Shown here one piece after another: positions 1 to 64,000 of a DNA stretch of 64,000 nt (positions are counted from its first letter, which is position 1; every line of letters starts with the position of its first letter). This stretch comes from Candidatus Atabeyarchaeum deiterrae (GTDB lineage Archaea > Asgardarchaeota > Atabeyarchaeia > Atabeyarchaeales > Atabeyarchaeaceae). Position numbers and translations under genes: made by a program. Under the pieces are notes generated by a model. It made no database searches, had not been told where the DNA came from, and saw nothing but the letters and a program-made list of their open reading frames with translations. The stretch spans positions 1,600,001 through 1,664,000 of the forward strand of contig CP147780.1 of the NCBI GenBank assembly GCA_037310415.1, given 5' to 3'.

Positions 1-135
1 CAACCAAGTTTCCTTAGCTGCCTTATAATCAAGTGGGTGAGCTTGATCCCATTCGAAGACGCCAAATACCAATACGAGACCGATGAACAGCGAAGCAGCG
101 AGTAAGATAAAGTCAAGGGTGATTTCATCCACCAT
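1..135 (-). CDS. membrane protein, N-terminal 45 aa only (runs off the window edge)
   Basis: Not in ORF track. ATG at 135 preceded by GAGGTGA RBS (144-150); reads MVDEITLDFILLAASLFIGLVLVFGVFEWDQAHPLDYKAAKETWL with no stop; one hydrophobic helix. Confidence 0.6.
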   Translation of the reverse strand, partial: MVDEITLDFILLAASLFIGLVLVFGVFEWDQAHPLDYKAAKETWL

Positions 136-579
136 TTACCATTTCACCTCCGCCTAACTTGCTGCCTTTTTTCCTGCACTCTCCCAAATGCAAAATCTTG
201 ACATCTGGAACAGCAGATACGCTAATGCAGTGGCCAAAGGCTCTTTTTTTTTGAATCAAATATGCCACTGTCCCAAATTCTATTCAACCATCACCACTAG
301 TATTAAAGCATATCGGATTCAAACGGTGACTGTATTAGCAGTAGTAACATCAAAGCTTTTGCAATTTCAGCGCCCAAACCGAGAAATCCACACAAATGCT
401 ACTCTCAAGATTGGAAACCAATCTATTGAAACAACAATCTTGGCAATAGCGATTCTCAATCTCCACTGTGTCTGATTGCGGATATTTTGACATCCCGGAC
501 ATGAGTCTTTTACTCGATTGGTTTTTTCAATGTGGTACCAAGCAATGTGAAATCTGTCATATCGAAATGCGAGGACCTG

Positions 580-996
580 TCATCTACCCCAGACCTTGAA
601 CATTCCCGGCCTATCTCGTGGTCTTTCCTCGAAACCGAACTTCTCGTAGAATTTAGAAGCATCTTTTACCGCCATTAAACCAATGAACGAATCAGTGCGG
701 GCATGAACCTTGAGGTAATCCATAATTGCATTCATTATGCGCCTGCCAATTCCTTTCTTCTGGAACTCGGGCTGAACCATGATATCTTGAATATAGAAGA
801 ATATGGCGCCGTCTCCAACTACTCTCCCGTAACCGATTACTCTCCCATCGAATATAACACACACCGAATAAAGAGAGTTATGCAAGCCCATTTCAGTCGG
901 TTCGCGATCCATTTTCTCCCAACCGACTGCTTCGCGCAGTCTGTGGTATTCCTCAACAGTCGGGAGACGATCGATTAGCACGTATTCGTCACTCAC
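580..996 (-). CDS. GNAT family N-acetyltransferase
   Basis: Acetyl-CoA motif A (IQDIMVQPEFQKKGIG) and C-terminal FYEKFGF. Confidence 0.9.
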   Translation of the reverse strand: MSDEYVLIDRLPTVEEYHRLREAVGWEKMDREPTEMGLHNSLYSVCVIFDGRVIGYGRVVGDGAIFFYIQDIMVQPEFQKKGIGRRIMNAIMDYLKVHARTDSFIGLMAVKDASKFYEKFGFEERPRDRPGMFKVWGR

Positions 997-1388
997 TTTC
1001 GCCAGCCCCGCATGTCTGTGGGAATGGAAGGGGCCTTAATGCCTTTCCAAGGTTGTCTGCTCAATTCAAGCACTTAATGGTTACGATACTATCGCTGGAA
1101 GAAATGGGTTAGTTAGTGATACAAAACAGAGTTCTCCTCCGACAGCATCTCTTTCGGTGCAACCTTGGATATAAATGAAGGTGCGAATTCGAAAAAGAAG
1201 AAGGTGATCGAACATGCGCAATCATGTTTACAGGAGATGCATGACATCGGAAACTGATAACACAAAAACGTTCAGAAATCACGGCATCAGTTGCCGTACT
1301 ACAGATTGTCCCCAGAAAGAGGTCTGAACCTCAAGAATAACTGATCTATGAACCCAGAGGTGAGACATACTTTGCTATTTGCCGCTTG

Positions 1389-1706
1389 TCATCCGAGCGC
1401 TACTATCTCCATTGCGCTCAAATTTTGGAATCTCTTGGAAGCTTCTTCACCTGCTATCTTCGGCACGATTATATCTACAGCTTCGTTGAATGCTTGAACC
1501 ATGTTGAACCCTTCTTTGTCATCGATCCATTTTGTTGCTATTTGCTCCGCGTCTTCAGCTATCTCGAATTCACTTCCTCTGTACCTCACGTAGACCCTTC
1601 TATCGTCCCATTCCATTCGCGGTCCATACAGTTCTCGATGGAGGTTTATCGAGTCAGCTATTGACAACATGGGGTTGTCTCTTCGCAATTCGTCCGTGCT
1701 CTTCAT
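1389..1706 (-). CDS. hypothetical protein (~105 aa)
   Basis: ORF 1389-1823; likely start at ATG 1706 (MKSTDEL) after a GAGGGG RBS; protein-like composition. Confidence 0.5.
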   Translation of the reverse strand: MKSTDELRRDNPMLSIADSINLHRELYGPRMEWDDRRVYVRYRGSEFEIAEDAEQIATKWIDDKEGFNMVQAFNEAVDIIVPKIAGEEASKRFQNLSAMEIVALG

Positions 1707-2016
1707 CCTTGTCCCCTCTACTCTAATTAGAATCTTCTGAACAAAGATTCCGATTAACCAGCAAGTCTGATTCCATTCAGTTGTGCACAGCCCTCTCTTT
1801 CTATCGCTGCAGTTCTCAGTCATTTGGGTTCACTCGCGTGCGCCAACATGATCGATAATTGCTGCTTTGTTTTAAAAAAGGATGTATCCTCCCAGGAAAA
1901 CGAAAAACAAGGGATCGGAATGTCGGCTGGTTAGAGTTGACAGATTCTGTGTTGAACCAATGTGATGGACTGGAATTCTGCCTTGCTACATAATTCCGGC
2001 CCAACAGGTAGCATTA

Positions 2017-3381
2017 TCATTTCCCTCGTCTGGATTGCAGCACCATCAGCTTATCCCTTTTCCTCGTTGTTGAAAGCAATGCTGTGGCAGTTATATACGT
2101 GCTTATCAGAACCAGAGCTGAGTAGGTATAACCGTATCCATGAGGAACTGAATTCGCGAGAGGTTCAGATAGGTACGGGCTTATACCGTTCGGCACATTG
2201 AACGCGAGTTGCGTAAGCGAGTTAACTCTTCCTCGCTTGGTCTCAGGAGTGTGATCCATTGTCATTGCTCCCATCAGCGGGTTGACCATATTCATGAGGG
2301 CCTGCCTTGCAATAAACGCTATTACTGCAGGCAGAAGAACCCGAAAATAGGGAACAACGGCAAGATACGCCGCGCAAGCTATCGAAGCAAACTGACAGGT
2401 CACGGTAGTTCCAACTCTTCCAAGCCTCTTGGCCCGTTTTGCTATCCAAGGTGCTGCAAGGCCTCCCATGGCCGTCCCGAGTTCTCCTAGCAGCGCTATA
2501 GTGTAGATCACGTATTGTTGCACGGGAAATATGGCAGACCAGTAGTAGTTGAAAACTGGGACTAGGAAACCCGCACCGAATCCTATTATGCCTTGAAAAG
2601 CGATCATCTTGATGACTACACCATTTCTCCAGATGCTCGATGGCGGCTTGTAGAGTTGTTTGTGGTTCTTGGTACCTAGTTCCTTTGGACCTGGCAATTC
2701 GAGATCCTTTCTTGATTTTGAGTCTTGGAGGCTGCTTTCCCGAGGTCGACGGGAGATACTTATTAGAAACATGGGTATTGCCGCTATCAGGGCGAGGACT
2801 GCTGAAGCAAGTAGCGGCAACTGATAGTAAGTGTTTGCAGGCAATAAGGTCTGGTAGATGGCCGAGTAGATGATCAATGCCACTGTTCCGATTACACTGA
2901 ACACCATGCTGAAGGACATTGTTATGCTATATCCTTTCTCTCTCCTGTATCCTTCAGTAACATCGGCAATGACACAGTTCTGCGCGGTCCCAAGCAGCGC
3001 AAAGCCTGTTGCCTGTAATGCAGAGGAGTAGAGCAAATGCCACCACTGGGTGCTTACTGGGAGGATGAACATACCAAGAGCAGAGACAGACGCGCCCATT
3101 ATTAACATCGGTTTCCGACCGATCTTATCGGTCAGGACTCCTACTATTGGAAGCGCAACTGACATTGTTATCTGGAACACTAGGTAATACAGTGCGAAGT
3201 CTTGGTACCAATTGACAGGATCTAGGTAAATGATGAAGAACATGACAAGATTGTTGTAGACGCCGTAGCTGAGCCCGTTGAATGCCATGTTCGCTATGAG
3301 TTTGCTCATCGCAGGTTCTCTAATTATCGAAGACCACGAGGAGCTCTGTGTCTTGGGAGTATTGGAAGTCATGAATATCAC
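2017..3381 (-). CDS. MFS transporter
   Basis: About 12 TM segments; MFS motif A (GVLTDKIGRK). Confidence 0.9.
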   Translation of the reverse strand: MIFMTSNTPKTQSSSWSSIIREPAMSKLIANMAFNGLSYGVYNNLVMFFIIYLDPVNWYQDFALYYLVFQITMSVALPIVGVLTDKIGRKPMLIMGASVSALGMFILPVSTQWWHLLYSSALQATGFALLGTAQNCVIADVTEGYRREKGYSITMSFSMVFSVIGTVALIIYSAIYQTLLPANTYYQLPLLASAVLALIAAIPMFLISISRRPRESSLQDSKSRKDLELPGPKELGTKNHKQLYKPPSSIWRNGVVIKMIAFQGIIGFGAGFLVPVFNYYWSAIFPVQQYVIYTIALLGELGTAMGGLAAPWIAKRAKRLGRVGTTVTCQFASIACAAYLAVVPYFRVLLPAVIAFIARQALMNMVNPLMGAMTMDHTPETKRGRVNSLTQLAFNVPNGISPYLSEPLANSVPHGYGYTYSALVLISTYITATALLSTTRKRDKLMVLQSRRGK

Positions 3382-3581
3382 CGCAGTCTTGTGTTCGTCT
3401 TATAGAAACTAGAACAAGCGTAATCCTAGATAGCAGTAGCCATGGGACTCAGTGTCAAATGCCTTGATCAGCTTATTAAGTTACCTTCTTCGCCTTCGAT
3501 AGGACTGTTCGTCATATTCCAGCTAAGTAAGTCGAAGAAACAACAGTCATCCACATTTGAAGGTGCTATCTGCACTTTGAT

Positions 3582-4952
3582 TCATCTAGCTTGCGAGAGG
3601 ATCACAGCCTTGTCCTTTTTTCTCGTAGTGTAGTAGACCCATGTCGAAATGATGTATAACGTGATGAGAACGAAGAACGAGTACGCCCACCCGAAATCAG
3701 AAGGAGACGAATTGATTATTATTCCTGACAGTATTACGCTTACCCCGTTTGGCACGGTGAAAGCAATAGTCTGGGCAGCATTCACTGCTCCGCGCCTAGT
3801 CACTGGAGAATGATCCATGAGCATCGCCGAGGTCAGAGGGCTGATCATGTTCATCAAGTCCTGTCTAAGAACATAGGCTACAACGGCGAGAGGGAGATAC
3901 TGGAACCAGGGAACTGCCGAGAGGAAAACGGCGCATAGTATGGACGCACTCTGACAGGCCACTATCATACCAACTCTTCCTCCTGTCCTCCCAGCCCGCT
4001 TAGCCATCCAAGGAGCGAGCAATGCTCCTGCGACGAGTCCGCCATCTCCAAAAACAGTTATGAGTAAGACCATCCAATCGGCAAGTTTGAAAACGTCTTT
4101 CCAGTAATACGTGAACAATGGTATAATGAAGCCCGCGCCAAGCCCTATCAAGAAGTTTATCAATATGATTTTCAAGACAACACCGTTCGTTCTGAGGGAC
4201 GGAGGAGCCAAGTAGTCTCTGCCCAGATTCTTGCTAGTTCTGATCTTCGAAGCAAGATCGTCCGAAGGTTTCCTCGAGTCACTATCACTCTGTGGAGGAT
4301 AGGAAAGCTTCTGAGAACGCTCGAGCGATTCTCCTACGAAGAATATGGGTATCGCTCCTACAAACGCAAGCATTGCTGACACGAAGAGGAAAAGAACGAA
4401 ATAGGCGTTGTCAGGCAGAACCCCTTTGTAGAAGTACGAATACAAGGTGAGAGAAACAGTTCCGGCGGTGCTGAATAGTAGCTGGCTTGCCATCATCAGA
4501 CTATAGGATTTCTCCCTCCGATATCCGTGGGAGACGTCGGCCACCATCGATGACTGAGCTGGCGCAACGAGGGCATTGCCCAATGATGATATTGCACCTG
4601 GGATTAGCAAATGCCACCAGACTGTCGAGAGAGGAGTCATGAACGAACTGAGAGCTATGAGCGCCACACCTATTCTTAAGACCCATTTCCTTCCGACCCT
4701 GTCTATGAGCATCCCCGCAGGAATAATAATGAACCCGAAACTCAGATTCGAAACCAAATACCATATTCCATAGTGTGCAATGTAGAGTACTGAATCATAG
4801 CCGTCTAAATACGAAAGGAAGAGCATCGAAAAAACGTTATAGATTCCATATGAAAGACCAAAGAAGGCTTGCGATAGAACCAGCTTGCCCATTGTTGGGT
4901 CGTGAAGTATTGACGACCATGAGGTGGGCTGTTTGTATTGCTTTGTGGACAT
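3582..4952 (-). CDS. MFS transporter, tandem paralog of 2017-3381
   Basis: Motif A (GMLIDRVGRK); shares WSSI, ADVxxGYRREK, GxGAGF and MDH blocks with its neighbour. Confidence 0.9.
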   Translation of the reverse strand: MSTKQYKQPTSWSSILHDPTMGKLVLSQAFFGLSYGIYNVFSMLFLSYLDGYDSVLYIAHYGIWYLVSNLSFGFIIIPAGMLIDRVGRKWVLRIGVALIALSSFMTPLSTVWWHLLIPGAISSLGNALVAPAQSSMVADVSHGYRREKSYSLMMASQLLFSTAGTVSLTLYSYFYKGVLPDNAYFVLFLFVSAMLAFVGAIPIFFVGESLERSQKLSYPPQSDSDSRKPSDDLASKIRTSKNLGRDYLAPPSLRTNGVVLKIILINFLIGLGAGFIIPLFTYYWKDVFKLADWMVLLITVFGDGGLVAGALLAPWMAKRAGRTGGRVGMIVACQSASILCAVFLSAVPWFQYLPLAVVAYVLRQDLMNMISPLTSAMLMDHSPVTRRGAVNAAQTIAFTVPNGVSVILSGIIINSSPSDFGWAYSFFVLITLYIISTWVYYTTRKKDKAVILSQAR

Positions 4953-5329
4953 TATTGCTGGCTCCCTACGGCTGACTCTCTCGAATAAGATGCAAATTGA
5001 AGTATTGCAGAACCAGATTTCGCAGTTCTAATAATTGGGATATCTATTAAAGCTTCCTTCTGCCTAGCCTCGACTACCTCTCCGCTTCCTTTCTCAACAG
5101 AAAGGGTTGTCTTGCCCACCCACCAGAATGTTCATTGTCTCTTTGGGAAATGGATCTCTTCCCGACTTCCTTTTGGCGGAATAGTCATTAATTCCTTCTT
5201 CGAGTGGGACCCTCTGGCAACATCTTGCAGAAGCCTCTTTCCACTCTCACGTCTTTCTGGGTGCTGTATATACATTGGAGGAGGTATAGCGCCAGTGAAC
5301 AAACTTATATACTTGGAAATACGGTATAT

Positions 5330-6439
5330 ATGGCGGTGGTGAAAGGAGTGGATCAGAGGAGAATAATATCACTGGGAAGAGGTTCCTTAGTTATTTCGTT
5401 GCCAAAATACTGGCTCAAACTGAATGGACTCAAGAAAGGCGATGAAGTATCGCTTACACTTCAACAGAACCGTTCTCTTGTTGTTATTCCCGGGACAGGA
5501 ATGAGAGAGAGTAGCAGAGAGGTCGTAATCGAGATCAAACCCGAGGAGAACTCGGCTTCGATCATTAGAAGAATAATCGCCTGCTATCTTAATGGATACT
5601 CTGGGATAAGGATCATCTCCAATGACATATTGAACGTAGCTCAACAGAGAGCTATCCGTGAGGCAGCCAGAAATCTTTTCATGAACATAATGGAAGCAAC
5701 AACGAAAGGCGTACATATTGAGATTCTAATAGATGATTCCAAGGCTCACGTCAGCGCAGGCATACAGAGAATGCATGCTATCGCAGATGCAATGTGCAAG
5801 GACACGATGATCGCACTGAAAAACTTCGACGCATCCCTCGCCAGGGTTGTTTTCTCACTTGACACTGATGTCGATCACCTGTCCTTCTTGGAAATAAGAT
5901 TGCTAAGAAGCGCTGCTATCAATCCAGCATTAGCAAATGAGCTGAGCTTGACTCTTATCGATTGTCTTGACTATCAGACTCTCGTACACAGAATCGAACA
6001 AACAGCTGATCAAGCGGCAAACATTGTGAGAAACATAATAGTCTTGGAAGGAGAGAGGCAGAAAATACCGAGCGAGCTACTTGAACTGATGGCTGAAGCG
6101 GGCAGCAAGGCACATATGATGTATAGCAATGCGGTCAAGGCCTACTTCTCGAGAGATATGAGCGAGGCCGAGAGGATAATAGAGCAAGAAGAAGAGGTTG
6201 AGAGGCTCGGAAGAGAGATTGCATCGAAGACCTTCGCCAATACACAAAGTACCAGTATGGTCGTATGCTCAACCTGCTCAATCCGGGACAGCATAAGACG
6301 AATGGCCGAATTTGCAGGAGATATCGCTGAAATCTCCATCAACCGCATGTATGAGCTGAGACCTCGAGTCGAAGGTCGAGACAAGATCCTTCTGCAGAAA
6401 GAGACAAAGAGTGTCCAGAAAACGCCAGAAGCAACATGA
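5330..6439 (+). CDS. AbrB/MazE-domain plus tandem PhoU-domain transcriptional regulator (archaeal PhoU-type)
   Basis: N-terminal RRIISLGRGSLVISLPKYW...LKKGDEV (AbrB-like), then PhoU helical repeats (DxDVDxL, RIEQTADQA, RRMAEFAGDIAE); likely start ATG 5330 or a nearby GTG. Confidence 0.85.
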   Translation: MAVVKGVDQRRIISLGRGSLVISLPKYWLKLNGLKKGDEVSLTLQQNRSLVVIPGTGMRESSREVVIEIKPEENSASIIRRIIACYLNGYSGIRIISNDILNVAQQRAIREAARNLFMNIMEATTKGVHIEILIDDSKAHVSAGIQRMHAIADAMCKDTMIALKNFDASLARVVFSLDTDVDHLSFLEIRLLRSAAINPALANELSLTLIDCLDYQTLVHRIEQTADQAANIVRNIIVLEGERQKIPSELLELMAEAGSKAHMMYSNAVKAYFSRDMSEAERIIEQEEEVERLGREIASKTFANTQSTSMVVCSTCSIRDSIRRMAEFAGDIAEISINRMYELRPRVEGRDKILLQKETKSVQKTPEAT

Positions 6440-6499
6440 ACGGACATTCTTAAAAAAATGAAAAAGAAAGAGGGGACTTGGCGTTTAGTGGTCAGTCAA

Positions 6500-8242
6500 T
6501 CAGGCAATCTTGGATTCTGGGTATGTTAGAGTTACTGTGAAGTCTGGAATCGTACTCTTCTTCTGTAATAGCCTTCTTGCAGTGTCGAGGGCAAAGTTGT
6601 AGTCGAAGACTCCTTTTCCACTTTCCTTTGCGCCCTTCAATATTTCGACCTCAATCTTGTGCTTCAGTTTGCCAATTGTGATTGGGCCAACCCCATACAT
6701 TCCGCCCACGATCTCTCTCATCTCATCCTCAGGTTTCAACCCTTCGATACCAAGAGGCGGGATGGCGTTTATGTCTGCGAAGACCTTCACCGGCTCCAAT
6801 TCGTTCATCATTTGCATGTCTATAAGTTGAGTTCCAGCCTGGGCACCTGTGAATATCAGGTCCTTGTTTCCCGCAATCTCCATTCTTTTCTCCCTAGTTG
6901 GCGCAAAGAACCCTTCCACATTCACACCGTACTTCTCGTATAGTCTGGTAGCGATCCCCTTTATGTACACATCTCCGTCAGCACGACCTGGGTTTGGGCT
7001 TACGATCGTTACTTCGGATCCAAGTCTACTCAGAAGAACAGCTGCGACCTTTCCGACGGGACCAGTTCCAAAGATAACACAGCTCTTCTTTCTAATGTCA
7101 CCAAGACTGTTAGCGACGAGAGCACTTTCAACCTTCGCAACCATTGCTGCAGCCGTGGTGTATGCTCCGCTTGGGTCAATTATGACAGGGGCTTCGAACG
7201 GAGGGAACATTGCCTGCAGAGCAACTTCCAGAACTTTCTCTGCTTTATCTGAATCTTTTCCACCGATCAGGAAACATGTGCGTTTCGCACCCGCTGGTCC
7301 TCTCGAAAGCAAGGCATCCTGAATGATAACCTTGGCTTCCTCCGGTTGAATATCGTTGTAAGGTATCACACTATCGTAGCCGGCATCGTAGCCCATGCAT
7401 ATGTCGAATGGGTTCACCTTTTTGTTGTCGCAATCTAGAAAAAAAAGCAAGTAGGGCAAATACTCCGAAGCTTTCTTAATGACTGGTTTCACCTGAATCT
7501 TGTATGATTGCAGCACACTCTCAACCTTGCTGCTCCCTGAAAGAGCAACTTCTGCCTGTACTGGTACTGCTTTCTTGGAAACTGAGAGAACCTCGACTTT
7601 CACCTTCAGAGCCTCAAGTAGCTTCTTGACACCCTCAACGTGCTCAGGGCTGGCAATGTGATAGCATGTCATCGACGTGCTCTTCTTGCCGTTGACCTTC
7701 TTCGCACTGTCAAGAATCCCCATCGCTATCCAGTTCTGACGGGTGGCAAAATTTATTTGCTTCAACTCATCCTCAATCTCAGACTGGAGACACTGCCCGT
7801 AGGTCACTAGGTAGTCTTCCTTCTCCAAAGCGGACCTGTCTCTCGATCCTTTTTGCCTGGAAATTGTCGATAGTTCATCAAGTACCTTTGTTCGAAGTTC
7901 GATCTTCTGACTGATGTTGGCGAGGAGATATGACTTTGCATTCTCATCTATGTCAGCGGGGAAGAACGGAACATTGTTCTTCTTGAACACTGGGGCCAAA
8001 GGATTGCTCTCATAGAAGTCTTTCTGAGAGCGGTCACCGAGTTCCTCAGTGGCAAAGGTTGGTTTACTTCTTCTTATCAGCTCCTCCATAAACTTGGAGA
8101 AAGCCATAGATGGTCTGGCGAGCAACTTGGTTGCTGCACCTGGACTGAGAGCCGCTGCCAAAAAAGGCTCATTGAACTCCTTCTCAATCATCATTACACG
8201 CAAATCAACATCTTTCAAGGGCTCGATTTCGAGAACTTTCAT
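6500..8242 (-). CDS. mtdB: NAD(P)-dependent methylene-tetrahydromethanopterin dehydrogenase (MtdA/MtdB type) with a ~260-aa N-terminal extra domain
   Basis: PFDICMGYDAG...QDALLSRGP...IGG, DPSGAYTTAAAMV, GTGPVG and DINAIPPLGIEG are hallmark MtdA/B motifs; start ATG 8242 with GGAGG RBS. Confidence 0.85.
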   Translation of the reverse strand: MKVLEIEPLKDVDLRVMMIEKEFNEPFLAAALSPGAATKLLARPSMAFSKFMEELIRRSKPTFATEELGDRSQKDFYESNPLAPVFKKNNVPFFPADIDENAKSYLLANISQKIELRTKVLDELSTISRQKGSRDRSALEKEDYLVTYGQCLQSEIEDELKQINFATRQNWIAMGILDSAKKVNGKKSTSMTCYHIASPEHVEGVKKLLEALKVKVEVLSVSKKAVPVQAEVALSGSSKVESVLQSYKIQVKPVIKKASEYLPYLLFFLDCDNKKVNPFDICMGYDAGYDSVIPYNDIQPEEAKVIIQDALLSRGPAGAKRTCFLIGGKDSDKAEKVLEVALQAMFPPFEAPVIIDPSGAYTTAAAMVAKVESALVANSLGDIRKKSCVIFGTGPVGKVAAVLLSRLGSEVTIVSPNPGRADGDVYIKGIATRLYEKYGVNVEGFFAPTREKRMEIAGNKDLIFTGAQAGTQLIDMQMMNELEPVKVFADINAIPPLGIEGLKPEDEMREIVGGMYGVGPITIGKLKHKIEVEILKGAKESGKGVFDYNFALDTARRLLQKKSTIPDFTVTLTYPESKIA

Positions 8243-8467
8243 TTCTTTTCGCCTCCATAATTGATATATATAAATTCGCCCACGAGCTATACTGTCATTC
8301 GAAGATGATATATACTTTTTCGCAATAGTATATTGTCTGCTATATACAGTATATATTGATGCTTCCGTCACCGTATTTAAAAGGTCACGTTATGAAAACG
8401 CTAAAAAAAGTATATAAAAACGGCTGACCTTCCCTTTTGAATGACCTTAGGTGGTCAGGTGGTTTCT

Positions 8468-9310
8468 ATGTACGAAGTCATATCAAATGAGGAATTGGCT
8501 CCCAGCATTAAAAGGATCGTTATCAAAGCTCCTGTCGTTGCAAAGAAGATCCAAGCGGGCCAATTTGTGGTTCTAAGACTGCAGGAAAATGGAGAGCGAA
8601 TTCCTTTGACTCAAGCTGATGTCGACCCCGAAAATGGGAAAGTCACGATCGTTTATCAAGAAGTTGGCAAGAGTACAAGACTTCTTGGAACACTTGGAGC
8701 CGGCGACATGATACCTGATCTTCTTGGACCACTAGGTGTCCCAATTGAATTGAAGAAGTACGGCACCGTTGTCTTGCTTGGCGGAGGGGTAGGAATACCG
8801 CCACTCTATCCCAAGGGCAAAGCCCTGAAGAAGTATGGAAACTACATTATTTCGATAATTGGTGCTCGAAACAAGGATCTCTTAATGATGGAAGACGAAA
8901 TGAAGAGCATCTCAGACCATTTCATCATAACAACTGATGATGGCTCAAAGGGCAAGAAAGGCTTCACGACCGAGGCCCTCCGTGAAGTATTGAAGAGCAA
9001 GAAAGTTGACTTGATTATTACAGTCGGTCCCCTTATCATGATGAAGAACGCGTCGCTTGTCGCAAAAGAGTTTGGCGTCAAGATCGAAGTGAGCTTGAAC
9101 CCACTCATGCTCGACGCAACTGGTATGTGCGGTGTTTGCCGCTGCACAGTTGGAGACGAAACCAAGTTTGCATGCGTTCATGGACCCGTGTTCGATGGAT
9201 CCAAAGTCAATTTCGACGAGTTGATGAAAAGATCAAGAATCTATTTGGACGAAGAAAAGGCTTCCCTAGACTTATTCAACAAGGAGTTGAACACGAAAGG
9301 CTCAGACTAG
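8468..9310 (+). CDS. nfnA: electron-bifurcating transhydrogenase small subunit NfnA (SudB/PyrK-like; FAD, [2Fe-2S])
   Basis: GERIPLT, GGGVGIPP, TDDGS and DATGMCGVCRC...CVHGP motifs; directly upstream of a GltD-like gene. Confidence 0.9.
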   Translation: MYEVISNEELAPSIKRIVIKAPVVAKKIQAGQFVVLRLQENGERIPLTQADVDPENGKVTIVYQEVGKSTRLLGTLGAGDMIPDLLGPLGVPIELKKYGTVVLLGGGVGIPPLYPKGKALKKYGNYIISIIGARNKDLLMMEDEMKSISDHFIITTDDGSKGKKGFTTEALREVLKSKKVDLIITVGPLIMMKNASLVAKEFGVKIEVSLNPLMLDATGMCGVCRCTVGDETKFACVHGPVFDGSKVNFDELMKRSRIYLDEEKASLDLFNKELNTKGSD

Positions 9311-9329
9311 TGAAAGGGATGTGCGTATA

Positions 9330-10745
9330 ATGTCGAAAATCGACGCCGCGAAGGCGAAGAAACCAAAGACAAGAGTCGAGATGCGTGAACAAGACCCTAA
9401 GGAGCGTATCAAAAACTTCAAGGAAGTCGCTCTAGGCTACACCGAGGAGGAAGCTGTAGCGGAGGCAAGTAGGTGCTTGAATTGCAAGGAGAGGCCTTGC
9501 TGCAGTGGCTGCCCGGTGTGCATAGACATCCCTCGCTTCGTTGGCTTGGTTAAAGAGAGGAAGTTCGCTGAGGCAATAGCTCTAGTCAAGGAGCAGAACA
9601 GTCTCCCCGCGATAAGTGGACGTGTCTGCCCACAGGAGGAGCAATGCGAGAAGATCTGCACGTTGAACAAGATCAAGCAGCCAGTCGCAGTAGGGCGCCT
9701 AGAACGCTTCGTAGCCGATCATGAGAGAGAAAAACTAGGCGTCAGAATCCCAGAATTACCTCCTTCAACTGGCAAGAGAATCGCCATAGCGGGCTCTGGC
9801 CCAGCTGGGCTCACATGCGCCGGCGAATTGGCAAGGATGGGACACTCAGTAAAGATTTTCGAGTCACTTCATGTTGCTGGCGGAGTTCTAATGTATGGCA
9901 TTCCAGAGTTCAGGCTACCTAAGGCCATTGTCCAAGCTGAAATTAACTATGTAAAGAAACTCGGTGTAGAACTCGAGACAAACGCGCTTGTCGGAAGAAC
10001 GTACACAATTGACGAGTTGTTTGAAGAAGGATATGATGCCATTTTCGTCGGAAGTGGAGCTGGTTTACCGGATTTCCTCGGAATACCAGGAGAAAACGCA
10101 GTTGGCGTGTATTCTTCAAACGAGTATCTGACAAGAACCAATCTGATGAAGGCATACCTCTTCCCCCAGTACGACACGCCCATAAAAGTAGGTAAGCGCG
10201 TCGTAGTGGTAGGTGGGGGTAACACTACCATGGACTCTGCTCGCTGCGCACTAAGGCTTAAGGCTGAAAAGGTAACCATAGTCTACAGGCGCAGCGAGGA
10301 GGAAATGCCAGCACGGAAAGAAGAGGTCGTTAGGGCAAAGGAAGAAGGAATAGAATTCATGCTTTTGACAAACCCGACGAAGATAATAACGGATGACAAG
10401 GGTTTCGTGAAACAAGTCGAATGCATCAAGATGCAATTGGGTGAACCAGATGCTTCAGGAAGACGCAGGCCAGTACCGATTCCTGGTTCAGAGTTCAGGA
10501 TCGATTGTGACACTGCTGTCATAGCAATTGGTCAGAGCCCAAACCCTCTGATACGGCAGACTACCAAGGGATTAGAGTCCAACAAAATAGGGGCACTCAT
10601 CGTCGATCCGGAGACCTTGATGACCACCAGAAAAGGCATCTTCGCAGGCGGGGACATAATTAGTGGAGGAGCAACGGTAATCAGAGCCATGGGCGAAGGA
10701 AAGAGGGCAGCTAAAGCGATGGATACCTATGTGAAGAATCTGTAG
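9330..10745 (+). CDS. nfnB: electron-bifurcating transhydrogenase large subunit NfnB (SudA/GltD-like; often annotated NADPH-dependent glutamate synthase)
   Basis: RCLNC...CCSGCPV and GRVCPQEEQCE Fe-S motifs; GSGPAG and GGGNT Rossmann motifs; YRR NADP motif; operonic with nfnA. Confidence 0.9.
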   Translation: MSKIDAAKAKKPKTRVEMREQDPKERIKNFKEVALGYTEEEAVAEASRCLNCKERPCCSGCPVCIDIPRFVGLVKERKFAEAIALVKEQNSLPAISGRVCPQEEQCEKICTLNKIKQPVAVGRLERFVADHEREKLGVRIPELPPSTGKRIAIAGSGPAGLTCAGELARMGHSVKIFESLHVAGGVLMYGIPEFRLPKAIVQAEINYVKKLGVELETNALVGRTYTIDELFEEGYDAIFVGSGAGLPDFLGIPGENAVGVYSSNEYLTRTNLMKAYLFPQYDTPIKVGKRVVVVGGGNTTMDSARCALRLKAEKVTIVYRRSEEEMPARKEEVVRAKEEGIEFMLLTNPTKIITDDKGFVKQVECIKMQLGEPDASGRRRPVPIPGSEFRIDCDTAVIAIGQSPNPLIRQTTKGLESNKIGALIVDPETLMTTRKGIFAGGDIISGGATVIRAMGEGKRAAKAMDTYVKNL

Positions 10746-10871
10746 ACGCGCGACATCCAAACATGACTTACGTCATGAAGCATTTCCAAGTTCCATCTCC
10801 GCAGTGCTTTGGTTCTTCTTTTCTTGTTGAGACTCGTGACGAAATTCTTATATAGATCATTCTGAGACATA

Positions 10872-10897
10872 GCGATATGCTCATATTAGCATATCGC
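10872..10897. promoter_or_regulatory. palindromic operator GCGATATGCT-N6-AGCATATCGC upstream of tupA (ModE-box-like)
   Basis: Perfect 10-bp inverted repeat with 6-nt spacer, between a TTATATA box (~10848) and the tupA start. Confidence 0.6.
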
Positions 10898-10914
10898 ATG
10901 ATGCGATTTGGTGA

Positions 10915-11985
10915 GTGAACTTGGAGAATAGGAAAGCATACGCATTGATAATGGTGATGATGGTAGCAAGCGTTGCCTTAATCGGGGCTGCAATGCTGAC
11001 GGTTCCCAGAGTAACACTGACTCTACAGACTACGACAAGCATGCAAGACTCTGGTCTTTTGGATCTGATCAAACCAACTTTTGATGAGAAGTACGGAGTG
11101 AACTTGAGATGGGTAGCGGTTGGAACTGGTCAAGCCTTGACAAACGCCGGCCGAGGCGATGGAGACGTTGTCATTGTGCACTCGAAAGCTAGTGAACTTG
11201 AATTCATAAACCACACTAGCACAAAGTATTCCTACAGTGGTCAAGGAATCTTCAGAGTCAGCTTCGCTTACAACTACTATGTGATAGTCGGACCAACGAA
11301 TGATCCGGCAGGAATCTCAACAAACTCAACCATTGCGAATAATGGGACTAGGGTCTTCAAGGCGATCTATGATTACTGTGAAGCAAACCCCAGCCAATAC
11401 TTTGCGTCACGAGGAGACAAGTCAGGAACTAACACCAAAGAGGAAGGTATATGGAAGCTACTTGGAGTAAATGGAACCGTGCAGACCAAATCGTGGTACA
11501 AAAGCCTAGGACAAGGCATGGGACCAACTTTAACCTACTCAAACCAGGTTGGTGCGTACACTCTGACTGACTATGGAACATGGCTAAAAATGAAAAGCAC
11601 GTTGACATACTTGAAGGTTGCAAGTGGAAAGACGAACTCCGACCTGAAAAACACCTATTCAATAATCGCTGTAGACCCTGCAAAACACCCGAATGTAAAC
11701 TTCGATTTGGCAAAGAAACTCATCTACTTCATGGTACATGAAGGGCAAAACATAATCGGGAATTACACTATTGATGGTGAGGCTGTCTTTACTAAGTATC
11801 TCAATCCCAACCCCACGGTAGACTGCTTCTGCCACAGTTCTCAGTGCGACGTATGTAGTGGAAGCTATCATCTGTGCCCGACCAACGATCAGAGTAGCGT
11901 CTCTCTTGCTCCTGTAATAGACAACTCTTGGAATTCGATGATTCAGCTGAAGAAGTCATATGCTACACTACCTCAAGGAGCATGA
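10915..11985 (+). CDS. tupA: tungstate ABC transporter substrate-binding protein TupA
   Basis: N-terminal TM/signal; TTTSMQDSGLL, VGTGQAL and SRGDKSGT motifs typical of TupA. Confidence 0.88.
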   Translation: MNLENRKAYALIMVMMVASVALIGAAMLTVPRVTLTLQTTTSMQDSGLLDLIKPTFDEKYGVNLRWVAVGTGQALTNAGRGDGDVVIVHSKASELEFINHTSTKYSYSGQGIFRVSFAYNYYVIVGPTNDPAGISTNSTIANNGTRVFKAIYDYCEANPSQYFASRGDKSGTNTKEEGIWKLLGVNGTVQTKSWYKSLGQGMGPTLTYSNQVGAYTLTDYGTWLKMKSTLTYLKVASGKTNSDLKNTYSIIAVDPAKHPNVNFDLAKKLIYFMVHEGQNIIGNYTIDGEAVFTKYLNPNPTVDCFCHSSQCDVCSGSYHLCPTNDQSSVSLAPVIDNSWNSMIQLKKSYATLPQGA

Positions 11986-12168
11986 GTGGAACTTGAATAG
12001 AGTGTCTGTGTGAGGAACCTCGCTCCACTGAATCAACATCGCCCAGCAAGCCTTGTATCGCCAAACTCATCGTCTCCCTCGCGGGCTCGCTAATCATCTC
12101 CCCCATTCTTTCTTAAATATCCGCGCAGACTAGATAGACAGAAAAAACGCAAAGGTGATGATCAGCAC

Positions 12169-12876
12169 ATGAGTATCGCATGGGGTATTCTTCAACCCTG
12201 CCAGATGTCGCTTGCATTCACTACTGAATTATTCCAGATAATGTTTCTTTCATTGATCGTTTCCGGAACCGCCACTCTCGTTGCATCAGTGATAGCTATA
12301 CCTCTGGGATCTTTGATCGCCATGAAGCGTTTCCCAGGAAAACAGTTTGTCAAGACGCTCACTTACACCCTCATGGGTCTTCCTCCAGTCGTGGCTGGTC
12401 TCGTGATTTATCTCATCTTGTCTAGAAGCGGACCTCTCGGAGTGCTTGGTTTATTGTACTCCCCGGCCGCCATGATCATGGCGCAGGTCCTTATGGCAAC
12501 GCCCATCGTAATGGGAGTCACTATTTCGGCCGTTTCAAGCGTTCCGCCCGAAGTCAAGGACACGGCATTGTCGCTCGGAGCGACCGAGTGGCAATGTACA
12601 TCAACAATTCTGAATGAAGGGAGAATTGGCTTGATTACAGCCATTATAACCGGCTTCGGTGCCTGCATATCCGAAGTGGGCGCCGTGATGATCGTGGGAG
12701 GGAACATCCGATTTGAGACAAGAGTACTGACGACTGCCATAGTATTGGACACAAATGTCGGAGAGTATGGAACCGCATTAACTCTTGGACTAGTCCTGCT
12801 GATATTGGCCTTCTTGGTAAACGTGCCTCTGGTCATGTTGCAGAGGCGAGGGGGAGCCAAGTATAGGGGGAGGTGA
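12169..12876 (+). CDS. tupB: tungstate ABC transporter permease TupB
   Basis: LMGLPPVVAGL, GPLG and EVGAVMIVGGNI...TRVLTTAI motifs. Confidence 0.9.
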   Translation: MSIAWGILQPCQMSLAFTTELFQIMFLSLIVSGTATLVASVIAIPLGSLIAMKRFPGKQFVKTLTYTLMGLPPVVAGLVIYLILSRSGPLGVLGLLYSPAAMIMAQVLMATPIVMGVTISAVSSVPPEVKDTALSLGATEWQCTSTILNEGRIGLITAIITGFGACISEVGAVMIVGGNIRFETRVLTTAIVLDTNVGEYGTALTLGLVLLILAFLVNVPLVMLQRRGGAKYRGR

Positions 12877-13643
12877 TAGTATTGGCCCGCCCGATTGGCA
12901 CAGTAGGCGCAGATGTTGAGGCGAAGAATCTCTCTAAGACCTACGACGAAAGAACAAAGGTGCTAAACAGGATCTCCTTCCGCGTGGAAAAGCAAGAGGT
13001 CTTCGTGATAATCGGTCCAAGTGGTGTGGGTAAGACAACACTGCTTCGGCTAATAGACCTCCTGGAATACCCCACGAGTGGAAAGCTCCTTCTAAAGGGC
13101 GTTGACACAACAGGTCTAAACAAAATCGGGCGGCTTCAACTTCGCAGAAGAATCGGCATGGTTTTCCAGTCAACGTTACTCTTCGATGCAAACGTGTACT
13201 CCAACATCTCATATGGGCTAAGAATTCGCGGTGTCCCGAAAAAGAAGGCTGAGAGAAAAGTCACCAAAGCGCTGTCAACCGTTGGGCTAGAGAATTTCGA
13301 GCGTCGACATGCTAAGACTCTCTCAGGGGGAGAAGCTCAGAGGGTCGCGATTGCTAGAGTACTCGCATATGAACCGGAGCTCATACTTCTGGACGAACCA
13401 ACAGCAAACTTGGATCCAGCCAACACCTCTACCATCGAAAAAGCAATACTGAGAGCAAAGCAGAACTATGGCGCAACAATAATTGTTGCAACCCACAACA
13501 TGTTTCAGGCAAGGAGACTCGGAGGGAGAGTGGCCCTTTTTTTAAATGGTAGGTTTGTCGAAGTAAACGACCCCGAAACAATGTTCACAAACCCAAGAGA
13601 ACCAGAGACAAAAGCTTTCATAACTGGAAAATTAGTGTATTGA
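12873..13643 (+). CDS. tupC: tungstate ABC transporter ATP-binding protein TupC
   Basis: Walker A GPSGVGKT, LSGGEAQR, LLDEPTANLD; overlaps the tupB stop. Confidence 0.85.
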   Translation: MIVLARPIGTVGADVEAKNLSKTYDERTKVLNRISFRVEKQEVFVIIGPSGVGKTTLLRLIDLLEYPTSGKLLLKGVDTTGLNKIGRLQLRRRIGMVFQSTLLFDANVYSNISYGLRIRGVPKKKAERKVTKALSTVGLENFERRHAKTLSGGEAQRVAIARVLAYEPELILLDEPTANLDPANTSTIEKAILRAKQNYGATIIVATHNMFQARRLGGRVALFLNGRFVEVNDPETMFTNPREPETKAFITGKLVY

Positions 13644-13748
13644 AGTTCTGTGACTCTCGAAGTTCTTAACAAACTATTTATAATTCATGTCGAGAATCAA
13701 TATCAGTCTAGATAACGACTGAATGAGATGATTTGGGAGTAGAACTTC

Positions 13749-14111
13749 ATGCCTTGGTGGGCAGTAATCTACCATCCGTTGTTCTGGATCGGCGTAATAG
13801 TAGCTGTGTTGTTGCTATGGTTCCTCGGGGCACTGTTCCTTCTGATTGGACTCGGTGCAGTTGAATCAAAGAATAGAACTTTCGGCTCGGCTATGGTCAC
13901 CGTTCTTATAGGCGCACTTCTTGCATTCTTCCTACCGTGGTTCATTGGCTGGATTCTCTACTGGTACATTATTAAGGTTCGGCATGACACAAGCTGGGGT
14001 GGCGCTATAGCTGCGTGGTTGCTCGCATGGATCATACCGCTGGCGATAGTATCATTGGTATTCGTTTTCCTCATCGTGATTCCAGGGTTCATACCGTTCT
14101 TGCCATTCTAA
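13749..14111 (+). CDS. small multi-pass membrane protein
   Basis: Hydrophobic 120 aa; paralog of next gene (KNRxFGS, YWYIIKxRHxTSWGGAIAAWL). Confidence 0.8.
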   Translation: MPWWAVIYHPLFWIGVIVAVLLLWFLGALFLLIGLGAVESKNRTFGSAMVTVLIGALLAFFLPWFIGWILYWYIIKVRHDTSWGGAIAAWLLAWIIPLAIVSLVFVFLIVIPGFIPFLPF

Positions 14112-14293
14112 GACATTTCCTAGAGAGACATAAAGCATCACTTTCTCTCCTTTTTTATTATTTCAGCCATCATTTGCTGATTTCTCTCTTCTGGAAATGT
14201 CCACAATCATTTGAAAAGCTATAAATAGACGGAAAAGAAGAGATGGAAGCCAACCAAATTGGAACGAGGAAATAGTAACGGAGGCTACAACTG

Positions 14294-14659
14294 TTGGCAG
14301 ACTGGCTTAGTCTATTTTATGGCTTGTTCTTGAATCCAGTATGGCTAGTAACATTCGTAGTGCTTGCTATCGTGATAGGACTCCTCCTTGGCTCCGTGTT
14401 TCTAATGGTGGCCCTCGGCGCAGTAAATGGAAAGAACAGAAAGTTTGGCTCAGTTTTCGTAACCGTACTCATCGGAGTAGTTCTCGGATGGATACCATGT
14501 ATTGGCTGCATAATATATTGGTACATTATCAAGATACGACATGAGACAAGCTGGGGCGGAGCAATAGCTGCTTGGCTGATCGCAGGTCTAATACCACTAG
14601 TGATAGTACTTATCGTGTTCATGCTTGTTGTGTTGCCACTTTTCTTTGGAATAATATAA
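14294..14659 (+). CDS. small multi-pass membrane protein, tandem paralog
   Basis: Same conserved blocks as 13749-14111; GGAGG RBS. Confidence 0.8.
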   Translation: MADWLSLFYGLFLNPVWLVTFVVLAIVIGLLLGSVFLMVALGAVNGKNRKFGSVFVTVLIGVVLGWIPCIGCIIYWYIIKIRHETSWGGAIAAWLIAGLIPLVIVLIVFMLVVLPLFFGII

Positions 14660-14879
14660 CATGGACTATCTTAGTTCGATCGGGGAGCCTGCTCCCCGAA
14701 CCAAACTTTTTTTGTTTGACCGTCTGCAGCCTCACATATCCCAGGCTTCTTCCGAGGCCAGATAATTACGGTAGACATGGAGTTGGGAGAACTCGTTAAA
14801 TAGACGGACATCGAATTTAATTTACCAAGCCTCCAAAAGTGATGCGAGAGTGACCTTGGGAAAAGGTGCAAAGTGAAAT

Positions 14880-15446
14880 ATGAAACTGAACCTAAGACGT
14901 GTGATGCGGCATCCGATCATGTTCTTAAGATCTTTGTCACCTTTTAACTGGTCTCACCATCCTGACTGCGAATCTTTCAGGCATCACTGTGTCCAACTCC
15001 GAGGACGGCGGCTTTGCATAGGTTGTTTCATAGGTTTTCCTGTGACTATCGCTACATTCATCGCATTGGTCATAGCGTCATCACTTGGGATACAACTCGA
15101 TCTACAAGAAGTGTTGCTTCTGGGGCTGGGCATTGAAGTGTCGGCGCTTCTCATCAAAACACTTCATTTCTCAAAGAGAGTGCTGGCAAGGGTAGCGATG
15201 AAGATAGTTCAGGCAGTTGGACTTGCTTTCATATTCTTTTCGCCGCTAACCCTTCAGGCACCCATTTTGTTCAAACTGTTCATCGTATTCATGTTGTGGA
15301 GCTTGTTTAACACTCTCATGGGTGCAGTGAGAATCTACGAGACGGGGAAAACATGCACCGCATGCGAGCATAATGGTAGCTGGAGCAAATGCCCAGGTTT
15401 CAAGAATCTTGTCAAGCAACTTGGCGACTCAGGCTTCCTGGTCTAG
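14880..15446 (+). CDS. membrane protein with His/Cys metal-binding motifs (DUF2085-like)
   Basis: SHHPDC...HC...LCIGC before 4 TMs; C-terminal CTAC...CPG. Confidence 0.65.
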   Translation: MKLNLRRVMRHPIMFLRSLSPFNWSHHPDCESFRHHCVQLRGRRLCIGCFIGFPVTIATFIALVIASSLGIQLDLQEVLLLGLGIEVSALLIKTLHFSKRVLARVAMKIVQAVGLAFIFFSPLTLQAPILFKLFIVFMLWSLFNTLMGAVRIYETGKTCTACEHNGSWSKCPGFKNLVKQLGDSGFLV

Positions 15447-15834
15447 TGGCCCTAGAATACCTTAAGTATGGGTTCAACGAATGGCATATTAGAGGGGGGG
15501 GTCTAAAACCAAAAGCCGTTTTCATGAAGCTAGATAGCTGAATCTTAGGGGTTAATCGCACCATTGACGTCTTGTTCCTCCTGTTTCTAGGTTCCCAATC
15601 TAGAACGACTGGCACAACCCTCGAGGCCGATTGCCTTGGAGCATACGATCCTGACGCCTGGTAGAGCGAATGCGGCTTATATCTCCTGAGTGTAGTTCAA
15701 CTCCCGATCTGATCTGAATTGATACTGGGCCAGTTACTAGCACTCGATCTGTTCTCAATGAGCTCACTAGGTTTTTTATTGTTGTTATACTCTCTTGAAT
15801 AAAGGAAGATAGTTAGGAAGGCCGCGGTCTTAAA

Positions 15835-18099
15835 ATGGTAACCACTAGGGCGCGAACTTTTTCGGGTATAATCGGCCAACTCAAGAAGTCTAGAGTACGG
15901 AAAGTTGTTGATGTTCACGTTGAAAAAGAACAATTGCCTTCTTATGGCTGCAATGTCGATGGACTAGGCTTAAGTGAACTCACAGTGAATGCCTTGAAGA
16001 AAAGTGGGGTTTCTAGATTCTTTGCTTTCCAAGAGTCGGCAGTGCGAAGAATACAGCAGTGTGAGAATGTTCTCATTGTTGCTGGAACAAGCATGGGGAA
16101 AACTGAAAGCTTCCTGGCGCCGGTCATCGACTTCGCCTCGAATCATATCACTAGATGCGCAGCGTTGCTCGTGTATCCTACTAAAGCTCTTGCAGCGGAT
16201 CAGATGGAAAGGATATCGGGTCTGACTCAAAACATGTTCGGTGTCTCATTCGCGAAGTACGACGGAGACACAAGTGACTCCGAACGCGGCAAGATAATGG
16301 CAAATCCTCCTTCTATTCTCATTACGAACCCTGACATGCTCCACTTCCACCTCAAAGACACATGGATACAAGAACTTCTCTCGTCCCTCAAATACGTCAT
16401 TATTGACGAAGTGCACAACTATTCAGGCGTTTTTGGCAGTTACGTTCACTATATTATTCGCCGCCTGAAGAGGTTCCTGGGCAAGGATTGCCAATTCATA
16501 GCCTCATCTGCGACAATTGGAAATCCCAAGGAGTTCGTTGAACTTCTGTTTGGGGAGGAATTCACCCTTGTGACTTCGGACAAGGACTGGAAGGGAAAAC
16601 GCTCACACGCCATGGTTGCCCCCCTACATAGCAAATACTCAGAAGCAGTGTATCTAAGTGAAATACTAACGCAAAGTGGATACAAGACGATGGTTTTCGC
16701 GGACAGCCATCTGAGCTCGGAACTAGTAAAAATCATAGCGGATGAAAGAAGACTCCAAATGGGAATTCATCGAGCTGGACTACTCAAAGAGCACAGGAGA
16801 GCCGTTGAAAAAGCCTTCAAAGAAGGTTCCCTGAGATCAGTAGTTGCCACCCCGACACTTGAACAGGGCATTGACATTGGCGACTTGGATGCTGTTGTTC
16901 TAATGAAGTTTCCACCAACATTCAGTCGATATATTCAGAAAGTCGGACGCGCTGGAAGGAAAGGAAGAGAATCTGGCGTGTTTTTGATAGTGGGAGACGA
17001 CCCAATTTCGCATTTCTATGCAACACACCCGAATGATTTCTACAAGTCATCCCCTGAACCCGCATTCATTGACCCTGAGAACCCCGAGGTCATGAGACGA
17101 CAAGTTATCAGCATGACCTATGACCAACCATTGGCAACAAGCGAAGAAGAGAAAATCTGCAAACAGATCAAGTCCATGGGAAGAACACTTTCAACCCTCC
17201 AGAAAGAGGGCTACCTGCAAAGAACAAGAAGCGCTCTCACACCAACCAGAAAAGGAGTTGCCCTGCACCAGGCCACTAAGCTGAGAGGAACAGGCGCGAA
17301 TATCAGAATCTACACGATGGAGAACAAATACATCGGCGAACGCGGATTGCCGATGGCTGCGAGAGAACTCCACCCGGAAGCGATATACCTCCACGGAGGA
17401 GCCGAATACCGTGTTATGAATTTCAACCCAAGAAGAGCTGTGGTTGATCGCATTCCTTATCGAAGCAGACATTTTACCATAGCACGATACTCTTCAGATT
17501 TGGAGGAATTCAGACCTGAGTTGAAGAGAAACTCTTTCAAAGTCAAAGTGGTCTATGGTCCAGGAACAATCAAACATGTCGTCGACGGTTACTACGAGAA
17601 GGATAGAATGACAGAAAAAACTCTAGCAGAATACGACTTAGATGAACCTATCACATACGATTTTCCAACGAAAATCATAAACTTCAAATTGCCCCTGCAT
17701 TTGACTTGGACGCGTAACCAAAGAGGAAGCGCATCACACGCGGCTGAACACATCCTGATATCCGCCGGAGTAACCCTAACTGGAGCTGACCAGGCTGAAA
17801 TGGGTGGTATCTCATATCCAGACGGCTCCATAATAATCTACGACGGCGCATATGGAGGCTCAGGGCTCACAAGGCTACTCTATGAGAGAATGGAAAAGGA
17901 CTTTGAAAGAGGCGCAGAGATGCTCGCGACATGCAGATGTGACAGGAATGACGGATGCCCAAAGTGCACGTACTCACCATACTGCGGCAACAACAACAAG
18001 TACTTGTGGAAGGAAGGAGCACTCAAGACATTGAAACGCGTACTGGAAGGAAAAGTAGCTGAAGTAGAATCAAGACCAGTGGGCAAATCAACAGTATGA
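15835..18099 (+). CDS. DEAD/DEAH-box helicase with C-terminal DUF1998 Zn domain (Hrq1/MrfA-like)
   Basis: TSMGKT, YPTKAL, YDGDT, DEVH, SAT and QKVGRAGR motifs; C-terminal CRC...GCPKC...C. Confidence 0.9.
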   Translation: MVTTRARTFSGIIGQLKKSRVRKVVDVHVEKEQLPSYGCNVDGLGLSELTVNALKKSGVSRFFAFQESAVRRIQQCENVLIVAGTSMGKTESFLAPVIDFASNHITRCAALLVYPTKALAADQMERISGLTQNMFGVSFAKYDGDTSDSERGKIMANPPSILITNPDMLHFHLKDTWIQELLSSLKYVIIDEVHNYSGVFGSYVHYIIRRLKRFLGKDCQFIASSATIGNPKEFVELLFGEEFTLVTSDKDWKGKRSHAMVAPLHSKYSEAVYLSEILTQSGYKTMVFADSHLSSELVKIIADERRLQMGIHRAGLLKEHRRAVEKAFKEGSLRSVVATPTLEQGIDIGDLDAVVLMKFPPTFSRYIQKVGRAGRKGRESGVFLIVGDDPISHFYATHPNDFYKSSPEPAFIDPENPEVMRRQVISMTYDQPLATSEEEKICKQIKSMGRTLSTLQKEGYLQRTRSALTPTRKGVALHQATKLRGTGANIRIYTMENKYIGERGLPMAARELHPEAIYLHGGAEYRVMNFNPRRAVVDRIPYRSRHFTIARYSSDLEEFRPELKRNSFKVKVVYGPGTIKHVVDGYYEKDRMTEKTLAEYDLDEPITYDFPTKIINFKLPLHLTWTRNQRGSASHAAEHILISAGVTLTGADQAEMGGISYPDGSIIIYDGAYGGSGLTRLLYERMEKDFERGAEMLATCRCDRNDGCPKCTYSPYCGNNNKYLWKEGALKTLKRVLEGKVAEVESRPVGKSTV

Positions 18100-18339
18100 C
18101 TTTCCGAATAGCAGTATGAGATATTCCTCTTCAAGGAGAATGCATTCTCGTCTCTTTCACGGATATCAATCTCAAACCTACGTTCTAAGTCTCCGAATAG
18201 TCGAATCGACAAATCTCACTCTTGAAGATATTTTTCGGCGATCTAGCAGAAAGCATTTTCACAAAACTTATAACCATTGAAAAGATATCTTGATGCGCAA
18301 AAGAAGAGGGAAGAAGGGAAAGACACTGAGGTGTACAGA

Positions 18340-21300
18340 TTGAGGAAGAGAGTAGCTTCAATACTAGTAGTGGTTATCATATTCGGTCTCATGGCTTTCG
18401 TTCCAACTTCGATTGCTCAGCCCTCATCAAATACTGCAAGCGCTACTTCTGAGAATTCTTCATCATCAATCAATGTCGTGAAATCAGGTCTCGACAAGTT
18501 AGCGCCTAACCTCTTGGCACAGATCCAAGCAAACCCGAGTGGCGAATACCGCGTGGAAGTCGTCCTGAAAGACGGCGTCAACAAGGTTAATGCACTTGGT
18601 TGCATCTCGAGCTTAGGTGGGAAGATCAATGCGCAACACAACATCGTGAACTCTATTTCTGCGACACTTCGAGGAGACAAGATACCCGCGGTAGCTTCGC
18701 TAGTCGACGTGGACAAGATCCTCGTAGACGGGAAGAGATATCTTATCCCTGTGCCTCAATCGGATGACAGTAGAGCCGCGATTGACAACTTTCTGAGTAC
18801 GTATCCATATTGGTATTCACAGTTCCCATTCTGGGTAGGTGCAGACAAAGCATGGCAAATGGGAATTGACGGCGCAGGCGTCATAGTTGCCGACCTCGAT
18901 ACCGGAATATTCTATGAACATCCAGACTTGGCTGGAGTCGTAATCGACTACAAAGTATTCACAAGCGAGACAGATGTTTTCCCGCACGATGGCAACGGAC
19001 ACGGAACATCAACCACAAGCTGTGTGGCAGCACAGGGCATTGTGGATTGGGACTTGGGCGTACCAGACATATTCTTCAAGGTACAGGGAGTCTCTCCGGG
19101 TGTCAAAGTTATCGGAGCAAAAGTGATGACTGATGAAGGTTGGGGATGGGATTCATGGATAATCGCGGGAATTGAATGGGCCGTTCAAAGAGGGGCGAAC
19201 GTAATAACGATGAGCCTCGGAGGACTGGAAGTTCCTAACAACGGATACGACCCTACGGCTTTGGCATTAGACGCAGCTACGAAGCAGGGCGTCACATGTT
19301 TTGTTGCTGCCGGCAATGAGCAGGGTTATGGCACAGTCGGCTCACCAGGTGTGGCAAAAGATGTCATAACCGTCGGCGCCTCAACAGAGAACTCATTCAT
19401 CTACTATTGGGTTGGATATTGGCCAACGTGGTATGCAAATGGATACGAGAATGACCAGGTAATATTCTGGAGTAGCGGAGGAGCAACAGCCAACGGAAGA
19501 CTAGATCCAGACATTTGCGCAATTGGCGCTTGGGGTCTAACACTAGACACTGATCCTTACTATCTAAACTTCCAGTTCGGCGGAACCAGCATGGCAACTC
19601 CAGTCGCTGCTGGAGTGGGCGCACTAGTCATTCAAGCGTACAAACAGGCTCACGGCGTTTTTCCATCACCAGCAACGGTAAGAGACATCCTAATGAACAC
19701 GGCAAAGGACCTTGGTTACCCAGCGAATCGCCAAGGAGCTGGCCGTGTTGATGCAGAGAAAGCTGTTCTCGCTGCCCTAAGCCAATACCCGTGCTCCAAC
19801 ACAGACGAAATAAACACAGGAATACTACCCGCGGGTCAGAGCTACAAAGTAACATCAACTTTCACCGGAAAAATCAACAGTGCATATGCAACTAGACTTG
19901 AAATGTTTGGCTCATCAAGCTTCAGTGGACTAACGATACCAGGCGGAGACACCTACCTAACCTTCCAGATTCCATCAGGAACCGAGTACGCTGACATAAG
20001 GTTGAAGTTCGCACCAGAATACGTGTACGGAACCTCGGTTCACACTTACGATGGAAGCACTTGGACAGATGTCCACCTAAACACAGCACTCTATCGTGTC
20101 GACGATGTTGGCAACTGGATCCTGCTGAACTACGCATATGCCCACACAAACGTGCAATGGTTTGACGCGAGGGTCACTCCAGGAACCTACATCCTCTGGA
20201 TATGGAACCAATATGGAAATGTAACACAAGTGGACGCGAAAGTAACCTTCTACAAGTTTGTCAATTGGGATTGGATATCGACTTACGCCAAGGGCAACAA
20301 ATTGTATACAACGGTTTCAGTTCCAAAAGGATCGAACCCAGGCAGTTACAGCGGTTTTGTGAAGGTAACTTGCGAGGGGTCACAGGTTGACATACCAGTT
20401 GTTGTCACCGTTCCAGCGAAGCTAGGTCAGACATTTTCAGTGGAGGCCAATGTGGTCAACGAGCCAAGAACTGGCTCATCAGGAGATTGGTTCTATATAC
20501 CGGTACAGGCCTACACCATCGGAGCCATGATGCTAACAGCGAGCTGGACCTACTCAGATGCAGACTTCGACGTCTACCTCATCAATCCAATAGGTGAAGC
20601 CAGAGCTCTGTCGGTTGCGCCACCTGTTCCAGTTGTCCGCTCTCAGGGCGGTGGGTTCTTCTGGTACACGACAACAGGCTCAACAATGGAGATGCTATCA
20701 ACATTCAGCTTGTGTCCAGGCTACTGGTACGTTGGAATCCATGCAGTATACTTCGGTAACACTTTCAGCCAGAAGGTGACAGTGAACCTACGTCAAGGCA
20801 GCCCGATAAGCACCCCCTGCTATCTCAACTTGAAGCAAGGAACGAGCAAGACATTCACGGTGTCGAACAACATACCTGGAGCAGTGAACGTGCGGACAAT
20901 GGCTCTGTCATTCCAAATAGAACACTATGCGCAACAAGTCACTAGCACAGTATACTCATTTGACGGTACAAACGTCGGCTACGAAGGTTGGTTGATCCCG
21001 GTAACACCGGACATGATCACGTTGACAGTTGGTCTCAACTGGGCAGGAGACAACGCGCTTCAGCTGATCCTCTGGGATCCAGCTGGTCGCAACGTTGGAG
21101 AGACAACAACAAATGGACAAAAACTTTCCGTCAACAATCCAACCATCGGCTGGTGGACAGCAATCATAACCATCAGTGAGCCTGGAAGCCAAGATTATGC
21201 CATGAGCATTGGAGGAACAAGATACAAACCTTTGGAAGGAGTCACTATAACACCAGCAACTTTCACGCTAGCACCAAAAGGAATACAAACGCTGGCGATA

Positions 21301-21420
21301 ACTGCCACACCAAAGACACCAGCAATTGGCCAAATAGTCTACTACGACTTCACGACAGGAAGCATATACTCGATAACACTACTGACAATTACTCCAACTC
21401 ACTGGTGGGAAACCCACTAG
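18340..21420 (+). CDS. secreted S8 (subtilisin-like) serine protease with C-terminal beta-rich domains
   Basis: Signal peptide, propeptide and catalytic triad DLDTG / NGHGT / GGTSMATP; TTG start after GAGGTG. Confidence 0.92.
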   Translation: MRKRVASILVVVIIFGLMAFVPTSIAQPSSNTASATSENSSSSINVVKSGLDKLAPNLLAQIQANPSGEYRVEVVLKDGVNKVNALGCISSLGGKINAQHNIVNSISATLRGDKIPAVASLVDVDKILVDGKRYLIPVPQSDDSRAAIDNFLSTYPYWYSQFPFWVGADKAWQMGIDGAGVIVADLDTGIFYEHPDLAGVVIDYKVFTSETDVFPHDGNGHGTSTTSCVAAQGIVDWDLGVPDIFFKVQGVSPGVKVIGAKVMTDEGWGWDSWIIAGIEWAVQRGANVITMSLGGLEVPNNGYDPTALALDAATKQGVTCFVAAGNEQGYGTVGSPGVAKDVITVGASTENSFIYYWVGYWPTWYANGYENDQVIFWSSGGATANGRLDPDICAIGAWGLTLDTDPYYLNFQFGGTSMATPVAAGVGALVIQAYKQAHGVFPSPATVRDILMNTAKDLGYPANRQGAGRVDAEKAVLAALSQYPCSNTDEINTGILPAGQSYKVTSTFTGKINSAYATRLEMFGSSSFSGLTIPGGDTYLTFQIPSGTEYADIRLKFAPEYVYGTSVHTYDGSTWTDVHLNTALYRVDDVGNWILLNYAYAHTNVQWFDARVTPGTYILWIWNQYGNVTQVDAKVTFYKFVNWDWISTYAKGNKLYTTVSVPKGSNPGSYSGFVKVTCEGSQVDIPVVVTVPAKLGQTFSVEANVVNEPRTGSSGDWFYIPVQAYTIGAMMLTASWTYSDADFDVYLINPIGEARALSVAPPVPVVRSQGGGFFWYTTTGSTMEMLSTFSLCPGYWYVGIHAVYFGNTFSQKVTVNLRQGSPISTPCYLNLKQGTSKTFTVSNNIPGAVNVRTMALSFQIEHYAQQVTSTVYSFDGTNVGYEGWLIPVTPDMITLTVGLNWAGDNALQLILWDPAGRNVGETTTNGQKLSVNNPTIGWWTAIITISEPGSQDYAMSIGGTRYKPLEGVTITPATFTLAPKGIQTLAITATPKTPAIGQIVYYDFTTGSIYSITLLTITPTHWWETH

Positions 21421-21780
21421 TTTTGGAGTAAAACTCACCTTTTTTTCTTGAACTGTTCTTTCAAGGATTCGCCTGTTCTTTCTAAGGGGGGGGTGATTTG
21501 CGAGAGAGTGCTCTCGTTGGATGATTTTGGAACCTGCTATGGAATTCCTGAGTTATCTAATGACCGCTCTCCCTCAACACACGATGCATGCGGCGATATT
21601 GATAGCCTCGCGCCGCCGTGCTGAGTGATTTCGATTGGTTCGCTTTTCTTTTTTTGTGATTCCAAAACGCAACAAGCAGAGTGGCTAAAATGGAAACCGA
21701 TCACATTCCCTGAGATCCTACAAATCCTTAAATCCACTCTCACTAGAGTCAAACTATAAGAAAAAAGGAAGAATTCTCGT

Positions 21781-22653
21781 TTGCTCTTTCCAAGTCCTAG
21801 CAAGCAAGACATCGTCGATTCCAACCTTCGGGAAGTCAGCGAGTATACTATTCCTCTTTCGAACTCGATCTCACTTCGGACCAGTTCAGATACCAGACCA
21901 CACAAATGGAAGATAGCCGATCTGCAGAAAGGGTTGAGGTTTGTCCATGATGGAAGGGAAACTGTGGGTGAAGGAACGGGATTCGGAGTTCCAGTCCTCT
22001 TGTATTCTGGTGAGACTTGCTTCTCTGGCTCATCGTATGTCTACGCTTTCAACAAAGGTTCTTCCACTATTATTCGCAAGGAGTTCATAGTCGACAGAGT
22101 CCACAGAAAAACGATTAGAAGTGTCAGGCTAGAAAGTCGGAAAATGCGCGCTTTGTGGAGATTGATATCGAAACTCTATATGAGATTCGGTTTCCTAAGA
22201 ACTCTCATGTCAACTGATATATCCAAGAAATTGGGTTTGCGCACGGACTTCATTGGAACACACCCTCTGGGTAAGGTCATCGTAACTTACCAAGTCAGCA
22301 AGTCCAAGGTCAATGTCAAGGTAGATCTTGCTCTCCTTGAGAGGAGAGAACTTCGGAAGATCTTCGTTTTGAATGAGCAGGGTTCAACGTTCTTCAGAAA
22401 GTACTCTGATTCACAAGGCTTGACATTGGTCGATGAAGAGATTGGATCGTGGAGAATTCCCAAAGCTCGTTGCGCAAGCATAACGGATCTCCGGGGTGGG
22501 GTCGGCTTCAGATTATGGAGAAACAAAAACAGCGCCCTGTACTTAGGTCGGGAGTATTCTGAGGGTCATATGGACTGGGTTGGCTTGGACTATGAAATAA
22601 GCCCGAGAAGTGACAATTTCGAATACCAAATCGAGATCCTGGGAGTTGATTGA
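21781..22653 (+). CDS. hypothetical protein, operonic with a radical SAM gene
   Basis: 290-aa ORF ending 6 nt before the next ATG; beta-rich; start uncertain. Confidence 0.7.
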   Translation: MLFPSPSKQDIVDSNLREVSEYTIPLSNSISLRTSSDTRPHKWKIADLQKGLRFVHDGRETVGEGTGFGVPVLLYSGETCFSGSSYVYAFNKGSSTIIRKEFIVDRVHRKTIRSVRLESRKMRALWRLISKLYMRFGFLRTLMSTDISKKLGLRTDFIGTHPLGKVIVTYQVSKSKVNVKVDLALLERRELRKIFVLNEQGSTFFRKYSDSQGLTLVDEEIGSWRIPKARCASITDLRGGVGFRLWRNKNSALYLGREYSEGHMDWVGLDYEISPRSDNFEYQIEILGVD

Positions 22654-22659
22654 CAACCC

Positions 22660-24027
22660 ATGACTGATGTAACACTGGTCTATCCATACTTTCGTCCTCC
22701 TCATGATAATTCAATATTCAGATTTCCGCCACTCGGATTGGGATACATAGCTGCATTTCTGAAGCAGCAAGGTATCTCTGTGGATTTGGTGGATTGCACA
22801 TTTCTTGGTCAAGAAGAAGCGCTCAAGAGGGTTCGGCGTACGCGCCCGAGGCTAGTAGGGATCTATTCAATGTACTCAATGAAAGACAAATCGCTGCAAA
22901 TGGCTGAACACCTTAGAGGAGACTGTGAACTACTCGTTGCAGGTGGTCCGTTGCCAACTGTGAACCCGAAGGATTTTCTCCAACGCTTCGATGTAGTCGC
23001 GATCGGCGAAGGCGAGGAAACAATGCTTGAACTCGTACGAGCAGTCAAGAATGCTCTTGCTCTGTCAGAGGTGAAAGGCATAGCCTATAAAGACACTGAC
23101 AAAGATCGCGTGACATTCACTACTCGTCGAGAGTTCATTCAAGACTTGGACACTATCCCTTTTCCTGACAGACGATTCTTTGATCATCAAGCATACAAAG
23201 AGCATTATCTTAGAAACTTTGGGTATACAACAACATCACTGATAACGTCTAGAGGTTGCCCCTTCAACTGTGACTTCTGCAGTAGACCAATCTTCGGCAA
23301 CAAGTTTAGAACCCGTTCAGCTGCGAATATTGTCGACGAGATGAAAGCAGTACTCGATCTTGGATACGAGAGAATATGGTTTGCTGACGATTGTTTCACA
23401 TTGAACAGGAAAAGACTCTCTAACGTGTGTGACGAAATCATCAGAAGAGGAACCAAGATAGACTGGGAGTGCCTGTCAAGGGTTGATACTATTGACAGGA
23501 ACATAGCGAGCAAAATGAAAGATGCAGGATGCGTACGCGTGTTTTTTGGCATCGAATCTGGAAACGACAGAATCCTACGTTTAATGAAGAAACAGATTAC
23601 AACAAGCCAAGCCGAGCAGGCCGTGAAGGTTGCCAAACAATCTGGAATTCAAGTTGGCGCGTTCTTCATAGTCGGATACCCCGGCGAAACCAACAACACC
23701 ATCTTGGACACGGTTGGATTCGCATCCAGACTTCCCCTCGATTATCTATCGTTTACCATGCCCTATCCAATTCCAGGCACCCCTCTCTATGGCCGAGTGA
23801 GAGATAGGATCACTTTGAACGACTGCGAGGAACCAGAGAATCCGCGATTCGTAAAGCATATGCTCTCATTTAGTTCGCGCTTCTCCGAGGGTAAGCTCAA
23901 ATTCGCGATTCTGAAAGGCACAATACAGTTCAGTCTCAGAAAAAAGTTGGGCACGAAACTATCCAAGTTCATGGTCGATCCTTTTTTCGAACGTCTGACT
24001 AACCAGATATTCAAGCTATTGCGTTGA
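22660..24027 (+). CDS. cobalamin-binding radical SAM protein (class B methyltransferase/BchE-like)
   Basis: PPLGLGYIAA B12-binding domain; SRGCPFNCDFC; GIESG; GYPGET. Confidence 0.92.
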   Translation: MTDVTLVYPYFRPPHDNSIFRFPPLGLGYIAAFLKQQGISVDLVDCTFLGQEEALKRVRRTRPRLVGIYSMYSMKDKSLQMAEHLRGDCELLVAGGPLPTVNPKDFLQRFDVVAIGEGEETMLELVRAVKNALALSEVKGIAYKDTDKDRVTFTTRREFIQDLDTIPFPDRRFFDHQAYKEHYLRNFGYTTTSLITSRGCPFNCDFCSRPIFGNKFRTRSAANIVDEMKAVLDLGYERIWFADDCFTLNRKRLSNVCDEIIRRGTKIDWECLSRVDTIDRNIASKMKDAGCVRVFFGIESGNDRILRLMKKQITTSQAEQAVKVAKQSGIQVGAFFIVGYPGETNNTILDTVGFASRLPLDYLSFTMPYPIPGTPLYGRVRDRITLNDCEEPENPRFVKHMLSFSSRFSEGKLKFAILKGTIQFSLRKKLGTKLSKFMVDPFFERLTNQIFKLLR

Positions 24028-24086
24028 TCGTTGAGGTCTCTGGAACTATTGTGCCTACATGAGAAGATGGACGAAAAGAATTTACG

Positions 24087-25379
24087 CTATGACTGGGTGC
24101 TCCCCTGTTGTTCCGCGCCTGTAGATGCCCCTTGCTGTTCAACGCCTGCAGGGGGTTCAGGAGGCGCGGCTTTGCTGACAATCGATTTCGCTGCCGTTTC
24201 CTCTTTTCTGTGGCGTATGCTGATATGCTTTCCTGAGAGCGACATGTATAGCGCCAAGTTTCCAAGCAGCATGGTGAGCAGTGCGAAGACGCCCACTACT
24301 ATCACGTCTGGCAACACGTTGAACAAACTGGTTCCCTTTATCATAACGGCTCTGAGTCCGTCCACGGCATATGTCATGGGGTTGGCGAGCACAACTGCTC
24401 TAAGCCAATCTGGCAGTGATTCAACTGGATAGAATGCACCTGACAGGAAGAATACTGGGAAGTTAATCAATCCGTTGACAAACTGGAACGCAGTTATCTC
24501 AACCTTCACGCTAAGAGCTATTGAGATGCCGACAAACCCAAGTGCAAGAAGTGCGACCAACACGTAGATGTATAGTATTGATAGCGGGTTCAAAGCCATA
24601 TGGATTCCGACGAGAATAGCTATCACCAAGACAAATGTCGTTTGGGCCACGACCTTGGTTACTCCGGCTAACGTGAATCCAAGAACGAGTTCACTTCGCC
24701 TTGTAGGCGTAGATAGTAACATGTCAAAGTAGCCAATTTCACGGTCGAGTATCACAGGCATGCCTGCTGCAAAAAGCGACGTAAAGAGAACAGTCATAGC
24801 CAGGATTCCAGGCGCGAGAAAGTCTATGAATGAATAGGCTGGTGAGGAATATCTGTCAAAACTGCTGATTGGCGTAATGCTAGACGGGGGTGGTCCCAAC
24901 AGATGAGTTACGACCCAGTTTATTGTATTTGTATCATGAAGTGTTGTGTTAAGCGTCTGAGCCGCTATAGCCTTAAGCGCTTGCGCAACCATCAGATTCG
25001 TGTTATCAACTGTCAAATTGATCTGAGTACTTATCCCATGAGCCCTGTCAGCTAACCCCCAGCTGAAGTTAACTGGTATGACTATGTATCCAGCGATCTT
25101 GCCGTTATCTATCAAGGTCTGAGCGTCTGCTATCGACATATTAGTTGAGACTACAGTCACGCTAGTTGAATTCTGAAGGATCTGTCCATAAACTTGCCCA
25201 GGCGTCTGGGAGTCAAAGTTCAATATGACGATAGGCACATGGCTAAAGGTTCCTGAGTAAGCGTTACCGACAACTATCAGGAAGAGTACCGGGAGAAGCA
25301 AGGAACTTACCAACTGAACTCTATTTCTTCTCCACTTGCGCATCTCGCGTCTCCATATTGCTCTCGTTCCTCTCAGCAT
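24087..25379 (-). CDS. ABC-2 type exporter permease
   Basis: 6 TMs with large extracellular loop; FLAPG, DREIG, FLSGAFYP and NPMTYAVD motifs. Confidence 0.88.
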   Translation of the reverse strand: MLRGTRAIWRREMRKWRRNRVQLVSSLLLPVLFLIVVGNAYSGTFSHVPIVILNFDSQTPGQVYGQILQNSTSVTVVSTNMSIADAQTLIDNGKIAGYIVIPVNFSWGLADRAHGISTQINLTVDNTNLMVAQALKAIAAQTLNTTLHDTNTINWVVTHLLGPPPSSITPISSFDRYSSPAYSFIDFLAPGILAMTVLFTSLFAAGMPVILDREIGYFDMLLSTPTRRSELVLGFTLAGVTKVVAQTTFVLVIAILVGIHMALNPLSILYIYVLVALLALGFVGISIALSVKVEITAFQFVNGLINFPVFFLSGAFYPVESLPDWLRAVVLANPMTYAVDGLRAVMIKGTSLFNVLPDVIVVGVFALLTMLLGNLALYMSLSGKHISIRHRKEETAAKSIVSKAAPPEPPAGVEQQGASTGAEQQGSTQS

Positions 25380-25384
25380 TCACT

Positions 25385-26413
25385 TCAAACCCTCTGCCTC
25401 ATCTTCCCGATAATCTTGGCCAACGCCTTCTTCGTATCGGCGGAGTCCTCTCCTCCTTCTTCTCTAATCCCACGACCGGTGTATTTGATGAACACATCAT
25501 CCAGGGAAGGGCTTCTAAGTGAGATCGACTCAACTTCAACGCCCGCTGACTCTATCTTATGAAGTATCAATGGAAGCGCTCTCTTGCCATCCGCGACAGC
25601 AATCTTCAAGGTCCGTTCATAGATGGACGACTCACTGCCAAGCTCTAAACTCTGGAGTCTGGACTTGACCTCGTCTCGTAGTGCCGCGCCTCCTCCTTCT
25701 ACCTTGAGAGTGACTTCCACAAGGTCCTTGCCAAAGTCGCTCTTCAGGTCGTCAGGTCTGCCCATGGTCATTATTCGACCTTTATCAATTATGGCGACTT
25801 TATTCATCTGTGCTTCTGCTTCCTCAAGATAGTGGGTCGTGGCAAGGATCGTCAGATCCCATTCTTTCTGTAATCTATGAATGAAATCCCATACGACAAG
25901 TCTGGTTTGTGGGTCGAGCCCCAAGGTTGGTTCATCCAAGAAAAGTACCTCAGGCGTAGGGAGCAAACCTCGTGAAATTTCGAGACGCCTCTTCATGCCT
26001 CCACTAAAATGAGCGACAAGATCATCTTTTCTCTTGTCAAGCTCAACGAGCTCCAGAACCTCGAGTATCCTTGATTTCATCTCGCTTTTAGCTAAGCCGT
26101 ACAAATTAGCGAAAAGCTCCAGATTCTCTGTTGCAGTCAACCGAATGTCAAGGGCTGATTCCTGCGGAACATATCCGATTTTCTTCCTGACCTCATCCGG
26201 ATGTTCTGCAACATCAAAGCCAGCAACGACAGCTTTTCCGCTCGTCGGTTTCAGGAGAGTGATCAGCATTTTTATCGTAGTGGTTTTTCCGGCTCCATTA
26301 GGTCCAAGCAACCCGAATATCTCGCCTTTCTCAACAGACAGGTTCACCTTGTCGACAGCAGTTAGCCCGTTGAACTTCTTTACGAGATCAAATGTCTCCA
26401 CCGTCTTCGACAT
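25385..26413 (-). CDS. ABC exporter ATP-binding protein (DrrA-like)
   Basis: GPNGAGKTT, FSGGMKRR, FLDEPTLGLD, SLDDVF; start ATG 26413 with GGAGG. Confidence 0.92.
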   Translation of the reverse strand: MSKTVETFDLVKKFNGLTAVDKVNLSVEKGEIFGLLGPNGAGKTTTIKMLITLLKPTSGKAVVAGFDVAEHPDEVRKKIGYVPQESALDIRLTATENLELFANLYGLAKSEMKSRILEVLELVELDKRKDDLVAHFSGGMKRRLEISRGLLPTPEVLFLDEPTLGLDPQTRLVVWDFIHRLQKEWDLTILATTHYLEEAEAQMNKVAIIDKGRIMTMGRPDDLKSDFGKDLVEVTLKVEGGGAALRDEVKSRLQSLELGSESSIYERTLKIAVADGKRALPLILHKIESAGVEVESISLRSPSLDDVFIKYTGRGIREEGGEDSADTKKALAKIIGKMRQRV

Positions 26414-26709
26414 TCTCTGACCAGCCTCCGCGCGAAGAAATACATCGAGGATCAAGACATTGAAAGAGAACTCTCGGGTGCGTCTTGAGAGTGATTCATG
26501 CAGATATGTTTGCCCTTTCCATAGCGTTCTTCTGATATTTACGCCTTTTCAATGTGGAAGTTCATGCAAACATCAAACACATCTAGCGACTAGCTGAAAG
26601 CCCGTGCGCTGAAAGCTGAGGGTCCATCTATCTCTGAAAGCTCCTATTCGCCAGACGGTTGCAGCAAAACTAGTGACTGGAATTTCCGTGGCAAGGGCAT
26701 AAATAAGAC

Positions 26710-26745
26710 AAAAAAGAAGAGGGAACCCAGAAAAGCTCTGGGTTC
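26710..26745 (-). terminator. hairpin plus T-tract terminator downstream of hsp20
   Basis: 9-bp inverted repeat GAACCCAGA (26723-26731) / TCTGGGTTC (26737-26745) followed on the minus strand by CTTCTTTTTT. Confidence 0.6.
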
Positions 26746-26767
26746 GCCGAATTAGGTTGTCTCTCTT

Positions 26768-27211
26768 CTATTCCACTGAAACCTTCTTCTCGTTCTCAGG
26801 GTTTTTCTTCTTGACAGTGACTCTGAGTACCCCGTTCTCAAGTTTTGCCCTAGCAGTGTCTGGGTCAACATCGACTGGCAGCGGGATTCTCTTCACCGAG
26901 CCGAAGAGAGGTCCAGTAAACGGCATCCACGGCATAGGTCCTTGGAACTCTTCTTCCTCACCTTCCGCAGACTCCTTGCTTTCAGAGGTTTCCTTTTCCT
27001 TGAAAGTCAGAATCAATGCGTCTGGTCCCACCGACAGATCAAAGTCGTCCTTAGAGTATCCGGGCAATGGTAGTGCGACCTTCAGGTTCTCAGCATCTTC
27101 TTCTATCCTAGCGCCGAACAACAAGTGTCCGAAGTTCCTGAACTGCGGAATATGCATGGGGCGAAATGGTCTTCTAAACCCGAACGGACCACCAAAGAAA
27201 TCTCTATTCAT
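26768..27211 (-). CDS. Hsp20/alpha-crystallin small heat-shock protein
   Basis: LPLPGYSKDD, IPLPVDVD, AKLENGVLRV and C-terminal VxV motif. Confidence 0.9.
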   Translation of the reverse strand: MNRDFFGGPFGFRRPFRPMHIPQFRNFGHLLFGARIEEDAENLKVALPLPGYSKDDFDLSVGPDALILTFKEKETSESKESAEGEEEEFQGPMPWMPFTGPLFGSVKRIPLPVDVDPDTARAKLENGVLRVTVKKKNPENEKKVSVE

Positions 27212-27308
27212 CTATGCCTTTCACCTCCATTCACGACTATTCTGACCTGATAACGTGGTGTGCAGTCTGCTCCACTACTGTAAGATTGAATCGAGCGAGT
27301 CCTATTCA

Positions 27309-28253
27309 TTACTCGACATCTACCTTTCTGTACTTCTTCTCTCTCTCCTTCAACTCAGTCATCTTGCTCTCAACCGTTTCGAGCTCAGCTTTCAACTGAT
27401 CTCTATAGAACTCCAATTCGTGAAGGCTATCTTCAGGCGAGAGAACTCTTATCGCCCCTCTTACCGCCTCAGATGCACCGCTCAGAGCCCTCTCGATAGC
27501 CCCTTCGATTCGCTTAACTGCCATATTGTCAAACGTAAGCCACACTGAGTGGTCAACCATACCCATGAAGCGATCGATCATCTTCTCCTCAAAATCCATC
27601 TTGCCAATAACGTTCTTCAGCGTCTCCATTCCTTTCTCTGTTAGCACGTAAACTTTCTTTGGAGGATACTCCACCTCACTCTTCTCTGATGGTCGTCCAA
27701 TTTCAGTCTCTTTTAGTCTGATTAGACCTTTCTCATCCAGTCTGGTGAGCGCTGGGTAGACTGTTCCTGGTTTTGGTGACCAAAGACCAGAGAACTTTTC
27801 AGAAAGCCTCTGGATAATATCATATCCGTGAGTGGACTCCTCATTCAGCAGCAGCAGAATCAAGAACTCAACAGGACTTGTCCTCTCAGTCCAAGCGCCT
27901 CTTCCAAAACCTCGACCAGCCCAAAACATCTCACCATCATCTCCTGATTTGTTAGCCTTCAATCTCTTAATACTTGGCGAAATACTGCGAGGAAAATGAC
28001 CATCCAGTTGAAAGTCGTCAGTTCTCCAGGTTCTTGTACTTCTATGAAGTTCTTGATGACAGTCTAGACAAAGTGTTATGAGTCTGCTATCATTCCTGCT
28101 TCCGTCTCGCCTCAAGTGATGCACATGGAGAGCCTTATTCTTACTTCCACATGATTGACAAGTGTGATTATCCCGTTCAAGTATTCGGTGTCTCGCTTTA
28201 TCCCAGACAGTCATGATCGAGCAATCTCCGTCGTTGATCCTTGATGACTGCAT
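27309..28253 (-). CDS. PadR-family regulator with in-frame N-terminal HNH-like Zn domain and C-terminal coiled coil
   Basis: ERDNHTCQSCG...HVHH...TLCLDCH (HNH-like); HGYDII...PGTVYPALTRL...KVYVLTEKG (PadR); possible internal start ATG 27929. Confidence 0.8.
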   Translation of the reverse strand: MQSSRINDGDCSIMTVWDKARHRILERDNHTCQSCGSKNKALHVHHLRRDGSRNDSRLITLCLDCHQELHRSTRTWRTDDFQLDGHFPRSISPSIKRLKANKSGDDGEMFWAGRGFGRGAWTERTSPVEFLILLLLNEESTHGYDIIQRLSEKFSGLWSPKPGTVYPALTRLDEKGLIRLKETEIGRPSEKSEVEYPPKKVYVLTEKGMETLKNVIGKMDFEEKMIDRFMGMVDHSVWLTFDNMAVKRIEGAIERALSGASEAVRGAIRVLSPEDSLHELEFYRDQLKAELETVESKMTELKEREKKYRKVDVE

Positions 28254-28465
28254 GCATCTCTACATATATAGAGACCTATATATAAAGCTGACGATATCTA
28301 CGAATATCTCTAATGAGCTTGCTTCTGGAGCCAGAGAAAGCGGTGACTTGCTTCATTTGAACTAATCGATAGGGGTAACTTCGAGTTTCATCTGACGTTT
28401 CTATGCTCCTAAGAATACTGAGAGACTATGTTCAAGGTTCGACGTTCTATTTCAGTTCAGCTTGG

Positions 28466-28864
28466 TCACGTCAGATTCTTCACTTGGTGTGCGAGGATTC
28501 CTCTATATCTCGAAGCACATTTACGTTCTTCAGAGGAGGCTCTTTTTGCAGCCCACCCTAGAAGCGGAATGATTGATTTCCTGAGTTCCGTCCCGTCGCC
28601 AGTAAGTGAGTATTCTACACGGGGAGGTATCTCCGAAAAGGACTCTCTTCTGATTAGGCCTTCAGCTTGAAGTTCTTTCAACGTGTCAGATAGGGTTTTG
28701 GGACTGATGCCGCCCAACTCTTCCATGAGCCCATTAAACCTGAGTTTTCCATTATTGCCAATGGCGTTGACGATCAGGAGCGCCCATTTCTTGCCGATTA
28801 CATCTATGACGCCTTCAAGAGGGCAGAGGCATATATGATTACCATTTTCACACACAATGATCAC
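28466..28864 (-). CDS. HxlR-family winged-helix regulator
   Basis: CPL...IGKKW, LRFN, ISPKTLSDTLKEL, PPRVEYSLT. Confidence 0.9.
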   Translation of the reverse strand: MIIVCENGNHICLCPLEGVIDVIGKKWALLIVNAIGNNGKLRFNGLMEELGGISPKTLSDTLKELQAEGLIRRESFSEIPPRVEYSLTGDGTELRKSIIPLLGWAAKRASSEERKCASRYRGILAHQVKNLT

Positions 28865-28960
28865 TTTCTCTATACATAGTGGCTACATTGCTATAAACTT
28901 AGTAGTATAAATACTTCACTCTTGATATTATTTGTTATGACGAATGGAGGCGAACCAAAA

Positions 28961-29146
28961 ATGTGTTGCCGTTGCGGTTGTGGACAACATCATAATGAGG
29001 AAGGACAAGAGAAAGAATGTGAACCAAGCCACACTAGGCGTTTCTTAACCAAAGCAGAGAAGGTCGAGAAACTGAAGGACTATGCAGAAGGGCTAAGGAA
29101 GGAGATTGCCGCAGTTGAAGAACACATTAGAGAACTAGAAACATAA
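28961..29146 (+). CDS. small Cys/His-rich protein with C-terminal coiled coil
   Basis: MCCRCGCGQHH...RRFLTKAEKVEKLKDYAEGLRKEIAAVEEHIREL; GGAGG RBS; divergent from HxlR. Confidence 0.8.
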   Translation: MCCRCGCGQHHNEEGQEKECEPSHTRRFLTKAEKVEKLKDYAEGLRKEIAAVEEHIRELET

Positions 29147-29360
29147 AGTGACTGGAAGAGTGAATCTCTAGGAACCGCGTTTCCCCTTTTTTTGGATCGC
29201 GGAATCAGTCAAAAGCTGCACATTGGATGAAAGAGCCTGACTGAAGAAGGTACTCCCACAGGGATGACAACGAGTCCCAATAAGGAATCAGCACGCGCAG
29301 AAAGAGGGGAAGAAGCTGTAGATCACAGATTCTCTCTGAGAGCGAAATGAGGCTGGAACT

Positions 29361-30290
29361 ATGAATGCAGAAAGTGCCATTGAAGTCTCGAATCTCACAA
29401 AACGGTATGATGACCTTCTAGCAGTGAACCACATCAGCTTCAAGGTAACGAAGGGAGAGATCTTCGGCTTCCTAGGTCCAAATGGCGCCGGCAAGACAAC
29501 TACGATTCGAATGCTCACTGGCGTTATCAAGCCGGATAACGGCATGGCTTCGATCTTAGGTTATGACGTTCTGAAAGAGGGGCTCAAGAGTAGGCAGGTA
29601 ACGGGAGTCGTTCCAGAAATGGCGAATGCCTACATTGACATTTCAGCTTGGAAAAACCTGGTACTGATGGGAGAGTTGTATGGAGTACCCAGGAAGCAGA
29701 GGGAGAAGACCGCCTCCAAGCTTCTAAGAAAAGTTAGGCTATACGATCGAAGGAATAGCCTTGTTAGAGGATTCTCAAGAGGAATGAAGCAGAGGCTGCT
29801 ATTGTGCATGGCACTGGTCAGTGAGCCTCAAATTCTCTTCTTGGACGAACCCACGTCAGGTTTAGATGTTGAGAGCCAGCTACTGATAAAAGATATGATT
29901 CGTGAATTCAACGAAAGAGGAATAACAGTTTTCTTGACAACACATAACATGGAAGAAGCCAACCAGCTCTGCGATAGAATAGCGATCATTAATCACGGCA
30001 AGATCGTGGCGATTGATACCCCGGAGAAACTCCGCATGGAAAGTAGCGGATTAAACTCAGTCGAGGTTAGCTTCGAGAAGCAAGTGCGAACTGAAGAGTT
30101 GACTAAGATCGAAGGGATAAGAGAGGTCAAGAAGACCGGAGATAAGATGAGACTGTACACAGATCAGCCAAGCACAGTACTTGAGAGAATTGTTGATTTT
30201 GCACGCTCAAGGGGACTCAAAATAGTCACCCTCAACACTCTAGGTCCCACTTTGGAAGATGTATTCCTCAAGCTCGTGAAGGAAAGCTAA
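29361..30290 (+). CDS. ABC exporter ATP-binding protein
   Basis: GPNGAGKTT, FSRGMKQR, FLDEPTSGLD, TLEDVF. Confidence 0.92.
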   Translation: MNAESAIEVSNLTKRYDDLLAVNHISFKVTKGEIFGFLGPNGAGKTTTIRMLTGVIKPDNGMASILGYDVLKEGLKSRQVTGVVPEMANAYIDISAWKNLVLMGELYGVPRKQREKTASKLLRKVRLYDRRNSLVRGFSRGMKQRLLLCMALVSEPQILFLDEPTSGLDVESQLLIKDMIREFNERGITVFLTTHNMEEANQLCDRIAIINHGKIVAIDTPEKLRMESSGLNSVEVSFEKQVRTEELTKIEGIREVKKTGDKMRLYTDQPSTVLERIVDFARSRGLKIVTLNTLGPTLEDVFLKLVKES

Positions 30291-30307
30291 GGGAGGACCG
30301 TGTTACG

Positions 30308-31063
30308 TTGGACAGGCATATTTATTGGGAGCAGTTCAAACGGTCTCTTGCCATCGTCAAGAAGAACATACGGATCTACTACTCTAAGGGACCCGTAATC
30401 ACTTTTGGTCTTCTCATACCCTTCTTTCTCTTCCTTTCATTCTATATCGGGCGAAACACAACTCTTGAAGCTCTCATTCCCGGATTGCTTGGAATAACTG
30501 TCTTCTTCACAGCTAGCTCAGTTGGACCCGCGATAGTCCCTTGGGAAGCGAGATCAAAGACTCTTGAGAGACTTGTATCCTGTCCCGTCTCAATCTGGAC
30601 GATCTTTGTCGGGGACATGCTTTCATCGTTCCTTTTCGGGGCGATTATCTCGGTATTTCCCGTGATCATCGGCTTGTCGCTAGGCGTGGAGATTGCAAGC
30701 CCGCTACTGCTTGGGCTTGGAATCACCGCGGGAGCATTCTGTTTTGCATCTCTAGGAGTACTCATGTCTGCGTATCCGCCAACAGATGTCCCAGCAACCA
30801 TAATGATGTTGTCTTCTCTGATCAAATTCCCGCTAGTTTTCATAAGTGGAATCTTCATTCCCATTCAAGAGCTGCCAGATTGGGGCAGGATACTCTCTTC
30901 ATTTTCTCCCTTAACATATTTCACTGATCTGGCGAGGAGCTCAATGCAGGGCTACAGCTACTATCCCTATTGGCTGGACATCGTTGCCGTGGCCGTATTC
31001 GCAATCGTCTTCCTGGTCTCAGCCGTGAAGCTTCATGAACGCACAATACAGAAACGGCTTTGA
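30308..31063 (+). CDS. ABC-2 type exporter permease
   Basis: 6 TMs; FISGIFIP and SPLTY motifs; follows the ATPase gene. Confidence 0.88.
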   Translation: MDRHIYWEQFKRSLAIVKKNIRIYYSKGPVITFGLLIPFFLFLSFYIGRNTTLEALIPGLLGITVFFTASSVGPAIVPWEARSKTLERLVSCPVSIWTIFVGDMLSSFLFGAIISVFPVIIGLSLGVEIASPLLLGLGITAGAFCFASLGVLMSAYPPTDVPATIMMLSSLIKFPLVFISGIFIPIQELPDWGRILSSFSPLTYFTDLARSSMQGYSYYPYWLDIVAVAVFAIVFLVSAVKLHERTIQKRL

Positions 31064-31120
31064 GACACACTTGCCCTGGCACATGTGCAGACACAGAAAA
31101 GCAAGATCATTCAATTTATA

Positions 31121-32005
31121 CTATTCTTTCTTCTCGACGCGTTTAAAAATAAGTGGTACAATAAAAGCCGCGGCATAGGTGATGATAGCGTATTTTGCAA
31201 ACTCTGTGAAGACATTCGCGCTTGACAACAACAACGAAAGACCCACATATACGACTCCGATTACGAGCAGTCCAATCAGGAGTCTCACAATTCTAGTTCC
31301 GTTATCTATCTTATCTGTTGAGAAGTCTACATATCTCGACTCAAACGCTAATCCAGTGGAAAAACCGAACAACCCACCACAGACGGTGGCGGGATCATCC
31401 CTAGTCGTGTCCGGAAAGACCAGGAGGGATACCGCAAACAAAACCAATGCTATCACAGGGACAACAAGCTGCCTCAACCTCTCCGAGTGCCTACCGAGAA
31501 ACTTCTCGATATGTGGATAAGAGGCGTAGGCTGTCAAAGTGAAAACCAGCCCGATTATGACGCCAGCTATTATGTCTCCAAGGTAGTGAACCCCAAGGTA
31601 CAATCTCGAGAAGCTAATCAGGAAAATCAGCAAAGGAGAAATTATGTACAGAGCTTTATGGCGGGTCTTGAGAGCTGCCCAAGCCCAGAATGTCGCTGCA
31701 CTCTGTGCGTGTCCGCTGGGGAAACCATGTGATATATCGTTCTTGTCAATGATCCTGTATGCAGGATCAGGTCGGCTCATGTTGAACAGCATCTTGAAGA
31801 AATAGTTGACGTAAAAGCCAAAGAGCATTAGGTAAGCAACTATGACGCCTGCTTTCTTATGCAAGCACCAATAGATGACGGCGATCAAACCAATGTAAAA
31901 GATGTCTTCGCCAAGCAATGTGAAAAAGATGAAGAGCCAGTCGAACGCTGGGGAGAGTGCTTGCTGTATTAGCGAAATCAGTCCAGGGTCAAACAACCAA
32001 TTCAA
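31121..32005 (-). CDS. PAP2 family membrane phosphatase
   Basis: K...RP, FPSGH and SRLYLGVHY motifs. Confidence 0.9.
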   Translation of the reverse strand: MNWLFDPGLISLIQQALSPAFDWLFIFFTLLGEDIFYIGLIAVIYWCLHKKAGVIVAYLMLFGFYVNYFFKMLFNMSRPDPAYRIIDKNDISHGFPSGHAQSAATFWAWAALKTRHKALYIISPLLIFLISFSRLYLGVHYLGDIIAGVIIGLVFTLTAYASYPHIEKFLGRHSERLRQLVVPVIALVLFAVSLLVFPDTTRDDPATVCGGLFGFSTGLAFESRYVDFSTDKIDNGTRIVRLLIGLLVIGVVYVGLSLLLSSANVFTEFAKYAIITYAAAFIVPLIFKRVEKKE

Positions 32006-32106
32006 CGGAAGCCACCTATAGCCACCCTTATGTCAATAACCACGTTAATAATACTTGCGTCTCAAATCATAAAAAAGTCAAAGGATTGGGGTTTACCTGT
32101 GGTCTG

Positions 32107-33234
32107 TCAATGGACTCGCATGTTTTGAACTTTCATCCATGCATCTCTGCCACTTTTCTCTGGAACGTCGTCTTTGACTTTGACGAGTTTGATCGCATCA
32201 TTCGGGCATGCTCTCGCACAGACACCGCATCCAATGCACTGCTCTTTGTTGAAAACGACCTTTTCATCAGATAAGTCGCTCTTGTGCCCGAAGTGGAAGG
32301 TCAATGCCTTGAATGGACATATCCTCACGCATGTCTTGCATTTCTTGCACGAGTCATAGTCTAGCTCAGGTTGATAGTTTGATCTGGCGAAGGCCCTCGG
32401 ATTCTTCAACTCTGATAGCCCTCTCAGGATTCCACAGCAACACGTGCAACAGTTACAGATGAAGGTAACGTCCTCTTGGCTATTGTTAGTGGTGTGCACA
32501 AGACCCTTTTTCTCCGTCAAATCAAGGATCTTCTCCGCTTCAGCCTTATCTATTGGTCTTCCTACTCCAGAGTCAACGGTCCAATCCGCGAATTTGTCAA
32601 ATGTCAAGCAGACTTCAACTGGTCTGTCACATCTCTTTCTCTCGGTCCTGCAAGCGCAATTCATAACAGCAATCGAATCAGCCTTCTTGATGTATTCGCT
32701 AACTCGCTCGTATGGCAAAACCTCAAGTTGCGGCGAAAAAGTCTTCTCAATGGGAATGACCCTGGCCCAAGGATAATTCGAGGATCCGATCTCAGTACCA
32801 TATCCATCAGAGTAGAAGCGGTCAACCCACTTTCCCACCTCTGCCTTCTCGCTCTCGGGATTCCTACGGTCAGCGAAGTAAGCTTCAAAAACCCCGGGAA
32901 TCAGAGGAAGCAAAGCAAAGTACTCAGTACCTGTTCTCCTACTCTTACTTCTGTAGATCATGCCCCGCCTTAGTAAGCCATCAAAGACCTTCTTGACCTT
33001 TGCTTTATCTATCCCAGTTGCCTTGGAGAAGTCTTCGACGGTTCTGGAGTCCATGTATGGGATATTGAAGTTTGAGAGCATCTTCGCCTCTTCCTCAGTG
33101 AACATCTTCCTTAAGAACTTCAGTATGTCCTCACCTCGAGGCAAACCGATCGGAAAGTTGTCCATCTTGCGCCGCAGCAATTCGTAAACATCATCACTGC
33201 CCTTAACTGCTCCCAAGAAATAACCACCACACAA
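32107..33234 (-). CDS. 4Fe-4S dicluster ferredoxin-domain protein with N-terminal HTH-like region
   Basis: CACR, ICNCCTCCC, CKKCKTCVRICP and CIGCGVCARACP. Confidence 0.88.
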   Translation of the reverse strand: MCGGYFLGAVKGSDDVYELLRRKMDNFPIGLPRGEDILKFLRKMFTEEEAKMLSNFNIPYMDSRTVEDFSKATGIDKAKVKKVFDGLLRRGMIYRSKSRRTGTEYFALLPLIPGVFEAYFADRRNPESEKAEVGKWVDRFYSDGYGTEIGSSNYPWARVIPIEKTFSPQLEVLPYERVSEYIKKADSIAVMNCACRTERKRCDRPVEVCLTFDKFADWTVDSGVGRPIDKAEAEKILDLTEKKGLVHTTNNSQEDVTFICNCCTCCCGILRGLSELKNPRAFARSNYQPELDYDSCKKCKTCVRICPFKALTFHFGHKSDLSDEKVVFNKEQCIGCGVCARACPNDAIKLVKVKDDVPEKSGRDAWMKVQNMRVH

Positions 33235-33441
33235 ACATCTTTGCGGCTAAATGTGACAACATCCACCTAATAAAGATGAATATCGCCCGAAAAACTATCT
33301 CAGCCAATCAGCCTATGACTGGCTCAAGGAAGACCTCAACATTAGTGTTACAGATGCTAACCAAGAACCCCAACGGCACCCACACCGCCAAAATCAAGAA
33401 TCGTGGGTGGGAGCATGCTAATACGGTCCAACACAACACCT

Positions 33442-33897
33442 TCATACGGGCGCATTCTTCCTGTGCTGGGATTCAAGAATGCTCTGAAGTCGAGTTCCAA
33501 GCTTGCTTCTGCCCGGCATATCGTAATCCGAAAGAAGTTGACCGAACCCCAAAGGTTCCTCATTTATCGCATCACTTATGCTTCTTCGAAGCTGAGGTTC
33601 GATAGCTTCGAAGTCCCGATCAGACTCGGCATCAAGCACCGCCAAAAACCCTTTGTGCATGTAAATAGTCAGTGTAAGATCTTGGAACTGCACCCTGCGC
33701 GGCAGGTTCTCCTCCATCTCGGCCTCTCTTCCAAATCTCTTCATGGAGGCAGAAAGTAGTCCGGAAAGAAACTCCTTCTCGACCCTTTCCAACGAGTCCT
33801 TACCTTTCTTGATCTCGTCTATCCAATGGAAAATGCACTTGTTGAAGGGACCAAACAGCCACATTGCTCTAATCGTCCCTACCACCGCCTCTCCCAT
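33442..33897 (-). CDS. longin-like domain protein (putative)
   Basis: beta-beta-alpha-beta-beta-beta-alpha pattern (IRAMWLF, CIFHW, FLSGLLSA, RVQFQDLTLTIY, FLAVLDA); own TTTATAT box ~30 nt upstream. Confidence 0.55.
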   Translation of the reverse strand: MGEAVVGTIRAMWLFGPFNKCIFHWIDEIKKGKDSLERVEKEFLSGLLSASMKRFGREAEMEENLPRRVQFQDLTLTIYMHKGFLAVLDAESDRDFEAIEPQLRRSISDAINEEPLGFGQLLSDYDMPGRSKLGTRLQSILESQHRKNAPV

Positions 33898-33987
33898 TTT
33901 CCCATCGTCTAGTTGATAATACTTTCATATAAAGTAATCGCTACCATGATACGGGAACATAATGCTAACCCCTTTTCGATCTCGAGA

Positions 33988-34518
33988 CTACGATGCGCTT
34001 ATCACTTTCCGTCCAACGTGAGCATAAGTAATAACCTTTGAAGCAGTCCTCGCGAGCTCGACAGGCGACCCCAGGCCAATAGCATCATCACCAACTCTGC
34101 CACCAACAACAAGCATTACTGGAATAGAGAATTCCTTGCATATGCTTCGAAGCAGTTCAGAGGCTGATTGAATGGTCTCCCAGTCAGACAATTCCAACAT
34201 GACAATCGCGGCCGTGGCACCCTGAAGGAAGGACACCTCAAACCCAAGGTTCTTCCCTGGACTCTTACTGAGGATCCAAAATGCAACACGACCATCATTC
34301 AAATCCACGACTCGAGTGCCGACGACGTGGCCTTCGCCTCTATCGAAACTGTCCGTACCTGGTCTCTCATATTCCCGATTTTCCTGCAAGCTAGCACGTT
34401 CGTACCCGCCTCTGCTCTTAACCTGTATTACGACAACCTTTCGGACTGTTCTTGATGAGGCGTTGTCGCCTCCAATGGGAGGATTATTCTCTACTACTTT
34501 GTCGCTAACTGTCAACAT
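33988..34518 (-). CDS. degenerate Ras/Rab-like small GTPase fold (pseudo-GTPase)
   Basis: KVVVI, TRVVDL..RVAFWIL, FLQGATAAIVMLELSDWETI and IPVMLVVG occur in Rab order, but GxxxxGKT, DxxG and NKxD are absent; AGGTG RBS. Confidence 0.55.
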   Translation of the reverse strand: MLTVSDKVVENNPPIGGDNASSRTVRKVVVIQVKSRGGYERASLQENREYERPGTDSFDRGEGHVVGTRVVDLNDGRVAFWILSKSPGKNLGFEVSFLQGATAAIVMLELSDWETIQSASELLRSICKEFSIPVMLVVGGRVGDDAIGLGSPVELARTASKVITYAHVGRKVISAS

Positions 34519-34729
34519 TACTCACACCTTCCAATGCCTTTCAGAGCAACTTCTCCAACCTACACTATGGTCGAAGGCTTTAAATACCGACAAAATCATG
34601 TATGAATAAAGGAGTACTGTGTCTCGGAAAGACAGAATGGGGAAAAGATAGAGACAATTTGCCGAGAAAAGCACTAGTTTGACTCGAATGCGTCGGGAGA
34701 AGCCCTGCTGTGTCTTATTCTCTCCCAGG

Positions 34730-34796
34730 GCGTGAACCATTTTAAACCGATTTTGTCGGAGCATTTTAATTTGGTTCACGCAGGAATAACCTTTCT
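34730..34796. promoter_or_regulatory. operator array in the divergent pseudo-GTPase/peptide intergenic region
   Basis: GCGTGAACCA (34730-34739) / TGGTTCACGC (34772-34781) inverted repeat plus GGAATAACCTTTCT (34783-34796), just upstream of BRE/TATA AAAAGTTTAATA (~34801-34812). Confidence 0.65.
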
Positions 34797-34861
34797 ATGA
34801 AAAAGTTTAATAGACACATTTCTTTAAGACGTACCAGGAAGAACCGGAGGGCAGAAGAGGA

Positions 34862-34999
34862 ATGAAAATAGGCGAATTCTTCATAGAGTACAATAGACTA
34901 CTAGTCATCGGAGCGATTCTAACAATACTACTGATGGCTACGCTTCTAGGCGCGCCTGCGGCTGCATTGCCGACGGCTGGAAGCGGGTCACCGGCATAG
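34862..34999 (+). CDS. 45-aa putative secreted peptide precursor (signal peptide plus ~10-aa tail LPTAGSGSPA)
   Basis: Not in ORF track. MKIGEFFIEYNRLLVIGAILTILLMATLLGAPAAALPTAGSGSPA*; GGAGG/GAGG RBS and TATA upstream, T-tract at ~35086-35101 downstream. Confidence 0.75.
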   Translation: MKIGEFFIEYNRLLVIGAILTILLMATLLGAPAAALPTAGSGSPA

Positions 35000-35133
35000 T
35001 TAGTCTAACCAAGAAGCGATCTCTGTGCAAAGAGCCGTGCGCAGCCTTCGTACGGGACCGTATAGATCTTGTGCTGTCCCCCATATTCTTCTTTTTCGTT
35101 TAGGGTCAATTCCTTAGTTTGCAGACTTCGGCC

Positions 35134-36627
35134 TCAGGGTAATGACTCGTAGCGTCTTAGGAAGTTCAGCTCGCCATCTAGACGGGTCCATTGTTGTCTA
35201 CTATCATTCCACTTTTCATACAAGTGAATAAGGCTTCGTCCTCCAATGTTCTCAAACCTGTTAGAAGAAGCAACAACTGTGATCTCGTTTATTCCTTTTA
35301 TCATGTAGTTGATTTTCGCCGCTTCGCTGGCTGCGGATTTGATAAACAGCAGGACGCCCCTGTCCGTTCTATATAGGAAGTAGTAAGGCAGGTACCCCAC
35401 AGCGTAACGCAGTTCCTCGACTTGCTCTTCATCACACTCAATTAGGTATGCATTCAAGTTGTCAAGGCCAAGGCCCCAATATGTCATGTAAGGATAGATG
35501 GCTGGTTGTTTTTCTCCTCCGCCATTCAATGATTGGTTCTCAGCTGACATAAGCCTGTTAATCTTGCGAGTGACTGTTGGCCTGGATATGCCATAGCCAA
35601 ACTGTGTAAGCCGTTTTTTGATCTCGCTGTGGGAGATCAGCGGGTCGGTTGCACATATTGCGGCGATCAGGAAGTCCTTTCTGTCAAACACAAGTGGCTC
35701 AGCTGAATAGTGAAACTCCGCGGCTTTTCTTGATATCTCCTTGTTCTCTCGTATAAATTCGAAGAAGCCATATGCCCATAGTTGCGGATCGAAAAACCAA
35801 CTTCTGCCATCAAAGAATTCCAAGTTTGAACCTGTTGAGAAAGATTTCAGCTCGACTAGGTTGATATCCCGAAATACTTCACCCTTCAGCTCGTTTAGAC
35901 TTTCCTTGAACTCATTAAGCTCCTTGCTATGGTTAGGTATGACGAAACTTGCCCAACTGCTTCCCTCGTAAACGTCTGAATTCAAATTCAGTGCGAAAGG
36001 CAAGTTGTCGAAGAGTAGTCTCCTTAGATATTCATCCTTTCCTCTGTATTCCTCCAAGATGTTGAAAAAGACTATGAAATGTCTCAACTTGAACATTGGA
36101 TAATTGATGTATCCATAGAACCTCAAAAGGCTTGATTTCTGAAGAGAGTTACTCGCATGGGAGACTGCTTGAGGTGAGAACCCAAGCTGCTTCGCAATTT
36201 CAGTGTACGAACTACCCGGATTCTTCATGAAGGTATCTAAGTACAACTTCTGCTTTGTGCGTATTCTCCTCCCTTCGGGCGCAAGGCAAGTGATGAGCGT
36301 TCTTCGGACTACTTCTGGTTTCGTTATTCTATACTTTCTAATACTGGTTAATCTCGAGATCAAAGCATCTCTAATGTTACGGGTTGCTGGCGCAGTGAAT
36401 GGATCAAAATAAGTGAGGGCCAACCTTTTCGTTAAACTCGGGTCAATCATTATTTGCTCTTGCTTTAGCTTGGGGTTATCACATCTCGCCAGGTAAATTC
36501 TTGTGAGAGCAAAAAGCACCTTAAGTTCTCCGTTTTCAACCTGTGGAAACAGGTTATCATACAAGTTTAGCTGTTGAGATATCGACTCTATTAGGTTTGA
36601 GTCTGTTTGCTCGTACTGTTTGCTCAT
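35134..36627 (-). CDS. large transcriptional regulator with two HTH plus Lrp/AsnC-like modules
   Basis: HTH1 NPGSSYTEIAKQLGFSPQAVS and HTH2 DPLISHSEIKKRL...ISRPTVTRKINRL, each followed by an alpha/beta domain; GGTGAGG RBS. Confidence 0.75.
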   Translation of the reverse strand: MSKQYEQTDSNLIESISQQLNLYDNLFPQVENGELKVLFALTRIYLARCDNPKLKQEQIMIDPSLTKRLALTYFDPFTAPATRNIRDALISRLTSIRKYRITKPEVVRRTLITCLAPEGRRIRTKQKLYLDTFMKNPGSSYTEIAKQLGFSPQAVSHASNSLQKSSLLRFYGYINYPMFKLRHFIVFFNILEEYRGKDEYLRRLLFDNLPFALNLNSDVYEGSSWASFVIPNHSKELNEFKESLNELKGEVFRDINLVELKSFSTGSNLEFFDGRSWFFDPQLWAYGFFEFIRENKEISRKAAEFHYSAEPLVFDRKDFLIAAICATDPLISHSEIKKRLTQFGYGISRPTVTRKINRLMSAENQSLNGGGEKQPAIYPYMTYWGLGLDNLNAYLIECDEEQVEELRYAVGYLPYYFLYRTDRGVLLFIKSAASEAAKINYMIKGINEITVVASSNRFENIGGRSLIHLYEKWNDSRQQWTRLDGELNFLRRYESLP

Positions 36628-36678
36628 CTACCTCACCCCATGCCCACAGGTACAGACTGGACGCTGTGACCTGTACGT

Positions 36679-36718
36679 GGAGTAACCTTTCTCTCTCCTA
36701 GTGTTTAAAATGGTTCAC
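36679..36718. promoter_or_regulatory. operator overlapping the regulator's own TATA box
   Basis: 36703-36718 is the exact reverse complement of 34732-34747 (GTGAACCATTTTAAAC); 36679-36692 GGAGTAACCTTTCT matches 34783-34796 at 13/14. Confidence 0.65.
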
Positions 36719-36943
36719 CGACTATTAGTAATTTGTCTCAATGAAATTTGATTTATGTATCGAAAATTATTGTTAGCCATGTTTTGTCTCCAATGTAAGG
36801 GTAGAAAACCTGAACTCTTGCAGTGACTGAGATGGATTAACGCACCAATCGTCAACAAAGCATTGTACGATGAGAATCAGCATCAAGTCCCGCAAGCCTA
36901 TTTAAGTTACATCACCGAATAAGCAAGCTATTGTCTTAGAAGG

Positions 36944-37747
36944 ATGGTGTTAGAACTCATGACATTATCTGAAAAGGTCGCCCTTCTCGTCGGATCTGGG
37001 AAGGGTCTTGGGCAGGCTATCGCTTCCGCTCTTGCCAAGAATGGTGCCGATGTCGCGATTGCAGATTTAGAGGAGAATGTTGCCAAGGAAACAGCAAAAC
37101 TTGTCAACGAACAAGGGAGAAAATCCTTGGCAATGAAGGTCGATCCTCGCTCCGGCAATGAGGTCGAGAACCTCGTTAGAAAAGTAGTTGACGAGTTCGG
37201 AAAGATCGACATACTTGTCAACGCCCTAAGCGCTGCGACCTCAGCCCAGTATATTGATACAACTGAAGATGACTACGATCTCAACATGGATTTCAACGCC
37301 AAAGGTGTCTATTTTACCTGCAAATCTGTATCAAAACGCATGATTGAACAAGGAAGAGGAAAGATCATTAACATTTCATCCATGTACGGGAAATCTGGCG
37401 GGCTACTGCTCGCTGCATATGCAGCTTCAAAGGCAGCCGTGATCGGATTCACTCAATGCTTGGCCGTCGAACTAGCTGAGTACGGAATATGTGTTAACGC
37501 CATCTGCTCCGGACTAATTGAGAGGCGGGAACTTGAACTTGCCGCTACACTTAAAGGTATGTCGCCGACCCAGATTGAAGGAGAGGGATTTTCAGCGTCA
37601 CCTGAGAGGAGTATCGGCGAACCCCAAGACATCGCAAAGCTAGTAGTCTTTTTAGCATCTGACGAGTCTAATTACATCACTGGTCAGGCGCTTAACTTGG
37701 CTGATGACGAAGTCACCTACATGCGGTCGTTGACTATCGCAAGGTAA
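36944..37747 (+). CDS. SDR family oxidoreductase
   Basis: GSGKGLG, YAASK, VNAIC, ITGQ; NNAG replaced by NALS. Confidence 0.88.
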   Translation: MVLELMTLSEKVALLVGSGKGLGQAIASALAKNGADVAIADLEENVAKETAKLVNEQGRKSLAMKVDPRSGNEVENLVRKVVDEFGKIDILVNALSAATSAQYIDTTEDDYDLNMDFNAKGVYFTCKSVSKRMIEQGRGKIINISSMYGKSGGLLLAAYAASKAAVIGFTQCLAVELAEYGICVNAICSGLIERRELELAATLKGMSPTQIEGEGFSASPERSIGEPQDIAKLVVFLASDESNYITGQALNLADDEVTYMRSLTIAR

Positions 37748-37993
37748 TTCCTGCGCTGGTGAGAAATCTATTCACACCTTCTTTGGTCATTCCTGATGCT
37801 TCTTGCCGATCTTGTTTATTCTCAATCGTTTCACCTTGCTAGAAGCAAAAGAAGCAAAGCTAAAGTACTAGCGATCGGCATAACTGAAAACAGGGGTAAG
37901 GGAAGCTCGATAGGAAGGAGCTTGGAAAGACTTCACCTGGATTATTGCACAGTATGGAACCTGAATATGAGACTTTTAAGAGGTCGATGATAG

Positions 37994-38332
37994 ATGACGG
38001 ATGCCATCAAGGTTATGCGAAAGAGAGAGATCAAAACTTTCATGGATGTTGATGAGCTATGCAGACTCTATGTTAAGACAAACCAAATTACCTTCGGAAC
38101 ATCCACACTTGAGCCAGGAAAAAAGGGCGGTACTGACCCTGGACATAAGAATGGCGAAGAGATCTTCTATGTCGCAAAAGGAAAGGTCATCTGCAGCTTC
38201 CCAAAAAGCGGGGTCAAAAAAGAGTTGAATGAAGGCGACATTGTCATAATTCCCAAGATGGAGCCTCATGAACTTCATAATCCCGGTAAAACTGATGTAG
38301 TAGTAGTCTGGAGTCTTGCGCCTTCAGATTGA
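37994..38332 (+). CDS. cupin domain protein
   Basis: GH...EEIFYVAKG and GDIVIIP..EPH cupin motifs. Confidence 0.85.
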   Translation: MTDAIKVMRKREIKTFMDVDELCRLYVKTNQITFGTSTLEPGKKGGTDPGHKNGEEIFYVAKGKVICSFPKSGVKKELNEGDIVIIPKMEPHELHNPGKTDVVVVWSLAPSD

Positions 38333-38381
38333 GATCCAAGCCATACTCAATCCCAGAAGATAGGAAGAGGTTGAGCTAACA

Positions 38382-39905
38382 ATGAGCGGTGGTTATCTGC
38401 TAAGTGTCGACTCTGGAACGACGGCAACGAAAGTTGCCCTCTTCAACGATAAAGGTGAACTTCAAGCCATTTCAACGCACGAATACAAGCTTATCACACC
38501 CAGCGCTCTTGCAGTGGAGATCGATGCAGATACTCTGTGGAATGCCTTCAAAGCTGGAGTAGCTGAAGTCGTCAAAAAGACGAAGACAAACACAAAGGAC
38601 ATCGCCGCAATAGGGATTTCGGCTCAAGGAGAAACACTAATCCTACTAGACAGGAACGGGAAGCCTCTCAGGCGAGCCATCTCATGGATGGACAACAGAG
38701 CCCAAGGAGAAGCCGAGAAGCTTGACAAGGAATTTGACGATGGAACAAGTTACCGAATAACTGGCCAAGTGAAACTTGTGCCAACGTGGCCAGCATCAAA
38801 AATACTCTGGATAAAAAGAAATGAACCTGACCTGTACAAGAAAGTCTACAAGTATCTTCTTGTTGAGGATTACTTGATCTATAAGATGACTAGCAACTTT
38901 GCCTGTGAAGGTTCATTGATCTGCTCCACCTGTTATTGGAATATCATTACTGAGAAATGGTGGGACGAAATGCTTGAATGCCTAGGCATTTCTCTGGAGC
39001 AGCTGCCCGAAATCAAGCTATCCGGCGAAGCTGTTGGCGAGCTTACACGCGAAGCAGCTTCCGAGCTTGGACTGACAACCAAGACCGTTGTATCGATGGG
39101 AGCACTTGACCAAGCATGTGGTGCGATCGGAGTTGGAAACACTCGGCAAGGAATGTTCTCAGAGAATACTGGGGCAGCTCTGGCAATATGTGCCCCCGTA
39201 GAAGAACCCATTTTTGACGAGGAGCGCAGGATGCCAGTTCACTACTTTGCCATTCCTCACAGGTATATGGAGCACACGTTCACGACTGGCGGAATGGTCC
39301 TACGTTGGTATCGGGACACGTTCTGTCAACCTGAGATTGCTGCTGCATCCCTGTCAAAGGTGGATCCGTATGATACAATTGGAGATGAGGCTGAACAGGT
39401 TCCACCAGGATGCGAGGGGCTAGTTATGTTGCCTCACCTTCAAGGAGCGATGGCACCTGAAGCAAATCAGAAAGCCAAGGGTGTCTTCTACGGCTTCACA
39501 CTGAAACACACGAAAGCTCACTTCGCCAGGGCTATCATGGAAGCAATTGCGTGCATCGTTCGAAGAAACATAGACGTAATCGAAGACCTTGGAACAAAGG
39601 TAAATGAGATCAGAGCGCTGGGAGGGGGCGCGAGGTCTCGAGTCTGGAAGCAGATAGAAGCCGACATTACAAAAAGACCCGTCGTCACCACAAAGAATGA
39701 GGAAGCAGCGTGTCTGGGGGCGGCGATTCTGGCTGGGAAGGCGATTGGTCTCTACCATAACATAGAACAGGCCTCTGAAAACATGGTGGCGATAAAAGAA
39801 AGATTCGAGCCCAATTACAGGAATTTCAGCATTTATGACCATAGTTATGAGAAGTATGTCAAGTTGTACTCGGATCTATGTGACTTGTTCTCAAAGGAAG
39901 AATAA
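38382..39905 (+). CDS. FGGY-family carbohydrate kinase (xylulokinase-like)
   Basis: DSGTTATK, WMDNRA, DQACGAIG and GGGARS motifs. Confidence 0.9.
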   Translation: MSGGYLLSVDSGTTATKVALFNDKGELQAISTHEYKLITPSALAVEIDADTLWNAFKAGVAEVVKKTKTNTKDIAAIGISAQGETLILLDRNGKPLRRAISWMDNRAQGEAEKLDKEFDDGTSYRITGQVKLVPTWPASKILWIKRNEPDLYKKVYKYLLVEDYLIYKMTSNFACEGSLICSTCYWNIITEKWWDEMLECLGISLEQLPEIKLSGEAVGELTREAASELGLTTKTVVSMGALDQACGAIGVGNTRQGMFSENTGAALAICAPVEEPIFDEERRMPVHYFAIPHRYMEHTFTTGGMVLRWYRDTFCQPEIAAASLSKVDPYDTIGDEAEQVPPGCEGLVMLPHLQGAMAPEANQKAKGVFYGFTLKHTKAHFARAIMEAIACIVRRNIDVIEDLGTKVNEIRALGGGARSRVWKQIEADITKRPVVTTKNEEAACLGAAILAGKAIGLYHNIEQASENMVAIKERFEPNYRNFSIYDHSYEKYVKLYSDLCDLFSKEE

Positions 39906-39958
39906 CTGAGTGAGAACAGTTTTTTTCATCCTTTTTTGGTGTATTGACGATAGTTCAC

Positions 39959-40624
39959 TCACTTGTTTGTCTCTTCTAGCACCGCTTTCAATTGGTCACT
40001 CAACGATCCCCGTGGGATGAATCTCCTTTCAAGTATTGCTCCACCAATTGTGAAAGCCCACACATTGAGTTTAACCATTTCGCGGACTCGTTCATAGCTG
40101 TCTATGCTTCCTGCTATTATTAATGGGATATTCACGGCTTTCTTGACAGCCATGATCAGCTTTCTGACATCCCCATCATAACGGTATGCGAGCAAGTTGA
40201 TCCCATGTGCTCCCATTTTCTCCACTTTCTTTGCGTCCTCGACTATCTCACTAATGGTTCCTCTGAGAAGACAAGGGTGACCAATGATCTTTCCAATGTA
40301 GGGAAAATACTTGACTCCACTTCCTTTTACCAATGGCAGAGTCTGTTTAGGAAAAGTTCCTCCAATAAGGTAGTCCACACGGAGGTCTAGGGCAGCTTTG
40401 GCTGATCTTAGGTTTTCCTCTTCAGATCCGCTCACTACCTCGAGGAACGTTTTCATCTTCTGGTTTTTCATCATTTTGACGAGTTCCATGAGCTTCTCAT
40501 TCGGCAGACCGATATCCTTGAATCCAACGCACTTGAAACCGGCTCCTTTAGTTTCCCTATACACTTCTATCGCGTTGGAAATAGTGAAGTCGTTTTGTGT
40601 TAGCATGAAGATGAACTCAACCAT
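39959..40624 (-). CDS. ribulose-phosphate-binding TIM-barrel protein of unknown activity
   Basis: FIFMLT, GFKDIG, LEVV, GHP, LLAYR, AGSI and FTIGGA pattern; C-terminal phosphate-binding-type GS/GG loops. Confidence 0.7.
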   Translation of the reverse strand: MVEFIFMLTQNDFTISNAIEVYRETKGAGFKCVGFKDIGLPNEKLMELVKMMKNQKMKTFLEVVSGSEEENLRSAKAALDLRVDYLIGGTFPKQTLPLVKGSGVKYFPYIGKIIGHPCLLRGTISEIVEDAKKVEKMGAHGINLLAYRYDGDVRKLIMAVKKAVNIPLIIAGSIDSYERVREMVKLNVWAFTIGGAILERRFIPRGSLSDQLKAVLEETNK

Positions 40625-40741
40625 CCAATCATACCTCCTGACTACTGTAAGGCGTCATGGGGCGGACAAAAATCTTGGCTGCGGAGGAAAGCTACGAACG
40701 ACCTTGAAGCATGTGTTTCCTCCCAGCCTCACAGTACGCTT

Positions 40742-41479
40742 CTATTTTTCTTCGAACTCTATCGCGAAAACCCTTCCAGGCGTTGCACTAAGGCCGACGA
40801 TCCTGAGAGGAGCTGCAACTAAGAAGACTCGCTTGTCAACAACCTCTGGGCAGTTTGTCATGCCTGTGACTATCGGAATTCCGTTCTCGAGTAGCGCCGA
40901 ATGTCCTCCTAACGACATTATTATGTGTTGCTCAGCCACTCCAACGCACTTGACACCTTTGTCTACAAGCCAGTGCGCAGCTGTGGCGCCAATCAATGGA
41001 ACATCGGGGATCTCAAAGTCAGTGTAGAAGAAGACTATGTCACCCTTCCTTATCTTTTTGTCCAGTGGTTTCATGTCTTCCTCTGTAAGGAGTTTTCCAG
41101 TGACGCCCATCCTCTCGGCTCTTTCTCTAATCTTGTCCATGTCATCTTCCATGCCAACATAACTCATGTTGATGACGATGCCCTCGCCGGCAAACAAGTC
41201 GATGGGCAGCTCGCCTATTGTCTTTCCTCCTTTGAACATATATTGGTGGTAAGGCGCCTCAATATGGGTTCCAAGATGGCTCCAGATCGTTATGTCCTCT
41301 ACCAAGCAACGATCAGGGACGTATATGTAAGGGTCAACTTTTATGAGCTTGTCACGATCATTTGCTCCCCATTGATCTTCTTTCTGCCAATTAGGATCCT
41401 TCGCGTCTATGATTTCAGTCATATCGATTATTCGTTTGATTTTCACTTTGTCTACCCTCCAATCAACAAATCTAATCAA
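40742..41479 (-). CDS. cyclase family (kynurenine formamidase-like) metal hydrolase
   Basis: HLGTHIEAPYH; KGDIV; H..LL. Confidence 0.85.
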   Translation of the reverse strand: MIRFVDWRVDKVKIKRIIDMTEIIDAKDPNWQKEDQWGANDRDKLIKVDPYIYVPDRCLVEDITIWSHLGTHIEAPYHQYMFKGGKTIGELPIDLFAGEGIVINMSYVGMEDDMDKIRERAERMGVTGKLLTEEDMKPLDKKIRKGDIVFFYTDFEIPDVPLIGATAAHWLVDKGVKCVGVAEQHIIMSLGGHSALLENGIPIVTGMTNCPEVVDKRVFLVAAPLRIVGLSATPGRVFAIEFEEK

Positions 41480-41599
41480 TTAGGATCTGGGATTGTATAA
41501 TTAGGCTTCCATGCTTCATCAATAATAAGGTTTCTAAAAGAAGATCCTTTTCCCATACGGCAACTGAAAGCAATGCACATACCCGGAAAGCTGCGTTGT

Positions 41600-42397
41600 C
41601 TACTTCACGGTGATTATTCCACCTGAGACATTTATCGCCTGACCAGTAATGAATTCAGAATCATCTGTAGCTAAGAACACGACTGCTTTTGCAACATCTT
41701 CAGGCTGTTCGAGTCTGCCGCACGGCGTGTACTCAATGAATTCCCTGTCAAGGTCTTCAGGTGTGCGTCCGTCAGCCTCAAGGTCACACATCCATTTCTT
41801 CTCCCTCTTTTGCATGTCTGTCTCCACCATTCCCGGGCAGATGGCATTAACTGTGATGTGGTGTGATGCTAGTTCTAAGGCTAAGCTGGCTGTCAATGCA
41901 ATGACAGCTGCCTTTGATGCGTTATAATGAGCATAGTACTTGGAGCCGGTCTTCCCAGCAACAGAGGCAATGTTGATGATTCGTCCACCTTCCCCACGGT
42001 CAATCAAATACTTCGCGACGCTCTTGGAGCAGAGGAACTGACCCTTGGAGTTCACATCCATGTTGAAATCCCAATCCTTCTCTGACAAGTCGACAACCCT
42101 CGCCATGCTTGAGACGCCCGCGTTGTTTACGAGAATATCGATCTTGCCAAACTCGGCAACTGTTCTTTTAACCATCGCTTCGACATCAGTTCTATTGGTT
42201 ACATCCACTTTCAGAGCCAAAGCCTTTCTACCCAGCGCCTCCACTTCAGAGGCAGTCTCCTTCGCGGTCTCTTTATTTATATCGGCTATGGCTACGGCTG
42301 CCCCTTCCTTTGACAGTGCGATCGCGATGGCCTTTCCTATCCCTTTGCCTGCTCCCGTTACTATTGCAACTCTGCTTTCAAGTCTCATCATTGGCAA
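41600..42397 (-). CDS. SDR family oxidoreductase (polyol/sugar dehydrogenase-like)
   Basis: TGAGKGIG, NNAG, YNASK, VNAICPG. Confidence 0.92.
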   Translation of the reverse strand: MPMMRLESRVAIVTGAGKGIGKAIAIALSKEGAAVAIADINKETAKETASEVEALGRKALALKVDVTNRTDVEAMVKRTVAEFGKIDILVNNAGVSSMARVVDLSEKDWDFNMDVNSKGQFLCSKSVAKYLIDRGEGGRIINIASVAGKTGSKYYAHYNASKAAVIALTASLALELASHHITVNAICPGMVETDMQKREKKWMCDLEADGRTPEDLDREFIEYTPCGRLEQPEDVAKAVVFLATDDSEFITGQAINVSGGIITVK

Positions 42398-42497
42398 ACA
42401 ACCTCATTGAATACAGCCATCATATTACTGCCTCCAACTATGCAAAGTCAATGGATAAATCTCTTGCCGTCAATCGATCTCGCTTGAAAGCATCAGT

Positions 42498-43604
42498 TCA
42501 CGGCACTCCAATCATGTGTTGTTTCCAGCAATACCATGGATCTTCAAATGGGGGAAGCGAGAATTCATGCCTCAAAGGAAGACACATGAACGTAGCCGAT
42601 ATGAAGCTGAAGTATCCGCACGGGCGAAGTGACTTCACAATCGCTGTGTCAAATTGACTTGCAAGCGCCATGTGCCACGAGCAGTCCCGCATTTCCCCAT
42701 CCTGTGTCAAGTCTTCGATCACGGACCGTACATATGTTTCCTTCTGGGGACTCTGCAGATCATTTGAGGCAAACAAGTCATTGATGACCCACGTATTGAA
42801 AGTTCTTCCAAAGAACCTCATTCTGAAGACTGATGCCTCAGCTCCACAGATAATTCTGCCAGATTTCTCAATGTACCTGGCCGCAGGCGAGATGGAATTC
42901 GGTGCATCCCTGATGAGCCAGTTCCAAGACTCTCTTGAATAAGGGTGGAAAAGCGGTATTCTTTGAAGAGAATCGTTCATGGCATCGAGGTAATGCTCGC
43001 ATTCTGTCTTATCACTGCAATCGAGTTTTCGTGTTCTTGCTTGACTTTTGGCGAGTCTGCATCGCCTTGAGGATATTCCTGATACCACAACCATGATTGG
43101 AGCAGCGATATTCATTGGTAGAGGAAGATTCCTGATCGCTGATCGGAGTCTTCCACTTTTGCCATGGATGTAGGAGTAGTGAACATCTTTGAATCCGAGT
43201 CTTCTATAGATGCGAGCTCCTCTACCCGAAGGATTGGCGTAAAGAAACATGGCCGAGTATCCTCTCTTATTGGACTCGCTTATTGCCATGCTCATCAAAT
43301 GACCCGCTATTCCTCTTCCTCGCCAATTAGGGGAAGTCGATACGTCATCAATCCATCCGACAACTTGTCTCCGACCATTAACGGATATTTCGCCTTCGCT
43401 GAGCACAAGAGATCCGACAATCTGACCAGTACCTTGATCCTCAGCAAGAAGTATCCCAGAAGGGTCAAACCCAGGCATCCTGAGATACATCCAGATCCAC
43501 TCTTCAAGGGTCCTGTAGGCTTCAAAACATGTATTGAATAGGTCAACCACAGCCTTTGCATCCTTGTTTTCGAACGTTCGGAAGAGCAGTTTCATGGAAT
43601 GCAC
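42498..43604 (-). CDS. tandem-GNAT N-acetyltransferase
   Basis: VSTSPNWRGRGIA and IYRRLGF in the N-terminal GNAT; second GNAT-like half. Confidence 0.8.
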   Translation of the reverse strand: MHSMKLLFRTFENKDAKAVVDLFNTCFEAYRTLEEWIWMYLRMPGFDPSGILLAEDQGTGQIVGSLVLSEGEISVNGRRQVVGWIDDVSTSPNWRGRGIAGHLMSMAISESNKRGYSAMFLYANPSGRGARIYRRLGFKDVHYSYIHGKSGRLRSAIRNLPLPMNIAAPIMVVVSGISSRRCRLAKSQARTRKLDCSDKTECEHYLDAMNDSLQRIPLFHPYSRESWNWLIRDAPNSISPAARYIEKSGRIICGAEASVFRMRFFGRTFNTWVINDLFASNDLQSPQKETYVRSVIEDLTQDGEMRDCSWHMALASQFDTAIVKSLRPCGYFSFISATFMCLPLRHEFSLPPFEDPWYCWKQHMIGVP

Positions 43605-43764
43605 CTTCGGATTATACGCTAGATTTCACTTCAATGGGGCGGGAAAGGAATGACATGATGTGACCCCATAGCTGGTTTCACCTTACGAGTTCACTCTCTG
43701 ACCATGCACTAGTCTTTTATATGTGAAGGTTTTAACCATATGCTTTAGAAGGTGATTTAAGTCT

Positions 43765-44090
43765 ATGCCAACAATCGCAGAACAAATGAAGGGTCTAGTG
43801 TCAAAATTCAAAGCAGCTGAAGCTAAAGGCTGGAACAGAATTCTCCAGATCACAGTGACTGGAACAGGCGGAGGAGTTTGGCACTTCATAATACAAGACC
43901 AAAAAGTTGAGTTCAAGGAAGGAGAGAATCCAAAGGCCAACATGAAGGTTACAACTGACGTCGCCACTTGGAAATCAATGGGCGAAGGAAAACTTAGCGG
44001 AACAAGCGCATTCATGTCTGGAAAGCTGAAAGCGCAAGGTCCGATGGCCGACCTCATAAAGACGGGCAAAGTATTCCCAGGCATGTTCTA
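43765..44090 (+). CDS. SCP2 sterol/lipid-binding domain protein
   Basis: GGGVW and AFMSGKLKAQG signature. Confidence 0.88.
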
Positions 44091-44215
44091 GGTAGGCGGT
44101 GAACGACGACTTCTGGGGTCGACAGGTGAATTAGCCATCCGTTTCCCCTTCTCCTACACTTCTTTTTTGTTCAATCTCGAAATCGCAGAGGTTACTATAT
44201 GTGCCTTGTACAGTT

Positions 44216-44641
44216 TCATGATTTCCTTGGCGGCAATTTCACCATAAGCAACTTCTTAACATCGCCAATATCTTCCTTTGACTCAATTGGCATGAAGAGC
44301 CCGCCCCCTTCGCGAAACTCGTGCGCATCTTCAAGAACTTTCCTCACTTTCCTGCTAAGGGTCAAGTTGAAAGCATTCTCTTTCTCGGCAGATCCAACTA
44401 TGATTTGTACAGTGAACATGCCTCTCCCGGGATACATTGATAATAGTGCTTTGCCTCCTTTTCGATAACGGAGTGCCCATCCATAGTTCTTTCCGTAGAA
44501 ACCAAAATCGCTTTGAATTCCATGATCGTCTGCAATGAATTGAATCAGGTCTTCCCACAACTCTCGTTCGGAACCTACAACCCTCGACATATCCCCGAGC
44601 GTCGGTTGATGCTTCTTGTCTACAAACACGCTAACACCCAT
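44216..44641 (-). CDS. DUF3788-like protein
   Basis: YGKNYGWALRYRKGGKAL; DVKKLLMVK. Confidence 0.75.
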   Translation of the reverse strand: MGVSVFVDKKHQPTLGDMSRVVGSERELWEDLIQFIADDHGIQSDFGFYGKNYGWALRYRKGGKALLSMYPGRGMFTVQIIVGSAEKENAFNLTLSRKVRKVLEDAHEFREGGGLFMPIESKEDIGDVKKLLMVKLPPRKS

Positions 44642-44687
44642 GACAATATTCCCTCAATACTTCTTGTGATGCCTCGCTACAATATGC

Positions 44688-45509
44688 CTAAAGAATCGAC
44701 ACCAAGAAACGGTTAAGACCGTATGCGTCTATCCTTCGGGATTCGGTTTTCATGAGCGGTATTACTCCGGAACGAATAATCTCCCGAGCTTCACCTGCGG
44801 GGAGATGCTTCTTTAGAATCTCTACAAACTGGGTCAACAATAGACCAAGCCTCTTTTTTACCGTCTCATAGTTTGCAGAAAAGACGTCAACCCCGATCAA
44901 GTCCAAAACTGGTCTTGCGCCAGAGAAGTCATACGAGGCCGAAGCCTTGCATCTCTTGCCGAAATCGTCAACATAAGGCTTGAATTCGAACCATAACTGG
45001 TTGTTGCGACTGGGTATCTTCGCGAAAATGGCATCAAAGATCTTCTGGTAGATTTCAAGCACGTCTAGTGCTTTGGCACCCTTGATTACACCGCCTATTT
45101 TGCTCCACTGCTGTACTAGTTGGTCAGCGACCGCCTCAAATGCCTTGAAGTCTGATGACGCTCCCGACCAACTCTTAAGAAACGTCTCCGCCTTTGCCCC
45201 TCTCAAATGCGGGAACATTTCGAGAAAAGAGCTACTCAAATAGCTTACTTGAGCCTTCAAATGGGATTCTGAATCGCTCTTGGCTCCCGTAACCACGAAT
45301 ATAAGGGGATCCGCGTAACGGTAAATCCACTTCGTACCCTTGGTTTCAAGAGCAGAGATCCTGTCGCCCTTCAACCCCGAATCAGAGAAACTCGTGAGGG
45401 CCGAAAGAAACATGGGAATCAGTTCTGTCCCACCTGTCTTCTTGGTGTAACATCTTTCAAGAAGGCAACGTCCGCTGATTTTCTCGATCACCCAGAAATC
45501 TCGAATCAT
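44688..45509 (-). CDS. longin-like domain protein with helical C-terminal extension
   Basis: IRDFWVI..SGRCLL, FLSALTSFS, ISALE...WIY and LIFVV pattern typical of Asgard longins. Confidence 0.65.
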   Translation of the reverse strand: MIRDFWVIEKISGRCLLERCYTKKTGGTELIPMFLSALTSFSDSGLKGDRISALETKGTKWIYRYADPLIFVVTGAKSDSESHLKAQVSYLSSSFLEMFPHLRGAKAETFLKSWSGASSDFKAFEAVADQLVQQWSKIGGVIKGAKALDVLEIYQKIFDAIFAKIPSRNNQLWFEFKPYVDDFGKRCKASASYDFSGARPVLDLIGVDVFSANYETVKKRLGLLLTQFVEILKKHLPAGEAREIIRSGVIPLMKTESRRIDAYGLNRFLVSIL

Positions 45510-45669
45510 GCGGATGACCCCTCTCCTGCTTCAGATAACGATAGAATCAGAATAATAAATCTGGTGTCGGAGGGGACGTTCTACGTATGAGTTCATTGGA
45601 TCTCGTAGTAATATCGAAAAAGAAAAAGACAGAACTGATCGTTCGTCCTAGTCTGCGCATGAATGCTCT

Positions 45670-46029
45670 CTATTGCTCATCCTCACTTTCTTCAGTCTTT
45701 TCAGCTTCGTGAGGCGCTTCGTCGCTCACTCGTTCACTTTTGCTCTTCAAGGATTCACTCGCTGTCTTACTCATCTTCTTTCCTGCTTGACTCGTTGCAT
45801 CTCCCAGCTTCGTAACCGCAGAACCTGTCGCAATGGTTAGTTTCTTGCCAGTCTCGCTTGTCGCCTCACCCATCTTCTTCGCTGCCGAGCCAAATGCCGC
45901 GCTCGCCTTCTTTCCAGCTTGACCTAATGCTTCGCCCGCCTTCCTCCCAGCGTCGCCTGCCGCCTTACCTGCTTTGTCTGCCGTTTCCTTGAGCTTTTTC
46001 TTGACCTTTTCATCCATTCCCAATTCCAT
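45670..46029 (-). CDS. 11-mer repeat amphipathic helical protein (LEA-3/apolipoprotein-like)
   Basis: Seven consecutive K-started 11-mers; acidic tail; AGGTGA RBS. Confidence 0.75.
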   Translation of the reverse strand: MELGMDEKVKKKLKETADKAGKAAGDAGRKAGEALGQAGKKASAAFGSAAKKMGEATSETGKKLTIATGSAVTKLGDATSQAGKKMSKTASESLKSKSERVSDEAPHEAEKTEESEDEQ

Positions 46030-46167
46030 TCACCTATTCATAGTACTGCCTCTGCATGACAGATAAACATATAGGACGTTACAGCCGTAGAGGCGAAGAG
46101 GCTTTCGTTGACAAAGGGTGGTCGAGGAAGCTCCCACTGAGGCACTAGTGTCGCCAGGAATGCGTTT

Positions 46168-48918
46168 TCACTTCTTCAATGCTCTGAGAATGAGCTTGCG
46201 TAATTCCTCAGCGGCGACCACGACTAACGTTACCAAAAGGAGGTAACCCCAATCGACAGCATTGAGAGCGATCGTTCCAAAGATAGGTTGTAGCCATGGC
46301 AGATAGATTATGGTGGCAAGGATTCCAACCTGAGCGGCGATTCCTGCCAGGATCCACTTGTTGCGCGAGAATCCCATGCGAAACATAGAAACTCGGTTCG
46401 TCCTGCACGAGAGAACATTGGCTACCTGTCCAAGCACGATGCCCGCAAGTGTCATCGTGGTTCCTTTAATGTAGACAAGATCCGAAGTGTCCAACATCGT
46501 TCCCCATTTCCACCCGCCGGCACTCCAAGTCGTTAGACACCCGTACATCGCTCCAGCACCAATAATAAGCCCCACATAGAGAGACCGGAATAGAACCCCT
46601 CTATCAAATAGATGCTGTAGAGTGCTCCTCGGTGGCTTATTCATAATTCCTGGTTCAGCCGGTTCACGACTGATGGCGAGAGATGGGAGGATGTCTATGA
46701 ACAAGTCGATCGCCAAGACCTGCATTACGAGCAAGGGGAGCGGAATTCCGAGGAATGTGTACAAGAAGAAAGGAACAAGTTCAGCCCAGTTGTGAGAGAA
46801 TACGTAGACTATGAAACGCCGAATATTATCGTAGATCGCTCGTCCAGACTCAACCGCCTTAACAATGGAAGCGAAACTGTCATCCAAAAGCACTAGATCC
46901 GCACTCTCATGGGCAATATCTGTCGCAGATGCGCCCATCGCGACTCCGATATTTGCTTCCTTGAGTGAAGGAGCGTCATTAGCACCATCGCCAGTAACAG
47001 CAACGATTTCTCCAGCATCTTTGAGGGATTTGACAATTCGGAATTTCTCCTGAGGAGAAACGCGAGCAAAAATGCAAATTCCATTGCGCACCAGCTTCGC
47101 AATTTCGGGATCACTGAGCTTGTCCAAGTCTACACCACGGAGCAAACGATTATCTCCTGGTTCTATGATGCCCACTTCAATTGCGATGGCTTCCGTCGTG
47201 AACGCCGAGTCTCCCGTGATGATGACGACTTCGATGCCAGCTTGCTTTGCGATCTGAACAGCTTCCTTCACCTCACGGCGAGGCGGATCATACATCGCGA
47301 TCAGTCCAGCAAATACCAAGTCTTCCTCCACGTTACGATCTTTGGAGAACGACTCATTCTGTATTTCCTTATACGCGCATCCAATGATCCGTAGCCCGTT
47401 CCCTGCAAGATCTTTGTAGATGTTCTCTACGTAGGAGAGGTATTCGGGAGTCATGTTGTCGATGGTCCCATCTACCCGAAGTGCTTTAGTGCATGCGGGA
47501 AGTACGCTGAAGGGTGCACCTTTAACACACACGAGGAACTTGTCCTTGAATCGATGCACGGTCGTTTCGCGCTTCCGTTCAGAATCAAATGGAATAAGGT
47601 GGACAATGGGTCTTTCTTCCCGTATGGCCTGAATGTCAAGTCCGTATTTCACAGCTGCAATCAAAAGTGCCCCATCTAGGGTGTCCCCGATGATAGTCCA
47701 GCTTCTCTCAGGTTTTAGTTCTGGAGGAGGTTCAACTTTAGCCAAGTTGCACAGAGCAGCAATTTCAACGAGCTTATCCAGCGTCTGATATTCGCCAAGT
47801 TCAATATCATTGCCCTCCCGAGAGAATACGCCATCGGGACGGTAACCTAAGCCCGACACATCGAAAATGGAATCGCTAGAAAAAAGCTTGCGAACGGTCA
47901 TTTCTCCTTTCGTTATCGTTCCTGTCTTATCCGTGCAAATAGCTGTGACGCTGCCCAGCGTCTGCACCGCTGACAACCTCTTTACTAGTACATTCTGCCG
48001 AGCCATTTGTGCCATGCTGATTGCCAAAGCAGAAGACACAGTCAACTGCAGTCCCTCGGGCATGAGAGAAATAATTACTCCGATCATGAAAAGGATTCCA
48101 GTATAAAGCGAGAGTTGTAGCCAGACCAGTGCAATAACGAAAAAGACTATCCCAACAAACATGCCAAGGACAAAATCCCATTTCGCGGCAGCAGCGATCT
48201 CCTTTTCTAACGGACTCGGAGGATCCCTGATTTCCAAGGTCAGACCTGCAATCTCACCAAACTTCGTGCTCGCACCTGTTGCGAGGACGACCGCTTTTCC
48301 GTGGCCACGTACTACGCTCGTGCTCATAAAGACGAGGTTAGGCGCATCGAGGTATGAACCGTTTTCGTATCTAGCCGCGCCAGCAGTACGGGGTTGAGGC
48401 TCAGCTTCTCCTGTGAGAGGTATGTTATTTACCCATATGTCGTAAGCTTCCGCGAGGCGGGCGTCAGCAGGGACTCGGTCCCCCTGATCCAATGATATCA
48501 TGTCCCCTGGCACCAAATTCTCCACGTGTGTTTTTTGGAGGCGCCCGTCGCGAAATACTTTCGCCGATTCTGGCACCCAACCCTTCAGAGCATCCATGGC
48601 CTTCTCCGCTCGCACTTCCTGCAAAACGCTAGCAAAGGCATTCACTAAGACGATTCCAAGTATTACAACACCGACCACTGGCGTCCCGCTAAGAAATGAT
48701 AAGGCACTCGCAATCAAAAGCAGGAGACTAAACCCATCCTTCAGATAAGCAAAGAACCGCGTAAAAGATAGGTGAGTCGACCTGTGCGGAATTTCATTCC
48801 GTCCGAATTCTGCCAGGCGCCTGGAAGCTTCGCTCGATGTCAGACCCTCTGGAGAGGTTCGAACCTTGAGCAATACCTCTTCTAAAGACGACTCGATGAA
48901 TGCTTTCATATACTTCAC
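46168..48918 (-). CDS. type II cation-transporting P-type ATPase
   Basis: LTGE, PEGL, DKTGT, KGAP, DPPR, TGD and TGDGANDAP motifs. Confidence 0.95.
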   Translation of the reverse strand: MKYMKAFIESSLEEVLLKVRTSPEGLTSSEASRRLAEFGRNEIPHRSTHLSFTRFFAYLKDGFSLLLLIASALSFLSGTPVVGVVILGIVLVNAFASVLQEVRAEKAMDALKGWVPESAKVFRDGRLQKTHVENLVPGDMISLDQGDRVPADARLAEAYDIWVNNIPLTGEAEPQPRTAGAARYENGSYLDAPNLVFMSTSVVRGHGKAVVLATGASTKFGEIAGLTLEIRDPPSPLEKEIAAAAKWDFVLGMFVGIVFFVIALVWLQLSLYTGILFMIGVIISLMPEGLQLTVSSALAISMAQMARQNVLVKRLSAVQTLGSVTAICTDKTGTITKGEMTVRKLFSSDSIFDVSGLGYRPDGVFSREGNDIELGEYQTLDKLVEIAALCNLAKVEPPPELKPERSWTIIGDTLDGALLIAAVKYGLDIQAIREERPIVHLIPFDSERKRETTVHRFKDKFLVCVKGAPFSVLPACTKALRVDGTIDNMTPEYLSYVENIYKDLAGNGLRIIGCAYKEIQNESFSKDRNVEEDLVFAGLIAMYDPPRREVKEAVQIAKQAGIEVVIITGDSAFTTEAIAIEVGIIEPGDNRLLRGVDLDKLSDPEIAKLVRNGICIFARVSPQEKFRIVKSLKDAGEIVAVTGDGANDAPSLKEANIGVAMGASATDIAHESADLVLLDDSFASIVKAVESGRAIYDNIRRFIVYVFSHNWAELVPFFLYTFLGIPLPLLVMQVLAIDLFIDILPSLAISREPAEPGIMNKPPRSTLQHLFDRGVLFRSLYVGLIIGAGAMYGCLTTWSAGGWKWGTMLDTSDLVYIKGTTMTLAGIVLGQVANVLSCRTNRVSMFRMGFSRNKWILAGIAAQVGILATIIYLPWLQPIFGTIALNAVDWGYLLLVTLVVVAAEELRKLILRALKK

Positions 48919-49232
48919 ACTTGTCGTTCAAAGTACAGTCGTCCATGGGAGGATACCTACCCAACTAACTGTTTTCCTAGAATTCTCAGCAGATGGTTCT
49001 TTGCTTACAACAATAATAGGTTCAACCCTAAATGATACAACGCTGTCCGCGTTCACATAGGTCTCAGCATTTAGTAGCTTTCCATATATATCTCTTTTGC
49101 TGGGCAGTACTTTCACGCCAATTCAGAACTCGAATGTACCCACGAATATTGTCACTAAGAAAAAAAGTCATGCGCGCTGGTCGCTAGTTAAGATTCAATG
49201 TTTGCATCATGATTGATCTCGATCAGGTATTG

Positions 49233-50018
49233 CTAGAAGATGATTGAAAGGCATGTTATGCTTCCCTCGCATTTCTTGAATTCCGAAACGTTTAGTTCTT
49301 CCGTTTCAAAGCCTTCCTTCTCAATCAGTTTCTTCGTCTTCGGGTAGCCTTTTGAAACGAAGACCACCCCGTTGATTGCGAGGCAGTTGGCAGCGTAAGC
49401 TTCTTTCTTTGGTAGTTCTATCAGTTTGAAAGATGTGAACACTCGTAGATCGAAGTATCCTGGGTTCACCACGATGCAGTCGTCGCCTATGTAGGAGCAT
49501 GCTGACTTGAAGTGCAGTGCTTTTTCAACTCTCACGGGCATGATATTGCAGCCCTCGTTTATTAGCGCTTCTTTGAGCTTGTTTGCGCCAGCAATATTCG
49601 TCCGGCTTGTGAGTCCAACGAACAGGTTATCCTTGACTTTCAACACGTCTCCCCCTTCGATGGTGCCAGGCGGACGAATGTCTACTAAGGTTTTGAAATG
49701 TCGTTTGAGTGTTTTCCTTAATTCCGCTGTCTCTCCTGATCTTGACTTTGCCCCCATATTGCATATGATCGCAGTTTTCTTATACACTACAGCAGGATCC
49801 TCAACGAAGACGCAATCCGGAAAGGAGTTGTCCGTTAACACTGTTATGAGTTTCAGTTTCCTGTCTTCTAGCGCTCTGCAATAGGCTTGGTGTTGCTTCT
49901 TAGCCTGCTCAACCATGACTTCCTCTCTTAGTGAAAAAGTCCTTACGCATCTATCGAGGGTGTCTGGGACGTTTCGAACGATGGCGAAAGTGCCTTCTGG
50001 TGTGACTTGGCCAGCCAG
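49233..50018 (-). CDS. dimethylargininase (DDAH)/amidinotransferase family; probable CTG start
   Basis: FPDCVFVED, IEGGDV, LHFKS and C-terminal GSITCLS; the frame stays open upstream of ATG 49916 and includes the conserved AIVR..P segment. Confidence 0.88.
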   Translation of the reverse strand: MAGQVTPEGTFAIVRNVPDTLDRCVRTFSLREEVMVEQAKKQHQAYCRALEDRKLKLITVLTDNSFPDCVFVEDPAVVYKKTAIICNMGAKSRSGETAELRKTLKRHFKTLVDIRPPGTIEGGDVLKVKDNLFVGLTSRTNIAGANKLKEALINEGCNIMPVRVEKALHFKSACSYIGDDCIVVNPGYFDLRVFTSFKLIELPKKEAYAANCLAINGVVFVSKGYPKTKKLIEKEGFETEELNVSEFKKCEGSITCLSIIF

Positions 50019-50284
50019 TTTCTCATCCCACCTATTTGCTTTTGCTTTGCCAGGACGAGCATCTCATTCAAGAGAAAAGAAGCTTTCCCTACTCATATAC
50101 AATATTCAGCTGACTTCCAGAGACGCTGCCTTAACTAGGACCCCGTCTTCGTCGATGGCAGAAGCACGACGACGGAAGAAAGGACAGTTGAACATATAAT
50201 TAGGTTGCTTCGCTTGAGCAATCAGTGCATAGCCTGTTTTGTCTTTGAACGGTGCTTCAAGAACGCGACGGTGAGAGCGGTGTG

Positions 50285-51391
50285 TCATTTGATGAATTCT
50301 GAGAGATCCCACAGGTTGAGACCTCCCATATCTCCGCCAGACACAAGGTGCTTCCCATCTGGGAGAAATGCCATTGTCTCTACCGGTTCCCTCGGACTAT
50401 TGTACTTAGATTCCATTCCGAAGTCATCATGGGAAGGTTTCATCTCGAACTCAGCAATATACTCTCCAGTTTTGAGATCCCACAAGATCAGCAAGGTGTA
50501 ACTAGGTGTAACGAGATAGCGGCCGTTTGGGGAGAGGGCTATGCCACTGCAGCTGCTCAGCCCGCCCTTGTATTCTATTGAATCCAATTGGCTCATCGTG
50601 TGCAGTTCCCAGAATGTTATCTTCGACTCAGAGTCTGCAACAAGATAGTCGCCATTGGGCATCACCGCGATTCCCCCAAGCGGGTCTTGAAGCGTCTTCT
50701 CATATTGCTTTTTGCCACTATGCGTATCCCATAAGACAAGTTTCCTAGACTGGCGTGAGCCAGACGCAAAGAATTTGCCATTCGGTGTGAATGACAACCA
50801 TTGGACGGGTTCCTTGGCCTTTATATCATGCACTTCATCGACAGGTTTGATTCTCTTCAGTTCTGTGGGAGTAATCTGGGAGTCTTCAAGGAAACTCAAA
50901 TCCAGTTTGTACGTGAATACATGCTCGTCGTTGTCTGTAGCCAGCAGATAGCGTTCATCAGGAGAAATAGTGAGACGAAAGATGCTTTTTGCTTTGGTGC
51001 GAAGTACGTAGAAGGCAGCATGTTCAAAAGGCGGCCTCATGGACATGAAGGCAATTGTCCCGTCACTCAGACCCTGAATCAGGCATGGCTTGTGTGGTGT
51101 GATGGCTGAGCAGTATACTTTCGCATCGATGCCCTTGGGGCTGGGTGCACCTATTCCCCGGTTCTCGAAAACTCTCCAGACAAATGTACAACAATTCCAG
51201 TGGGTTCCGAGAATAGCGTCATTGCTAATAGGAACGATATCTCTGATCGGTGTCTGTGCCCCGCGCGGAGGGATGAAGTACTTACGTTCCGTATTGTGTT
51301 CGCCCCAAAAACGCGTTTGATAGTCGGTTAAGTAAAGCTTTTCCCAGTCAGGATTCAGTTTGACTGGATGCCACACGTTGACGATCGACAT
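50285..51391 (-). CDS. WD40-repeat beta-propeller protein
   Basis: Repeated [S/T]P[D/N]G..LxS...xxLWD units. Confidence 0.85.
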   Translation of the reverse strand: MSIVNVWHPVKLNPDWEKLYLTDYQTRFWGEHNTERKYFIPPRGAQTPIRDIVPISNDAILGTHWNCCTFVWRVFENRGIGAPSPKGIDAKVYCSAITPHKPCLIQGLSDGTIAFMSMRPPFEHAAFYVLRTKAKSIFRLTISPDERYLLATDNDEHVFTYKLDLSFLEDSQITPTELKRIKPVDEVHDIKAKEPVQWLSFTPNGKFFASGSRQSRKLVLWDTHSGKKQYEKTLQDPLGGIAVMPNGDYLVADSESKITFWELHTMSQLDSIEYKGGLSSCSGIALSPNGRYLVTPSYTLLILWDLKTGEYIAEFEMKPSHDDFGMESKYNSPREPVETMAFLPDGKHLVSGGDMGGLNLWDLSEFIK

Positions 51392-51727
51392 GCCCCTGAC
51401 CTCCGCTTATCATCAGTAATCGAAGTCATGTTCTTTTCTAAAAAGGCTTTTGATGAGAAGGAGAAAACTAGTCATCATTGGTTATGTCGCTTTGGCAAAG
51501 GAAGAATGAACCTAGTTCGATTCTTGTACTTGAGTTATGAGGATCCAAACCTGGAGACAAGTTCCTTTTCTTCAACCAATTTAATGTAATCATAGACCGT
51601 AAGTATAAATGATGTCAATATGCTGGCTAGGAACGGAAAGCATTTATCAGAGAAATAAATCAAAGTAAATGACAGAAGGCAAGTGCTGTTGGAAATCATT
51701 CTGTTTAGATTAGGGTTATGACGGTCC

Positions 51728-52381
51728 ATGCCACGAGATAAAAGGTACTCGGAGCCTACGCCACGGATCGAGAGTCTATCCGATATGATATTCGGATTAG
51801 CGTTGTCAATCGGAGCGTTCGTTCTGGTCAACAAGCTGCCGGGCAACCTAACCGACATGGTCAGTGATGTGGTACTGTTTGGCTTCAGTTTCTTGATTCT
51901 GATATCTGTGTGGATTAGGTACACAGCCATGATGTCCGTCCTCCCGATGGAAAACAGGACAACGAGACTACTGAACATTATCATGCTTTTTCTCGTGTCA
52001 ATGGAGCCATACGCATTCAATCTGGTAAGCTTAATTGGGCAACCCGAGAGCATCGGACTCGAAGACTATTCCTCTGTCCTTTATTCTATTGACATGGGTG
52101 GGCTAATGCTGATCTTGGCTTTCTTCTCGCACGAACTCTCGATTGAAGAAAAGGAAATCGTGTCTCCGCAGCATGCCTCAAGGTACAGAAATGTCAGAAA
52201 CGTGCTATTTGCTTCTGCCGCAATCTACTTCATCGCAATACTGCCACAGTTTTGGACAATGACTCTTGTGGGTTTACCATTGAGGTTCTATTTCTGGATC
52301 ATTGCCCTCATCGTTTCTTTGCTCAGGAGGGCTTACCAAGTTCCCGGAGAAGTGGCATTGAAGAGAAAGAAAAGAAAGTAG
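51728..52381 (+). CDS. TMEM175-family potassium channel
   Basis: RIESLSDMIFGLALS (RxxxFSD-type signature); 6 TMs. Confidence 0.8.
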   Translation: MPRDKRYSEPTPRIESLSDMIFGLALSIGAFVLVNKLPGNLTDMVSDVVLFGFSFLILISVWIRYTAMMSVLPMENRTTRLLNIIMLFLVSMEPYAFNLVSLIGQPESIGLEDYSSVLYSIDMGGLMLILAFFSHELSIEEKEIVSPQHASRYRNVRNVLFASAAIYFIAILPQFWTMTLVGLPLRFYFWIIALIVSLLRRAYQVPGEVALKRKKRK

Positions 52382-52392
52382 TTGATCGGGAT

Positions 52393-53325
52393 TCATTTTA
52401 TTACTCTCTTCTCGCCCTCAAGCTTCTTTATGTCAGTTATGTCTTGAACAACTTCGATCGTTCCCAAGTATTTTCCATGGGCGTCTTTCACGGCGAAGTA
52501 CCCGATGTGCACTTTCCTGCCTTTGACGTCGATCCAGGATTCTGCGAAACTCTTCCTTCCTCTTCTTAGATCGTCCAGCAGCTGGTTCACGGTGGCTATG
52601 CTCTTTTGTGGGTGGCATTTCTGCACTTTTCTACCTATAGCTGCTCTCGGCCTCGCGAAATACTTCTTTTCATTCTCCTTGTTAAAGTACGTCAGAGTGT
52701 CCTCGGCATCGATGAAGGTCACTTCAAAGGGAAGTGTGTCCAGAATTGCGTCTAATACTTGAGTTGATAGATTCTTAACTAGAGGCTCTGCGCCTTCTTG
52801 TTTTCTAAGTTTATCAGCTAGTTCCTGATACTTTTCGTGAACTCCCTTGCCAAGTTGCTTCTCGATCCCATCAAAACCTGTAACGAGTTTGCTAGCGTCG
52901 TTTTCACTCAGAATCCTCTTACCCATGGGATAAAGCGTATCATCTTCCTTCCAGACGTGATCCTTGACAAGTTCAGCGAAATCCTTGGTTTCTTTCACAG
53001 TCGACTCTGGCTTATTCTCATCTAAACTTTTCTTGATGCTTTTCAGGAATTCTCTTTCTTTCTGGTGTTCGAGTAGCATCATTCCGATGGGTCCACCTTC
53101 ATTGGGTATACCACGCTCCTCAAGCTTCGGAAAAAGGATTTTCTCCTCCTTCATGTTGTGACACTTGTCCATATAGATATCGAAGAAGTCGAGATCCTCA
53201 GCAATCCTCGACTTTGAGTCCTTGTTTCCCTCAGCCAATTTCTTGGTCTCTCCGACGAGAGCTGTGAGCACTTCCTCCATAACTCTGTGTTCTCCCGACA
53301 GAACATCATCCCAATGATGCGTCAT
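52393..53325 (-). CDS. hemerythrin-like domain plus PAS domain protein
   Basis: EH, H..KEE..LFP, GPIGMMLLEH, H..KEDDTLYP; C-terminal PAS with CHP. Confidence 0.85.
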   Translation of the reverse strand: MTHHWDDVLSGEHRVMEEVLTALVGETKKLAEGNKDSKSRIAEDLDFFDIYMDKCHNMKEEKILFPKLEERGIPNEGGPIGMMLLEHQKEREFLKSIKKSLDENKPESTVKETKDFAELVKDHVWKEDDTLYPMGKRILSENDASKLVTGFDGIEKQLGKGVHEKYQELADKLRKQEGAEPLVKNLSTQVLDAILDTLPFEVTFIDAEDTLTYFNKENEKKYFARPRAAIGRKVQKCHPQKSIATVNQLLDDLRRGRKSFAESWIDVKGRKVHIGYFAVKDAHGKYLGTIEVVQDITDIKKLEGEKRVIK

Positions 53326-53517
53326 TCTCTCTATTCACCTCAAGAAACCGTCCATGTTTATTGAAGCTGCAGCAGCAAGATTTGTGATTCTAATCTTCTT
53401 AGGGGTTTGAATGTCTCTTCCTTAGATTTGACTTACTTAAAAACTTCGTCGTAAGGAGTATCGCTTTGCAACTGAGAATCGTGTTTTCAATCCGCACAGG
53501 ATTCATCTTGGTGAGGG

Positions 53518-54402
53518 TTAGATTTCATCATGCTGCTTAGCTAGCCTGTCGTAAAGTTCGCGACGAATATCCTTCGCGAGCATCGGCAAGAACGGCCTTG
53601 TTCTTCTAACTTCGGAGAGATCAAGCTCAGCGACGACCACGTCCTCTTCGTCATACTTGGCTTTGGCAATTACAGCTCCTGACGGGGAGACTATATGTGA
53701 ACCACCCCAGAACAGAAGATTTTCCTCGATCCCTGCCAAGTTACATAGAATCACGAAGACACCATTCTCCAACGCCCTCGCCTTCGTCAGCACCTCAAAG
53801 AAGTCCTTTCTAGCACTCGGTGAAGCAGTGGGATATATCAAAATCTCCGCACCTTTCATTGCGTACAATCGCGGCAGTTCTGGAAAATAGATGTCATAAC
53901 ATATTGAGAGACCGATTTTCCCAAGACAGGTCGCGAAAACCTCAGCATTGGATCCGGGTGTGAAGTAGCGCTTCTCGTCGAAGACGCTATGTCCAGGCAA
54001 AAACCATTTTCTGTACTTCCCGATTAGCCCTTTTTTCCCACCAATCATGACGACAGTGTTGTACAATGTTCCTTCAACTTCAGTACTGGCTTCAGGCATG
54101 CCAAAAACGACATGAACTTTCGTGTTCCTCAGAAACTCGGCAATCTTGGAGGTGAAAGGCCCTGGAATAGGCTCAGCTAGCCTGTAGTGAGAGTCGTAGC
54201 ACAGATACCCTGTAGCGCTCAGCTCAGGGAAAACGAGAAGGTTAACATTTTGGTTTCTTGCCTTATTGATGAACTTCTTGAAGATTTCAAAGTTGGCATC
54301 TTTGTCTCCTACAATTGGAGAGATCTGAGCGAGCATGACTTTCACAGTTTCCGTTCCATCCTGATTCAGCTCGCTCGCGTCGGTACAAATACTCGGCGTC
54401 AA
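53518..54402 (-). CDS. carbon-nitrogen hydrolase (nitrilase superfamily)
   Basis: Catalytic E-K-C triad in FPEL, YRK and ICYD. Confidence 0.92.
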   Translation of the reverse strand: MTPSICTDASELNQDGTETVKVMLAQISPIVGDKDANFEIFKKFINKARNQNVNLLVFPELSATGYLCYDSHYRLAEPIPGPFTSKIAEFLRNTKVHVVFGMPEASTEVEGTLYNTVVMIGGKKGLIGKYRKWFLPGHSVFDEKRYFTPGSNAEVFATCLGKIGLSICYDIYFPELPRLYAMKGAEILIYPTASPSARKDFFEVLTKARALENGVFVILCNLAGIEENLLFWGGSHIVSPSGAVIAKAKYDEEDVVVAELDLSEVRRTRPFLPMLAKDIRRELYDRLAKQHDEI

Positions 54403-54469
54403 GACGAACCACCACTCGTTCGAAGACTAAATATTCGTTCGACTTATATAGCTATGATGGTCTCCATAC

Positions 54470-55120
54470 TTGAGGAAGGCGGAACATAAGACGGATCCGA
54501 AAAACGCGAAAGAATGGACAAAGATTCCTTCGTCGACAACCTTAGACAAAACTATTGAAGCGTTGAGAAAGCGTAACTACACTGTAGTTCTACTCGAAAA
54601 CAAAGTCCAGGCGTTGCAGAAACTGAAAGAATCAATTCCTGCTGGCGCGGAAGTAATGACTGGCTCTTCCACGACCCTACAGCAGATCGGGTTCATGGAT
54701 TACTACTTGTCAGGCAAGAATCCATGGAAGTGCCTAGCTGTGCAAGTTCGCGAGGAAAATGATGCCGAGAGGCGCAACACCTTGCGCCGTAAGTCTGTTA
54801 CAGCAGAATATTTCCTTGGCAGCGTTGGGGCTGTCGCAGAAACTGGCGAACTGGTGGCAGTTGATCAATCTGGGTCAAGAGTTGGCGCCTATCCATTTGC
54901 TGCGAAAAAAGTGATGCTTGTTGTTGGCTATCAGAAGATAACACCAAATTTGGAACAGGCGATGCGCCGCATTAGAGAATATGTCTACTACCTAGAGGAC
55001 GAACGGGCGAGAAAGGCTTATGGTGTAGGGACAACATTCGGGAAATGGGTAATTATCGAACGCGAAATCATGAAGGACCGCATTACGATACTCTTGGTGA
55101 GAGAGCCACTTGGATTCTGA
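54470..55120 (+). CDS. LUD domain (lactate-utilisation-type) protein
   Basis: GSSTTL, GELVAVDQSGSRV, VVGYQKI, terminal LGF. Confidence 0.85.
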   Translation: MRKAEHKTDPKNAKEWTKIPSSTTLDKTIEALRKRNYTVVLLENKVQALQKLKESIPAGAEVMTGSSTTLQQIGFMDYYLSGKNPWKCLAVQVREENDAERRNTLRRKSVTAEYFLGSVGAVAETGELVAVDQSGSRVGAYPFAAKKVMLVVGYQKITPNLEQAMRRIREYVYYLEDERARKAYGVGTTFGKWVIIEREIMKDRITILLVREPLGF

Positions 55121-55210
55121 GGAATCTATTTCTGGTACTGAGGGTTGTCTGAACAAGCCTAACGTTAGCAACACATCGCCACTAATTTTCTCTGCTTCAG
55201 CGCAAGATGC

Positions 55211-55864
55211 CTACAGCTTGAATATTCTCGCGACGCAATTAGGAGGCTTGAGTTCAGTAATCTCATAGTCATGTGGAACCTTCGTCACGAGTTCAGCGGT
55301 CACGGCACTTCCTAAGCTTATGGTACATAGCGGTTTTCGTGTTCCAATGCGCATGACCCCCTCTTCTAACATGCTCCTGCAACCATCACCATTAGGACAA
55401 TTCACAATTCGTGCCTCGGAAGCGTCTGCGTCTCCTGTGCACTGATAGGAATTCTCATCCAGCATTTCCATTGAGACAGCAACCTTCTTGAAATCCGAAA
55501 GTGCATTAATCGTCTTGTCGGTTTTGCCAATTATCTCGCTGAGCCCGTCGAGCTCAGTCATTCGTCTCAAAATTGTTCCCAACATGACCCTAATTGCGGG
55601 TCCAGCTGAGCCTTGAATCTGGGTTTCTGCCTTTCCTATTCCATACCAGAAGGCGCAATGTCCCATAGGATACTTTTGCAGGTTGTTTCTGACGTAGCCA
55701 GCCGTGTCTTCCATGGTTTCAAGTCTGGGAGCTTGCTCTCCAACCTTCTTGCTTATAAAATCAGCCACAGCCTGTCGGACCAACTTCGAGAACACTTCGC
55801 CATAGAGCTCCGTTAGTTTTTCAACGCTCATGAGTCCAAAATTAATCAGAACTTCAGAATCCAA
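55211..55864 (-). CDS. hypothetical protein with C-terminal Cys motif (V4R-like, tentative)
   Basis: NCPNGDGC...LC...PNC; AGGTGA RBS. Confidence 0.65.
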   Translation of the reverse strand: MDSEVLINFGLMSVEKLTELYGEVFSKLVRQAVADFISKKVGEQAPRLETMEDTAGYVRNNLQKYPMGHCAFWYGIGKAETQIQGSAGPAIRVMLGTILRRMTELDGLSEIIGKTDKTINALSDFKKVAVSMEMLDENSYQCTGDADASEARIVNCPNGDGCRSMLEEGVMRIGTRKPLCTISLGSAVTAELVTKVPHDYEITELKPPNCVARIFKL

Positions 55865-56057
55865 ATACAGTCACCTTGATCGAAAACTCGTAGGGGAGGG
55901 GGATGATGGAACATATTTCGTGAAGAAGCTTAAAAGGCAATTGATCTCTGTGCGACCCTCGCAAACCATTTTCTTGGGTTGTCGACAATCAAGATTCGGA
56001 GCATGGATACGCGGCAATGCCAAGCGACAACTCACGCTAGCACGGAGCATCGCAATT

Positions 56058-56384
56058 TCAACTGTTCCTGAGTACACTATTAAGCCATCTCAAGTAGCCC
56101 GCGCTACCTGCAGTTATGGGCGTCACAGTGATCTCAGGAAGCTCATAAGGGTGAATCTTTTTGATAGCTTCTTCAAGTTTCTTGTAAAGAGCCTTTTTGC
56201 TCTTGACTATGCATAGCCATTCTTTATCCTTCACGATCTTTCCTTCCCACCAATAGGTGCTCAACACGGGTCCGACAACCTGTATGCAACCTGCTAGCTT
56301 TCTTTCCACCAATAATTCTGCTATATTCTCAGCATCTTGCTTCTTACCAACGGTGGTGAAAACCTGAATATACTCTCGGGTCAA
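56058..56384 (-). CDS. cutA: divalent-cation tolerance protein CutA
   Basis: LVERKLAGC, STYWWEG, HPYELPEI, YLRWL. Confidence 0.92.
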   Translation of the reverse strand: MTREYIQVFTTVGKKQDAENIAELLVERKLAGCIQVVGPVLSTYWWEGKIVKDKEWLCIVKSKKALYKKLEEAIKKIHPYELPEITVTPITAGSAGYLRWLNSVLRNS

Positions 56385-56526
56385 AACAGATTCTCCTCCA
56401 TCGCAAAAGGACTCAATGGTAGTTTTGATGAAAACACTGAGTAGTCACAGCAAGAGATAAGAATATAGTCATGATTCCATGTCATACTTATATGACACAT
56501 CAGAAACGAGGCGGTGGTCCAATCAG

Positions 56527-57384
56527 ATGAGGCTGAATGCCGAATCTTTGGTAATTGACCCAGAGTCGGTTGCTGAAAGGATCGTGAAGTTTCTCCGTGC
56601 AAGGTTGTCAGAAAGCAAGCAGAAGGGTTTCGTTTTCGGCATGTCGGGAGGCCTTGACAGTTCAACGGTTGCAGGTCTTTGCGCTAAAACTTTGAGGGCG
56701 TCGGACAATTTAGCGTTGATAATGCCTCACACGGAGAGCGCCAAAGAAGACAAAGAACATGCTCTACTCGTCGCGGAGAAGTTCAAGATCCCTTACAGAA
56801 TCATCGACATAACTGGCGCGGTGCACGCAGTTCAGGAAAACATGTTTCAACTTGACTCGGAAAGTACCGTACACAGCAAGGAGCCCATGCTTAGGAATGC
56901 AGTTGGTAATATCAAGGCAAGAATCAGAATGATCAACCTCTATTTAGCTGCTAACACAACAGACCGCCTCGTGGTTGGATCAAGTGACAAAAGTGAGTTA
57001 CTGGTGGGATACTACACGAAATATGGTGACGGAGGAACCGATATCCTACCTATTGCTGATCTCTATAAAACTCAGGTGAGGTCGCTTGCGAGCCATCTTG
57101 GCGTTCCGGAGGTCGTCATAATGAAACCCTCCTCGCCTGGACTATGGAAAGATCAGACAGCTGAGAAAGAAATCGGAATGGAATACGAACAACTCGACCT
57201 TATCCTCTATGGACTAGAGCGATTCATGAGACCGAAGGAAATTGCAGACGAGCTAGGACTGTCGGTCGGAATTGTGAACGACGTTATCAATAGAATCACG
57301 AACGCTGAACACAAACGGAGAGGTGGAATAGTCTTCAAGATAGGATACAGAACGCCGACCCTCGACTGGAGAATTCCGCTATGA
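56527..57384 (+). CDS. nadE: NH3-dependent NAD+ synthetase
   Basis: SGGLDSS, GNIKARIRM, GYYTKYGDG, LYKTQV, HKR; no fused glutaminase domain. Confidence 0.95.
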   Translation: MRLNAESLVIDPESVAERIVKFLRARLSESKQKGFVFGMSGGLDSSTVAGLCAKTLRASDNLALIMPHTESAKEDKEHALLVAEKFKIPYRIIDITGAVHAVQENMFQLDSESTVHSKEPMLRNAVGNIKARIRMINLYLAANTTDRLVVGSSDKSELLVGYYTKYGDGGTDILPIADLYKTQVRSLASHLGVPEVVIMKPSSPGLWKDQTAEKEIGMEYEQLDLILYGLERFMRPKEIADELGLSVGIVNDVINRITNAEHKRRGGIVFKIGYRTPTLDWRIPL

Positions 57385-57451
57385 TAAAGTCCCTCAATGC
57401 GACATGTATCCCGTCTGCTCTGTCGCGTCTGGTCTAGGGGGTTGTACGACA

Positions 57452-57871
57452 TTGACGTTGCATATCAATTATGATCACCAATGCCCAAAATGTGAAGCAT
57501 ACTATATCCCGTACGACGACGTACCTTGCCCCAGATGTGGTTTGGTCGAGAAGGAAAGGTTCGACCACATCACAAGGGCAACCAGATCACTGCTTTTCAA
57601 CCTCGACAACTATGGTTCATATGTACCTCCAGCGTGGTAGGTAAGTTCCTTGGGCGATCACATACTTCAGATACTCTTCGGCATCTTTGAGAAGTTCGAA
57701 AAGTCAGAGGAAAAAGATATCAGGAAGTTCTCCGAAGACTGCCTCTCAGAAGCGGATTGGACCGGCCAGAAATACTTTGAAAGCCACATTTCGCGAATAG
57801 CATCAAGAGTCCACGAAGAGATAGACAAAATGAGCAGACTTAGTGCGAATCAAAACCAATCAGACAACTGA
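57452..57871 (+). pseudogene. Zn-finger hypothetical protein interrupted by one in-frame TAG (57638-57640)
   Basis: ORFs 57404-57640 and 57650-57871 share a frame: CPKC...CPRC...PPAW*VSSLGDHIL. Confidence 0.6.
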
Positions 57872-57944
57872 ATATCCATCAATATTATCAAGTCGAGACT
57901 TCCTTTAATCTGCCCGCCACAAACATTGTTACCCGGTGACCTAA

Positions 57945-58673
57945 TTGCCAATGAAGATTATTGTCCACAAAGACTATGCTCTTGCGAACACAGGATCACG
58001 ATTCCTCATCTATCCATTAAGCACTTCCTTCATCAACAACCTGGACCCTGTATTCATGGATAGATGGATGCGTGGAGGCTGGGGTGTAAACAATACTGTT
58101 CTACTTGAACTTAGATACATGACCATTCCAGCTTATGACTGTCCAAAGGGTCCCGCTTCAAGCCTCTTCTCAGGAGTGATCTACGCTTGGAACGCAAACA
58201 AATACATCAAATTCATTGCATTCACGAAAGGATACTTCAGCAACATCGACGAGGTCAATCTGAAGGTGGATTGTTGGCATGAACAGAGACACTTGAAGAG
58301 TGCAGAAGAATACATCTACGATGGTTCGATGCCTCCGCCCGAGGATACTGTTGCTGAAGAAGAGTTGATGCATGTCTACCTGTCAATGGGTGAAGACGCG
58401 GTCGAGGCGAGAGACAATCACATTATGAGATCTATTGAAAAGAATAGATACGTTGACGCCATACCCGGCGAGGTAGCTGTGCTTTGGCTAAGAGAATTCT
58501 TCGAGGACAAGGTCGCCAATTACAGATCTTGTTCAACAACAATCCCACGGAATGACTACACTACCAGAATGGAGAAGATACATTCTAGATTGAGAGATTC
58601 AGTTGCTCACTTCTACCAGAATGTTCTACGTATCGATCCGAGAGCAATCCTTAATCACTCTCTGAAACCATAG
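57945..58673 (+). CDS. hypothetical protein
   Basis: 242-aa ORF with GGTGA RBS; no recognisable motif. Confidence 0.6.
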   Translation: MPMKIIVHKDYALANTGSRFLIYPLSTSFINNLDPVFMDRWMRGGWGVNNTVLLELRYMTIPAYDCPKGPASSLFSGVIYAWNANKYIKFIAFTKGYFSNIDEVNLKVDCWHEQRHLKSAEEYIYDGSMPPPEDTVAEEELMHVYLSMGEDAVEARDNHIMRSIEKNRYVDAIPGEVAVLWLREFFEDKVANYRSCSTTIPRNDYTTRMEKIHSRLRDSVAHFYQNVLRIDPRAILNHSLKP

Positions 58674-58726
58674 TTGGTCGAGTCACTAGGTGTCTTCAGA
58701 TTTGTCAGAGAGAAAAAGTGAGAACA

Positions 58727-58915
58727 CTATATGTTTGCAGTCCTTCGCTTCATCTCTTTCATGATGTTTGTGATCTCGTTTTCCACTCGAACTACTGTCT
58801 TCTTGTAAACATCTTGAGGTATCCTTCCGTCAGCGAAAGCCTCTGACAGCCTAGTCTTCTCTTCTCTGAGCTCATGTATTTTTTCCTCAAGCTCCTCATT
58901 TTTGAAAGCTCGCAT
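58727..58915 (-). CDS. small coiled-coil protein (SHOCT-like)
   Basis: Charged helical 62 aa with GRIPQDVY turn; GAGGG upstream. Confidence 0.5.
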   Translation of the reverse strand: MRAFKNEELEEKIHELREEKTRLSEAFADGRIPQDVYKKTVVRVENEITNIMKEMKRRTANI

Positions 58916-58992
58916 GCTTGCCTTGCCCTCGCTTTAGTTGAATCATTGCACAAATGATCTTAGTTCCGAAGCGTTGAATGTGGCTCGATGGC

Positions 58993-59802
58993 TCACAGAG
59001 GAGTCATAGTAACATTGCTCCGGTCTTTTCTGTCCTCATGAATAGCGTCGTCGATAGCGATGGCAAGCGGAACGATGAGCCGTCGGTCAATGTTCGTGTT
59101 GATGACGACCCCATATTTCTGGCTAAAGTCAAAAACGCTTCCCCCGACAAAGATGTCCTTCCACATGTCCGTTTTATCTATCTCAGCGACGAGATTCTTC
59201 TCCATGTCATATACTTTGAAAGTGAAACCCATAAAGTCGCCTTGAGCTTCGAGAATCTTCTTTCCACGTGGATCTTCCATCCATACAAGAGGTCTTAACA
59301 CTGCGAGTATTTTCTGCTTCACCCGACCAAGAGCATTTTCATGGGCATCTTCTATGTCGAAGGTATCCCTGATGGCGACGAGTTTCTTATGAATGATCGC
59401 TGAGACCGTTTGGTCATCAGCTTCTCGGAATTCTATGGCTTTGCGCGCCGAAATGGCACGGCGATGCATGTGTCCAACGGCAATTCCTTTCTCATCGTAA
59501 ATTGCACCGGATCCCCATCCCCACCAGCGACGATCAATCACATAGTAACGTCGACTCACATCAAAAAGCGGCGCCACTGGTTCAGTCGCCTTGACAGGCG
59601 ATGGTTGGGGTTCATATTCTGGAACTGGTGTTTCAGGCGTTTGAAAAGGCTCTTCAGTAGTCTCATAAGGCTCGACCGGTCTGGATTCAGACCTGTCTCT
59701 GAAGACAGGAGCGCCACACTCGAAGCAGAAGCGCGCGTCGGGCTTGAGCCTCGCGCCACACCGCGTGCAAAATCTAGCGCCACTTTCCATGGTTAGGACC
59801 AA
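58993..59802 (-). CDS. zinc-ribbon plus LURP-one/scramblase (Tubby C-like) domain protein
   Basis: FCTRCG...FCFECG, Pro/Glu linker, beta-barrel region with GDFMGFTF and terminal LAIAID helix. Confidence 0.8.
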   Translation of the reverse strand: MVLTMESGARFCTRCGARLKPDARFCFECGAPVFRDRSESRPVEPYETTEEPFQTPETPVPEYEPQPSPVKATEPVAPLFDVSRRYYVIDRRWWGWGSGAIYDEKGIAVGHMHRRAISARKAIEFREADDQTVSAIIHKKLVAIRDTFDIEDAHENALGRVKQKILAVLRPLVWMEDPRGKKILEAQGDFMGFTFKVYDMEKNLVAEIDKTDMWKDIFVGGSVFDFSQKYGVVINTNIDRRLIVPLAIAIDDAIHEDRKDRSNVTMTPL

Positions 59803-60000
59803 TCTCCACGATTAGTTTGGCTGGTTTCAGATACTCTGGTTGTCGTGAGACAGTAACAGTCTGGGCTGTTGTTGAAGGGACAATATTGGTTTCGAAGATA
59901 TTAAGTCTCTCCTTCGGACGATCTGCGACGGCTGACATGATGAGTGTTCATCTCGTGAGAATCTTGGCCACTGCTGTCTGATGATTCATCACTCCAAGGA

Positions 60001-60786
60001 TCATCCTTCAGAGGTTGCGCCAGTCGCTGCCGAACCACTAAGCTCCTCGTGAAGGGCTACGTCTATCGCGATTGCCAGCCCCACGACCAATCGTCGGTCA
60101 ATATCACGATAGATGACAATCGCATGCTTCTGACTGAAGTCGAATGCATCGCTACTCACAAAGAGGTCAAGCCACATGCTTGCTTTGTCGCATTCTGCAA
60201 CAATTTGCCCTTCCATATCGTAGACTTTGAAAGTGAAGCCGAGGAAGTCTCCCTTTGTCTCCAAGATCCTGTTTCCGTCGTGGTCTTCTAGCCAGACTTC
60301 TCGTTCGAAATCCTCGCTCATTTTCTGCCTAATGTGAGCTATCGTGTTTTCTTGTTCATCTTTGATATCTAACGAGGGTCTAGGTGCTCCAATCTTCCAA
60401 CGGATTACCGCAGACACGATCTTGCCGTCTGCTTCACGGAATTCAAGGGCCCTGAATTTGGAGATGATCTTACGATAGAGATGGCCAACGATCTTGCCCT
60501 TCTCGTCATAGATAGGACCAGACCCCGATTCCCACCATTTGTGATCAATAACGTAATGATGTCGACTACGATCAAAAAGTGCCAACATCATTTTAGTGGA
60601 TGCAATCGGTTCGGCTGAAGGCCTTACCTCTGGCTGGGTAGATGCAGTCTCTGAAGGGACATGTGTATCTTCGCCAACCTCAGCGCCACACTCATCGCAG
60701 AATTCCGCGTCTGGATCGAGTTCCGCACCGCAACTCGTACAATGGCGTTGACGACCTTCCATAGATGGAACAACCTCCATGATCAA
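60001..60786 (-). CDS. zinc-ribbon plus LURP-one/scramblase domain protein, tandem paralog
   Basis: CTSCG...FCDECG; shares GSGxIYDEKG, GDFxGFTFKVYDME, FDFSQK and IDRRL with its neighbour. Confidence 0.8.
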   Translation of the reverse strand: MIMEVVPSMEGRQRHCTSCGAELDPDAEFCDECGAEVGEDTHVPSETASTQPEVRPSAEPIASTKMMLALFDRSRHHYVIDHKWWESGSGPIYDEKGKIVGHLYRKIISKFRALEFREADGKIVSAVIRWKIGAPRPSLDIKDEQENTIAHIRQKMSEDFEREVWLEDHDGNRILETKGDFLGFTFKVYDMEGQIVAECDKASMWLDLFVSSDAFDFSQKHAIVIYRDIDRRLVVGLAIAIDVALHEELSGSAATGATSEG

Positions 60787-60921
60787 AGCTCATTCGACGT
60801 ATTATTGGTATACACATCGGGAATCTAATACTTGTGAGAGTCATTGACATAGATATATTCGTCTCTTCCAGCATCTTAGCGGAATAGTTTCGAGAGCTAG
60901 TGACTCCCCTGCAACCAAAAT

Positions 60922-62568
60922 CTACTGCTTATTTGGCAGTTCCCTAATTGCGCCCTTGTTTGCTGAAGATGTTGTTATTGCGTAAAGCGCCAAAAATCCT
61001 CTTCTCACCTTGGGTTCAGGAGGGGACCATGCTTCTCGCCTTTTCTTAATCTCTTGATCGCTCAATTTAACGTTAAGTTCCCTGTTCGGAAGATCTATCT
61101 CAACATTGTCTCCCTCTCTAATTAGGGCAATTGGTCCACCCTCCACTGCCTCTGGGGACACATGACCTATGCAAAGACCCGCTGTTCCACCTGAGAACCT
61201 TCCATCGGTAACAAGGGCCACAGAATCATTCATCTTCGTCTCGGAAATCCTCATGGTTATCATCAGCATCTCCCGCATGCCGGGACCACCCTTCGGACCC
61301 TCATATCTTATGACAACCACATCTCTAGGTTTTATTTGGTTATTGTCAAAAGCATTTGTGCAATCTTCTTCGGAGTCAAACACTCTCGCGGGTCCAGTGT
61401 GAACTAGCATCCTCGGGTGCACAGCTGACATCTTCACCACTGCACCGTTGGGCGCAAGATTGCCGTAGAGAACCGCTATGCCCCCTTCCTTCATGTATGG
61501 TCTTTCAATAGGCCTGATTATCTCATCATTGACAATGACTACATCCTTTATGTTCTCACCGACTGTCTTACCCGTGACAGTGTTGGCTCCAAGGTGCAAT
61601 ATGTGTTGGAGCCTCTTCATGACCGCCGGGACTCCACCTGCCTTCTCAAGTTCAGTGAAGTTGTTTGGACCATTTGGCTTGAATCTACATAGGTTAGGGG
61701 TGTCTCGGCTCAGCCTGTCAAAGTCGGTGAGATCAATACTGATATTCGCGTCATTTGCTATGGCGGGCAAGTGAAGCGTGGTATTGGTTGATCCGCCAAT
61801 CGCCATATCGACTCGAATTGCGTTCTCAAAAGCCTCTTTGGTTAATATTTCAGAGGATTTGATGCCTTTCTCAACAAGCTTCATGATTTGGAGACCCGAT
61901 TCCTTTGCAAAACGAAGCTCCTTGGATTCACCAGCAATGTGCGTTGCACAGCCAGGAAGAGACATGCCCAAAGCCTCAGTCATACATGCCATGGTGGTAG
62001 CAGTGCCAAGAAGATTACATGCACCTGGACCTGGGCAGGCAGATGTGACTTTGCCGAAAAACTCTTCAGCTTCTAGTTCTCCGCTGGAGAACTGTCTATA
62101 GATTCTAGCGAGATCGAAAACCACAATTTCCTCACCCTTGTAGCGACCAGGATTCATTTGGCCTCCCGTAACAAATATGGTGGGTCTGTTCACGCGAGCG
62201 GCTCCCATTAGCATGCCAGGCACTATTTTATCACATGTGCATATACAGACTATCCCATCGAATAGGTCCGCATGACCTTCCACCATTGCTTCAATCGAAT
62301 CGGCAATCAGATCTCGACTGGGGAGCGGATAACGCATTCCCAATGATCCCTCAGAGACTCCATCGCATAGGGCGATGGTGTTGAACTCCATTGGGGTTCC
62401 TCCGCCTTCTCTTATCCCTGCTTTGACCGACTCCGATACTTTGTTCAGATGTACGTGACCAACAACAAATTCATTCCACGAATTTGCTATGCCTATTATG
62501 GGTCGCTGCATCTCTTCCTCAGTGAAACCAGCTCCCCTGAATGTTGGAAAAATAGCTTTCCTAGACAA
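60922..62568 (-). CDS. ilvD: dihydroxy-acid dehydratase
   Basis: CDG, CDKIVPG, GACNLLGTA, GGSTN, YEGPKGGPGMREM, TDGRFSG, GHVSPE. Confidence 0.95.
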   Translation of the reverse strand: MSRKAIFPTFRGAGFTEEEMQRPIIGIANSWNEFVVGHVHLNKVSESVKAGIREGGGTPMEFNTIALCDGVSEGSLGMRYPLPSRDLIADSIEAMVEGHADLFDGIVCICTCDKIVPGMLMGAARVNRPTIFVTGGQMNPGRYKGEEIVVFDLARIYRQFSSGELEAEEFFGKVTSACPGPGACNLLGTATTMACMTEALGMSLPGCATHIAGESKELRFAKESGLQIMKLVEKGIKSSEILTKEAFENAIRVDMAIGGSTNTTLHLPAIANDANISIDLTDFDRLSRDTPNLCRFKPNGPNNFTELEKAGGVPAVMKRLQHILHLGANTVTGKTVGENIKDVVIVNDEIIRPIERPYMKEGGIAVLYGNLAPNGAVVKMSAVHPRMLVHTGPARVFDSEEDCTNAFDNNQIKPRDVVVIRYEGPKGGPGMREMLMITMRISETKMNDSVALVTDGRFSGGTAGLCIGHVSPEAVEGGPIALIREGDNVEIDLPNRELNVKLSDQEIKKRREAWSPPEPKVRRGFLALYAITTSSANKGAIRELPNKQ

Positions 62569-62778
62569 GGTCGGACCTCCACAATCACTTCGTCCTCGTC
62601 AGACGGCAGAACTGATTGCCGTGCTATTTGTTCCTCTTGCTATTTCTGTTTTGCTAATCGCCATAGGACTTATCAAGTGCCTTCTGAGAAATCGCTTCTA
62701 CATAAGAGTTAATATATTTGTATGAGATAATGAAACCTAAATAAAGCACAATGGCGCCAGAATTAACCAAACACAATT

Positions 62779-63351
62779 ATGGAGGAATTCATCGTTATGC
62801 GTTTTTGGAAGATCTTCTTGCTACACACGGATAGAGATTGGGGTAGGTACGTCAAAGAGAAATCCATCTTCGTCGGCCAGTTTGGACCAGAGGGATTTCA
62901 GAACCTAGACAAGTACAGCTGCAAAGAAGATATGGCGGAATTTATTCCAGAAGGGGCTGCCACTCAACTCTGGCAATTCTCCAATGACATAAAAAAGGGA
63001 GATCTTGTGGTCGCTTATGGCCCCAGGCGCGTGCTTGGCGTTGGAAGAGCAATTGGCAGCTACCGTTTCGATCCTATCCTTGACCCGGTAGACCAATGCT
63101 ACCACAAGTCGCATATTAGAGGAATCAAGTGGGTCGAGCTGAAGCCACACGTGGACGCCAGCACTGACAAGGTTTTGTTCTGTGATCCGCCGATAGGGCT
63201 TGAAACACTGAACGATCAAATCAAGATACTAGAAATATCCCGCGAAGAATGGGGTAATGTGCTCAAACAGTATCCCACACTCAAGAAAGCGTACCAGAAG
63301 CTAGCTAAACCTGTCAAGTCATCCAAGCCTGCCAAACCGTCTAAGAAATAG
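62779..63351 (+). CDS. EVE/PUA-like domain protein of the type found in restriction systems (tentative)
   Basis: FWK..., IKKGDLVVAY...VLGVG...YRFD...HIRGIKW. Confidence 0.6.
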   Translation: MEEFIVMRFWKIFLLHTDRDWGRYVKEKSIFVGQFGPEGFQNLDKYSCKEDMAEFIPEGAATQLWQFSNDIKKGDLVVAYGPRRVLGVGRAIGSYRFDPILDPVDQCYHKSHIRGIKWVELKPHVDASTDKVLFCDPPIGLETLNDQIKILEISREEWGNVLKQYPTLKKAYQKLAKPVKSSKPAKPSKK

Positions 63352-63465
63352 GTTCTCGACCGCAAGGCTGGGCAACCTATTGAACTTCATTTTGTTTTCC
63401 ATCCCGACTGCCGTACCCTGTCCTCTGCTAGTCATTTTGGTTACTCGGAGGAGTGAGCTCAGATC

Positions 63466-64000
63466 GTGAATACTGCTATCCGAGAAGCATGCCACAAAGT
63501 GGTTTTTGGAGACAGCAGGACGATGAGTGAAGTCGAAGATGGATCAGTCCACCTGATTGTAACATCTCCACCATATCCAATGATCGAAATGTGGGATGGG
63601 ATATTCCGCAACCTAGATGACCAGATAGACCGCTTGTGGCTGCAACTGGAAAAGGAAGAAGATAGGAACAAGCGTGAAGGGATAGTCGGCAAGATCTATG
63701 ATTCCATGCATGAGAATCTGGCGAAAGTATGGAGTGAAGTGCATAGAGTCTTAATTGACGGAGGTATCGCATGCATCAACATTGGAGACGCCACGAGAAA
63801 TATCAACGGCATCTTCAGACTATTCCCTAATCACGTGAGAGTCGTCGACTGGTGCGAGAGAATCGGGTTCGTTACCCTGCCCTACCTGCTATGGAGGAAA
63901 CCGACAACCAAACCCAAGTACAAGGGAAAGGGCGCGTTTCTAGGATCAGGCATGTTGCCTCCAAATGCCTACGTAACCTTGGACTGCGAATACATTCTGA
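63466..64000 (+). CDS. site-specific DNA methyltransferase (N4-C/N6-A, beta class), 5' part only
   Basis: Not in ORF track because it has no stop in the window. GTG 63466 after GGAGGA; GDSR...SVHLIVTSPPYPMIEMWD...RVLIDGGIACINIGD. Confidence 0.9.
   Translation, partial: MNTAIREACHKVVFGDSRTMSEVEDGSVHLIVTSPPYPMIEMWDGIFRNLDDQIDRLWLQLEKEEDRNKREGIVGKIYDSMHENLAKVWSEVHRVLIDGGIACINIGDATRNINGIFRLFPNHVRVVDWCERIGFVTLPYLLWRKPTTKPKYKGKGAFLGSGMLPPNAYVTLDCEYIL

Follow-up and report, generated by a model that had tools for sequence, protein, structure and literature searches.

A conserved micro-protein gene beside a candidate tandem Lrp/AsnC-like regulator in Atabeyarchaeia

The open reading frame (ORF) at 34862-34999 is a real, conserved, protein-coding gene, and it encodes a micro-protein of 45 residues. 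It lies in a window of 64,000 nucleotides from Candidatus Atabeyarchaeum deiterrae, where it converges on the gene for a 497-residue regulator and is divergent from two further genes. Our preferred reading, which is tentative, is that the product is a membrane micro-protein controlled by the regulator. The features of the locus, in window coordinates, are listed here.

33442..33897, minus strand: longin/roadblock-like protein, the second divergent gene; a 151-aa ORF (the start chosen by gene callers gives 147 aa)
33988..34518, minus strand: pseudo-GTPase of 176 aa with a predicted Ras/Arf-like fold (Atlas structure against Ras/Arf/Roc clusters, TM 0.5-0.6)
34566..34586, minus strand: conserved block with a TATA element, ahead of the 176-aa gene (..GGTCGAAGGCTTTAAATA), invariant in type B loci and present in the window
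34732..34779, no strand assigned: inverted pair of 16-bp boxes with 16 bp between them, the candidate operator of the regulator; conserved and unique to the locus
34805-34812, plus strand: TATA-like element, conserved in an alignment of seven type A loci
34844-34852, plus strand: Shine-Dalgarno site CCGGAGGGC of the small gene, conserved in the same seven aligned loci
34862..34999, plus strand: micro-protein gene; residues 1-12 contain EFF[IV]EYNR, 13-29 form a hydrophobic helix, 30-35 are G-A-P-A-A-A and 36-45 a variable Pro/Gly tail
35086..35101, plus strand: T-rich tract between the convergent genes, where the transcription unit of the small gene ends; conserved in 8 loci
35134..36627, minus strand: regulator of 497 aa, an N-terminal helical domain followed by two winged HTH (wHTH) plus RAM-like units
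36703..36718, minus strand: third 16-bp box, 91 nt upstream of the regulator ATG; candidate autoregulatory site

The small gene and its conservation

The initial annotation of this DNA described a hydrophobic helix, a signal-peptidase-type site and a short tail, and an ORF with this layout is indeed present. It also called the gene unannotated, which is wrong, as public gene callers predict the same ORF. The product is short and has no family in Pfam or NCBIfam, as might be expected of a chance ORF within a conserved non-coding spacer. That explanation is effectively refuted. Over the 28 codons of the core, pS is 0.63 and pN 0.12 (a pN/pS ratio of about 0.19), and this is true of one frame only, the mark of purifying selection on that frame. 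In the alignment of type A loci (those with a gene of the kind found in the window) the start, the Shine-Dalgarno site and the stop are all kept, and the indels are whole codons confined to the tail.

The gene had also been credited with its own TATA element, ribosome binding site and T-tract, and all three are conserved across loci. In most loci the T-tract is preceded by a hairpin, with compensatory changes in four of its seven predicted pairs. One contig from a metatranscriptome (RNA-library) assembly spans 34863-35082, that is, the ORF up to the T-tract, and a second falls inside the regulator gene; the RNA-library runs X13, X8 and X9 gave no cover, or fragments only. The small gene is probably transcribed.

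Orthologues in the same synteny were found in Atabeyarchaeia-1 (CP147779.1; here G001) and on seven metagenome contigs, and one more variant of the micro-protein came from a protein library. The type A set comprises nine variants. When genome and metagenome contigs were scanned with the regulator alignment, the only orthologous loci gained were L042 and L031, the latter being G001 once more. The comparison suggested in the initial annotation was a search for small ORFs beside regulator homologues. All 13 readable orthologous loci have one in the gap beside the regulator, which is to say wherever the DNA downstream of the orthologue is available. Of 13 more distant relatives of the regulator, homologues or paralogues at 21-33% identity, only one, G029, has a small membrane ORF nearby, and there the contig of the relative stops, leaving no conservation to compare.

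The same annotation expected a conserved signal and a variable tail, and this is the pattern seen among the type A variants. The front, consisting of EFF[IV]EYNR, the hydrophobic helix of 17 residues, an invariant G-x-P that would break the helix, and small residues at -3 and -1, is nearly invariant. There are 17 invariant columns in the micro-protein, 15 of them ahead of the AxA site, and these hold even though the regulators of the loci are only 58-65% identical to that of the window. Position -1 is Ala in 8/9 variants, -3 is Ala or Val, and -2 varies (A, M, L, K); L042 matches this pattern after a shift of two residues. The boundary between the conserved and variable parts therefore coincides with a textbook -3/-1 signal-peptidase site, directly after the G-x-P. 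The tail is 8-11 residues long, with Pro at +2 in eight of the nine variants and with a Gly and a penultimate Pro retained. Tails diverge faster than the rest: between L026 and L042, whose regulators are near-identical, half of the tail residues are different.

One clade of regulators, which is monophyletic, is accompanied by a different gene. In place of the type A gene there is an ORF of about 38 aa on the opposite strand (type B), whose product lacks both an AxA site and a full-length membrane helix, its hydrophobic stretch being only about 12 residues long, and carries a tail of the same kind as that of type A. The type B set comprises five sequences, and no protein on record resembles them.

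Database searches with type A found few relatives. A profile HMM built from eight type A sequences and run against 1.84 billion representatives retrieved only two proteins of the same family, and a word-index protein search likewise gave two. There was no usable match for the 45-mer in the protein Atlas, and no paralogue turned up when three variants were compared with the whole genome by tblastn. Small ORFs often remain uncalled, so these low numbers do not imply that the family is rare.

The regulator and its candidate operator

The description of the convergent gene as a two-HTH regulator is borne out. The first wHTH is at residues 130-165 (Pfam HTH_24, E 6.7e-8) and the second at 318-370, where the matches are weak ones to ArgR. 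Pfam matches are to HTH families only, and there is none to AsnC_trans_reg (PF01037). However, an AF2 model (pLDDT 80) has two HTH plus alpha/beta units, and the top Foldseek match is NirDL, a fused tandem Lrp-like protein (4czc, E 4.6e-6); many Lrp/AsnC chains come next, with TM(target) of 0.55-0.62 for the full-length ones. The model thus points to a fused tandem Lrp/AsnC-like fold, and agrees with the earlier caveat that the regulator is not a TPR protein. Like the Lrp/AsnC (FFRP) proteins and NirDL, it would combine a winged HTH with an alpha/beta RAM-like domain behind it, doubled in one chain; it differs from them in about 120 additional helical residues at the N-terminus. NirDL has an enzymatic function; for the present regulator, the locus-specific boxes suggest that it binds DNA.

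A 16-bp motif had been noted in both promoter regions, and it is present as exact copies at 34732-34747 (plus strand) and 36703-36718 (minus strand); a further copy, at 34764-34779, is inverted and matches at 14/16 positions. In the whole genome of 2.76 Mb the 15-mer pattern GTGAACCAWWTTMAA has three occurrences, all at this locus, against 0.06 expected. All 12 orthologous loci keep it, both ahead of the regulator gene and within the gap, and it has an A/T-rich centre, as do Lrp/AsnC sites. In the orthologues it lies 68-105 nt from the regulator ATG in either orientation, and this flipping is easier to reconcile with an operator than with a core promoter. We consider the box a candidate operator of the regulator, binding being suggested by its sequence and distribution. 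The 35-aa gene predicted ahead of the regulator in L035 is no gene but a translation of the box.

Of the shared-operator circuit proposed earlier, one part has stood and one has not. The 16-bp operator is real, specific to the locus and present in both promoter regions. The accompanying motif of 13/14 bp, with TAACCTTTCT as its core, is found 10 times across the genome and is missing from the orthologous loci; being neither rare nor conserved, it is not supported.

The divergent gene pair

The two divergent genes had been labelled a pseudo-GTPase and a longin, and the structural matches agree with this. Pfam gives no match to the 151-aa protein; its Atlas model aligns with clusters of longin, sedlin and roadblock proteins (TM 0.61-0.72), and its orthologues are found in all loci, at 34-39% identity. 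The 176-aa protein appears Ras-like by fold alone, and weakly so: an alignment of nine orthologues contains neither the P-loop GxxxxGK[ST] nor NKxD. Only the regulator, the small ORF, the 176-aa gene and the 151-aa gene (where the contig extends far enough) occur together in all loci; GNAT and SCP2 genes are present in some only. No importer and no membrane sensor is kept in the conserved locus.

The arrangement is reminiscent of MglA/MglB and Rag-Ragulator, in which a small GTPase has a roadblock/longin partner. Similar pairs have been described in Asgard archaea (PMC10933270). The GTPases of all of these differ from the 176-aa protein, which lacks the P-loop and NKxD. A complex prediction with four chains (regulator, 176-aa protein, 151-aa protein and micro-protein) scored 0.20, which is under the mark and weighs neither way. 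We know of no described case in which a GTPase/longin pair is tied to a dedicated regulator and a micro-protein gene.

Possible functions of the micro-protein

On our preferred reading, which we put forward tentatively, the four genes would form a self-contained module of an Atabeyarchaeia/Njordarchaeum-type Asgard lineage. The fused tandem Lrp/AsnC-like protein would recognise the asymmetric 16-bp box, and the copy ahead of its own gene implies autoregulation. The inverted pair is situated in the divergent promoter region; the TATA element of the micro-protein gene lies 26 bp downstream of it, and the pseudo-GTPase/longin promoter about 150 bp away. The micro-protein would be translated and inserted N-in through its single helix. 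Its working part would be the constrained front, that is, the presumed cytoplasmic motif EFF[IV]EYNR and the helix, which would remain in the membrane with or without clipping of the short outer tail. A possible partner is the co-regulated pseudo-GTPase/longin pair.

Several observations favour the membrane micro-protein. The gene is real, on the evidence of frame-specific selection, conserved signals and the RNA-library contig; the invariant columns lie almost entirely before the AxA site, in spite of the divergence of the regulators; and the locus-specific boxes, the fold of the regulator and the constant company of the four genes count in its favour as well. Comparable small single-pass proteins with regulatory or anchoring roles are known in bacteria, such as MgrB and the stressosome tether Prli42. 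They too are shorter than 50 aa, with a single helix, a short conserved cytoplasmic N-end and a dedicated regulator, but they have no sequence relation to the micro-protein and lack its conserved AxA site and patterned tail. Were this reading correct, the module would hold a micro-protein family not described before, with a regulator dedicated to it, and might connect the pseudo-GTPase/longin pair, with its eukaryote-like signalling fold, to the membrane.

Other observations fit it less well. Conservation falls exactly at the signal-peptidase site, and the retained pattern of the tail suggests that the tail itself matters and is possibly released. Type B, with its shorter hydrophobic stretch, could not hold a membrane anchor role as described here, and nothing ties the micro-protein physically to any neighbour.

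A second possibility, which we regard as rather unlikely, is an exported peptide. The front would be a Sec-type signal peptide, cut by archaeal signal peptidase I after AxA, and the released 8- to 11-mer, made resistant to exopeptidases by the Pro at +2 and the penultimate Pro, would act as an extracellular cue or in some other role. Its sensor would be something other than the regulator, which would control production and not be the receptor. The small residues at -3 and -1 with a varying -2, the invariant G-x-P, the coincidence of the conservation boundary with the predicted cut and the rapid divergence of tails all agree with export. Two substrate-binding proteins in the genome have signal peptides of similar length with a similar '..P...A' end, and the genome encodes a signal peptidase I (TIGR02228, 71.6 bits; cut-off 51.85). 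(PF00717 proved to be the wrong model for the archaeal enzyme, matching no archaeal control.)

Against export, the leader is far more constrained than mere targeting demands. In the n-region K2 and R12 (the latter abutting the helix) are offset by E5 and E9 to a net charge of zero, and Sec targeting requires neither the invariant motif of eight residues nor a constrained helix. Type B has neither an AxA site nor a full-length helix, and no sensor is conserved in the locus. To our knowledge archaea have no SecA, and it is then not obvious how a 45-residue precursor would be exported post-translationally.

Other processing routes were set aside. A sortase-like LPxTG signal would have motif and helix in the reverse order, and the motif is not conserved. 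A PGF-CTERM/archaeosortase signal requires a C-terminal helix. A RiPP precursor would call for a modifying enzyme, and none is conserved in the locus. In an archaeal class III (type IV pilin-like) signal, a short basic leader with [KR]-[GA] at its end borders immediately on the hydrophobic stretch, and EFFIEYNR would be out of place between K-I-G and the helix.

It is also conceivable, though very improbable, that the product is a membrane-active peptide (a type I toxin, holin or archaeocin-like) tightly repressed by the regulator. A small hydrophobic single-helix product beside a dedicated, autoregulated, repressor-like gene has this appearance. However, neither an antisense RNA nor an immunity gene is evident, the module has a stable chromosomal synteny, with purifying selection over a family-level clade, and shows no signs of mobility, and an unmodified Pro/Gly tail would be atypical.

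The initial annotation proposed a quorum-sensing-like loop, which we judge improbable. Here the released peptide would be re-imported or otherwise sensed and would modulate the tandem-Lrp regulator, which in turn would govern its own gene, that of the peptide and the pseudo-GTPase/longin pair. Everything that favours an exported peptide applies here too, and the operator is common to the regulator and peptide genes. The layout resembles the RRNPP systems of Firmicutes and phages (Rap/Phr, PlcR/PapR, NprR/NprX, AimR/AimP), in which a precursor of 40-50 aa is encoded beside an autoregulated cytoplasmic regulator; it begins with a hydrophobic segment of export type and ends in a short part that differs from lineage to lineage. 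Opp/Dpp-type binding proteins (SBP_bac_5) are encoded elsewhere in the genome. On the other hand, RRNPP receptors are TPR proteins, in contrast to the Lrp/AsnC-like fold here, and the known ligands of RAM domains are not peptides but amino acids and other small compounds. The module also differs from the RRNPP systems in belonging to an archaeon and in having no Opp system linked to it; its leader is conserved well beyond what the tail would need, and one clade is without the export-type segment.

A 2025 paper on quorum sensing in Haloferax lists carboxylated AHL as the only archaeal signal known, and its own signal is an unidentified small molecule (PMC12240190). As a concrete and conserved candidate for peptide signalling in the closest prokaryotic relatives of eukaryotes, the module is attractive, and it is tractable: the operator is clear, the regulator foldable and the peptides short enough to synthesise, so that culture of the organism is not needed. 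We know of no genetically defined peptide signalling system in any archaeon. There is a slim chance that the tails are autoinducers of cell-to-cell signalling in Asgard archaea, with the tandem-Lrp regulator or the pseudo-GTPase/longin pair as receptor; the hypervariable tails and the two leader types would then define specificity groups resembling pherotypes. The pairing of type B with its regulator clade, a clade with 98/100 support, is in keeping with such groups but equally explained by vertical descent, and G001 and G002, which belong to one genus, differ in peptide type.

The small gene and its neighbourhood

The window genome is a single contig of 2.76 Mb, whose closest relative in the species collection is CP147779.1 (Atabeyarchaeia-1; here G001). 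The organism belongs to the Atabeyarchaeia, an Asgard lineage, and its habitat is wetland or freshwater sediment. The genes of the locus are arranged as follows:

33442-33897, minus strand: 151-aa gene, divergent from the small ORF
33988-34518, minus strand: 176-aa gene, divergent from the small ORF
34862-34999, plus strand: small ORF, 45 residues
35134-36627, minus strand: regulator gene, 497 aa, convergent with the small ORF

The 45-residue ORF proposed in the initial annotation is present in the window sequence and has the layout given for it there. Only these genes are kept together in all loci (the divergent pair wherever the contig reaches them). The flanks differ between loci: on one side it is Fe-S/TrmB-like and PAP2 genes that vary, and on the opposite side GNAT/SCP2 or SDR genes.

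The small ORF is a gene. In G001 an ORF is found in the same position, with a front identical in kind and a different tail, next to a regulator 62% identical to that of the window. The window's own small product is in a collection of 5.8 billion proteins, where several contigs have it as a gene-finder call. The collection also contains one relative of 43 aa, whose metagenome contig shows the same order of genes. Contigs were obtained for nine further regulator orthologues (56–76% identity; one carries the name Candidatus Njordarchaeum guaymaensis), and the downstream gap of each was read. This gave eight distinct sequences with a signal-peptide-like front and a variable tail (type A; alignment A4), and a profile search added a ninth. 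A search beside regulator homologues had been suggested, with the expectation of a conserved signal and a variable tail, and the orthologue gaps do contain either a type A ORF or a second form, type B, with front conserved and tail variable.

Summed pairwise differences over a 28-codon core give pS 0.63 (synonymous) against pN 0.12 (nonsynonymous) in the annotated frame, and neither shifted frame has a comparable synonymous excess. A DNA alignment of seven loci shows conservation of the TATA-like element, of the Shine-Dalgarno site (CCGGAGGGC) and of the position at which translation starts, with ATG or TTG. The T-tract 3' of the stop is conserved in 8/8 loci, and in most is preceded by a hairpin, in which four of seven predicted pairs hold despite changes on both sides. 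The TATA element, RBS and T-tract first ascribed to the gene are borne out by conservation. One small metatranscriptome run has two contigs that match the locus at ≥99% identity, one of 221 nt spanning 34863-35082 (the ORF up to the T-tract) and one of 268 nt within the regulator gene; because contigs from an RNA library prove no transcription and give no strand, this is a hint that the small ORF is transcribed.

The longest ORF in G001 (L022:6468-6629, 53 aa, ATG; L022 is its locus) is too long as the extent of the gene, since the alignment of loci moves the start to a TTG at L022 6498. This codon aligns with the window start, sits 10 nt after a conserved GGAGGGC, and gives a product of 43 aa.

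Two forms of the small product

The small ORF matches no family in Pfam or NCBIfam, and on sequence comparison the micro-proteins appear to form a family with no described relatives. Of the 17 invariant columns in A4, 15 precede the predicted signal-peptidase site (AxA): E-F-F-x-E-Y-N-R, seven helix or helix-end positions, and the G and P of a G-x-P. Position -1 is Ala in 8/9 type A sequences and -3 is Ala or Val, with -2 variable (A, M, L, K); the sequence from locus L042 obeys the -3/-1 rule once shifted by two residues. The tail beyond is variable in content and length (8–11 residues), with Pro at +2 in eight of nine variants, Gly and a penultimate Pro in all, and A, F, Y, L or V as last residue. 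A gene for an archaeal signal peptidase I is present in the genome, and two of the genome's own substrate-binding proteins have signal peptides of similar length, likewise ending '..P...A'.

These features fit a cleavable Sec signal, and the tail may be released by cleavage. The -3/-1 site is conserved while -2 varies, G-x-P is invariant, the predicted cut coincides with the boundary of conservation, and a patterned, length-limited, proline-capped tail is retained in both types. Against release, archaea are not known to have SecA, so that post-translational export of a 45-mer is unexplained. This same point favours a micro-protein that may instead reside in the membrane, and so does the membrane residence of most hydrophobic small proteins known from prokaryotes. 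Residence is also favoured by the unusually strong, sequence-specific constraint on the n-region and helix: an n-region of zero net charge with an invariant eight-residue motif does not fit a mere targeting signal, and nor does a helix constrained in sequence and not in hydrophobicity alone.

Type B agrees poorly with either tail release or membrane residence. It is found in a regulator clade of 500–513 aa (98/100 support), in whose gaps the type A ORF is absent. G002, which carries type B, and G001, which carries type A, belong to the same genus in the species collection. In the type B loci some 200 bp of the gap are strongly conserved and read, on the other strand, as an ORF of about 38 aa running in the same direction as the regulator, after GGAGG, with a TTG start in four loci and ATG in L047.

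Type B ORFs, all uncalled in public annotation
L035:6641-6754, plus strand, about 38 aa
L037:5823-5936, plus strand, about 38 aa
L041:2803-2916, plus strand, about 38 aa
L047, gap 2605-3362
L046 (G002 contig C3), below 2864

In this frame pS is 0.51 and pN is 0.20, and none of the other five frames gives as good a ratio. The conserved front is D-x-x-E-x-[DE]-[RK]-L-x-V-L-G-x-x-L-x-x-L-L-P-T-K-E-G-E-x-K-M, with a hydrophobic stretch of about 12 residues, which is not a full-length membrane helix, and no AxA site is found in the product. The variable tail (8–10 residues) follows the type A pattern: x-P, then Gly, then P plus one of A, F, Y and L. By eye, the helix segments of types A and B align (R-L-x-V-x-G/A-x-I-L-[TS]-x-L-L), so that type B may have arisen from type A through inversion and the loss of one half of the helix.

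The window also encodes, at 32107-33234 (minus strand), a protein of 375 aa with a TrmB/MarR-like HTH at its N-terminus and a 4Fe-4S dicluster region at its C-terminus; the next gene is that of a PAP2 phosphatase (31121-32005). The two genes keep their synteny with the module in most type A loci, and not in L035.

The regulator, the divergent pair and the shared DNA motifs

For the 497-aa protein, Pfam and NCBIfam return only HTH families, the best being HTH_24 (residues 130–165, E 6.7e-8). An AF2 model (input alignment of 22 sequences; mean pLDDT 80.4, pTM 0.75) has an N-terminal helical domain (~1–120) followed by two repeats of a three-helix wHTH plus an alpha/beta domain, in agreement with the two HTH units originally described. 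In the PDB, Foldseek matches the model best to NirDL, a siroheme decarboxylase that is a fused tandem Lrp-like protein (4czc, E 4.6e-6, TM by target 0.58), and next to many single Lrp/AsnC regulators. A profile search of PDB sequences gives weak matches to LrpA/AsnC (residues 123–172) and to the ArgR wHTH (318–370), and JGI labels the orthologues 'DNA-binding Lrp family transcriptional regulator'. As modelled, the regulator is a new fused form of the Lrp/AsnC fold class.

Direct sensing of the peptide by the regulator seems unlikely. The layout resembles that of RRNPP systems, as the initial annotation noted for Phr, PapR and AimP; their defining feature, a TPR receptor, is not present in the regulator, and the module is therefore not classed among them. 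The Lrp/AsnC-type fold and the absence of a conserved importer or sensor from the locus both argue against direct sensing. Opp/Dpp-type binding proteins are encoded elsewhere in the genome. A non-exhaustive literature search found no description of a peptide signal in archaea.

Neither protein of the divergent pair has a family in Pfam or NCBIfam. In Atlas models, which are of low confidence, the 176-aa protein groups with Ras/Arf/Roc folds (TM 0.5–0.6) and the 151-aa one with longin, sedlin and roadblock folds (TM 0.61–0.72), matching the names first given to them. Neither a P-loop nor NKxD is present in an alignment of nine 176-aa orthologues, and 'pseudo-GTPase' is therefore a fair description.

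The 16-bp motif reported at both promoter regions is a candidate operator (box):

34732-34747, plus strand: first copy, GTGAACCATTTTAAAC
34764-34779: inverted 14/16 copy, in the gap
36703-36718: exact reverse complement of GTGAACCATTTTAAAC, upstream of the regulator gene

The pattern GTGAACCAWWTTMAA has three copies in the whole genome (2.76 Mb), none of them outside this locus, with 0.06 expected from base composition. A box lies 68–105 nt upstream of the regulator ATG, in either orientation, in 12/12 orthologous loci, and also within the gap wherever this is available, with an inverted partner (≤4 mismatches) in 6/10. Such an asymmetric site would suit a protein whose two HTH domains differ. 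Where the small gene is of type A, the box pair stops 26 bp short of that gene's TATA, at the place where archaeal activators usually bind, and is some 150 bp away from the 176-aa gene's conserved TATA block. Where it is of type B, the pair is flanked by the small gene's 3' end and the 176-aa gene promoter. The second shared motif, of 13/14 bp, did not hold up: TAACCTTTCT (34787-34796 and 36683-36692) occurs 10 times in the genome and in none of the orthologous loci, and for these reasons is probably due to chance. At L035:4753-4860, immediately upstream of the regulator, a public pipeline has called a gene of 35 aa; this is a translation of the operator box (ATGAACCAAATTCAAC...) and not a gene.

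Two regulator paralogues (458 and 463 aa, 31–32% identity) lie in tandem elsewhere in the window genome (G000:C1:2137274-2140300; L023:6245-9307), adjoining three KaiC/RecA-like ATPase genes; no similar small ORF was found near them. In another genome, G029, a 40-aa ORF (contig C11; L024:4698-4820, minus strand) is divergent from a 472-aa regulator homologue (33% identity). The ORF follows a strong Shine-Dalgarno site, and its product has a basic N-end and one helix, which ends in V-L-A and leads into a Pro-rich tail of 9 residues. In the relative available for comparison the contig stops at the regulator, and the ORF may be a third, independent case of the layout.
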